Positions 1 through 64,000 are shown, counted from the stretch's first letter. The stretch: DNA of 64,000 bases from Salpingoeca rosetta (GCA_033442325.1 JAWQFM010000002.1:666182-730181); one strand, 5' to 3'. Numbers and translations are program-made. Notes: generated by a model not told the origin, from the sequence alone.

Positions 1-810
1 GCCGACATGTACCGCGAACAGTGCATTCAGGTGCGCATTAGCGTTGGGGATGTATTGTTGTGAGTGCTCAGTTTGCTGTCTTACGTCTTTGCCGTTCTTG
101 TTGCACCGCAGTTCAGCTCACGACCTTGTGCGAACACACACACACACACACATACACACACACACACACCAAACGCTCACGGACGCACGTGTGGTTTATT
201 GTGGGTCTTGTCGGCTAGCTGGAGGACGAGTTGTGCAGACTGAAGGAAGAACGTGAGGCGGCGAAGAAATACGAGAACAAAAAGTTCGTGCCCGTGGCGT
301 GTCTGTCGTGGTGTGTTTGTTGGTCGGAAAGTTTGCTCATGCGATTGCGTGGGGTGTGCCACAGATCGTGTGTGCGTGTGTGTGTGTGTGTGTGCATACG
401 TGGGCGGCTGCTTGGGTTTTCGCGAGTGGCGTGCCTCTTGTGTTGATGTCTACAGCCTTCTTTGAGTCGGCATGTTCATACGAGTGCTGACAACTTCTCA
501 CACACACAACCACTTGTGCTTTTAGGGCAAAGTCTCAGTCGAAGCGGGCCGACATGTGGAAGGCGCGATATCACGAGTTGGAGCGCAGGCGGGCGCTGGA
601 GGTTGAAGGGTACAAGACAGACATCAAGATGCTGCGCACAAAGATGAAGGACCTGGAGAAGAGCATGTACAAGCTCGTTCTTCATGGCAGCCAGAACGAC
701 GACCAGCACTCGCATGTATGTACCATAATCACCAAGGGCGTCGATGGAGGGCAGAGGAGAGTCGGTGATGGGGTGGTACACGGGGACACAAGAGACGGGA
801 GCTTGCTCTA

Positions 811-884
<74 letters not shown>

Positions 885-1257
885 TGAGTGTGTGTGTGTG
901 TGTTCTTGGTGCGCATGCGCGTGATTACGAGGCTCGTGGGACACGTGCTTTCTGGTTTACCACTCTTCAGTAATCAGCCTTTCTCTCATGTGTGTGCTTG
1001 CTTGTGTGTCGCTGTGCGGTTGCTGCGGCATTATTTCCAGATGATGCAGGACATTCGAAAGGCCACCGCACGCACCAGCAAGATGGTCGGCAGTCTCCAG
1101 GTAACACGCTGAGTGATGTGTTCATGCGAGCATTTGCTTGTGTTGAATGGCCGATTTCTCATTCTCCGTGTCTCTGTGCTGTGTCGTGTGCTATGTGCTG
1201 TTGCAGAACTTGAAGGGCCGCATCTACCAGTTGGAGCACGACGTACACCGTGCCTGA
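1..1257 (+). CDS. CCDC77: Coiled-coil domain-containing protein 77-like, 3' portion (5' end outside window); exons approx 1-30, 219-~283, 526-715, 1041-1100, 1207-1257
   Basis: Spliced translation ...EQCIQ|LEDELCRLKEERE...|RYHELERRRALEVEGYKTDIKMLRTKMKDLEKSMYK...|MMQDIRKATARTSKMVGSLQ|NLKGRIYQLEHDVHRA* closely resembles the C-terminus of animal CCDC77 ([21 protein letters not shown]...NLKSKVFGLE). GT-AG borders present; TGA at 1255-1257. Confidence 0.85.
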
Positions 1258-1282
1258 GTTTCTTGTTGATGAACAAAAGCGC

Positions 1283-1427
1283 GCGCACACCACATGCGCA
1301 CATACACACACCACACGCGCGCACACACACACACACACCACATGCGCACATACACACACCACATGCGCACTTACACGCACACACACGCACACCACATGCG
1401 CACATACACACACACACACACATACAC
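1283..1427. repeat. Imperfect minisatellite (CACACCACATGCGCACATACA-like units) downstream of the CCDC77 stop
   Basis: About 5 visible copies of accaca(t/c)gcgc(a/g)c separated by CA runs. Confidence 0.7.
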
Positions 1428-1877
1428 CCTTCGTGCCCACTGTTACTGACGTGATGTGGTGTGATCACCGTCGCCAACTGGCTTGCTTGCGGTCATTGGG
1501 GAGTTCCGCAGGCAAACGCTTCCCTTCTTTGGACACGCTTACCTCTTGTTGTACATTGTTCCTCCTTCTTTTGGTTCTTGTTTTCAGACACATAAACGGA
1601 CTTGAAACGAAACAGCCATGCCAGAGTGAGGGGGAGTATTTGTGTCTGCGCGATGGAGAGGGAGATTGCTGAAGCGAGGGCGCAGCGCAGCGGCACACTG
1701 AGCACACTGAGCACACAAGTCGCGCAGCACGAAGGACTTGCTTGGTGTTTTGTTGCTTCAAGTCTTGGCGATTGAAGGAAGATACAATCAATTTTCGGCA
1801 AACTTTGAGGGGACAACAACAACAAACAACAACCGCGCCACCACCACCAAACAACTGAGCAAGCAAGCAACTCAAGC

Positions 1878-4273
1878 ATGAATGTGGTGCAGCAGCTGTT
1901 CTCGGCAGTGGAGGAAGGGAACGCAGAGAAGGTGGCGTTCCTTGTCAAGAAACACAGGTGTGTGTGTGTGTGTGTCGCTGTGTGTGCATATGAATGTGCG
2001 TGTGCGTGTGAATGGTGTCGAGCAGCTGTTGCGATCGCTAGTTTGAGCAATCACGCTTGCACAAGCACACACGCAACACAAAACGAACACAACAACACCA
2101 CAAGCACACGCACGTAGGCAGTGCAGTTGATCGAGTTCTTGTTGAGCGCGTTCATCATTGTTTCTGCCTTGTACATGTACAGGTGTGTGGATGCCAGGGA
2201 TGCAGTCGGGGCAACGGCACTGCACCACGCTGTCTCAAATGGCAAGCTGCGTGTTGTACAAGCCCTGCTCCAGGCGGGAGCAAACGTGAACGCTTCCGCA
2301 GACAACCCTCAAGTCAGTTTCAAGACAGGTGCCACACCACTTCACTACGCAGGTCTGTGACTGTGATGTTTGTTTCTTTTTTCTCGCAGCAGAGGGCGCA
2401 GGCCCGTATGCGGCACGTGTCAAAACTGCACCACGACAGGTCCTGCTTCTGCTCTGGTCATCACAGACAGTGGCTCACCCAATGAGCATGTGCACATGTG
2501 TGTGTGTGTGTTTACATGTGTGTGTGTGTGTGCTTCGTGCCGTTGCGGATCGGTGGCAGCGCGTGCTGGTCGCGTGCCGTGTGTTCGTGCGCTGTGCCGT
2601 TTTGGAGCGGATGTCAACGCCAAGGACGACAAGGGTGTCACTCCTCTTCTCATGGCAGCAAGAGGTGCGAATGATGGCCGGGGGGGGGGGGAGGTGGGGC
2701 CGGGGAGGAAGGTTTGTGCTTATGATCTGCGCTTACGCATGGAATGTGTGAGAGAGAGAAAGTTGTGTGTGTGTGAGTGTGTGAGTATGTGTGTGTGTGT
2801 GTGCATTCAGTGAGTATGTATTGTGTGTACTTTCTGCGCCATGCATTTTCATCAAGGTTGCGTGTCTGAGTAAGCGTGCATCTTCTTGTTCTCCACCGAT
2901 CCATTCAGACTAACCCATGCTCGTGTCTTTCCACACATACTCCCTGGCCCCTGTTCTTTTGTAGGCGGGCACTCTGATGCTGTCATTGCTTTGCTGGACT
3001 TCAAAGCGAAGATGCTACCTGACGACACGGGTATCACGCCACTTCACTCGGCCTGCGGGCGCGGCAGTGGTCCCACCATCCACGCCCTCATGAATGCCGG
3101 CGCAGACCCCTCTGCCAAAGACAAGTGCGTGTTTGAACGAGATAAAGGGGCGAGGGGGCACGTGTGTGTATCAGTCTGTACGTGTGTGCGAGGGTGTGAG
3201 TGACATGAGTGTGTGTGCGTGTGTATGAGTCTGCACGCGCGCGTGTGTGTGTGTGTGCGTGTGCGTGCGCGTGGTGGTGTTTGTCGCTGCTGGTGACCCT
3301 CCCCTCCTGACCTCTACTCCCAATCCCTGACCTATGCCATGCATCCACCATCTCGCTTCTTCCTCCGTCTGTCTCCTCTGTCTCTCTTGCGCCCTGCGAG
3401 CGTGCAGATACGGCTATTCTCCGCTCTTCTGGGCTGCGAGGAACGGGCGCAAGACCGCCGTCCGAACCCTCGCAGATCACGGCGTCACCCTCGACTTTGA
3501 CCAAGATGGCCAGTACGTCTGCGTGCGTGTGTGTGTGTGTGTTTGTGTGCGTGTGTGTGCATGTGTGTGTTTTTGTGTTTGTGTTTGTGTGAAAGACATC
3601 AGGTCTTCTCCACCATCACGTGCGCGGGTGCATGCCTTTTCACTTGTCTCTCCTTTGCACATTCTTGATTGGCCCGCTGGCTTTCTGCCACTGTTGATTG
3701 TACTTTCACCACCGTGTGCCCCACGATCTAATCACGACTCCCGCTCTACCTGACACGGTATTTCACGCGCGTATGCAGCACGGCGCTTGACATTGCACTG
3801 CGTTTCCGCCACGCCGAGTGCGCGAACCTGATCCGAAAACTGTACCCAGATGCGCAGGAGTGCAGTGCGCCGTGGAGTGGTGGTGACAGCGACACACACG
3901 TGCCTGCAGGCACTTCACGAGGCGCCAGCCGTCGCACATCGTCGTCAAGTCTCGGGCGCAGCAGCTCCGATGCCACCGCCACAGCAACCACGCTCCCCTC
4001 GTTCCTCACAGAGGAGGAGGAGGAGCAGGGGTACATGGATGTGACGCAGCCAAAGCGACAACAGGCCGTCAGTGGTGCTCCTTCTGCAAGTGCCACCAGC
4101 AATGAGGTACAGCGCGCCTCTGCACCAGGTGCGAGCGACCAAGCCAGCCTGCCACGCTTTGGTGAAGAGAGCGCAGATGCCGGCAACGACGCGTACATCG
4201 ACGTTGAGGAGGTTTCATTCGGCTTTTCAGGTGTGTGTGTGTGTGCGTGCGTGCGTGCTCGTTTTGTTTTGTT

Positions 4274-4348
<75 letters not shown>

Positions 4349-4377
4349 GTGCGTGTGTGTGCGTGCTCGTTTTGTTT

Positions 4378-4422
<45 letters not shown>

Positions 4423-5344
4423 TTGTGGAAGACCCTCCCTTTCACTCTCCATGCTTGTGAAATAAGCGCGTGCGTACGCGTTGTGCCTGCAATCTCGCCC
4501 CCCCCCCCCTCAGCTTGACGCTGATGGTTGTGTTGGTTACGTGTGTTGTGCGGGATTGGCTGCAGGCAAGCAATATGTGGTTCCTGCACCTGCGCCGAAG
4601 AGCAAGAGTGGTGATACAGCATCGGCAGGTCACGGTGGAGGCGGCGGCGATATGGTCGACGCGTACATTGATGTTGCTGATGAGGACCAGGGAGGGGAGG
4701 CGGAGACGGTGGCAGGGGCTGCAAAGCAGGGAAAGGGCAAGGGCCTCTCGCGGGCGAGTCGCCGACAGTCGAAGAAGGAGCAGAGGCGCCAAGAGAAAGA
4801 GCGCAAGAAGCAGGAGAAACTGCAGCGAAAGGCGTCCAAGAAGGAGGCACGAAGGCAAGAGAAGCAGCAAAAGGCAGACAAGCAGCGACAACAACAACAG
4901 GAGGAGGAGGAGGAGGAGGAGGAGGAGAGTCAGCTTAAGGAGCAGCAACAACAGCCAAAAGAGCAACAACAGCAGGAGCAGCAAGGAGAGCCGCAGGCGA
5001 ATTCTCCTTCGTCAGTACAGGAGACCCAGCCGGCGCTGGCCACCGGTACGGGTGCTGATGCTGGCGATGTGCTGCCACGTTTTGGAAGTCATGGCCAGGA
5101 TGGCGAGCAGACAGAAGAAGATGGCGGCTACATTCAGGTCGAAGATCCACCGCCAGCCACACAAGCAGGAAAAAGCAAGCATGGTGGGCCCCAGACACAT
5201 GTACCCTCTCCACAACAACAACAGCAGCAGCAGCAGCAGCAGCAACGACAAGAGTCTGTGCTGCCGCGCTTCAACGACGCAAGCGATGATGGGGAGGAAG
5301 TGGCCTTTGGCTTTGATGGCTCCTACCTCGCCATTGGCGACTGA
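1878..5344 (+). CDS. Ankyrin-repeat protein (about 6 repeats) with a disordered acidic/Gln-rich C-terminal tail bearing repeated Tyr motifs; multi-exon
   Basis: Exons encode [79 protein letters not shown] and TALDIA. Final exon 4566-5344 ends ...DGSYLAIGD*. Confidence 0.85.
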
Positions 5345-5863
5345 ATTCAGTCGCTAGGCAGGACTGCTGAACGTTTGTTTGTATTTGTGTGTGCACAGTT
5401 ATGTTACGCGCATATGCTTGTGCTTGTGTGTTCGTCCTTCATCCCTATTGCTTGCTTCTTGCTTGCTTGTTCTTTTATGGCTTTGTGCCCCCAGCCACCT
5501 CCCGTCAAACGTTACACGACGCAGCAATGATTGTGTCTGATGTGGACAACTAGTGTGTTGAGTTACACACACGCGCATGCCAGCGGTTTTGTTTTGGACT
5601 GTTACACGCCGTGCTTTTTTTTTTTTTCTGAGTTGTTTCTTGAGAATCCCTTTCCCTCTTTCCTCCCCCTGTATCTCCTTTGTGTCCCCCGTTCCTCGCA
5701 CTGCTCAGCCCTGCTGTTGCCCTTGCCATTGTCATCATGTCGCACCTTTCATTTTCACAGCTCGATCACCTGACCCTGTCTGTTGATCATACCCTCTACT
5801 CAAAGCTCATGCTCAAGATACACGAGCCAGCATAACCCCCACACGAGAGCAACACTGACGGAG

Positions 5864-7937
5864 ATGGAACAGCACAAGAGCGACGACAAGACGATGGCGC
5901 ATTGCCACAGCGAAGGTCGCAGCGACGTGAGCGACGAGCGCATGCAGGATGCGCAGCAGCAGGAGCAGCAGCAAGCCGCCATCGAGGCGCAATTGGCAGC
6001 CATGAAGCAGATGCTGTCCCGGCTCATGGGCGTGCAAGCCAAAGCCGAGGAGAAACTCGCCAATCTGCAGACTGCAGCGACGGCAGCAACACAAGCAGAC
6101 AGACCAGAAGCAGACACAACAACAGCAACAGCAGCAACAACAGCAGACACAATGACGACAGCAACAACAACAACACCAACAGCAGCAGCAGACGAGTGCA
6201 GCGCCACATCGACGCGGTCCGCGACGCCTGAGGTCGGCGATCGGGATGAGGACGCACACGTCAAGCGAGCGGAGGCTGACGAGGCGGAGGAAGCGGGAGA
6301 AGGTGGCATGGTTGTGAGGGAGGCAGAGGCAGAAAGCAACGACACGGTTCTTGCTGAAGAAGAAGAGCAGAGGGAGACGGGCGCCCATGTGCAGAGCGGG
6401 GAGGAAGCTGACCTGACGCAGGGAGAAGCGCAGGAGAACGAGAAATCCACAGAGGAAAGGAATGAGAAGCAGGAGAAGGACGATGAGGAGGAGAAGCTAG
6501 GTGTGTGCCCCGTGTTCACCAACGCACTGGTGTGCCTCAACCGGGCGTGGACCCCTCGACAGGATCGTGTCGTTGATTTCGCTGTGAACTTCCTGGGGAA
6601 GGACAGCGTAACTTTGCTCATTGCAGTGCGCAACGTCGCACCCAAGAAGCACGTGTTTGTGCGGTACACAGACGACGCCTGGGCCACATACAGCGATGCG
6701 AAAGCAACACAAGTTGGCATTCGCAAGAGCACCACCTCAGACGCAGCTGAACTCCAGTACATGACCTTCTCGGTGAGCCAATCGTGCACGTGCGCGCGTG
6801 TCTGCATTGTGTGCGTGTGTGTGTGTGTCTGCGTGACGTTATGTCTGTGTGTGTGCGTGTGTGTGTGTGCGTGTGTGTGTGTGTGTGCGTGTGTGTGCGT
6901 GTGTGCGTGTTTGCGCATTGTATTGTAGTTGTGGCCCTGGCGTGCTCACTCACGTCCTGTCCCACCTTCCTCGACACACCCACCAACACCCATCAACACT
7001 TGCGATGTGGACAGGCTGATGTGGTCTTTGCACCGCACGTGCATGAGGTGGAGCTGTGCATCTGTTACCGCGCTGGCGAGCAGACGCACTGGAACAACAA
7101 CGACGAGATGAACTACAAGCTGTCGATCATTGGTGTCGACGCCAGTGCGCAGAGCATGTTGCTGGAGAGCGTGAACGGCCACAAGGGCGAGTGCGAGCAC
7201 TGCACCACAGTTGTTTCGAAGAACGGCGAATGCCCCGTCTGCCTAACCCCAGACACCCTCCTCTACCCAAGTGTGCATTCCTGGGCCTCTGAGCACGTAA
7301 GTTGTCATGTCAACGGCAACTGCATGTATGCGCGCGTGCTCTGCTTCGACTCGTATTTCTTGACATCGCATTCCTGCTTGTGTGAACGCACGCATGTACA
7401 CACGTGCACACGTGCACACGTACACTCACACACACACACACACAATACACACACACACACACAATACACACACACACAATACACACACACACACACACAA
7501 TACACACACAATACACCCACACACGCACACAATACACACAGTGGGTTACGCAGGGTTGTGGGCACAGCGCGTGCCGCGAGTGTTTGGCCAATTGGTATCG
7601 GGTGCAAGTGCTGGACGGCGCACGTGTCATCCGCTGCATCGCACCAGATTGCGACCTGCAGGTCAAGCCGCCAGATGTGCACGTGGTGGACGTTCTCCTT
7701 GGCGCCTTGTTTGTTATGAACCAGCGTACCTCCCACGAGGGTCACTTCAAGGACATGATGCAAGACAGCGAGCTTGCGTGCTGGCTCAACGACAACGCGC
7801 GCAAGTGCCCGTCCTGTGCTGTTGCGGTGGAGCGTGAGACGGGCTGCAATGAGATGCTCTGCCACTGTGGTGCTCGCTTCTGCTACGAATGTGGCGAAAG
7901 TCTCGAAGGCGGCACGTGCTTGTGTTCAGAATACTAA
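5864..7937 (+). CDS. CBM21 carbohydrate-binding domain + RING1 + RING2(Rcat)-like RBR-type E3 ligase fusion; exons 5864-6772, 7015-7296, 7542(or 7554)-7937
   Basis: CBM21 motifs IAVRNVAPKKHVFVRYTDDAWATYSD and ELCICYRAGEQTHWNNNDEMNYKL. RING CPVC...CGHSACREC...CIAPDC. RING2-like CPSCAVAVERETGCNEMLCHCGARFCYEC. Both introns are GT-AG, phase 0, and join in frame. Confidence 0.85.
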
Positions 7938-7938
7938 C

Positions 7939-7973
<35 letters not shown>

Positions 7974-8631
7974 TGTGTGTGTGTGTGAGTGAGTGAGTGA
8001 GTGTGTGTGTGTGTATGTATGATATGTGTGTGTGTGTGTATGATATGTGTGTGTGTGCGCGTGTGCGTGCATTTGCTCTCCCCTCATTGATTTGATTCCT
8101 TCACACACGTCATTTCTGACCTCGCCCATGAATGAATGAGCGAGCTGCATAATAAACAAAACCAAACGCTACCCGCGTGTAATCGGCGGGAGTTGTGTGT
8201 AAGTCCGTGTACTGTCTTGATGGAAACAAGAAAGCAGGCAAGCGAGCGAGGGAGCAACGGGAGAGATGCATATCTCTCACCACAAAATCACGCATGCGCA
8301 GGCCATTGCCCAACTCAGCACGGAGACTGTCAGCAGCAGTATCACAACACAACACAGCATCAACACGACACGACACAACAAAACACAACACAACACAACA
8401 CAACAAGTCAACCAAACAAACGACACCACAAACGCACTGGCTGCCATTCGCGTTCACATAACACGACATGGAAGGTTACGGGACGGAAGGAGGCGGCAGG
8501 CAAAGCAGATACACACACCCAAAGCGGAAGCACAACCAACACGCCAAACAGCCATGATCAACAGCCGTCACCGTGCATGCATGGTCACACCTCTCTCCCG
8601 CCCGCGTCTTCCTGTTGAATCACCGTTGCGT

Positions 8632-10503
8632 TTACATGACCTCGTAGTTGGGGCCGCCGCTGCCCTCAGGCACCGTCCAGTTGATGTACTCGCGCGGCGT
8701 CTTGATGGAGCAGCACTTGCAGTGCACGCAGTTCTGTGCGTTGATGATGAGCTGTGGCTTGCCGTCTGCAGAGTCGCTACCATCCGAGTACTCGTACACG
8801 CGCGCGGGGCAGAAGCGCGACTCGGGCGCCGCGTACACGGGGTACGACACGTCGGCCGGCACATCGCTCAGCTCGGGCTTCACGCGCAGGTGGGAGGGCT
8901 GGTCCTCGTGGTAGGTGTTGCTGCGGGCAAGGTTGGAGAGCAGGTCAAACGTCAGCTTGCCATCGGGCTTGGGGTACTCGATGGGCTTAAACTCGGCCGC
9001 AGGGCGCGTGCGCTCGGCGTCTGTCTTGTCGTTGGGGAGCGTCCATGGCTCCTTGCCGCGCGTGATGAACGTGGACAGGCCAGAGTGGACCAGGCCGGGG
9101 CCGACGCCGTAGTGGAACGCCTGGTGGCAGTTGCGCACCTCCTTCAGCTCGTCAAACACCCACGACTTCTCCATGCTAGCCTGGTACTCCCGCACCTCGA
9201 CGCTTGCCTCCTCTGCGCTGATCTCGCCCGTCTCCGCCACGGGCGCGGTGCCGGTCGACGTGAGCGCGTCAAACACGGCGTTGCCCGCCAGCCGCCCAGA
9301 CTCCATGGCCGTGTGCGAGCCCTTGATCTTGACCGAGTTGAGGAAGCCTGCGCTGCAGCCGAGCAGGGCGCCGCCGGGGAAGGTGAGCTTGGGGATGGCG
9401 TGGTATCCGCCCTCGTTGAGGCAGCGCGCGCCGTACGCAATGCACTCGCCGCCCTCGAGGTGCTTGCGGACAGCTGGGTGCGTCTTCCAGCGCTGGAACT
9501 CCTCGTATGGGGAGAGGTACGGGTTCTCGTAGTCGAGGCCGACAACAAAGCCAACAAGGACCAAGTTGGGCTCCATGTGGTACAGGAAGGAACCGCCAAA
9601 CGTCTTGTCAAAGAGGCCCTGCTGCAGCGGCCAGCCGAGCGTGTGCTGCACAAACCCGGGCCTGAAGTTCTCCTCGGGGATCTCCCACACCTCCTTGACG
9701 CCGAGGCCGTATGTCTGCGGCTGCACGCCCTCGCGCAGGTTGAACTGCTTCATCACCTCCTCGCTGCAGCTGCCGCGGCAGCCCTCTGCAAAGAGCGTCT
9801 GCCGCGCGCGAAGCTCCATGCCGCGCGCAAAGGTTGCCTTTGGCGTGCCGTCCTTGTTGATGCCCATGTCGCGCGTGGCGATGCCCTTGACGGCGCCGTC
9901 GTTGCCGTACAGCACCTCGCTGGCAGAGAAGCCCGGGAAAATCTCCACGCCAAGCTCCTCCGCGTACTCGCCGAGCCAGCGCACGACCTTGGACAGGCTG
10001 ATGACGTAGTTGCCCTCGTTGTGCAGCTGCTTTGGCAGCAGCGCGTTGGGGATGGCAAAGGACGACGTCTCGTTGGGCAGCACGAGAAACTGGTCCTCCG
10101 TGACAGGGGTGCCAATGGGCGCGTCGCGCTCCTTCCAGTCGGGAATCAGCGCGTCCAGCGCACGCGGCTCAAACACGTTGCCGGAGAGGATGTGCGCGCC
10201 AACCTCGGCGCCCTTCTCCACCACACACACGGACAGCTCCTGGCCAGACTCTGCGGCGCGCTTGCGCAGCTGGATGCCGGCGGCAAGGCCCGCGGGGCCT
10301 GCGCCAACGATGACCACGTCGTAGTCCATAAACTCGCGGGGGCTGTTGAGGAGGTCGTCGGTCGCCTCCTCGGCGCGGGCGGCGGTTGCGGCGCGGTGCA
10401 GGGATGCCCGCGACCGGGCCATGCGCGCGAGGGTTGGGCGCGCAGCCCAGGTTCCGCATGCGTGGCGGACAGACCGCAGCAGCACGCTACCGGCAGCGGT
10501 CAT
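8632..10503 (-). CDS. ETFDH: Electron transfer flavoprotein-ubiquinone oxidoreductase, mitochondrial; single exon, 623 aa
   Basis: Arg/Ala-rich presequence, YDVVIVGAGPAGLAA FAD motif, EKGAEVGAHILSGN, YPKPDGKLTFD, and the C-terminal 4Fe-4S segment RFCPARVYE...INAQNCVHCKCC...PEGSGGPNY. Confidence 0.97.
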   Translation of the reverse strand: MTAAGSVLLRSVRHACGTWAARPTLARMARSRASLHRAATAARAEEATDDLLNSPREFMDYDVVIVGAGPAGLAAGIQLRKRAAESGQELSVCVVEKGAEVGAHILSGNVFEPRALDALIPDWKERDAPIGTPVTEDQFLVLPNETSSFAIPNALLPKQLHNEGNYVISLSKVVRWLGEYAEELGVEIFPGFSASEVLYGNDGAVKGIATRDMGINKDGTPKATFARGMELRARQTLFAEGCRGSCSEEVMKQFNLREGVQPQTYGLGVKEVWEIPEENFRPGFVQHTLGWPLQQGLFDKTFGGSFLYHMEPNLVLVGFVVGLDYENPYLSPYEEFQRWKTHPAVRKHLEGGECIAYGARCLNEGGYHAIPKLTFPGGALLGCSAGFLNSVKIKGSHTAMESGRLAGNAVFDALTSTGTAPVAETGEISAEEASVEVREYQASMEKSWVFDELKEVRNCHQAFHYGVGPGLVHSGLSTFITRGKEPWTLPNDKTDAERTRPAAEFKPIEYPKPDGKLTFDLLSNLARSNTYHEDQPSHLRVKPELSDVPADVSYPVYAAPESRFCPARVYEYSDGSDSADGKPQLIINAQNCVHCKCCSIKTPREYINWTVPEGSGGPNYEVM

Positions 10504-10650
10504 GATGGTGATGGTGGCGGTTGCGGGATGTGGGTTTGTGTGTGTGTGGGGAGGTTGTCGGTGGGGTTGGTTGGCCTGGCTATGAAGCAATGAATGGGTG
10601 AACGCAGCCCTATCCAGACAGAGAGCGAAGGAAGGAAGGAAGGAAGGGGG

Positions 10651-10681
<31 letters not shown>

Positions 10682-11314
10682 GGGAGCGAGAGTGCAAGAC
10701 ACAGAAGACGTGATGTGTGACACGATGATGTGAGCATAAGAAGCGCATGACTTAGAAAGCAAGCATCGTCTGACACGAGCACACACACGCACGCACACAT
10801 ACAAAGACACACAGGCAGAGTATACAGGCAGAGATATCAAGGCCGACAGACAAATACAGATAGACAGATAGACAGACAGACACACAAACACTCACAAACA
10901 AACAAGCACACACACACACACACACAACAAACTGTACGAGACATACAACACCATATCGATCAGGAACGAGCCACCGCGTCCAACCAACCAACCAACCATC
11001 GCCATCCATCCACCCATCTATCCACCCATCTATCCACCCATCTATCCACCCATCTATCCACCTGTAGCCGAACACACACGATCACTCCTCACATCCATCC
11101 ATCCATCCATCCATCCATCCATCCATCCATCCATCCATCCACCAGGAGCAGCCCATATCCCCTCCTTCGATTGCGGTTGATCCAGCAGAACAAACCTGAG
11201 CCACTGAAAATGGCTGCAATTCTGCATTTTCGCGCATTTTCGCTGACTCAGCAACCACACAGAACAAACGCAGAGAGGGCAGGCAGGACAACAAACACAA
11301 AGGAAGGCAGGACG

Positions 11315-14181
<2,867 letters not shown>

Positions 14182-14642
14182 ATACCGATTGATGAGAATG
14201 CGCACGTACGTGAGAGCACAGAACACACCAGATTGTTGTCCACTGCTTTACGCGGCTCTGCTTGACGACGAGCAGATGGTGCTTGGGGGGAAGAAACGAC
14301 AACAAACAGTGTGAAGCAAAAACAGACAAAGAAACCAAACACACACACACACACATACAGAGGTGAAAAACAAGCAGCAGTCACACTCGCGACTCGAAGC
14401 GGAAGAAACAACCAAAGACGAGAAAGGAAAAAAAAAGGTGAAGTCAGCCAAGCAGAGCAAAGCCACAACCCGTCAGTGCCACATGCGACTAAGGGCACAG
14501 CTACCAACTGTCTCGTTGAGATGCAAACGGACAAGGCACGCACCAGCAAAACGAAATCACCCAAACAACGCGCGGGAAGCAGGCAAAACGTATCCATCCC
14601 TACGACACACTCACACAGACATACACAGACACACCCACACAG

Positions 14643-14677
<35 letters not shown>

Positions 14678-14732
14678 TACACCCACATGGACACACCCAC
14701 ACATCCACTGTCACCCACACACGACATCACTT

Positions 14733-17700
14733 TCAAGAGCGGCCGCCCTGGCCGGCAGCAAGGTGGCTGTTGTTGCGCTTCTTCTTCTTCTTCATGTTGG
14801 AGAGCATGAGGGAGATGTACGAGGTGAGCAGGTCATCCATCTTGTACCCGAGCGTCGTCTCGCACAGCAGCTTCGAGCCCTTCACCATGCTGCCAATCGC
14901 CATGTGGAAGTACGTGCCGCCAGAGCTCCAGTTGGAGATCTTCGTAAACGGGTGCGTCTGCAGCACCTCCTTGTTCTCCGGGTTGATCAGGTTGACGCCG
15001 TTCTTGTTGATGGCAATGAGCAGCTGCTGCGGCAGGTGCGTCTCTGTCGTCTGCCGAACCTCAAAGAAGGCAGACCCAAACGTGGGCCAGCGCGCAATGA
15101 TCTTCAGGAACGAAATCTTGGCGTCCTGCGGCGACTTGCCAGAGTGCTTGTTGAAGGCAAGCACAATCGCGCGCTTCCACTCGTCCGGGCTCATAATGTC
15201 AATCATGTCGTAAGGGACCAGCTCCTTGAGCATGTGCGGCAGCGACCCAAACTCCTTCTTGTCGTCGCCAAAGCGCACCCGGTACTGCAGGGCCGCCAGC
15301 TGCACAGCCTCCTCCTTGGTGCACTTGTGGTACCCGCGCAGAAGCTTGGGCAGCTCCTGGTGGTAGTGGAAGATGCAGTCCGCGTTGGGGTCCTTGCCCA
15401 CCACCGTGTTGGACCACAGCTTGCGCATGAAGAACACCTGGTACACCAGGTTCGGGTTCTGGCCAGAGGCGTGCTGCTTCGTCTTCTTCAGCCACTCCGT
15501 CAGGTGCCGCACAAAGTCAAAAAAGAAGTCGCCCTCCGGCACGCTAATCACCTTGTCCGCAATCTTCACAAACAGGCTGAAGCCCTCCACGCTCGCCAGC
15601 TGCAGCCGCTTGCCAATCGCCTGGCAAAAGTCCTTGGCGCGCGTGCTCGAGTCCACCTCAAACGCCTGGTCGCTGTCGTCGGGGAAGTACACCTTGTGGT
15701 AGATGCTCAGCTTCTTGTTCTGGATCGCCTCCACCTCCACCAGGTGCGGTGGGTACTTGCGCTGCCCGGCACGGATGATCTTCGTCAGCCGGTTCTGGCA
15801 GTCTGTCGCCACGGGCTGCCGCGGCGCCTTGCTGCGCAGGAACGCGTTCACCTCCTTCAGCAGCGTCGTGCTGCAAGGGAAGCACCCCGTGCACAGCCAG
15901 AACAGCTCCCACCCGCGCTCCTCCGAGATGCGCGTCTTGTTGTCCGTGAGCTGCTTGATGAGCTGGCAGTACACCTCGTCCCGCAGCGGCTCGTGCGCCA
16001 GCGGGAACTCGAAGATGAGGTCCGTCAGCTCCGTGGAGCAGCGCGCCTTCTTCGAGGGGTAGTCCCCCATGTACTTCATGATGTTCTGGTAAATCTGCAC
16101 CGCCTTGATGCTCAGGTCCTCCACCTCGCAGATCTTCAGCAGCAGCGGCTGCTTGATCACGTCCCGCGAGTGCGACCACGGCGTCGCCCGCGACGACCCG
16201 CGCTTGAACGACCGCCGCCCGAGCGTCCGCGTCAGCGACTTCTTCGGCGGCGCGCGGAAGTGCTGCGCGGCAAAGGCGTCCAGCGTGTAGGCGCCCACCT
16301 CCTCCTCGTCAAGCTCGTCCTCGCCCGTGGCCACCAGGGCGTCCGCTGCCTCGTCGCTCTGGTCCTGGAACAGGTGCAGAATGTCCTTGGAGGGCTTGGT
16401 CAGCGCAGGCAACACGTACACGCAGTTGGCGGGGAAGTCGCCCTCCTCGCCCGTGCGGTCGTTGCGGCCAAAGCACCAGCCAGAGTGCAGCACGCTGCTG
16501 CCGTCGTCCTGGTCCAGCACAATCAGGTCGCCCTTGGTCAGGCTGAGGAACGACGACCCGTCCCCGGGGCTGGAGTAGTCGGTCATGGCCACGCAGAACT
16601 TGGACTTGTGCCGCAGCCCCTCCAGGAAGGTCAGCACGAGGTCGCGAATGTCGTCGCCGTTGGTGCTCGTGAACGTGTACTCGTCGCCCTTGACCGTGGT
16701 GATGGTGAAGCTCTGGCCCTGCGACTTGCCGCTGCGGCTGCTGCTCACGTTGGTGATCTCCGGGTACGAGCACTCGAGCAGCACGCGCTCCTGGTCGTCC
16801 ACAATGTACACGCCCGTCCAGTTGACGGCGATGATCACGTCGTTCTTGGGCAGGCTGGGCCCGCTGAACTTGTACGCCTCGTAGAAGCGCGAGAAGAGCA
16901 GTGGCCACTCGTTCTTGGCAAACGTCACCACGTCCTCCTTCACCCGCTGCACGGGCCAGCAGTTGCGCGTGTACTCCGCGCGCGCGTGGCACTTCTCAAT
17001 GCGCGGCGCCCACTTCTCCGGCGAGCGCGCCTGCAGCGCAGAGTCGGGGATGTACGAGGGGATGAGCCGGATCAGCCGCTCCGTGTCCATGTCCGGGCCG
17101 TACTCCACGTAAAACTGCTTGGCGGCAATCTCCGCCAGCTGCTCGTCCTTCTCGCAGCGGTACTCGCCAAACTTGATGCCGCGCACCACCTGCTGGTAGA
17201 TGAGGTTGGTGCCCACCTCGTCCTGCGCAGGGTCGTGCCAGGGCGCGAAAATCTCCTTGCGGAAGAACAGGCGCCAGGGGGCGTTGCGCTCCTGCGCGCC
17301 CTGCTCCTTGGCGTACTGCTCGCACTGGGAGATGGCGTCCATGACGTGGTCCCCGCCGCTGCCGAGCGACGACACCTTGTCAAACAGCGCAATGTACAAC
17401 GAGAAGCCAAACTTGTCCTGCAGCCCAATCTTCTCCGCTAGCTGGTCGCACAGCTCCGAGGCCGTGGTGGCAGAGTCCGCCAGGAGCGTCTTGGTGTTGC
17501 CGTCCATAAACGTGATGGGCAGCATGAGCGGCTTCTTCGACTTGGTCGCCTGCAGCTCCAGCCACGACGGCGGCTGGTGGCGCGTGCCGTTGAGCTGCGT
17601 GCGCTTGAGGCGCTCCTCGCAGTACGGCGCGTACCCTGGCGGGCCCTCGCCGATGAAGCAGCGCAGGTACTTGACAAAGCGGTCGCTGGGCGCAAAGCAG

Positions 17701-20700
17701 CCCAGGCACAGCGACAGCAGGATCCACCCGCGCGCGTGGCTCGACTTGGACGGGTTCTGCGTCAGCTGCTTGCAAATCTGGCAGTAAATCTCGTCGCGCA
17801 GCTCCGGGCGAAGGATGCCGTGGCCGATGATGAAGTGCAGCTTCTCCAGGTTGCTTGTGGGCCTCTGCTGCAGCGGCATGACCGCGTTGTCATTGGCCTC
17901 GCCGGCCTCCTCGGCCTCCGCGCGCTGCCGCTCGCGCTCAATCTGCTCTTGCATCTCCTTGCTCATCTTGCTCTTCTTGCGCAGCGTCATGGAGGCCAGC
18001 TTCTTGCGCAGGCTCTTCTTCTCCTCCTCCGGCGCATCCCCGCCCTCTGACGCCTGCTGCTGCTGCTGGTCTTGTTGTTGCAGCATCTCATCCACAGACA
18101 TGGAGGCGGCCGACGCGCCTTGGTCGTCGCTCTCGCGCAGGTTCTTCTTGCTGAAGCGACGGCCGAGCGTCTTGTACATGCGGCCCATCACAGACTGGTT
18201 GTCCTTGCCCTGGCTGACAGAGTCGCGCTGGTACTTTGGCTCCGGCATGTCGCCCATGAATCGCAGGATGGTGATCCACACGGACAGCGCAGCCTGCTGG
18301 TCTGCCGGGTTCTTCAGCGCCAGCAGCGGCTGCTTGATGGGGCGCCGGATGTAGAACGCGTTGGCGTTGCCCTGGAAGTACGTGCCAGCAAACTTGCTGA
18401 ACTTGAACTGGCTCACGTCCTCCTCGCTCTCCGGGATGACGCGCGAGTCAAAGCCAAAGCCCTCCGGCGCGTCAAACTCCTCCTGGGGAGCCTCGGGCAG
18501 GTCCTGGAAGCCGAGCGGGCCCTCGCCGCGCACGCCCTCCTCCTCCTCAACAAAGCCAAACATCTCGTCCACGAGCTGGGCATCGTTGACGTCGCGGTCA
18601 TCGCGTGCCTGCTTCTCGGCCTCGGCCTGCGCAATCTCCCTGCGCTTTGCCTCTGCCTCCTCCTTGCGGCGTCGGTCCTCGTCCTCGATGCGCTTGAGGG
18701 CCTCCTGCTTCTGGCGGTCGGCCTCTGCTGCAGCCAGGCCGCGCTTGATGGCCGCCTGCCGCTCCGCCTCCGCCGCGGCCTCCTTGCGCAGCCGGTCCAC
18801 GCGCTGCAGCGCAAGCACCATCGAGAAGATGGCCTGCATGTTCTCCACCGCAGACACAATCGAGCGGTGCGTCTGGCGCGCCAGGAACCCGCGGATGCGC
18901 GTCTGCAGGCCGAGGATGTTGGTGCGCGTGGCCTGGAAGTTCTGGGAAAGCTTCTTCATGCGGATTGTGGCCTGGAGGCGGCCAAAGCCCGTGCGCATGG
19001 CCGCAAACCGCTGGCGGGCGAGGTGGGCGCGGAAGCGCGTCTGCACCACCAGCATGGACGACTTCATGGCGGTGAAGCGGGCGCGCGCCATGGCACCGCG
19101 CAGCACGCGCTGCAGCACGACGGCCTGGTCCGTGAAGGCGTCCTCGCGCGCGTCCTCCAGCTTCTGGTCGTGGGCGTCCTTGAGGAACACCTTGGTGTGG
19201 CCGGCCTGCCAGTCTGCAGCGCCAGCCTCGCCAAGCACGCGCGTGGCGAGCTTGAGGGCGTTCTCCTTGTCTGCGCTGGACCCGGCGGGCGGGATGGAGC
19301 TGTCGAGGAGGCGGTAGCGGGCAATAAACTCGGCAAACGAGTGGCGGATCGGGTACCCCGCGCGGCGGATGCGAATGGTCTCCATCATGCCGGAGTAGCG
19401 CAGCTGGCGCGTGCACAGCAGGCGGTCAAACATGTTGGGCTTCTTGTACTCGTTGGGCTTGATGCAGCGGACAAAGTACGGGTTGCAGGCGCCGAGCGTC
19501 TTCATGAGGGCGTCCAGGCTGCGCTTGAACTGCGAGGCAAGCGTCTGCTTCTTGGAGCGCGTCTCGCTGCCGGCGGACATGTCGCTCTCAAACAGGCTGA
19601 CCAGAAACTGGTTCTCGCTGTCCGAGATGACGCCAACGAGGTCGTTGGAGAAGGTGTCCCTGTTCTTGTCCAGGAAGCCGTGGCTGTGGTAGTACACGTT
19701 GCCGGCAAAGTGGCAGATGCCAAATGTCGGGTCGGAGCGAGCGCGCGGCTTGAGGTACAGGCCGTTCTTGTCGTGGTGCTGGTGCAGCTTGGTCAGCATG
19801 CTCTCGTCCGTGCCCTTGGGGAACTTGGCCTCCTCGTCCACGAGCGCGAGGATGTTCATGGGCTTCTCCGCAATCATGTCCAGCACGGGCTGGTTGTCCT
19901 GGAAGTCAATCTTGGACCAGTTGATGCCCTCCTTGTCGTACTCCAGCTGCTCCAACTTGAAGATGTGCTGCACGAAGAACTGCTGCAGGTTCTCGTTGCA
20001 GAAGTTGATGCACAGCTGCTCAAAACTGCAGGCGGTTCAGTTTTGGGACAAGGGGGGAGGCGGGAGGCGAGGGTTACAAGGGGAGGATGTGAGCATTGAG
20101 TGAGCCAGCAGGGGGTCAGGGGATCGGTGGGATGCATTCATGTTGCATACAGAAGCAAACAAAACAGCATACCCACACACCCACACACCCACACACCCAC
20201 ACACCCACACACCCATACACACATGCACACGTTCAAACACACACAAACACACATGCACACGTTCCAAACACACACAAACACACACGCACACGTTCAAACA
20301 CACGCACGCGCCACCAAGCAAACAAAACAGAGCCGCGGCGAACCTGTTCTGGGTGAAGTTCTCAAAGCCGAAGATGTCAAGGACGCCAATGCTGGTGCGC
20401 TTTGCACTGCGCTTGCTCTGCTTGGAGATGGTTGAGTTGATCTTGTCGACAATCCACACGAAGATGCGGCCGTACACCTGCTTGACAAAGGCGTCGCGCA
20501 CGTCTGTTGCCTTCTCATTGTCGAGTTGCTTGACAATGGTCTCGCCGCGGGTGACGGTGGTCTGCGTGGTCAGGGCATCGGCCATGGCCTCGGCGTCGCA
20601 CTGGAACAGCTTGCACGCGCTCTCCACGGCGTCCATGTTGACCACCTCCGCCGCCATCATGTTGTTCACCTCGCTCTCCTCAAACTCGGTGTTGCCCATG

Positions 20701-20976
20701 TGCAGGAAGGCGGCGACGAGGCGGAAGATGTTCCACTGCTCCTCCTCCGTGAAGCCGAGCACCTTCATGGCGCCGCGGATGCCGCCCCACTCCTCGCGGT
20801 CATCGACGCCCGGCAGGTTGATGCAGTCGCCCCCAGTCAGGTAGGCGTAGTCCTCGCACTTGGTCAGCCCGAGCGCGCTCAGCTCCTCCGCGCTCGACCC
20901 AACAATCAGCCGGTAGAACACGTGGTAGTTGCGCTCATCAGCCGCCTAACCGTTCAGTGTGTGATGGTTGCAATGG

Positions 20977-21036
<60 letters not shown>

Positions 21037-21892
21037 TGTCAAGGGTTATTAGTCGCATCTGCGGAGCTGAGAGGGGTTCACGTCCGCAACAAAGACACAC
21101 GAATATGGCTACGGCAACAACCAAACCATTGGTACCATGACACTCACATATACGCAACACACAACCTCCCAAACGGCCTCTCTCTTCAGAACAGACACAG
21201 ACACAGACACAGACACAGACACACAGACAGACACACACACAAACATACACACCTGGAAGGAGAGGCGGGACTTTTCGAGGAGGTACTGCTCGATGCTTGC
21301 GCCCTCAATGGCGCCATCCTCATCAAAGCTGATGTCAATGTACTTTCCGAAACGCGACGAGTTGTCGTTGCGAATGGTCTTGGCGTTGCCAAATGCCTCC
21401 ATGATGGGGTTGGCCTCCAGAATCTGCTGCTCAATCCACGAGTGTTGGCCAGAGACCGCGGCAAGAAACTGCAGCACAAGCTTCGTGGTCTCCGTCTTGC
21501 CTGCACCAGACTCGCCCGAGATGACGCAGCACTGGTTGCGCTTGTCGCGTCGCATCATGGTGTACGCGGCGTCGGCAATGGCGAAGATGTGGGGCGGCAG
21601 GTCGCCAATCTTGGTGTTCTTGTATGTCTCCATGTGGCTGCCATCGTAAATGTCCAGCGCCTGGTACGGGTTCACCGCAACCAGAATCGAACCCGTGTAC
21701 GTCTGCACAGAAAAAGAAGGAGGAGGATGACACAAGTTTGGGGATGGCGCGTGCGCGCGCGCGAGAGAGAGAGAGGGGGGGTGTGTGGCGACAGACAAGC
21801 GGGTCAGAACGCAAAACGAGACTGATGGCAGTCATGCACACATGCAAACACCTGCACACAAACGCACACAAACAAACAAACAAACAAACAAA

Positions 21893-21928
<36 letters not shown>

Positions 21929-22756
21929 CCAGCTTACGTAAAGCTTGCAGCCCTCTGGATCGTTGTAACGGATCTGAAGGTTGCGAAGGATGCCTGCTTC
22001 GTGCAAATCACCGAGTTGAATCTGCAAAGAACGGGTCAAACAAAGCAACAACATCCGTGGTGTGCACGGTAAGCGGTGAGATGTGCAAACAAAGAGGAGA
22101 GAGAGGGAGAAGGGGGGCAAGGGCGGGCATGGCACGAATCAGGGGGAGGGGGGGAGCTGAAAAGCAACGGGAACGCACCATGTCTTCCACGCCATTGGCC
22201 GACGTCGGATGCATGATTTTCAGCTTGGCGTCTGCTTCTGCAGTGGGCACCCATATTTCCTGGCAATTGGGAGCAGAGGAAAGAGGGTTAGTGCCTGACT
22301 TGGACGGGACTTGGAGAAAGGCAAACAGCACCGACAAGGATTGAGAGCCGGTGCGCCAACCAACCACACACAAAAAACAAGCTGCGTCTACAGATACAAC
22401 ACACACACACATACACACACACACACCTCGTTTTCGTCTGTGACGATGATAATCTGGCCTGAATCTGCTTGCTTGACGCGAGCGCCAATGGGCAAGTCAA
22501 ACTCGCCCTGGCCACCCGCATCATACCACACGAGGTCGCCCTGAATGTCGTGAACGTCGACGGGCAAAGGCCGGGGGGGGGGGGAGTGCAATGCCATGCA
22601 TGTGTGAGGTCGACCCACCAAATCACCAAAACAAGGACCAGGCAAGAGAGAACAGCACACGCACGCACAACGGGCGTCGAATCAAGTGCATGTGCGTGTA
22701 TGTTGTGTGTTGGGGGGCGGGGCGGGCGTCGGCTATACCTTGGCGACGACAACCAT
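14733..22756 (-). CDS. MYO7A: Unconventional myosin VIIa ortholog (motor, IQ motifs, SAH-like helix, MyTH4-FERM, SH3, MyTH4-FERM); 7 coding exons, the last (14733-20025) about 5.3 kb
   Basis: MVVVAK|GDLVWYD...FDLPIGA|...[12 protein letters not shown]|[15 protein letters not shown]|[13 protein letters not shown]...[11 protein letters not shown]...[10 protein letters not shown]|...LDIFGFENF. Tail motifs [47 protein letters not shown] and [20 protein letters not shown] are MYO7A-typical. Confidence 0.97.
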
Positions 22757-23361
22757 GCTTGCGGCTTAACAGGAAGCGGTGCAAGTTTGTTGTGTGTGAA
22801 TCTGTGTTGCGCGTGATACAGGCAGAGTTTGACATGCAACAACGTCAGCCAGTGAACACATGCAGGGGACGAGAAGTGTGGGGGTTGGGGTTGGGGTTGG
22901 TCAGCAAGAAGGATTGGAAGGCTGAGCGCCCCCTACCCCCTAAGGTCTTGAAAGGACAACAGCAGAGCCAAGGAAGAGATGTGGGGCGTGGACGAGCAGA
23001 AACCAAAACACAAGCAAGCCCAGTGGTATGCGACATCAAAACAAAACCAACCAGCCAACGCAACGAGCAGCAACCAATGCACGAGCGAAACAGAAACGGC
23101 TGACACAAAGAGGTGGCTTGATGTCACACACATCCGAACACGCACACACACTTGGTTCTTGCTTGCTTGCTCGACCGGCACAACACATACGGACGACGCA
23201 AACACACACAAGCAGCGGAAAGGGGGGGGGGGAAGGTTGTACTCGCCTGTCGTTGTGGGTTGATGATGGGAGGGGCAAGGAGAAGGTGAAGTTGTTGTTG
23301 TGGTTTTGGTTTTGGGTTGTGTATTTTTTATTTATTTGTGATGACGGAAAAGTTAAGGGAA

Positions 23362-23444
23362 TCATTGCGAAAACGCAAAATTGACGTCGTTTCTTAAACC
23401 TGGTGTTGTGTGTGACACGACACACAAAAACATGCATGTGAGCT

Positions 23445-23542
<98 letters not shown>

Positions 23543-24250
23543 GACATAGCTTTGTGATTGTGGCAGCACTCACCGCAGACGTTGTTGCCGCGATAGAGGC
23601 GGATGTAACCGTTCTCGCCCCTGCGCAAGACAAGATTTGTGCATTGTGGCAATGTGAGTGTGAATACAACATTGAGTGGTGTACGTACACACAGGTCGTC
23701 TTTGCACACAGGTTGTCTTTGCACACAGGCCGTCTTGCATGCATGCAGGGATAGGGGCATGTGCGAGGTAATGTGGGATGAGTGTCACGTACCAGTCTTC
23801 GCCCCACGAGTTGCGAACAGTCCAGTATGGAATTGCAGGTCCTGAGGAACACCAAAGCAAGAAGCCAGTGGCAGAGTAATGCGACAGCCGCGAAACAGGA
23901 GAGATGCAGAGTGAGGCCTCACGTGCTGAAAGCACACATGAGATGCACACGCACTGCATGCACATGAATGCGCACTGCATGTGCCGTTTAAAGTTACACA
24001 GAAAGATACGCACCGCTGGAGGAATCGATGCCGTATCCCACAATTTGCACGGCATGCTGCAGAGAAGTGAGAATGGGCGATTGGGTCAGTCGAAGAGCTT
24101 CAGTACGTGGGGAAGACAGTAGGAGAACGTATCTGGCACGTTTGGTTTGATCTCAAACACACACACACACAGATAGAGAGAGGAGCATTCACAGAGAAAC
24201 AGAAACACAGACATACAGAGGACACAGACACAGACACGGGCACAGATATA

Positions 24251-24283
<33 letters not shown>

Positions 24284-24637
24284 GCGCGCACACACACACG
24301 CAAACAGGCAGCTGCACGTACGTTTGCTGAGGCGGGCTGGGAGGAGCAGTGGTAACGCATGATGCCAGAAGAATACCCATGCCAGGGCTCCGCGTCCACT
24401 TGAATCGCAAGTGGACCATACTGAATAATTTTGCGCGCGCGCGCGTGTGTGTGATTGCGCGCGCGCGTGTGTGTGTGTGCGTGTGTGTGTGTGCGTGTGT
24501 GTGTGTGCGTGTGTGTGTGTGCGTGTGTGTGTGTGTGNNNNNNNNNNNNNNNNNNNNNNNNNNNNNNNNNNNNNNNNNNNNNNNNNNNNNNNNNNNNNNN
24601 NNNNNNNNNNNNNNNNNNNNNNNNNNNNNNNNNNNNN

Positions 24638-24686
<49 letters not shown>

Positions 24687-26708
24687 TGTGTGTGTGTGTG
24701 TGTGTGTGTAGGTAGGCTCAATGTGAGCTTGGTGTAGACTTGAATGTGACCAATTGAACACGACCACCACATAGGCAAAAGGGGTGGACATACGTTCGCA
24801 ACAAACGCGAGCATGTCCTTCTCCTTCATCTTGGGGCAGCGACACGTGGCGTTGATGGTGACAAAGGGTCGAGAAAGGGCTGGGCACTGCGGGAGAGAGT
24901 TTTTGCAGCCTTTGTCGCACTTGAACGGAAACGCCGTGTCCGGCTCCAACCCTTTACCTGTATGTCCACGACACGGGTTATGTTACAGCGCCAGCAAGCA
25001 GGCCGTCAGGTGTGGTGCCAGCACAAAGGCGAAGCATGAATGCGACAATGTGTTGCAGCACACATACACACACACACACACACACACCTGCTTCATTAAC
25101 ACTCAGAGATGCACAAGTGAATGACACGCACACAGGCACAAAGCCACAGACAGACAGCCAGACACATAAGACACACGCACACACCTACCTTGCTCGCTCT
25201 TGTCCAGGACATATGTAAAAGCGCCTGAGATGGAGCCGCCATGGCATCCATTTGCTTGTGTGTCGCATGACAGGATCTGCAGCATGGTTGAGCGGAGCGG
25301 AGCGGAGCCATTACGAGCATGCGGAGAAAGCATGTCACTCTCATTCCATGCACGTTCGCAGACACAGACAGACAGACAGAGAGACACGGCACACAGCAGG
25401 CCGTGTTGCGTCACTTGCCTGCTGCACAGAGAGTTTTGGTTCAGGCAAAGTGTGTCCACTGAGCACCCAGCTTGCTTCTACCGTCTCCACAGCAGAGAAT
25501 GCCCTGCCAACATGAGCAAGAGCAGGCGGCACGCACATCAGGATGAGCGTGCGTTGTTGCGAGCAGCTTTGATGGCAATGTCATGCATCATGTGGCTGAG
25601 TCGACGTGATTCCTGCACGCAGGTGCACCCATCCGTCCACTCATCCGTTCATACATCTATCCATCCACTCACCAGCAGCCGCCGCACTACACAACAAAGG
25701 AAGAGAAGTAGTGGTGTGAGAGGAGCCGTGATGGACAGGCATGCAGCGGGAATTAAGAAGCGATTCGCATGGCATACAGAGGCGAAGAAGCAAGGGCCGC
25801 GCACCTGTCCTTGGTCACGCACGGCTGTGATGACACCGCGCGAGTCGTTCCGCCTGAAATGCGGGGTGCGTGCGTGCATGGTGTGCATGCGCAAGTTGGT
25901 GAGTTGGGGCGGGAGGGGAAGGGAGAGGAAGGGAGTGTGCAGCGAACCATGTTACACACAGACAGACAGACAGACACACACAGACACAGAGAGACAGACG
26001 CGCGCGCTCAGACACAGACACACGCACACACAGACACACACAGACAGAGAGAAAGAGGCACAGACAGACAGACAGACAGACACAGACACAGACACAGACA
26101 CAGACACAGACACAGACACAGACACACACAGACACACACAGACACACACAGACAGACACACAACACACACACACACAGACAGACAGACAGACACACACAC
26201 ACACACACACACACCAGTCGAATGCGTCTGGGATGGCCAGGCCGAGCGCGGCATTTGTGTTCATGTTCGTGCTCAGTTCACAGTTGACCGGGCTGCTGGC
26301 GCATCTGGGGTTGCCGATAGCCGTGGATACGGGTCGGGTGCCAAGCAAGGCGCGGAACTCCTCCACGGTCCAATCCGAGAACTTGTCTGGCTTGAAGACG
26401 GCAGTGTGGCCAGCGGAGACGGTGGCAGCGCTGGCACTGCGTTGCTGATACAGCTGCACGTTGCGTGCAAACACGCGACGTCGAAACGCGTGCTCCGTGG
26501 CATTGCTTGCATACAAGCGACCAAAGTCCTTGACAAACGACGTGAACAGGGCATCCAGCTGCGCCTCACTCAGCCGCCACTCTCCGCTGTCCTCTCGTCC
26601 TCCATCTCGTCCTCCTTTGGCGCTGCTGCCCGCAGCCATGCAGGCGCACAGCAGCGCCACCACAACCACAACCAATCGTGGTGGTTGCTGAGTCATTGTC
26701 ATCGTCAT
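23362..26708 (-). CDS. CTSO: Papain-family (C1A) cysteine protease, cathepsin O-like; signal peptide, I29 prodomain, many short exons
   Basis: IPDAFDW|[16 protein letters not shown]|CGGCW|AFSAVE...LSVQQ|ILSCD...GCHGG...|[27 protein letters not shown]...AN|HAVQIVGYG|...[10 protein letters not shown]...|[26 protein letters not shown] and HCSS..AN-HAV resemble cathepsin O. The subfamily symbol is less certain than the family. Confidence 0.8.
24538..24637. other. Assembly gap (100 N)
   Basis: Run of n characters inside a protease intron. Confidence 0.99.
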
Positions 26709-27322
26709 CGCCGTGTTTTTGTTTGTTTGTGTGTTTGGCAAGTGCGTCTGTCCTGCATCATCACGTCGACGCTCCTCCCATCTCGCGTCTCACCTGCTGG
26801 TTCCAGCATCCCCACTGACAGCCCGACCATCTTGTGTGCTGTGTGCGTGTATGTGTGAACAGCCGGGAGGACAACGAGCAGCAGGGACCTCAGCAACAGC
26901 AGCAGGAAGGGGAGCAATCAATCATAAGTTCCGCATATGGAGGGGAGAGAGAGAACCGGAACACGCGCACAAGAGCACCATCTACATCAACAGCAAGCAA
27001 AAGCAACATGCATACAAGCAACATGCATACAGCAACGAGAGGAGGAAAGGAAGGGCACTTTGGGGGGGGGGGAGGGGATGGAATGACTGATACAAACAGC
27101 AAGCAAGCAAGTCAACAAGAGCACTTGGACAAGAAGCAAACATGACTTGCCAACAAACAACGAATTTGTCTTCTTCTCTCACTGTTACACACCACACACA
27201 CACACACACATACATACACACATCAGCCAGAAAACGTAGCAGTGCATCAAACGAAACAACACAAGAAAGTGAAAGGTCACATGCGTGCCCGTGCAGCTGG
27301 GTGTGGACAAGAGAGGTCAAGC

Positions 27323-32064
<4,742 letters not shown>

Positions 32065-32510
32065 GCTGGCAAACTGACTGGCACTCAATCACTCGATGAA
32101 GCACACAAGCTACGACGCTGATCCCGCGCGCTCTCTCTCTCTCTCGTACGAACAAACGACAGGCGGACAGGCCTGAGGTTGCGACGGACAATCAAAGCAC
32201 ACAGACGCAGAGGCAGACAACAACAGCGACGGGCAAGCAAGTGAAGAAGGCTTCGTTTGTTTGGTTTTGCTGCTGCTGCTGCTGCTGACGTGATTTGGGG
32301 GGAGGGGGTGCGGCTGGGTGTGGGCGCTGTTGATGTTGCTGTTGATGTTGATGGCGATAGGGTTGTGGTGTGGAGAGATGCCGCGACAGCCAGCCAGCAG
32401 AGAAAAAAAAAATTTGGCACAGAAGGAAGGAAGAGGGCGTGTCGGGTACAGAAATATTTTGAAAGATATCACAAATTACGGAAGAAGGCTGACTTCGTTG
32501 CCACAACACT

Positions 32511-32527
32511 GGCGCGCGAAATTTGAA
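32511..32527 (+). promoter_or_regulatory. Putative E2F/CDE-CHR element (GGCGCGC-GAAA-TTTGAA) upstream of MPS1/TTK
   Basis: GCGCGAAA is the reverse complement of the canonical E2F site TTTCGCGC and abuts TTTGAA (CHR consensus), about 205 nt before the ATG. A second TTTGAA lies at 32458-32463. Confidence 0.55.
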
Positions 32528-32591
32528 AAGCGTCAGTCTCGCCATCGCTTTTTGTTTGTCTGTCAGTCGTCTGCGTGCGCCACACACACAC

Positions 32592-32705
<114 letters not shown>

Positions 32706-32731
32706 GCAGAGAGGCAAAGAACACCTTCAGA

Positions 32732-33963
32732 ATGGCTGATGGTGTTCGACGGAGCTCGGCAACAAAGCTGGGCACATTGCTGAGCACACTCAAGAACTGG
32801 GAACAATCAACAGGGCTCAGCAACAATGACAGCAGCGACACACCTACACCCGAAGATGAAAGCTGCAGCACACAACAGCAACAGCAGCAGGTCTGTTGTG
32901 TAGTGAGAAAGTACTTGTGGCTGATCACAGCACCGGGATTTTGTACATCAACTTGGGACGTGCATGCTCACGACGCACGCACACAGATTTCACACACGCG
33001 CACACACACGTACACACGTGAAAACTCATCCAATCGTGCACGCACACACACATATGCACGCTCACCCATTCACAGGCGAAACGAAACACATCTGCAGTGG
33101 TCGCAGCACAGGTTGTGGAGAGCGCAGTGGCCAGAGTTGACGAGCTCGTTGAGCAAGGCGTGTTTGTCGCAGATGCTTGGCACACCATCATCGCTGAGGA
33201 ACGCCAGCGTGCCGATGTCTCCACACGACACGTCCTGGCCATGTATCAGCGCGCAACAGCGGCGCTTCCCCTCTCCAAGTGCAAGCGAACAACCGTCTAC
33301 ATCCAGCTCTGGCTCGAGTATGCACGCCTTCTCAGGTCCGTGACAATACTTGCGACATACGTGTACTACGAGTTGCAATTGCGTGTATTCATGTGCGGTT
33401 GTCAGTGAGTAAGGGTGTGTGAGAAGTGAGTGTGTGCCAGTGTGTGTGTGTTTGTGTCAATGAGTAAGGGTGTGTGAGAAGTGAGTGTGTGCCAATGTGT
33501 CTGCGTGTGTGTATGTGTGCGTGTTCGCTCTTGATGCAGTCAGAACGTGCGCGTGTGCATTGGCACCGTCTGATTTCAGTGCTTGATTACTGACATCACC
33601 AACGTACACGTATTCATCCACGCATCTTGCTCTTCATAGGTTGCTCAAGTCAGACGATGAATGCAAGCACACATTCCAGTTTATGAAGTCTTCGGTACGA
33701 CCATCACAATGCCAAGCTTTCCTTTTCACATTTTCAACAGTGTCCCTTACACAGCGTTGCTTCAACACGCGCTGAACTGGCACCTCGCGAACTCTCACAC
33801 CCATCCATGCGTTTTCTTTCGTTGACAGGGCATCGGCAAGGCGTTCCAGAACTTTTTTCTCGTTCGGGCGCAGTTTGAGGCACAGCGAGGTGAGAGGCTC
33901 TCCCCCCCCCCGCACCTGCTTCAAATCACTGCAACATGCTTCCTGCCTTCGAGCTCTCTCACT

Positions 33964-33997
<34 letters not shown>

Positions 33998-34196
33998 CTC
34001 GCACTCACTTACACACACAACTAACACTGCCACTATGTGCGCACACAGGCAACAGCCGAAAGGCTTCTGAACTGCAACAGCAGGCTGCTTCTCTCCCTGC
34101 AATGAGCGAGGAAGAACAACAGTGGGAGAACAACTTTCAGGCATACCTCACTTCTGCAGAAGGTAGCAATCACACACTCACTCACTCACTCACTCA

Positions 34197-34287
<91 letters not shown>

Positions 34288-37200
34288 ACCGCGCGCTCAC
34301 TCACAAAAATTAAACACTCCACACCCTCCCCCATGAAACACACGTTCGTTCAATGAATTTACTCAACACTACGCCTCGTTATGCTTTGGTCACGCACCAT
34401 GCAGATCGCTCGCAGCGGCCAGCACGGCGCTCATTTGAAACCCCCGCCAAGGCAAGCACCACGATGGACACACAACACGACAAGCTTGTCACGCCAGCAG
34501 CGCCGCCAGCGTTTGCGTCAGAGCAGCAGAACATGACGCCGTTCCCGTCCCGGCCCGCGGGCACAACGCGCCCTCGCCCGCGTGCAAAGAAGGCATCATC
34601 CATCCTCAGCATGGCCATTGCAGAGTACGAGATGGAGACGGGGCGCAGCGCCAAGGCAGCATCTCTTATTACGAGCCCGCATCTCAGCACATCGAGCGCG
34701 AGCCAGCCCACCAGTCCGCTCGCTCCACCCATGCAGCTGCGCCACCACACGGCGCAGTCTGCCCACGCCTCCTTCTGCAGTAGTGACGTGCGCGGCGGAA
34801 GCAACACAGCATCGCCTGCCCTCGAACCCCTGCCCGAGGTGGATATCGAGGTGGAAGATGACGCACTGCAGGACAATCACTCAGGTGACGGCCGCCACAG
34901 TCACAGCGATAATCAACTCAACATCAGCACATCGGCTGAGCGTGGTGCTGCGTTGCAGGGAAACCCTCGCAAGGGCTTGCAGCCACACCAGCAACACTTG
35001 TCAGCAGCGCAAACAGCATCCGCCACCTTGTCTCCGCTCCCAGCAGCGCGACGCACACCACAGCATCCACGTCTCGCTGCCCTGCAGGGTCGGTCGCCAT
35101 ATGCGCGCGGTGTCTCCCCAAACAACCGCCGTGCCCTCATCTCGGTGTTCTCCGACGCAGAACACGAGCAGCAGCAGCAGCAGCAGCAGCAGTGGCAGGA
35201 AAGCAAAGAGATGGAGGAGGACGAGGACGTGTCTGACCAAGCCATGGACACGCGAGGAACAAGCTCCTTCTACCCAGGTGCCCGCACAAGAACAACCACA
35301 GGCAACACAACCACAGGCAACACAAACACAAACACAAACACAGACTTTCTCTCCACCAGCGTGTCGCGCTTCTCGCACACGAGCTCAACGGCTTCTGGCG
35401 GCAGCACACAGTCTGGCATTCTCTCTGCTGCATGCACTGCATCATTCGCCTCCAACGCGTCATCATCGTCAGCAACGACATCAAGCATCGCTTCAGTGTC
35501 GTCGACCACATCGGCTGCTTCCTCTTCGTCGTCTTCGTCGTCGTCATCGTATGCAAGCAACGTATCCGCTGACGACAACTTGTCCTGTGTTGCATCACAG
35601 ACACCACGGTCCATCACGCAGCGGCAGCAGCAATTAACACAGAGACAGCCGCTTGCATCAGTCACACCCAAGCACGCTTCATCCACCCCCTTTCAGCAAC
35701 AACAGCCGCCGCCAAAACAGGTCTCGTATTTCCGCCCAAGCAGAATGCAAGCAGCCCGTCATGCACAACAAGGACAACAAGGACAACAAGGACAACAAGG
35801 ACAACAAGGACAGCAGCAGCAGCCACAAGCACAGCAGCTGCTCACCCCGTACAGAGACGTGCACCAGCGTGCACCACTGCAGCAACTGCACAATTCTGCT
35901 GTGTCGGATGAGGGTGTGAGGCGTCGTGGCTTGCGCCATCAGCTCACGACTCCACGCGAACGCCAGGGCCTGGCGCCTCCAGCCATCCAGCAGTCAGGAG
36001 GTCGTGGTGGTTTTGGCGCGAGCACGAGGGGCGGGCTGAGGCATGCGTCTGGCGCAGTGTCACCTTCACCACTTCACCCCCGCACACGGCAGCCGCTCGG
36101 AGAGAGGCGCGATCCGCGGGGAGGTGTCAGCAGCCAGCAGCAGCCACAGCACCAGCAGTTGCAGCACCAGCAGGGCGTGGCACCGTCGCTGACGCCACAA
36201 CTTCACCAGCCACATCACGACCATCCCCACGACCACCACGAGCATCCGCACGCGCAACATCATCACCATGACCACCATCACCACCACCATCGGCAGCACC
36301 ACCGGCGCGAGCAGCACCACACGAGCGCTGTTGGCGGCGGCGGCGGCAGCGGTGACTATATTGTCAGCGGCGTGCCGTACATCAAGCTGGACAAGATAGG
36401 CAAGGGCGGGTCTGGATTTGTGTTCCGCGTGCTTGATCCCGAGCGCAAGATTCGCGCGCTGAAGGAGGTTGACCTTCGCAACCAGGACGCCGCCACGCGC
36501 GCATCGTTCCTGAACGAACAGCACTTGCTAATGCAGCTGCAAGGCGAGCCACGCATCATCAAGTTGTTTGCCGCTGAGATGGACGAGGAAACCATGGCGT
36601 TTCGCATGGTCATGGAGTGTGGCGACGTCGATCTTGCGCGCATCTTGCAGGACTTGCACCGGAACCGCAGCGCGAGCGCACCCAAGTACCCTTGCATCGA
36701 CGAGAACCACCTGCGCCTGTACATGCAGCAGATGCTGGAAGCTGTTGCCTGCATCCACAAGTACAACATCGTACACGGCGACCTGAAGCCAGCAAACTTT
36801 CTCTCTGTCAAGGGCAACCTCAAACTCATCGACTTTGGCATTGCCAGCGGCATTGAGGTGAGATGCGCGGATGGTGTGTGTGCATTTGTGTGTGTGTGTG
36901 TGTGCATTTGTGTGTGTGTGTGCATTTGTGTGCGTGTGTGCATTTGTGTGCGTGTGTGCATTTGTGTGCGTGTGTGCATTTGTGTGCGTGTGTGCATTTG
37001 TGTGCGTGTGTGCATTTGTGTGTGCACGTGCACATGTGTGGGACAGGCTGTCGTCGTGTTGTTTCGCTGCTTCTCACATGACACCACCTACACATCATGC
37101 TACTGGTGGACACAGGATGGACACACGAGCGTGATTCGCGACTCGCAAATCGGCACCCTCAACTACATGTCACCAGAAGCCATCAAAGCGGAAGAGCGAG

Positions 37201-38136
37201 GAGGCGACACCGCACGCAGGCGATTGCGAGTTGGGCCCGCCAGTGATGTATGGTCGCTCGGGTGCATTGCCTATCTCATGGTATATGGCAAGACACCTTT
37301 CCAGGACCTTGGTCTCTACGAGGTGCGCGAATAATTGTGCTGTGTGCGTGCGCTCACGTGATGTGCCTGTGTGTGTGTGTGGACGTGGTTGTGAGAGCAT
37401 GTGTGAGCGTGTGTACATGCGTTATTGTGAGTTTGTGCTTGAGTGTGTTAATTCGTTGATGCGCGCATGGCATGTACTCGTGTGTGCATGTATTCGTGTG
37501 TCTGTCTGTAAGTCGCGGTATTTCAAACAACGAGCTGGCTTGGTTGTGATTCCATGTTCAATATCACGCCTGCTCATGTGTCAAGACAATGCCGTTGTGT
37601 GCCATCATATTGCGCATGTAGAAACTGACCAAGATCCCCGACTCGAGCTACGAGATTCGCTACAAGCCCGTGGCAAACCAGGCGCTGATGTCGCTGATGA
37701 AGGCATGCTTGCAGCGTGACCCACGGCAGCGACCAACCGTTGAGCAGCTGTTGCAGCACAAGTTCCTCAACCCAGACACGTCATCGTATGCACAGGGCGA
37801 GGGTGTGGCGCAGACGCCCAAGCGTGCGACCCTCAATGTGTTCTCTGATGCAGCCACCCCAGCCACAGCTTCGCAGAAGGTGAGAACCGCAACAGTGATT
37901 TGTTTGTTTGTTTGTTTGTTTGTTTGTTTGTTTGTTTGTTTCACACACCTGTGCATCACACCAATCGCATTCAACATGTCGTCGTCCACGTGCGATTGCA
38001 TTCACGACATTTCTCACACGACTGCTTCTGCTGCTCCGTTGTGGTGCAGAAGCACCGCCGCCCGCTTGGCGAGATGACAAACTCCAACGCCCGCCGCCAG
38101 CCCCTCATCCCAGCATCCCCGATTGCATTTTCGTAA
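32732..38136 (+). CDS. TTK: MPS1/TTK dual-specificity spindle-checkpoint kinase (N-terminal TPR-like domain, long low-complexity middle, kinase); multi-exon
   Basis: [60 protein letters not shown]|...[41 protein letters not shown]-terminal YQRATAALP...[10 protein letters not shown] resembles the Mps1/Bub1-type TPR. Confidence 0.93.
36875..37026. repeat. 18-bp intronic minisatellite (GTGTGCATTTGTGTGCGT)n
   Basis: About 8 tandem copies in the MPS1 intron after ...ASGIE. They produce the spurious CICVRV repeats in the ORF track. Confidence 0.9.
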
Positions 38137-38708
38137 CACGACGGCGGCACTGCTGGTGGTGACGGTAGTTTGGGAGGAGGAGCGAGGCAACGCGAGACGC
38201 TGCTGTTGCGTGTGTGCGGAGTGGCCATGGCAATTGCAAGCGGCCGCAAAACACCCGCACACCCGCATACAGAACCTCTTGTTTTGGTTTGGTGTGAACG
38301 CTTGTTGGTTGAACCCGTGTGTGAAATGATTGGCTTGCTCCTTGCATTGTGGAATCGAGACACAGCCCTGTCTGTTGTCTTTGTTCGATTTTGTGAGTGC
38401 TGGCGTTTGTTATTGTTGGTGCTATGGAACAGAAACCCAAAAGGGGTAAACGTGCATGTCTTTGCAGGCGCGACACAGACAGATAAATGAACGAACGACA
38501 ACAAACCACAGACAACAGACAACCTAATGGAGCCGAAATTAATTGAGCGAGCGTGCGAGCACAACGCCATAGCAGAGGCACGTGTCTTCACAACACACAC
38601 ACACACATACACATGCAAAAACACACATACACACAGACACACACAGACACACACACACAGAAACGAGCGGCGGCCTGGAACGGAGGAGGAGAACAAACGA
38701 AGCACGCC

Positions 38709-39160
38709 TTAGGCTGTTGATGTTGTGGACTTTTCATCCGATAGATTGTCGTGCCACGTTGCAAATGACGTAAAGTCACCGGACAGGGCGCCCACATCGC
38801 CGTCTTGCGGCGGCAGTTCTGGATTGTACCCGTCGAGTGATGAGTCGTCACCAGCACCACCATCGTCATCGTAGTCCTCGCCCCTCTCCATCTCAAGAAC
38901 GGGCGAACTGCTTCACAGGGACAACACGCGGCGCAGACGGCAGCGAGCACAGGCGTGCGTAGGGTGAGGGGAGGCGGAGGGGGACGTGAAGATGGTGGAG
39001 GTGGTGGTGGAAAGTGCAGAAGAGAGCAAGGCATATTGAGAGGGAAAGAGCGAAATGCATACGGATGTGCGGGAAGACGGACAAATAAGCAGAACCAGGC
39101 AGAGAAGCAGACACACAGATGCACACACACACACACACACAGACGCACACACACGCACAC

Positions 39161-39208
<48 letters not shown>

Positions 39209-40227
39209 CACACAGACAGACAGCCACACGTACGAGAGCTCCCGCAGTTGGTTGGATCTTCCGGCAAAGAAATCTGCGACAGTGGCCTTGACTTCAGACC
39301 AGTTCCTGGTGCCTTCCATATTGGATGGTGCAACGGAGAGGACTGGGCGGATGTACTTGCCATCGATGCCCTGCCACGCCGCGGCAAGCCAGCCCTTGAT
39401 GGGCTTGCTTTGGCGTGGTGGCGATTGTGCGTCTGAGCTCGAACTATCAGCCACGTGCATGCTTCACGAGGAAAAGGGAAGAGGGGAACGTGGGCGCACG
39501 AAGACGAACAGAAATGGAAAAAGGGAAGTGATTGTGAGGCGAGGGTGGGACGAAGGATACCGTATGCGCGAGCAATGTTGTACATAACAACGCACATGCG
39601 AGTGAGTGAGTGAGTGAGTGAGTGAGTGAGAGTGAGTGAGTGAGTGACGTACGGGACTTTGAGAGCCCTAAGGACGGCCTCTGATGAGCCACCCAAAACG
39701 AGGACCGTGATGAGCACAATCACCAGCGTTGTCGACAGAATCGTCTGCATCACCCATCAAGGCGAGCGCAATAGAAGACAGGCAACAGTTGAGTGGCACA
39801 TCTCACTTTGATGGCATGCTTGCAACAACGTAGCATCACATTCAACATTCGTGGTAGACGCACATAACAAAGCACAGCCAGAGACAGACAGCCAGGCGGA
39901 CACAGACAGACAGTCACAAACAAACACTCAGACACACAGACACCCACCCACACAAACGCCCACCTGGTGTGCAGCGCTGCTTGTGTTCTGCATGGCGAGC
40001 GCGACGGCGACGGCGCCACGAAGACCGGCCCACCACAGCATCGCCTGGAAGTTGAACGGGATCTTCTGGCTCGCCTTGCGCCGCAGCTGTCAGCGCAGGC
40101 GTGTGGCAAGTGGGCATTTTGGGTATGAGGTGATGTTGAATGAACACGCATGCCAGTAGCTGTATAATTGGCGAGAAACATCACACAAACACATGCGCAG
40201 ACAGACAAAAATGCTACACGGGGGTAT

Positions 40228-40266
<39 letters not shown>

Positions 40267-40490
40267 CACACCTTGTTGGCGACCCATGAGAGGGGAAACA
40301 CGTGGAGGAGACGGGAGGCGAGAACAGCAAAGACGGCCCACGCAATGAACCCCGCGTTCCACTTGTGGCACTGCACCAGCAGCGAGGCACAAACGTTTGC
40401 GTGCCTTTGTGAGAACACCCACACTTGCTTGGAAAAAGTGCACATCAATCGCACGCTCTCGAGAGCGACATGAAGCACACCAGCATGCAG

Positions 40491-40574
<84 letters not shown>

Positions 40575-40925
40575 CAGCGCGGGCGGTGCGACGATTACCT
40601 TGAAGGTGAAGAAGTTGAGGCCGACGTATGCAAACACGAAATTCTCGGCAAGAAAGTTGAGCAGCTGAAACACGTTGACGGTGCGTTGCTTGGACTCGTC
40701 GCTCAAGCACGGGAACGTGTAGTGCGCCTGCAGTTGTGGTGGTGTTGGGGGCGTTGATGCAAGGCGGTGTTGCAGTTGCAACGTGAGCGCTATAAAACAT
40801 CCCCCAACGCACGTTGCTGTTGGGCATGGAAGGCAGTCCGTACACGAGACACCGCCGTCAACCAAATACGCTGCAAGACCACAACATCATCATCACACAG
40901 CACAACACGGCAGCTGCGCTTGACG

Positions 40926-40998
<73 letters not shown>

Positions 40999-42219
40999 GT
41001 CCAATGCCGCAAAAGAGGATGCTGACAATGCCGGAGAGACCAAACCCTTCGCCCATCAGGAACGCCGTGTACGACAGCATAACAAAGAGCGCCGTCTCCA
41101 GCAGTGGGTAGCGCTGTGTTTGTGTGTGTGTATTTGTGTGTATGAGGTCGGAGGAAATGAATATCACATGTGTGCAAAAGCACAGAGCATTGTGGCTGTT
41201 GTGAGAGGATGTGTGTGTGCGTGCAACCGACCTTGATGCCGCTGTACTTGAAGAGGATGGACGAGGCCATGGCCAGCACCATGCCGCACGCCAGCGATCC
41301 AAAGAAGATCAGCTGCGTATGCGCACGCACCGCGCGCGTGCAGCAGTGCGAGGTGAGATTGTGTGTGTGAGAGTGAGTGAGATAGTGTGTGTGTGTGTGT
41401 GTGCAAGTGTGGTGTGCGCGTGTGTGTGTGCAAGTGTGGTGTGGGCGTTAAAATGGATGAGGTTGAATAGTTGAGCAGGACAGGGCAATGCTTGCGACTG
41501 TACACATTTACGTGCATGCGCTGTGACCACACACCAGAAAGACCCAAACGGAGTAGAAGAAGCTTCCAACTGTGAGCTCGTTGTTCAGCTCGGGTTTGTA
41601 TTCCCCAATGGATCTGAGGGATACCGTGCCGTGTGTCGTGTGTCGTGGATTGTGGATTGTGGATTGTGGATTGTGAATGATGTGCGGAAAACACGTTAGT
41701 GCCCAGTGTAGTGAGTTGCGTGGTGATGTACGGGTGCGAGCAACACGTAATGACGCAACGCCAAGCGCTGCGTGTGCGCACCTGAAAAGGACGATGGCGA
41801 CGGCGTCGTTGAGTACACTCTCGCCAAACACCATCGCATACAGCCGGTTGTCCACGTGTAGATCGTGGAAGATCGCCAGCACCGTCACTGTACGCAGCGG
41901 AGGTGGAGGAAGGGAGAAGGTGGATATGGGACGGTGGAGGGGAAGGGTGAGAGATGTGATGCATATACCCGGAGCAAAGCACTCACACACAGACACAGCA
42001 ACAAACACAGCAACGAAACCCACGCGTCCACACAGAGCTTCAAAGCGCACACCAGGGTCTGTGGCGGAGATGATGGCGCCAAAGAGGAAGCAGTCGTTTG
42101 TGGTGAGCGGCGTGGTGGCGATGTACTTGGAGTAGAACAGCACTAACGCCCTGTCATACACACACGCACACACACACACACACACGTACACACACACACA
42201 CACGCGCGCACGCACGCAC

Positions 42220-42254
<35 letters not shown>

Positions 42255-43943
42255 GTGAGACATGAATGTGACCGCGGATGTACAATGTGTGTTTTCGACG
42301 TTCCATGTCTGTGTTTGCAGTTGTGTAATTGTGTGCATGAAAGCATAATGTTGTTGGTGCGTGCACGCGTGTGTGTTGAATGCCCCTTTCGTGAGTGCAG
42401 CTGCAGTCATTGTACCCGGTGACAAAGCAGACGATGGTCGTGCCGATGAAGGTGAACAGCAGAATCACGCCCAAGTTGCGGAAAAAGTGTTTCTGTAAGC
42501 AATAGCAACGACGACGACAGCAGCATGGGCGGCGTCAGAATCTCTTCGTGAAGCTGTCAACACTGTGACGCGCAAGCAACACGTACGCGCGCACGCACAT
42601 ACACACGCGCGCACACATCCACACACGCACACACACATCCACATGTACACGCCTGTTTGAGGTCGTAGCCTGCAAAGAAGATGATTGGTGGCAGGAGAAC
42701 GTAGAAGAACACTTCGGGGTCAAACACCGCCTGTCATCGCGATGGAAATCGAAAACGAGACGCAAACATGGGCGCGGTGGTGACCAGTGCGCATGTGAGC
42801 GGATGCGAGCGAGTGCATGTGGTGGACGGAGAGCGAGTGCGTGTGCGCGTCCCTTGTTTGTGTGTGTAACTGCCTGTGCGTGCGTGCGTGCGTGTGCTTG
42901 TGTTGTGTATGCTTTCGCGTGTCTGTCCGTGTGTGTGATGCGGGTTGTGCTGTTACTTCGTCTTCGACGGTCTCCACTTTGGGTTGCATGGGCGTGGACG
43001 GCTGTGCGTCTCGGTTGCACAGCGCGTCATGCGAATGACCGGGCTGGTTTGACTTGGTGGCAAGGTCCAGCAGAAAGCCGGCGATCAACCCTGCAACGCC
43101 GCGCGTGAGATGGGTGTGTGTGTGTGTGTGTGAGTGAGTGAGTGTGTGTGTGTGTGTGAGTGAGTGTGTGAGTGACAGTGAGTGAGTGAGTGTGTGAGTG
43201 ACAGTGAGTGACAGTGAGTGAGTGAGTGTGCATTGTGCGCATATGTGCATTTGTGTGTGTAATTACATCACGCGTTCTGCCAGGGCACAAGAAGTTCGTG
43301 GTCAATACCAATGATGAGGGAAACGCCTGTTTCGTGGAGAAAGAGGTAGCGCTTGACTTTGAATCTCCAAATCACGAGTGTGGTCAAGAAGAGCAGCAGA
43401 ATCAGCAGCTACAATAAAGGGTGCAGTGCATGTGCAAAGAAAATGGGGCGTGAGATCACAAACCCTTATGTTGTGTTGATTCCCGAACAGCACAGCCAAC
43501 GCTGCTGCACTCGGAAAAAGCTTCCCGCTTCCTTCTCCAACACAGACACACCCAGGCGCACATACACAAGCAAGCAGACAGACAAACACACACACACACA
43601 CACACACATGCACACTTCACCGTCAGCCCCCTCTGCTGTGGCTTACCAAGAGTACTTGGCTGTCGATGGCGTGCTGCTCCTCGGAAACAAGCTCGCTGTC
43701 AATGGTCGTAGTGGTGGTGTTGGCGGTGGTCGTTGTCGCGGTTGTGCCCTCCGTGGTGGCTGCTGCATGGGCAACAGAGGCGAAAACAGGCAAGACGCAG
43801 GCGACGCACAGCCAGCTCACTGCAACAATCCCCAACGCCGCCTGCCACCACGGTTGTCGCTGGGGCCGTGGCCTTCTTCTTGTCTTTGGCGTGTGCGACT
43901 CGCGCTGCCGGTAGCGCCCATAGTGGTCGTGTGCGTGCTCCAT
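38709..43943 (-). CDS. Na+/H+ exchanger, endosomal NHE6/7/9 (Nhx1-like) clade; multi-exon; in-frame upstream ATGs at 44048 and 44054 are possible
   Basis: [50 protein letters not shown]|[13 protein letters not shown]...[59 protein letters not shown]. Confidence 0.92.
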
Positions 43944-44206
43944 CTGCTGATCTTCTTCTTGCTGCCTGTCGCCAACCCGAGCACGACTCTGCCTCCAATC
44001 ACCATCAGCTGCAACCCGCACAGCACCACCCAGTGCTGTCGCCTGCATCGTCATCACCCACACACAACGTTCGCTTGTTGCTTTCTTTCTTTGCTTGATT
44101 TGTTTGGCAGCAGTGTGGGTGTTTGTGTTTGTTGAATGGCAAAATTGACTTACGGCTGAAGTCATTTTTGGCTTTTGGAAAGGAACACGTCACACACAGA
44201 GACAAG

Positions 44207-44435
44207 ATGAAGGCGGTGCTGGTTGTGGCGTGCTGCTTGTTGCTGCTCTCAGCAGTGGCTCTCGCAGAGTAAGTAAGCCAGGGCACGCGCTGTGCTCCGC
44301 GTATGTGTGTGCTGTGTGTGTGCTGTGTGTGCTGTGTGTGCTGTGATGGGTGTGGCGTGCACACGTGTGTGCATGTGCATAGGGCAGACCGCGCGCCCTT
44401 GGCACTGGATATGCTCAGTTGTCCGCTCTGCATGC

Positions 44436-44466
<31 letters not shown>

Positions 44467-45608
44467 TCTCTCTCTCATTTTTGCTTGTTTCGCGTGCGGA
44501 CAGTCGTGATTTCTACAAGATCCTTGGTGTGAAGCGGTCCGCGTCCAAGCGCGACATCAAGAAGGCCTACCGCAAGCTCGCCATTCAATACCACCCCGAC
44601 AAGAACCCAGACAACGAAGAAGCCGCACAAAAGTTCCAGGTGTGTGTGTGTGTGTGTGATTGGTTGTGGTTGTGGTGGTGTTTGTTTGCTTGTGCGTGTG
44701 TGGTAGTGTGCATACTTTAATTCATCTGCCCATGCATGTGTGTGTGTGTGTCTTGCGAGAGCCTCGTGCATTGCCGTTTCCCTGCTTCCGCAAGCCTGTT
44801 TGCTGATCGCATGTTTCGTTGTTGCTCCGTAGGACATTGGCGCTGCGTATGAGGTGCTCTCCGATGAGGAGAAGCGCAAGATTTATGACAAGCATGGGGA
44901 GGAAGGCCTGAAGAACGCTGCCGGCCAACAACATGACCCGTTTGATATGTTCTCGAGGTGCGGATTGTGTGCCTTCGTTTTGGCAAATGCCACTCGCTTT
45001 GTGGCTTGGTGGCTTGCTGTTTCTGTGCGCCAGCTGTGTGCTGACTTAATGTGTTGCTCACAACAGCAGACGCGACAATGCCTACCCTTTCGCTGCTCAC
45101 ACCCGCTTGCTCGTCACTGTTTCGTCGCTGCAGCATGTTTGGGGGCTCGTTCTTTGGATTTGGCGGGAACCAACGCCGGGAGCGGGAGACGCCAAAGGGC
45201 GCAGACGTCGTCCTTGACCTCGCCGTCTCCCTCGAGGACCTCTACAACGGCCAGTTCTTCGAGGTGTGTGTGTGTGTGTGTGTCTGCTTGTATATGCGGC
45301 TGTGTGTGCTTGTATGTGTGCTTGCATGTCTGCGTGTGTGTCTGCGCGTGTGTGTATGTCTACGTGGGTATCTATTTGCATGTCTCCGTGGGTGCCTACG
45401 TGTGTGATTCTCTTTGTGCATGCTTCTGTGCTCCTCCTCCTGCCGCCTCACTCACTCCCGCCGTGTGTTGTGCGATTGTTGTGATGGGCGCAGATTCTGC
45501 ATGCCAAGCCCGTGCCCAAGCCCACATCCGGCACGCGCAAATGCAACTGCCGCATGGAGATGAAGACTCAGCAGATTGCACCGGGCCAGTTCCAGGTTCG
45601 CCTCCTCA

Positions 45609-45659
<51 letters not shown>

Positions 45660-46482
45660 TATGTGTGTTGGGGTGAAGAGGGGTGAAATGGAGTGATCGT
45701 GTTCTTCAACATGGCGTGCGCACCCATATCGTGTTGTAGTTTATGCGCGCTCACCTTGCGTACTTTGCGCTTGCTCTCACCAGATGATGAACGCCCAAGT
45801 TTGCGACGAGTGCCAGAACGTCAAGTGCGTGTGACCATGGCTTTATCGCGTGTGCTTTGCTGTGTTTGAGACAGCTTGCATGCGCCACCACACCCTTCTC
45901 CCCGCCAACAATATGTACTCACTCATGTACATGCGGCTACTTCTTCCGTCTTGTGCTTTGCTGTGTGTGTGCGTGTGTGCGTGCGTGTTTAGGATGGTGA
46001 TTGAGCACGTTGAGCTTGACGTTGAGGTTGAGCCTGGGATGGTTGAGGGCCAGGAGCTTGTCTTCACAGCGGAGGGCGAGCCCCACATTGATGGCGATCC
46101 AGGCGACCTCAAGTTCCGCATCCGCACGCAGGTCAGCAGGGCGTGTGTGTGATGTGTGTGATGTGTGTGATGTGTGTGTGTGTGTGATGTGCGCGCGCGC
46201 GCGTGTGTGTGTGTGCGTGCGTAGTAACACGTGCTTGATGTGAGTTGTTCTTGCAACCACCCACGACCGCCCATGTCATTCTCATGAAGTCAATACCACC
46301 CCCAACTGTGTGCGCGCGCGTGTATATGCGTGGAGCAGAAGCACCCGCGCTTCCAGCGGTCGGGCAACAACCTGCTGACCAACGTCACCATCTCCCTTCG
46401 CGACTCCCTTGTCGGCTTCAGCATGGAGATTGAGCACCTCGACGGTGAGCATGACAGAAACAAGGGGGTTTTGTGTGTGTTT

Positions 46483-46521
<39 letters not shown>

Positions 46522-47114
46522 CGTGCGTGTGTGTGTGTGCGTGCGTGTGTGTGCGTGCGTGCGTGTGTGTGTGCGTGCGTGCGTGCGCCTTTGTGTACGG
46601 CTGCATGCCTCTGCTCTCTATGCGCGTGTGTTGTATGCCAGCCACGACATCAACTGACCCCCCCCCCCTCTTCCTGCCGCAATCCTCTCACCACCAACAA
46701 CCTGTATTTGCGATGCCGTTGGCGTTGGTGCAGGGCACAAGGTGACGGTTGAGCGCAAGGGCATCACCCCACACGGTACCGTCCATCGTATCAAGGGCGA
46801 GGGCATGATGCAATACGACAACAACCTCGTGGTAGGTCAACTCATGCCACCTTGTGCATGCGTGTGTGTTTGTTCGTGTTTGTGTTTTTTTTTGTGCGTG
46901 AGCTGTGTGATTGTGTGTGTGTGTACGCGCGTGTGCACTGTACGCCTGCGTGCAGCGTGCTGGGTACATGCAAGCATGCTCGCCTCACCGAGTTGTGATT
47001 GTGGATGGTTTAGATTGGCGACTTGTACATTACCTTTGACGTGCACTACCCTGAGCGCCAGTTCACCGAGGACGAGGCCGACAGTGAGTACTTTGCCTGT
47101 TCGATGCGCGCATA

Positions 47115-47207
<93 letters not shown>

Positions 47208-47393
47208 GTGTACACATTTGGAGACAGTCGTGCAACTTCGATACGTATCTACATCATCCACGCCTGCAATCATCTCACGGCCGGGTTTTATGTTGTCCTA
47301 CCTTTGTTCCTGACAGGGTTGATTGAGTTGTTGAGGCAGGATAGCTCACAGCAGATTTACAACGGACTGGAGGCCCAGTTTGTGCCCAAATAG
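44207..47393 (+). CDS. DNAJB11: ER Hsp40 co-chaperone ERdj3; multi-exon
   Basis: Signal peptide [21 protein letters not shown]-domain RDFYKILGV...[18 protein letters not shown]...PGQFQ|M...[22 protein letters not shown], and C-terminal IYNGL. Confidence 0.96.
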
Positions 47394-47745
47394 ACATCCC
47401 ACCATCACCACGACAGCACACACACACACACACACACGCGTTCACAAGCAAGCGTGATGTATTCCTCGCACTTGTTGCTGTATCGTTCTTTCCTTTCATC
47501 ACGCCAGTCAAGTGTAACCCAGTGTGGTCTCCCCTCACGCATATATACACACGCACACAGCTGTTGCCCTGAAGTCAGTTGACCATTCTTCATGGAAGGA
47601 GGATAGACGTATGTGGAGTGGGAGAATGAGTGTGAGTGGAGTGAGCTGTGATGTTGTGGTGGGCGAGACAAGCAAGCAAGCAAGCGACCAAAGTTGTGGG
47701 GCAAGTTTGGAACATTTGCTGGTGCCATTACCAATATTCGACAAC

Positions 47746-48951
47746 ATGGCGGAGGGTGAGGAAGCTGCAGCAGCCGAAGCGGCAACTGCAGCCAAGGTGG
47801 CCGAGCTGGAAGGCTTTGTCGCAAACAAGCTTCACGTGGATCGAAGGTGTGTTTGGTGTTTGCGTGTGGCTGTGTGTGTGTGTGTGATTATGTAAGTGCT
47901 TGTGCGTGCGTGCGTGTGTGAGTGCTTGTATCGCGAGTCGCTGAGAAACGGGTTCTCCCCGTCCTGTCGTTGTTCTTGAGCAGCCGGTTGCTGAAGCAGC
48001 GGGATGAAATCACCACAGAGATGTCAGACTATCACAAGCTCAAGGACATGATCCAAACCGTTCTTCAGGTACGTGTGCATGTGCACGTGTACATGTGTGT
48101 GCATGTGTGCATGTGTGTGCATGTGTGTGCATGTGTGCATGTGTGTGTGTTTGGATTGCGTATTGATTTTGCTGACTTTTCCCGATTGCGTGTGTTGTCT
48201 GTTGTGCAGGAAGGTGCGAGGAAGGAGTTGAGGACAAAAGTGGACTTGGGCCACGCTTTCTTCTGTCAAGCTGACATGTACGTGAGAACCTAGCCCTGCT
48301 GCTGCTGCTGCTGCTGCTGCTACTACTACTACTACTGCTGTGTGTGGGATGTACGAGCATGCGCCTGCGAGGGAGGCTCAACTCTCAACACGTGTGCACT
48401 TGTACACTATTCAACGTGGTGTGTTTTTGAAACTCACCCCGCTTGCATCCCACCGTACGAACCCACACGCCCGCGCCTTCAGCCCAAACACGGAACGCAT
48501 CTACGTGCACGTTGGGTTTGGGTTTCACGTAGAGTTTACACTGCCAGAGGCCAAGGCCTTTATCGACAAGCGCATTACCTTCTTGGAGAGGTGCGAGTCG
48601 TGTGTGTGTGTGTGTGTGTCTTTGTGTGTGTCTTTGTGCCTGTGTGTGTCTTTGTGTCTGTATGTACTAGTATGTGTGTATGTGTGTATGTATGTGTGTG
48701 TATGTGCTTCCGTTTGGTGTTGTGGCACACGTACCAGCGTGACAGGGGCGATTGCAGCTTGTTGGTGTTCCCAAACCTTGCTTTGTACCAAGCTCGCGTC
48801 ACCACATGTGGTCCCACTCACACACATATACGCGTGCACCAGGCGATGTGCGGACACGAGGGACAAGTTGGCGGAGGTGAATGCGTTGATCAAGCTGGTG
48901 ATGGAAGCGCTCCGAGAGATTCAACGTCTGGGCTCCCTCCCATCCGCATAG
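47746..48951 (+). CDS. UXT: Prefoldin-alpha-like protein UXT; 5 exons
   Basis: KVAELEGFVANKL, RDEITTEMSDYHKLK, KVDLGHAFFCQA, PNTERIYVHVGFGFHVEFTLPEAKAFIDKR and LVMEALREIQRL match the UXT pattern. Confidence 0.9.
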
Positions 48952-49541
48952 CATGCCCGCTGCTGAGCCGTGTTGTGCGCAGCCGAATGCTTTCGTTTGC
49001 CAGGAAGCTGGTCTTCCTTTCTCTGTCTCTGTGACTGTGACTGTGACTGTGACTGTGACTTGTCTGTGTGTGTCTGTGTGTGTCTGTGTATTGTCTGTCA
49101 GCCTCTGTCTGTCAGTCTCTCTCTCCTTGTCTGTCAGGCTGTCAGGCTGTCAGTCTCTCTGTCTTGCCCCCCCCCCCTCTCTGTCTCTCTCTCTCTCGTT
49201 TGCATCTGGGTTTCAGTGCAGGCAGCTGCTAGGCCTTAAAATGAATGTTTAAGTGTAATGTGGTGGTCACAGTGAGAGCAGCCCACCTTTTAACACCCCT
49301 ATCCATATGTTGTGATGGTCGTTCAATTCATGAAAGAACATACTCGTGTACTTCAGTACATACGCTCACAAACGCGATCGCACATTCACACACGCAAAAA
49401 AGGGATGGAAGTTGGAAGGAGGTGAACAGCGTTCCTGTTCAGACAACGCCACCATGGTAATGTAACATAACTATGAAGGGAAGGGGGAGGAGGATGCCGG
49501 CGTAGCACGACACCAGGACAATGGATGACCGCGATACACAG

Positions 49542-53452
<3,911 letters not shown>

Positions 53453-53717
53453 CGTCGCTGTTGGTGCAGGTTCGGAAAAATACAGGAAGATATGGGCGAA
53501 ACTCGTCGATTTCAGTGCCTTTTTTGTCATGTCGAAACCGGTTTAAGAGCAGCAACTTCGACTTGTGCACCTCCTGTTGCCTCGTTCCGCAACAGCAACC
53601 ACCACCACCCTTCTCCCGCACGAATCCACCTCCGCTTTATCCTCCTTCCCTTCTCTCACTCTCTTCTCAACTCTGTTCCTTCTACCTGTCTCCGTCTGTG
53701 TGTCGCTGACCACTGCG

Positions 53718-57861
<4,144 letters not shown>

Positions 57862-58367
57862 CATAGCGTTGTAGTGTTGTAGTGTTGCAGTGTCTCTTGT
57901 GTGCGTTTTGAGAGCCATGCATGTTTTGTGGCGTGAGGTTCGGTTGGTTGTGACTCATGTTGTGTGTGTGTGTGTGCGTGCGTGCGTGTGTGCGTGTGTG
58001 TGTGTGTATGGATGTGTGGTGGAGCGTCGTTTGACGTTGGTTTCTTCGTTGTTACATAGTTAGGCTCGTGTCATGTTCGTAGCATTGTCCTTCACTTGCT
58101 CGCTCAGGTTCGCCCCCCCCCCACACACACACATCGTAAGTTATGCCTTGTTGGATACAGGCAGCAGCAGAAAACCAAACAAACATCCCCCACCTGTCAT
58201 GCGTGCTTTTGTGTAGTTTCTCAGAGCAACGGTAATAAACGACTTGCTGAAACCGTTTACACAGGAAGTGTGTGTGAGAGAGAGAGAGAGAAAGGGGACA
58301 CCAATCACTTACAAGTGCCTCACACAGTCACACACACACAAATACACAGAGAGACATGTCGTGTGTG

Positions 58368-60961
58368 CTATTCTGGGGCGGCATCTGGGGCGGGCAAATC
58401 AAAGTCCTGCACTTGTTCCGCCAGCGCCTTTGCCAACATCTGTTCACAGAACGCGTCCGAGGGATTGAGGGCCAGCGCCTATTGAAGAAGGGGGGGGGGG
58501 GAGAGAAAGCGTCGTGGGGTGAGAAGACATGGTGGGGGTGATGCAAGAGATGGGGTGGGGCATGATGGGATGTGTGAGCGCGCGAGGCTTGGTAGGCATC
58601 GCAAAACAGACAGCAAGCAATGATGCACACGCAAGTGTTGACACGACTGCACGTGCACCTTGTGGTAATACTGGATGGCGCGTTCAAAGTCGTCTCTGAG
58701 GTGATAGATGAAGGCAAGGCCGGCGTGGGCGACGCCTGAATCCGGCACGAGCGAAAGCGCCTCCTCATACAGCTGCACCGCTTCCTCGTACTCCCTGCAG
58801 CGGTGTGTGAGTGAGTGAGTGAGTGAGTGAGTGAGTGAGTGAGTGAGTGAGTGAGTGAGTGAGTGAATGAGAGAGTGTGAGTGAGTGAGTGTGTGCGAGC
58901 GTAGAAGACGATGGTGACGCAGTGGCAGATGTGAGTGGTGATGGTGTGTGTGATCAAGCTCACTCGAGTCGCAGGCGAACGCGCGCGAGGTTGACGAGTG
59001 TGGAGTGCAGGCGTGCCGGTGCCTGCAAACGAGCCGGAAAGGGAAGCACAAGCAAACAAACAAGAGGGTAAGTGAGCTGATGACAAGCAAGCAGTTGCTC
59101 AATCTCTTACGCGTGAAGAGAAGGGAGGCAGGGGTCACATGCAAGCTGAGCAACAGCACAAGCACCAGCACCACCAACAACAGCACCACCAGCGCCAGGC
59201 AACACCACGCGTTGATGACTTACGAGTCTAAGCCGGCGGAAGAGCTTTCTCGCTTTGTTGAAGCACTTGATGGCGTCGTCGTGTCGTCCTTCGTGGTAGT
59301 GCAGAACACCCATCTCGTGGAAGATGGCCGGGTCGGCGTCTGGCACGGAGAGCAGGGGGAGGGGGTTATGCATTGCAGGGAGAGCAGGGACAGGGAAAGG
59401 AGAGGAGAAAGGACGACACAAACGTACGTTTGTGCACACACACGCACACAAGACTAGACACGTTCACAAGCACACATGAATGTAAACATTGCACTCGCAC
59501 AGCCGCACACATATGACTGCACACATGCAGCGCACCGTAGATGTCTGCTGCCTGGCGATAGTAGCGCATGGCGATGGGGCGGTTGTTCGTCTGCGCATAC
59601 TCCATGCCCATGTACAGCAGCGGGAGGTGGGAGCCGGAGAGAATGCGAACGGCGTTGCTGTATGCCGCCATGGCCTGGTCGTGCTCGCCCTCAACAGCAA
59701 ACGCGTGCGCAAACCCAATCCACGCAGGCCCGAAACTCACGTCCTTTGTCGTCGCTTTGCTGTGTGTGTGTGTGGGGGGGGGGGGGAATGTTGGAGTTGG
59801 GTGAGGGGAGAGTGCATGAAAGTGAGTGTTGTGGTGTGTGTGGATGTGTGTGTGTGTACCTGAAGTATGTGCGAGCGACTTCATAGAACTTGGTGGCAAA
59901 GTAGTAGCTGCCAACAGCAAACCACGTCACCTGAGTGGAGAGAAGCAGAGAGAGAGAGAGAGGCTGGACACGTGAGTTCAGAATGGGCGTGAGGGCAATT
60001 GAGTAAGTACACACACACATATACACAGGCGAACACAGCATCGTAGACACACACACACACACACACAAATGCACGTACGGCCTTCTGTGGCATGTTGTCG
60101 ACGAGTTGGTGTGCGAGGTAGAACAAAGAGTTGATTTCCTTCAGCTCCACTTGACACGCAATGTGGAATGGCAAGCACGCCTCGTTGAACTTGTCGTTGT
60201 CCAGCACTCTGCAAGCAAACGGTCGAACCAGATGCATGGTCACAGTTGTGAGGTGTGTGTGTGTGTGTGTGTGAATGTGTTGAGGTGACAGCTCGTTCGA
60301 AAGACAATCGCACACAGTCCTTGCGCTGCATGCCACATTGGACTGACTTTGTGGTGATGGTGAAGCTCTCCTCAAACTGTCCTTGGTTAAACAGCTGTGC
60401 CGCCCGCGATACTTGAATATCCTGCCACAGTACACAGCCATGGTGTGTGTGTGCGTGTGAATGTGAATGTATGGCAAAGAACTGACGATAAGACATGAAA
60501 CGTGAGCATCGTGGCGCAGGCGTTTGCGAACGGCACAGTGTCATTGACACACGTACAGGGTTGGCAAGCAGCTTGATGGGAATCTGGTCGCTGATGGGAA
60601 CCTCTTGGTACTGTTTGCCGAACGAGATGGTGCATGAGCGAGTGAAAGAGCACGCACGCTCGCGCATATCCATACGCACACACACACACACAAGCTCGCA
60701 TGCGCGCACATACACACACGCGCACGCACATACACACCCGCTCGAAAAGGCTGCTGTAGAGAAAGTCGGTGATGTCAGTCAGAATATCGCCCTCCTCCTC
60801 AGATGCAAGCTTGTCTTGCATCACAGGCAAGATGGAGGCCACCAGCTGCGTCTCTGTGAGGAGTTCAAGCAACCACAACGCGATAACATCGTTGGTGAGA
60901 CTTGTGGCGTTGGCAACAACGAAGGGGCGCAAAGTTGAGCGGTGTCACGAACACCCAGGCA

Positions 60962-60996
<35 letters not shown>

Positions 60997-61880
60997 ACAC
61001 ACACACACACACACACACACGCACGCACACACACACACACCTACCTTCAGAGTGCTTCAAAAGGTGGTGGTCGGCGAGCCGCTGCAGTGCCTGCAATGCA
61101 AGCAGGCGGCAACACGTGCGCGTGAGACAACATGATGGCATCTTCCAGTGGTACCACTACCTGCACCACGCACCCAAGACCGTAAGCCATCTGCACCACC
61201 ATGTATGTACACAGGCACCAGTTGAAGGCCGACCTCTGCGCAGAACGGGTCGTGGTTGAGGGCTGCGCGGTAGGATCGAATGGCTTTGATGCGGTTGTCC
61301 TGGTTCTCGAAGATCTTCCCTCGCAACAGCGCCAGCTGTGCCCGCACGTCGGCGATGGGGTGAAAGTCCGCCACCTCCGCATCTGCCACGCGCAGCTCAT
61401 CCAGGTGCTCGTCGTCCACGCCAATCACGTCCAGCGCCTCCTCGCCCCGATCAAGCGCCGTGAAGCACTGGCCAACAATGAGGCGCGCTGCAGGGGACTG
61501 CCGCACCGCGTCGTACTTCACCAGCACGTGCATGGCCCGCTCGTACTGCTGCAGGCTCATGTACGCCTTGGCCAGCAAGTACACGTCCTCCAATGCGCCT
61601 AACGTGGGAAGAGGGGGAAGGGATGAGGACTGGAGGAAGATGGACGGGAGGGTTGATGAGGAGGAGGCACAGGAGCATTGTTGGAAATAGGGCGGAGGGG
61701 ATGCGAAAGGGGGAGGAGAAAGAGGAAAGAAAGCGTAGTAACACCACATGAACGCACACAACACACACACGTACCATCTGTGGCCGTGACGATCTTGTCT
61801 GCCCAGAAAGCTGCAGAGGCAAAGGAGGACGAGGCCATGTACTCCTTCACCTTCCGTCGAAGCGTCTCAACCCACCGCAT
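58368..61880 (-). CDS. CDC16: Anaphase-promoting complex subunit 6 (Cdc16/Cut9), TPR protein; multi-exon
   Basis: SAAFWADKI, DVYLLAKAY...QYERA, LFYLAHQLVD, VTWFAVGSYY, FGPAWIGFAHAFAVEGEHDQAMAAY...SHLPLLYMGMEY, DPAIFHEMGV. TAG at 58368-58370. Confidence 0.95.
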
Positions 61881-62127
61881 CCTGCTTCGTGTGTGCTGCT
61901 TTGGTTGGCCGTGGCACTGTAACGGACAGTGGTGTGTGCTGTTTGCTTGTTGCGTTGCTTTTGCAAGTGCAATTTGCAGTGCAATTTGCAAAAGGAGACT
62001 GAATTCAGACGAATGTAAGCAAGCAAGCATGCACTTTTCTCTCCAACAACTCCTGCCACTCCAGTCCGACACGAGCAGCCGACTCAGACCGCAAAGAGAC
62101 CAAAGAGAGCACAGACCGAAAGACAGC

Positions 62128-63287
62128 ATGGCTGGCAATGATGATACGTTCCCTGCGTGGTTCGAGACACTGATTCGTTCCATTGAAGATGGCTCGTGTG
62201 GCGGTCGAGTCAGGTAAGTTTCTTTCTCATGTTCGTATTTAGGTGTTTGGGTGGTTTGTGTGTGTGTGTGTGCGTGTGTGTGTGTGTCTATGTCTGTGTG
62301 TGTGTGTGTGTCTGTGTGTGTGTATGTGTGTGTGCGTTTGTTGTGTTGTGCGTGTGTGCAGCATCTTCCAGGTTGAGAAGAGTGCCACCGATCGGCAAGG
62401 CGAGGGCGTGCGCATGCGCTCCCACGGTTGTCGACTCATGTGTTCGCATCTAAAACACTTTGAACCATGCTCTTCGCGGCTGGTAGCTTTGGCGAACGTG
62501 ACCCGCGTTGGTCAACAAAACTAACCACGAACATGACCGAAAAGTTGGCTGAAGTTCTGAGAACCCATCACGAAATCGTGACTGATTTAACGTATTGTAT
62601 CTGAATCGGTGATGCATGGTACATTGGAAGAAGCGTTGAGGATGCAACGCCGTGCACATGAGCTTGTGTAAACTTGTGTTACAGCCGAGCATGCGCTGTG
62701 AACTAATCCACATCACGCGCATTTGCGTGTGCTGTGATGTCGTTGCTGTTTTGTTGTTGTATTTGATGTTGTGTTGGTACGCGCGTGCACGTGTGTTTTG
62801 TCTTGCTCAGGCTGACCTTCATTGACTTTGGCGCTGCCGGAGGAGCTGCATTGGCAGAGTCGCTTGGGAGCTTGAACAGCCTGCAATCCCTTCAGTATGT
62901 GTGTGCGTGTGTGTGTGTGTGTGTGTGTGCCGGTGAGTGCGAATAGGATCATTATATAGTTGCTTGTCTTATGCGATTCAATGGACAAGACATAATCTTT
63001 TCCTGTGGGGTTGAGTTTGTGCGTTGTTTGTGCATGTGTTGACTGCGTGATGTTCTCTGAATTGTGTGTGTGTGTGTGTGTGTGCAAGGGGGGAGGTTGC
63101 ATTTCGGGCATGTTTCACTGACCCATGCATGTACGTGGTTTTGTGTGTGTGTGTGTTTGTGGTGTGTGTGTGTGTGTAATCGTGTGTTGATCGTGTGTTG
63201 ATCGTGTTCAGGCTGTCGAACCTTGATTTCGGAAGCAACGGAGGAGCTGCGTTGGCAGAGTCGCTTGGGAAGCCTGCAATCCCTTCA

Positions 63288-63324
<37 letters not shown>

Positions 63325-63457
63325 GAGGGCCGAACTGGTTGCTATGGGAAGCATACCTGAGAGAATAATCTTTTCCTGTGGGGTTGAGTTTGTGCGTTGT
63401 TTGTGCATGCGTGGACTGCGTGATGTTTTCTGAATTGTGTGTGTGTGTGTGTTTGTG

Positions 63458-63495
<38 letters not shown>

Positions 63496-63715
63496 AAGAG
63501 GGAGGGGGGTTGCATTTCGGGCATGTTTCACTGACCCATGCATGTGCATGGTTGCGTTTGTGCATGTACGTGGTTTTGTGTGCGTGTGTGTTTTTGTGCA
63601 TTTGGATGTGCGTTCATGTGTTGATCGTGCTCAGGCTGTTTCGACTTAGTTTCGGCGATGATCAGGAGCTGCATTGGCAGAGTCGCTTGGGAGCTTGAAC
63701 AACCTGCAATCGCTC

Positions 63716-63752
<37 letters not shown>

Positions 63753-64000
63753 TGTTCGTGTGTCTGTGTCTGTGTGTGTGTCGAGGGCCGAACTGGTTGC
63801 TATGGGAAGCATACCTGAGAGAATAATCTTTTCCTGTGGGTTTTGAGTTTGTGCGTTGTTTGTGCATGTGTGGACTGCGTGATGTTCTCTGAATTGTGTG
63901 TGTGTGTGTGTGTGTGTGTGCAAGGGGGGAGGTTGCATTTCGGGCATGTTTCACGTGACCCATGCATGTACGTGGTTTTGCGTGTGTGTGTGTTCGTGGT
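62128..64000 (+). pseudogene. RI-like (NLRC3-type) leucine-rich-repeat gene with one 28-aa LRR per phase-2 exon; several exons frameshifted; continues beyond the window
   Basis: First exon 62128-62213 (MAGNDDTFPAWFETLIRSIEDGSCGGRV, phase-2 GTAAG donor). Degenerate exon from 62372. LRR exons at 62811-62894 (84 nt, LTFIDFGAAGGAALAESLGSLNSLQSL), 63212-63287 (76 nt) and 63635-63717 (83 nt). Confidence 0.7.
62801..64000. repeat. Tandem duplication of ~400-425 bp exon+intron units (3 units visible)
   Basis: Exon starts at 62811, 63212 and 63635. The intron blocks ataatcttttcctgtggg...gttgcatttcgggcatgtttcac...catgtacgtggttttg are shared by all three units. Confidence 0.93.

What the first reader, a model, noticed from the sequence alone, without database searches (positions are those of the whole stretch)
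62811..63717. Tandem one-LRR-per-exon cassette array hypervariable only at predicted ligand-facing codons
Seen: three ~400-425-bp units have near-identical introns and near-identical 3' exon halves (GAALAESLG...LQSL). Their 5' codons differ radically: L-TF-I-D-FG-AA, L-SN-L-D-FG-SN, L-FR-L-S-FG-DD, plus the junction-split codon (CA|G vs AG|G). These coding positions are more diverged than the flanking introns. All units use the same phase-2 frame, so intact copies are interchangeable. Known: these are the variable x positions after the LxxLxL strand of RI-like LRRs, and similar exon-per-repeat shuffling with diversifying selection is described for Ectocarpus ROCO LRR genes. Inference: a diversifying recognition-receptor (immune or prey-sensing) system in a unicellular relative of animals.
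Basis: partly seen in the sequence, partly recalled or inferred. Interest (0 to 1): 0.75.

Follow-up and report, generated by a model that had tools for sequence, protein, structure and literature searches.

The report
Gap-truncated LRR exon cassettes of choanoflagellate Roco
The three repeats are the visible start of the sensor (leucine-rich-repeat) region of a Salpingoeca rosetta Roco GTPase gene, built from one-repeat exons that differ almost only in a 30-base patch. Two of the three are broken as assembled, the array runs into an assembly gap, and positive selection is not shown.

Summary
At 62811-63717 there are three tandem units of 401 and 423 bp. Each carries an RI-type LRR exon with canonical splice sites. 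The first ~30 nt of the exons differ at 43-52% of sites. The rest of the exon differs at 2-13% and the alignable intron blocks at 0-7% (Fisher p 9e-4 to 1e-8).

Only cassette 1 (84 nt) is intact. Cassette 2 has an 8-nt deletion. Cassette 3 has two 1-nt deletions and an in-phase TGA. The array ends at a 7.7-kb run of N.

Just beyond the gap, entered in the same phase, lies the last LRR plus the Roc-COR-pseudokinase exon of a Salpingoeca rosetta Roco gene. Five other paralogous Roco loci, plus a redundant contig, use the same 84-nt, phase-2, one-LRR-per-exon module, which is the NOD/NLRC-type module.

Synonymous sites in the variable patch are at least as diverged as replacement sites (pS 0.73, pN 0.42). 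The pattern is therefore mosaic: old or exchanged patches inside recently homogenised flanks. Positive selection is not demonstrated, and a receptor function is inferred only.

This scan already reported the same design at other S. rosetta loci (s1-435316, s1-435905). Brown-algal ROCO genes are the published parallel.

The parts
62128..62213 (+). First coding exon of the Roco gene. It starts at the ATG and ends AG|gtaagt, in phase 2.
   Evidence: It is 71% identical (17/24, E 6e-12) to residues 12-35 of the paralogue PTSG_06810 (P0003). The ORF and the donor site were read.
62487..62591 (+). Tentative exon 2 (N-terminal cap helix). It is 105 nt, from the acceptor gtag| to the donor AC|gtattg, phase 2 to phase 2.
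   Evidence: This rests on inference only: an open frame, splice signals, phase compatibility, and the same position as exon 2 of PTSG_06810. BLASTP against P0003 and P0002 gave no significant match.
62811..62894 (+). LRR cassette 1. It is an intact 84-nt phase-2 exon. The variable patch is 62811-62840.
   Evidence: The frame is open and the splice sites are canonical. It is 65% identical to an LRR of P0003 (E 7e-7). nhmmer with the cassette profile gives E 5e-11.
62895..63211 (+). Intron 1. It contains TG microsatellites, a ~60-nt block not shared with introns 2 and 3, and two conserved blocks.
   Evidence: Alignment of the units; distances.
63212..63287 (+). LRR cassette 2. It is 76 nt, with an 8-nt deletion in the conserved half that shifts the frame. 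The variable patch is 63212-63241.
   Evidence: nhmmer gives only a partial match, E 2e-4.
63288..63634 (+). Intron 2.
   Evidence: It differs from intron 3 at 4.8% over 251 aligned nt.
63635..63717 (+). LRR cassette 3. It is 83 nt, with two 1-nt deletions and an in-phase TGA. The variable patch is 63635-63663.
   Evidence: nhmmer matches only the 3' half, E 3e-8.
63718..64000 (+). Intron 3. It is cut about 60 nt before its expected end by a run of 7683 N (G000:C2:730182-737864), so a fourth unit is implied.
   Evidence: Beyond the gap an acceptor ctgcag|C leads into a 1386-codon ORF (L012:208-4365) that begins at the same LRR position.

Best explanation
**What it is.** The finding is the 5' part of one Salpingoeca rosetta Roco gene.
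- A short N-terminal exon comes first, then probably a cap exon.
- A tandem array of exon-plus-intron units of about 400-425 bp follows. Each exon encodes one 28-residue RI-class LRR and is symmetrical in phase 2.
- After a 7.7-kb assembly gap comes one giant exon. It holds the last LRR, Roc, COR, a kinase-like domain and a weak KEN-like tail.

**How the array evolved.** The array grew by tandem duplication. Its introns and the 3' two-thirds of each exon (the helix side) have been kept alike, or were recently made alike, by unequal crossing-over or gene conversion. The first ~30 nt of each exon encode the residues that leave the beta strand and form the beta-to-alpha loop. These stretches are old, deeply diverged sequence types that either escaped homogenisation or were moved in as blocks.

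**Likely function (inferred).** The result would be a horseshoe with a constant scaffold and a repeat-specific concave or rim surface, that is, a recognition surface coupled to a GTPase switch. That this acts as a receptor is not shown.

**State of the cassettes.** As assembled, cassettes 2 and 3 are inactivated. A functional mRNA would have to skip them, unless the indels are errors at a low-coverage contig end.
For: **Gene continuity**
- Exon 1 matches the N-terminus of the paralogue PTSG_06810.
- Cassette 1 matches its LRRs.
- The exon beyond the gap starts at the same LRR position in the same phase. It carries Roc (PF08477, 37.7 bits against a cut-off of 27).
- The public protein model P0001 starts just after the gap.

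**Family design**
- Roco loci on C18 (two), C15, C4 and C29, plus the redundant contig C52, all have 84-nt phase-2 one-LRR exons.
- P0003 scores 146.7 bits on PF13516.

**Mosaic history**
- In the window the patch differs at 43-52%, against 2-13% for the rest of the exon and 0-7% for the conserved intron blocks.
- Patch pS is 0.73 and pN is 0.42.
- In the C18 array, x-codon pN is 0.53, patch-scaffold pS 0.35, rest-of-exon pS 0.088 and intron p 0.20.
- Patch distance is uncorrelated with the distance of either flanking intron. Some units share a patch but have diverged introns, and others show the reverse.
- The older arrays on C4 and C15 are diverged throughout.

**Position of the variable codons**
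- In an AlphaFold model of P0003 the LRR region has block-mean pLDDT 86-96. The strands fall on xLx immediately before the exon border. The variable codons lie between strand and helix.
Against: - Only three units are visible and two are broken.
- The rest of the array is hidden in the gap. No further copies exist elsewhere in the assembly, so copy number and continuity are inferred.
- All three cassettes lack the structural Asn (I/L/L) and the G-P-E-G motif of the paralogues. This could mean decay rather than specialisation.
- Exon 2 has no sequence support.
- Low synonymous divergence in the exon 3' part could partly reflect splicing-enhancer constraint rather than conversion.
Confidence: 0.6

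Rival explanations
1. Recent tandem duplicates are being driven apart by positive (diversifying) selection acting through point mutations on the ligand-contact codons. The locus would be an arms-race receptor.
For: - Variation is concentrated at x5, x7, x8, x10 and the loop positions.
- In the C18 array the x-codon pN (0.53) exceeds the local pS (0.35), the intron divergence (0.20) and the rest-of-exon pS (0.088).
- The same claim is published for brown-algal ROCO LRR exons (PMC3341825).
Against: - In this window's patch pS (0.73, near saturation) exceeds pN (0.42). Selection on amino acids does not explain saturated synonymous sites next to flanks that are 0-7% diverged.
- Patch distances are discordant with intron distances, which indicates exchange.
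- With only three short sequences the test has no power.
Confidence: 0.15
2. The visible units are decaying pseudo-exons at the 5' edge of the array, or the whole 5' region is a dead remnant. The unusual patch residues would then reflect relaxed constraint, not function.
For: - Cassettes 2 and 3 are frame-broken and give premature stops.
- All three lack the conserved Asn and the G-P-E-G motif seen in the paralogues.
- 'Inactivated exons' are described in Ectocarpus ROCO arrays (PMC3341825).
Against: - Neutral decay would spread changes evenly. Instead the 54-nt exon remainder and the intron blocks are nearly identical.
- Cassette 1, exon 1 and the 1386-codon downstream exon are all intact.
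- Paralogue C4 has intact cassettes with T/I/M at the Asn position.
Confidence: 0.15
3. This is an assembly artefact. The indels, and perhaps the number and order of the units, come from collapsed or chimeric 454/Sanger reads at a contig end next to an unresolved repeat.
For: - The array stops exactly at a 7683-N gap.
- The assembly is Newbler/ARACHNE from ~400-nt 454 reads plus Sanger reads (PMC4054682).
- The two broken cassettes on contig C52 both sit at the edges of N runs.
- The well-assembled arrays on C18, C4 and C15 show only open-frame cassettes.
- One of the 1-nt deletions is in a TT run.
Against: - Three different patch sequences inside near-identical flanks cannot be produced by collapse, so distinct units must exist.
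- An 8-nt deletion about 700 nt from the gap is not a typical base-calling error.
- The unit design matches that of the intact paralogues.
Confidence: 0.1

Closest known systems
Brown-algal (Ectocarpus, Saccharina) LRR-ROCO genes with exon-per-LRR shuffling (PMC3341825; PMC11378527)
   Same: - The architecture is LRR-Roc-COR.
- Each LRR is encoded by its own frame-preserving exon in a tandem array.
- The genes form a paralogous family.
- Inactivated LRR exons occur within the arrays.
- Variability sits on the predicted binding face.
- Alternative use of cassettes has been proposed.
   Different: - The LRR here is RI class, 28 residues and 84 nt, in phase 2. The brown-algal exons are 72 nt (24 residues) and are described as 'phase 0'.
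- The lineage is different (opisthokont versus stramenopile), so the design most likely arose independently.
- The C-terminal tail is kinase-like plus KEN-like.
- omega > 1 is not shown here.
- No inverted or intronic stray cassettes were seen here.
Exon modularity of the RI-type LRRs of animal NOD/NLRC genes (Hoss et al. 2019, PMC6642158)
   Same: - One 28-residue RI-class LRR per exon.
- The exon-exon border always falls at the same point inside the beta strand.
- The exons are strictly frame-preserving, so cassettes can be skipped or duplicated without breaking the fold.
   Different: - The switch domain is Roc-COR, not NACHT, so this is not an NLR.
- The units here are recent tandem duplicates with homogenised introns.
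- Whether the shared module is inherited or convergent was not tested.
Ribonuclease inhibitor and plant R-gene LRR arrays evolving by sequence exchange with retained diversity at solvent-exposed residues. This comparison rests on my own knowledge of the birth-and-death and gene-conversion models.
   Same: A constant helix-side scaffold, variable residues on the beta strand and loop, and mosaic sequence relationships between repeats.
   Different: Here the mosaic is seen between repeats within a single gene, at exon-intron unit scale. No ligand is known.

Membership tests
RI-like LRR (Pfam LRR_6, PF13516) | 28-29-residue period with an alternating strand and helix | tested here: met
   Intact cassettes are 84 nt, that is 28 residues. 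The model of the paralogue P0003 shows strands every 28 residues, each followed by a 12-residue helix, with block-mean pLDDT 86-96.
RI-like LRR (Pfam LRR_6, PF13516) | Consensus LxxLxLxx(N/C)xL... | tested here: not met
   The L positions fit. The N/C position reads I, L and L in the three cassettes. Paralogue C4 also has T/I/M there in intact cassettes.
RI-like LRR (Pfam LRR_6, PF13516) | A profile match | tested here: inconclusive
   A single 27-residue cassette gives no Pfam hit at E <= 1. It is 65% identical to an LRR of P0003. P0003 itself scores 146.7 bits on PF13516.
ROCO protein (LRR-Roc-COR) | A Roc GTPase domain in the same gene | tested here: inconclusive
   Roc (PF08477) scores 37.7 bits against a cut-off of 27 in the exon beyond the gap. 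That exon is on the same strand, has the same phase, and starts at the same LRR position. The paralogues have an identical layout. Continuity across the 7683 N cannot be read.
ROCO protein (LRR-Roc-COR) | A COR domain after Roc | tested here: inconclusive
   PF16095 COR-A reaches only E 0.23. The exon is 51-54% identical over its first 500 residues to PTSG_05954 and PTSG_06810, which UniRef names as COR-domain proteins.
Exon-shuffled LRR-ROCO candidate receptors (Ectocarpus type) | One LRR per frame-preserving exon, in tandem, with related introns | tested here: met
Exon-shuffled LRR-ROCO candidate receptors (Ectocarpus type) | Positive selection (omega > 1) at exposed LRR positions | tested here: inconclusive
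   In the window's patch pN is 0.42 and pS is 0.73. In the C18 array x-codon pN is 0.53, against local pS 0.35, intron p 0.20 and rest-of-exon pS 0.088. These are Nei-Gojobori counts only. Recombination is evident, and no site model was run.
Exon-shuffled LRR-ROCO candidate receptors (Ectocarpus type) | Alternative splicing or variable cassette content | not testable with these tools
   There are hints only. The annotated PTSG_06810 model omits three intact cassettes. The C52 array differs from the C29 array in unit order and number, although the Roc exons are 99.8% identical.
Animal NLR (NOD/NLRC) | A NACHT/NB-ARC nucleotide-binding domain | tested here: not met
   Pfam on the downstream exon finds Roc/Ras and no significant NACHT. 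Only the LRR exon module is shared.

The most novel reading that the evidence does not exclude
Choanoflagellates would possess a family of LRR-Roco sensors built from NOD/NLRC-type one-repeat exons. Their recognition surface would be diversified by moving short binding-face patches between cassettes and by cassette skipping. This member would couple that variable sensor, through a GTPase switch, to an IRE1/RNase L-like RNase tail. That would make it an innate-immune-like surveillance system in the closest unicellular relatives of animals.
Probability: 0.2. Interest if true: 0.8.

Novelty: new variant of a known kind. Interest (0 to 1): 0.5.

Why it matters
If the cassette arrays are functional, S. 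rosetta has a multi-locus family of LRR-GTPase proteins with a constant scaffold and a repeat-specific binding face. They use the same exon module as animal NOD/NLRC receptors and the same genomic strategy as brown-algal ROCO genes.

That bears on two questions: how modular LRR receptors arose before animals, and whether patch exchange plus exon skipping is a general way to diversify recognition.

This particular locus is a weak exemplar. Only three cassettes are visible, two are broken, and the array abuts a gap. Its main value is to extend the family to an interior, non-subtelomeric member with a kinase-like/KEN-like tail. It also shows that the variable patch differs at synonymous sites too, which argues for exchange or retention rather than simple positive selection.

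Tried and rejected
1. I looked for further copies of the unit in the genome with a DNA query and a cassette protein profile. Only the three local copies belong to this subtype. The other DNA hits were TG microsatellite.
2. I tested whether the unplaced contig C52 fills the gap. It does not: its Roc part is 99.8% identical to the C29 locus and only 91.5% identical to this gene.
3. Pfam on a single cassette, on exon 1 and on exon 2 gave no hits.
4. Exon 2 has no BLASTP support against P0003 or P0002. It is kept only as tentative.
I therefore could not see the public gene calls or any transcript-based model on the 5' side of the gap.
6. I checked whether the frameshifts of cassettes 2 and 3 cancel, since 76 + 83 = 159 nt. 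They do not: the junction reads TAG.
Exons were searched one by one by reference, and the joined step was left out.
8. No site-model test (PAML/HyPhy) was possible, because these programs were not available.

Full report
**Where the window lies.** The window is G000:C2:666182-730181 of a 55.4-Mb genome.

**The observation.** Reading 61500-64000, translating all frames and aligning the units shows three tandem units starting at 62811, 63212 and 63635.
- Each unit has an exon bounded by a canonical acceptor (cag|G) and donor (|gtatgt or |gtgtgt), followed by a TG-microsatellite-rich intron.
- Cassette 1 (62811-62894) is 84 nt. It has one base completing a split codon, then 27 codons, then two bases of the next codon, so it is symmetrical in phase 2.
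- It encodes a 28-residue repeat that fits LxxLxLxxNxLgxxGxxxLxxxLxxL, except that the Asn position is Ile.

**How uneven the divergence is.** Differences are strongly clustered.

| Region | u1 vs u2 | u1 vs u3 | u2 vs u3 |
|---|---|---|---|
| Exon nt 1-30 (patch) | 13/30 | 15/29 | 14/29 |
| Rest of exon | 1/46 | 5/54 | 6/46 |
| Fisher p, patch vs everything else | 9e-4 | 2e-5 | 1e-8 |

Two well-aligned intron blocks differ at 0-7%. This heterogeneity is real and far beyond chance.

- Cassette 2 has an 8-nt deletion in the conserved half, leaving 76 nt.
- Cassette 3 has two 1-nt deletions, leaving 83 nt.
- In the expected phase, cassette 3 runs into TGA. Splicing cassette 2 into cassette 3 gives TAG.
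- So only one of the three cassettes is intact as assembled.
- Intron 1 also carries a ~60-nt block unrelated to introns 2 and 3.

**The gap.** The window ends exactly where a run of 7683 N begins (C2:730182-737864).
- Intron 3 is cut about 60 nt before its expected end, so at least a fourth unit is implied.
- I take the N run for an assembly gap rather than withheld sequence, because the public protein model P0001 begins just after it with an artificial start.
- The S. rosetta assembly was made from ~400-nt 454 reads plus Sanger reads (PMC4054682). Such reads would not resolve a ~420-bp tandem repeat full of microsatellites.

**What lies beyond the gap.** An acceptor ctgcag|C opens a 1386-codon ORF (L012:208-4365).
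- It begins at the same LRR position and in the same phase as the cassettes.
- It contains Roc (PF08477, 37.7 bits against a cut-off of 27).
- It has weak COR-A, kinase and Ribonuc_2-5A signals.
- Earlier notes of this scan (s1-440260 and neighbours) describe that exon as a Roco GTPase with a pseudokinase-KEN tail. I confirmed only Roc and the weak tail signals.

**Evidence that this is one gene.**
- On the 5' side, window 62128-62213 is a start exon 71% identical to the N-terminus of the paralogue PTSG_06810.
- Cassette 1 is 65% identical to that protein's LRRs.
- A possible second exon (62487-62591) fits in phase and position but has no sequence support.
- The most economical reading is a single gene: start exon, cap, LRR cassette array (mostly hidden), then last LRR-Roc-COR-tail.
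Each exon was handled by reference.

**The paralogous family.** The word search with the Roc exon and a six-frame search of the genome found paralogous loci.
- These are on C18 (PTSG_06810 and a close neighbour), C15 (PTSG_05954), C4 and C29, plus a small redundant contig, C52.
- Scanning the DNA upstream of their big exons for AG-84 nt-GT open frames in phase 2, and with an nhmmer cassette profile, showed the same module at every one of them.
- There are ten intact cassettes with a ~285-bp period in PTSG_06810, nine in C4 (one of them 87 nt), seven to nine in C15, and five in C29.
- P0003 scores 146.7 bits on PF13516, the RI-type LRR.
- The one-LRR-per-exon design is therefore a family trait, not a peculiarity of this window.
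- A weaker set of profile hits near contig starts fits the earlier scan notes (s1-435316, s1-435905). Those notes describe a larger, mostly subtelomeric ROCO-TIR family with the same design.
- This locus is interior, 0.73 Mb into a 2.84-Mb contig.

**Is it diversifying selection?** I counted synonymous and replacement differences by the Nei-Gojobori method.

| Array and site class | pS | pN |
|---|---|---|
| This window, patch codons 1-9 | 0.73 | 0.42 |
| C18, hypervariable codons 2, 3 and 5 | 0.46 | 0.53 |
| C18, scaffold codons inside the patch | 0.35 | 0.10 |
| C18, other 17 codons | 0.088 | 0.080 |

- In this window, conserved residues D5, F6 and G7 use different codons in different units.
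- In the ten-cassette C18 array the introns differ by 0.20 on average, or 0.25-0.27 in the 100 nt next to the exon.
- Patch distance is uncorrelated with the distance of either flanking intron. Units 1/9 and 2/5 share a patch, while units 1/4 and 1/5 share introns but not patches.
- The C4 and C15 arrays are diverged about 40-65% throughout, with no contrast between the exon halves.

Together these results say the following.
- (a) The variable patch really is more diverged than its flanks in the young arrays.
- (b) Silent sites in the patch are diverged too.
- (c) So the flanks and the patch have different histories.
- The flanks were homogenised recently by tandem duplication, unequal crossing-over or conversion. 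The patches are older sequence types that were retained or moved as blocks.
- An excess of replacement change at the x codons is suggested in C18: a raw ratio of about 1.5 against local silent sites and about 2.5 against introns. It is not demonstrated, and in this window it is absent.
Substitutions are not evenly distributed, dN/dS is not above 1 here, and there is a hint of copy-number or order variation between C29 and C52.

**Where the variable residues sit.** An AlphaFold model of P0003 was built with a ten-sequence alignment (mean pLDDT 70; block means 86-96 across residues 61-270).
- It puts three-residue strands every 28 residues on the xLx that ends at the split codon.
- A 12-residue helix starts seven or eight residues later.
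- The exon border therefore lies inside the strand, as in human NLR genes (PMC6642158).
- The hypervariable codons are the split codon and exon codons 2, 3 and 5. They lie at the strand exit and in the strand-to-helix loop.
- From established knowledge of ribonuclease inhibitor complexes, this is the concave face and its rim.
- I have secondary structure only, not solvent exposure or a ligand.

**The broken cassettes.** Two readings remain open.
- They may be true inactivated exons, as described in Ectocarpus ROCO arrays (PMC3341825). The mRNA would then have to skip them.
- Or they may be errors at a contig end. The only other clearly broken cassettes I found (C52) both sit at N-run edges. 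The well-assembled arrays on C18, C4 and C15 show only open-frame cassettes.
- The 8-nt deletion about 700 nt from the gap is hard to blame on base calling. One of the 1-nt deletions lies in a TT run, which is typical of 454 errors.

**Comparison with what is known.**
- The closest published system is the brown-algal LRR-ROCO family (PMC3341825; PMC11378527). It shares the domain order, the one-LRR-per-exon arrays, the inactivated exons, variability on the binding face and proposed alternative cassette use. It differs in LRR class, exon length (72 nt), lineage and C-terminal tail.
- The exon module itself matches the human NOD/NLRC module (one 28-residue RI-type LRR per exon, border in the strand, PMC6642158). 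There is no significant NACHT match, so this is not an NLR.
- Full-text searches for Roco or Roc-COR together with choanoflagellate or S. rosetta found no description of these arrays.

**Verdict.** This is a real but partly mis-described feature: the gap-truncated, partly broken 5' end of the LRR cassette array of an S. rosetta Roco gene.
- It belongs to a family-wide design that this scan has already met at other loci and that parallels brown-algal ROCO genes.
- The best-supported mechanism is mosaic concerted evolution with retained or exchanged binding-face patches.
- Receptor function and diversifying selection remain inferences.

Noticed in passing
L020 (G000:C18:495000-500000), cassettes at 1794, 2079 and 2286: The annotated PTSG_06810 protein joins the cassette at 1509 directly to the one at 2571. 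It omits three intact, in-phase cassettes. This is either real exon skipping or a collapsed transcript assembly.
   Followed up: partly
L025 (G000:C52:1-4000) versus L023/L026 (G000:C29): The 4.4-kb contig C52 is 99.8% identical to the C29 Roc exon. Its cassette array is only 91-96% identical and has a different unit order and number. Its two broken cassettes lie at N-run edges. It could be a haplotype, a recent duplicate or a mis-assembly.
   Followed up: partly
L012:359-982 versus L026 and L027: About 620 nt of the Roc region are 91% identical in DNA between this gene and the C29 and C4 paralogues. The whole big-exon proteins are only 56-59% identical. This is either a local conversion tract or very strong constraint.
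   Followed up: no
G000 contig starts: C36:36591, C32:23644, C34:13686, C15:14524, C4:33151, C2:34279, C30:75635: Weak cassette-profile hits lie within ~15-80 kb of contig starts. This is consistent with the separate, mostly subtelomeric ROCO-TIR cassette family noted earlier in this scan.
   Followed up: no
window 63216-63227 versus 63639-63650: The patches of cassettes 2 and 3 share TCGA offset by 2 nt (TCGAAC versus TTTCGA). A compensated pair of 2-nt indels may thus have recoded x7 and x8. It could equally be coincidence.
   Followed up: no
window 61500-61880, minus strand: A divergently oriented TPR gene lies here. Its first exon begins MRWVETLRRKVKEY and ends ...FWADKIV. From memory only, it looks like a CDC16/APC6 homologue. 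Its start lies about 250 bp from the Roco start codon.
   Followed up: no
window 62257-62358, 62898-62929, 63291-63323, 63436-63494 and 63718-63781: Long TG/GT microsatellites sit in every intron of the array and in the first intron. They are plausible substrates for unequal exchange and a likely cause of the assembly gap.
   Followed up: no
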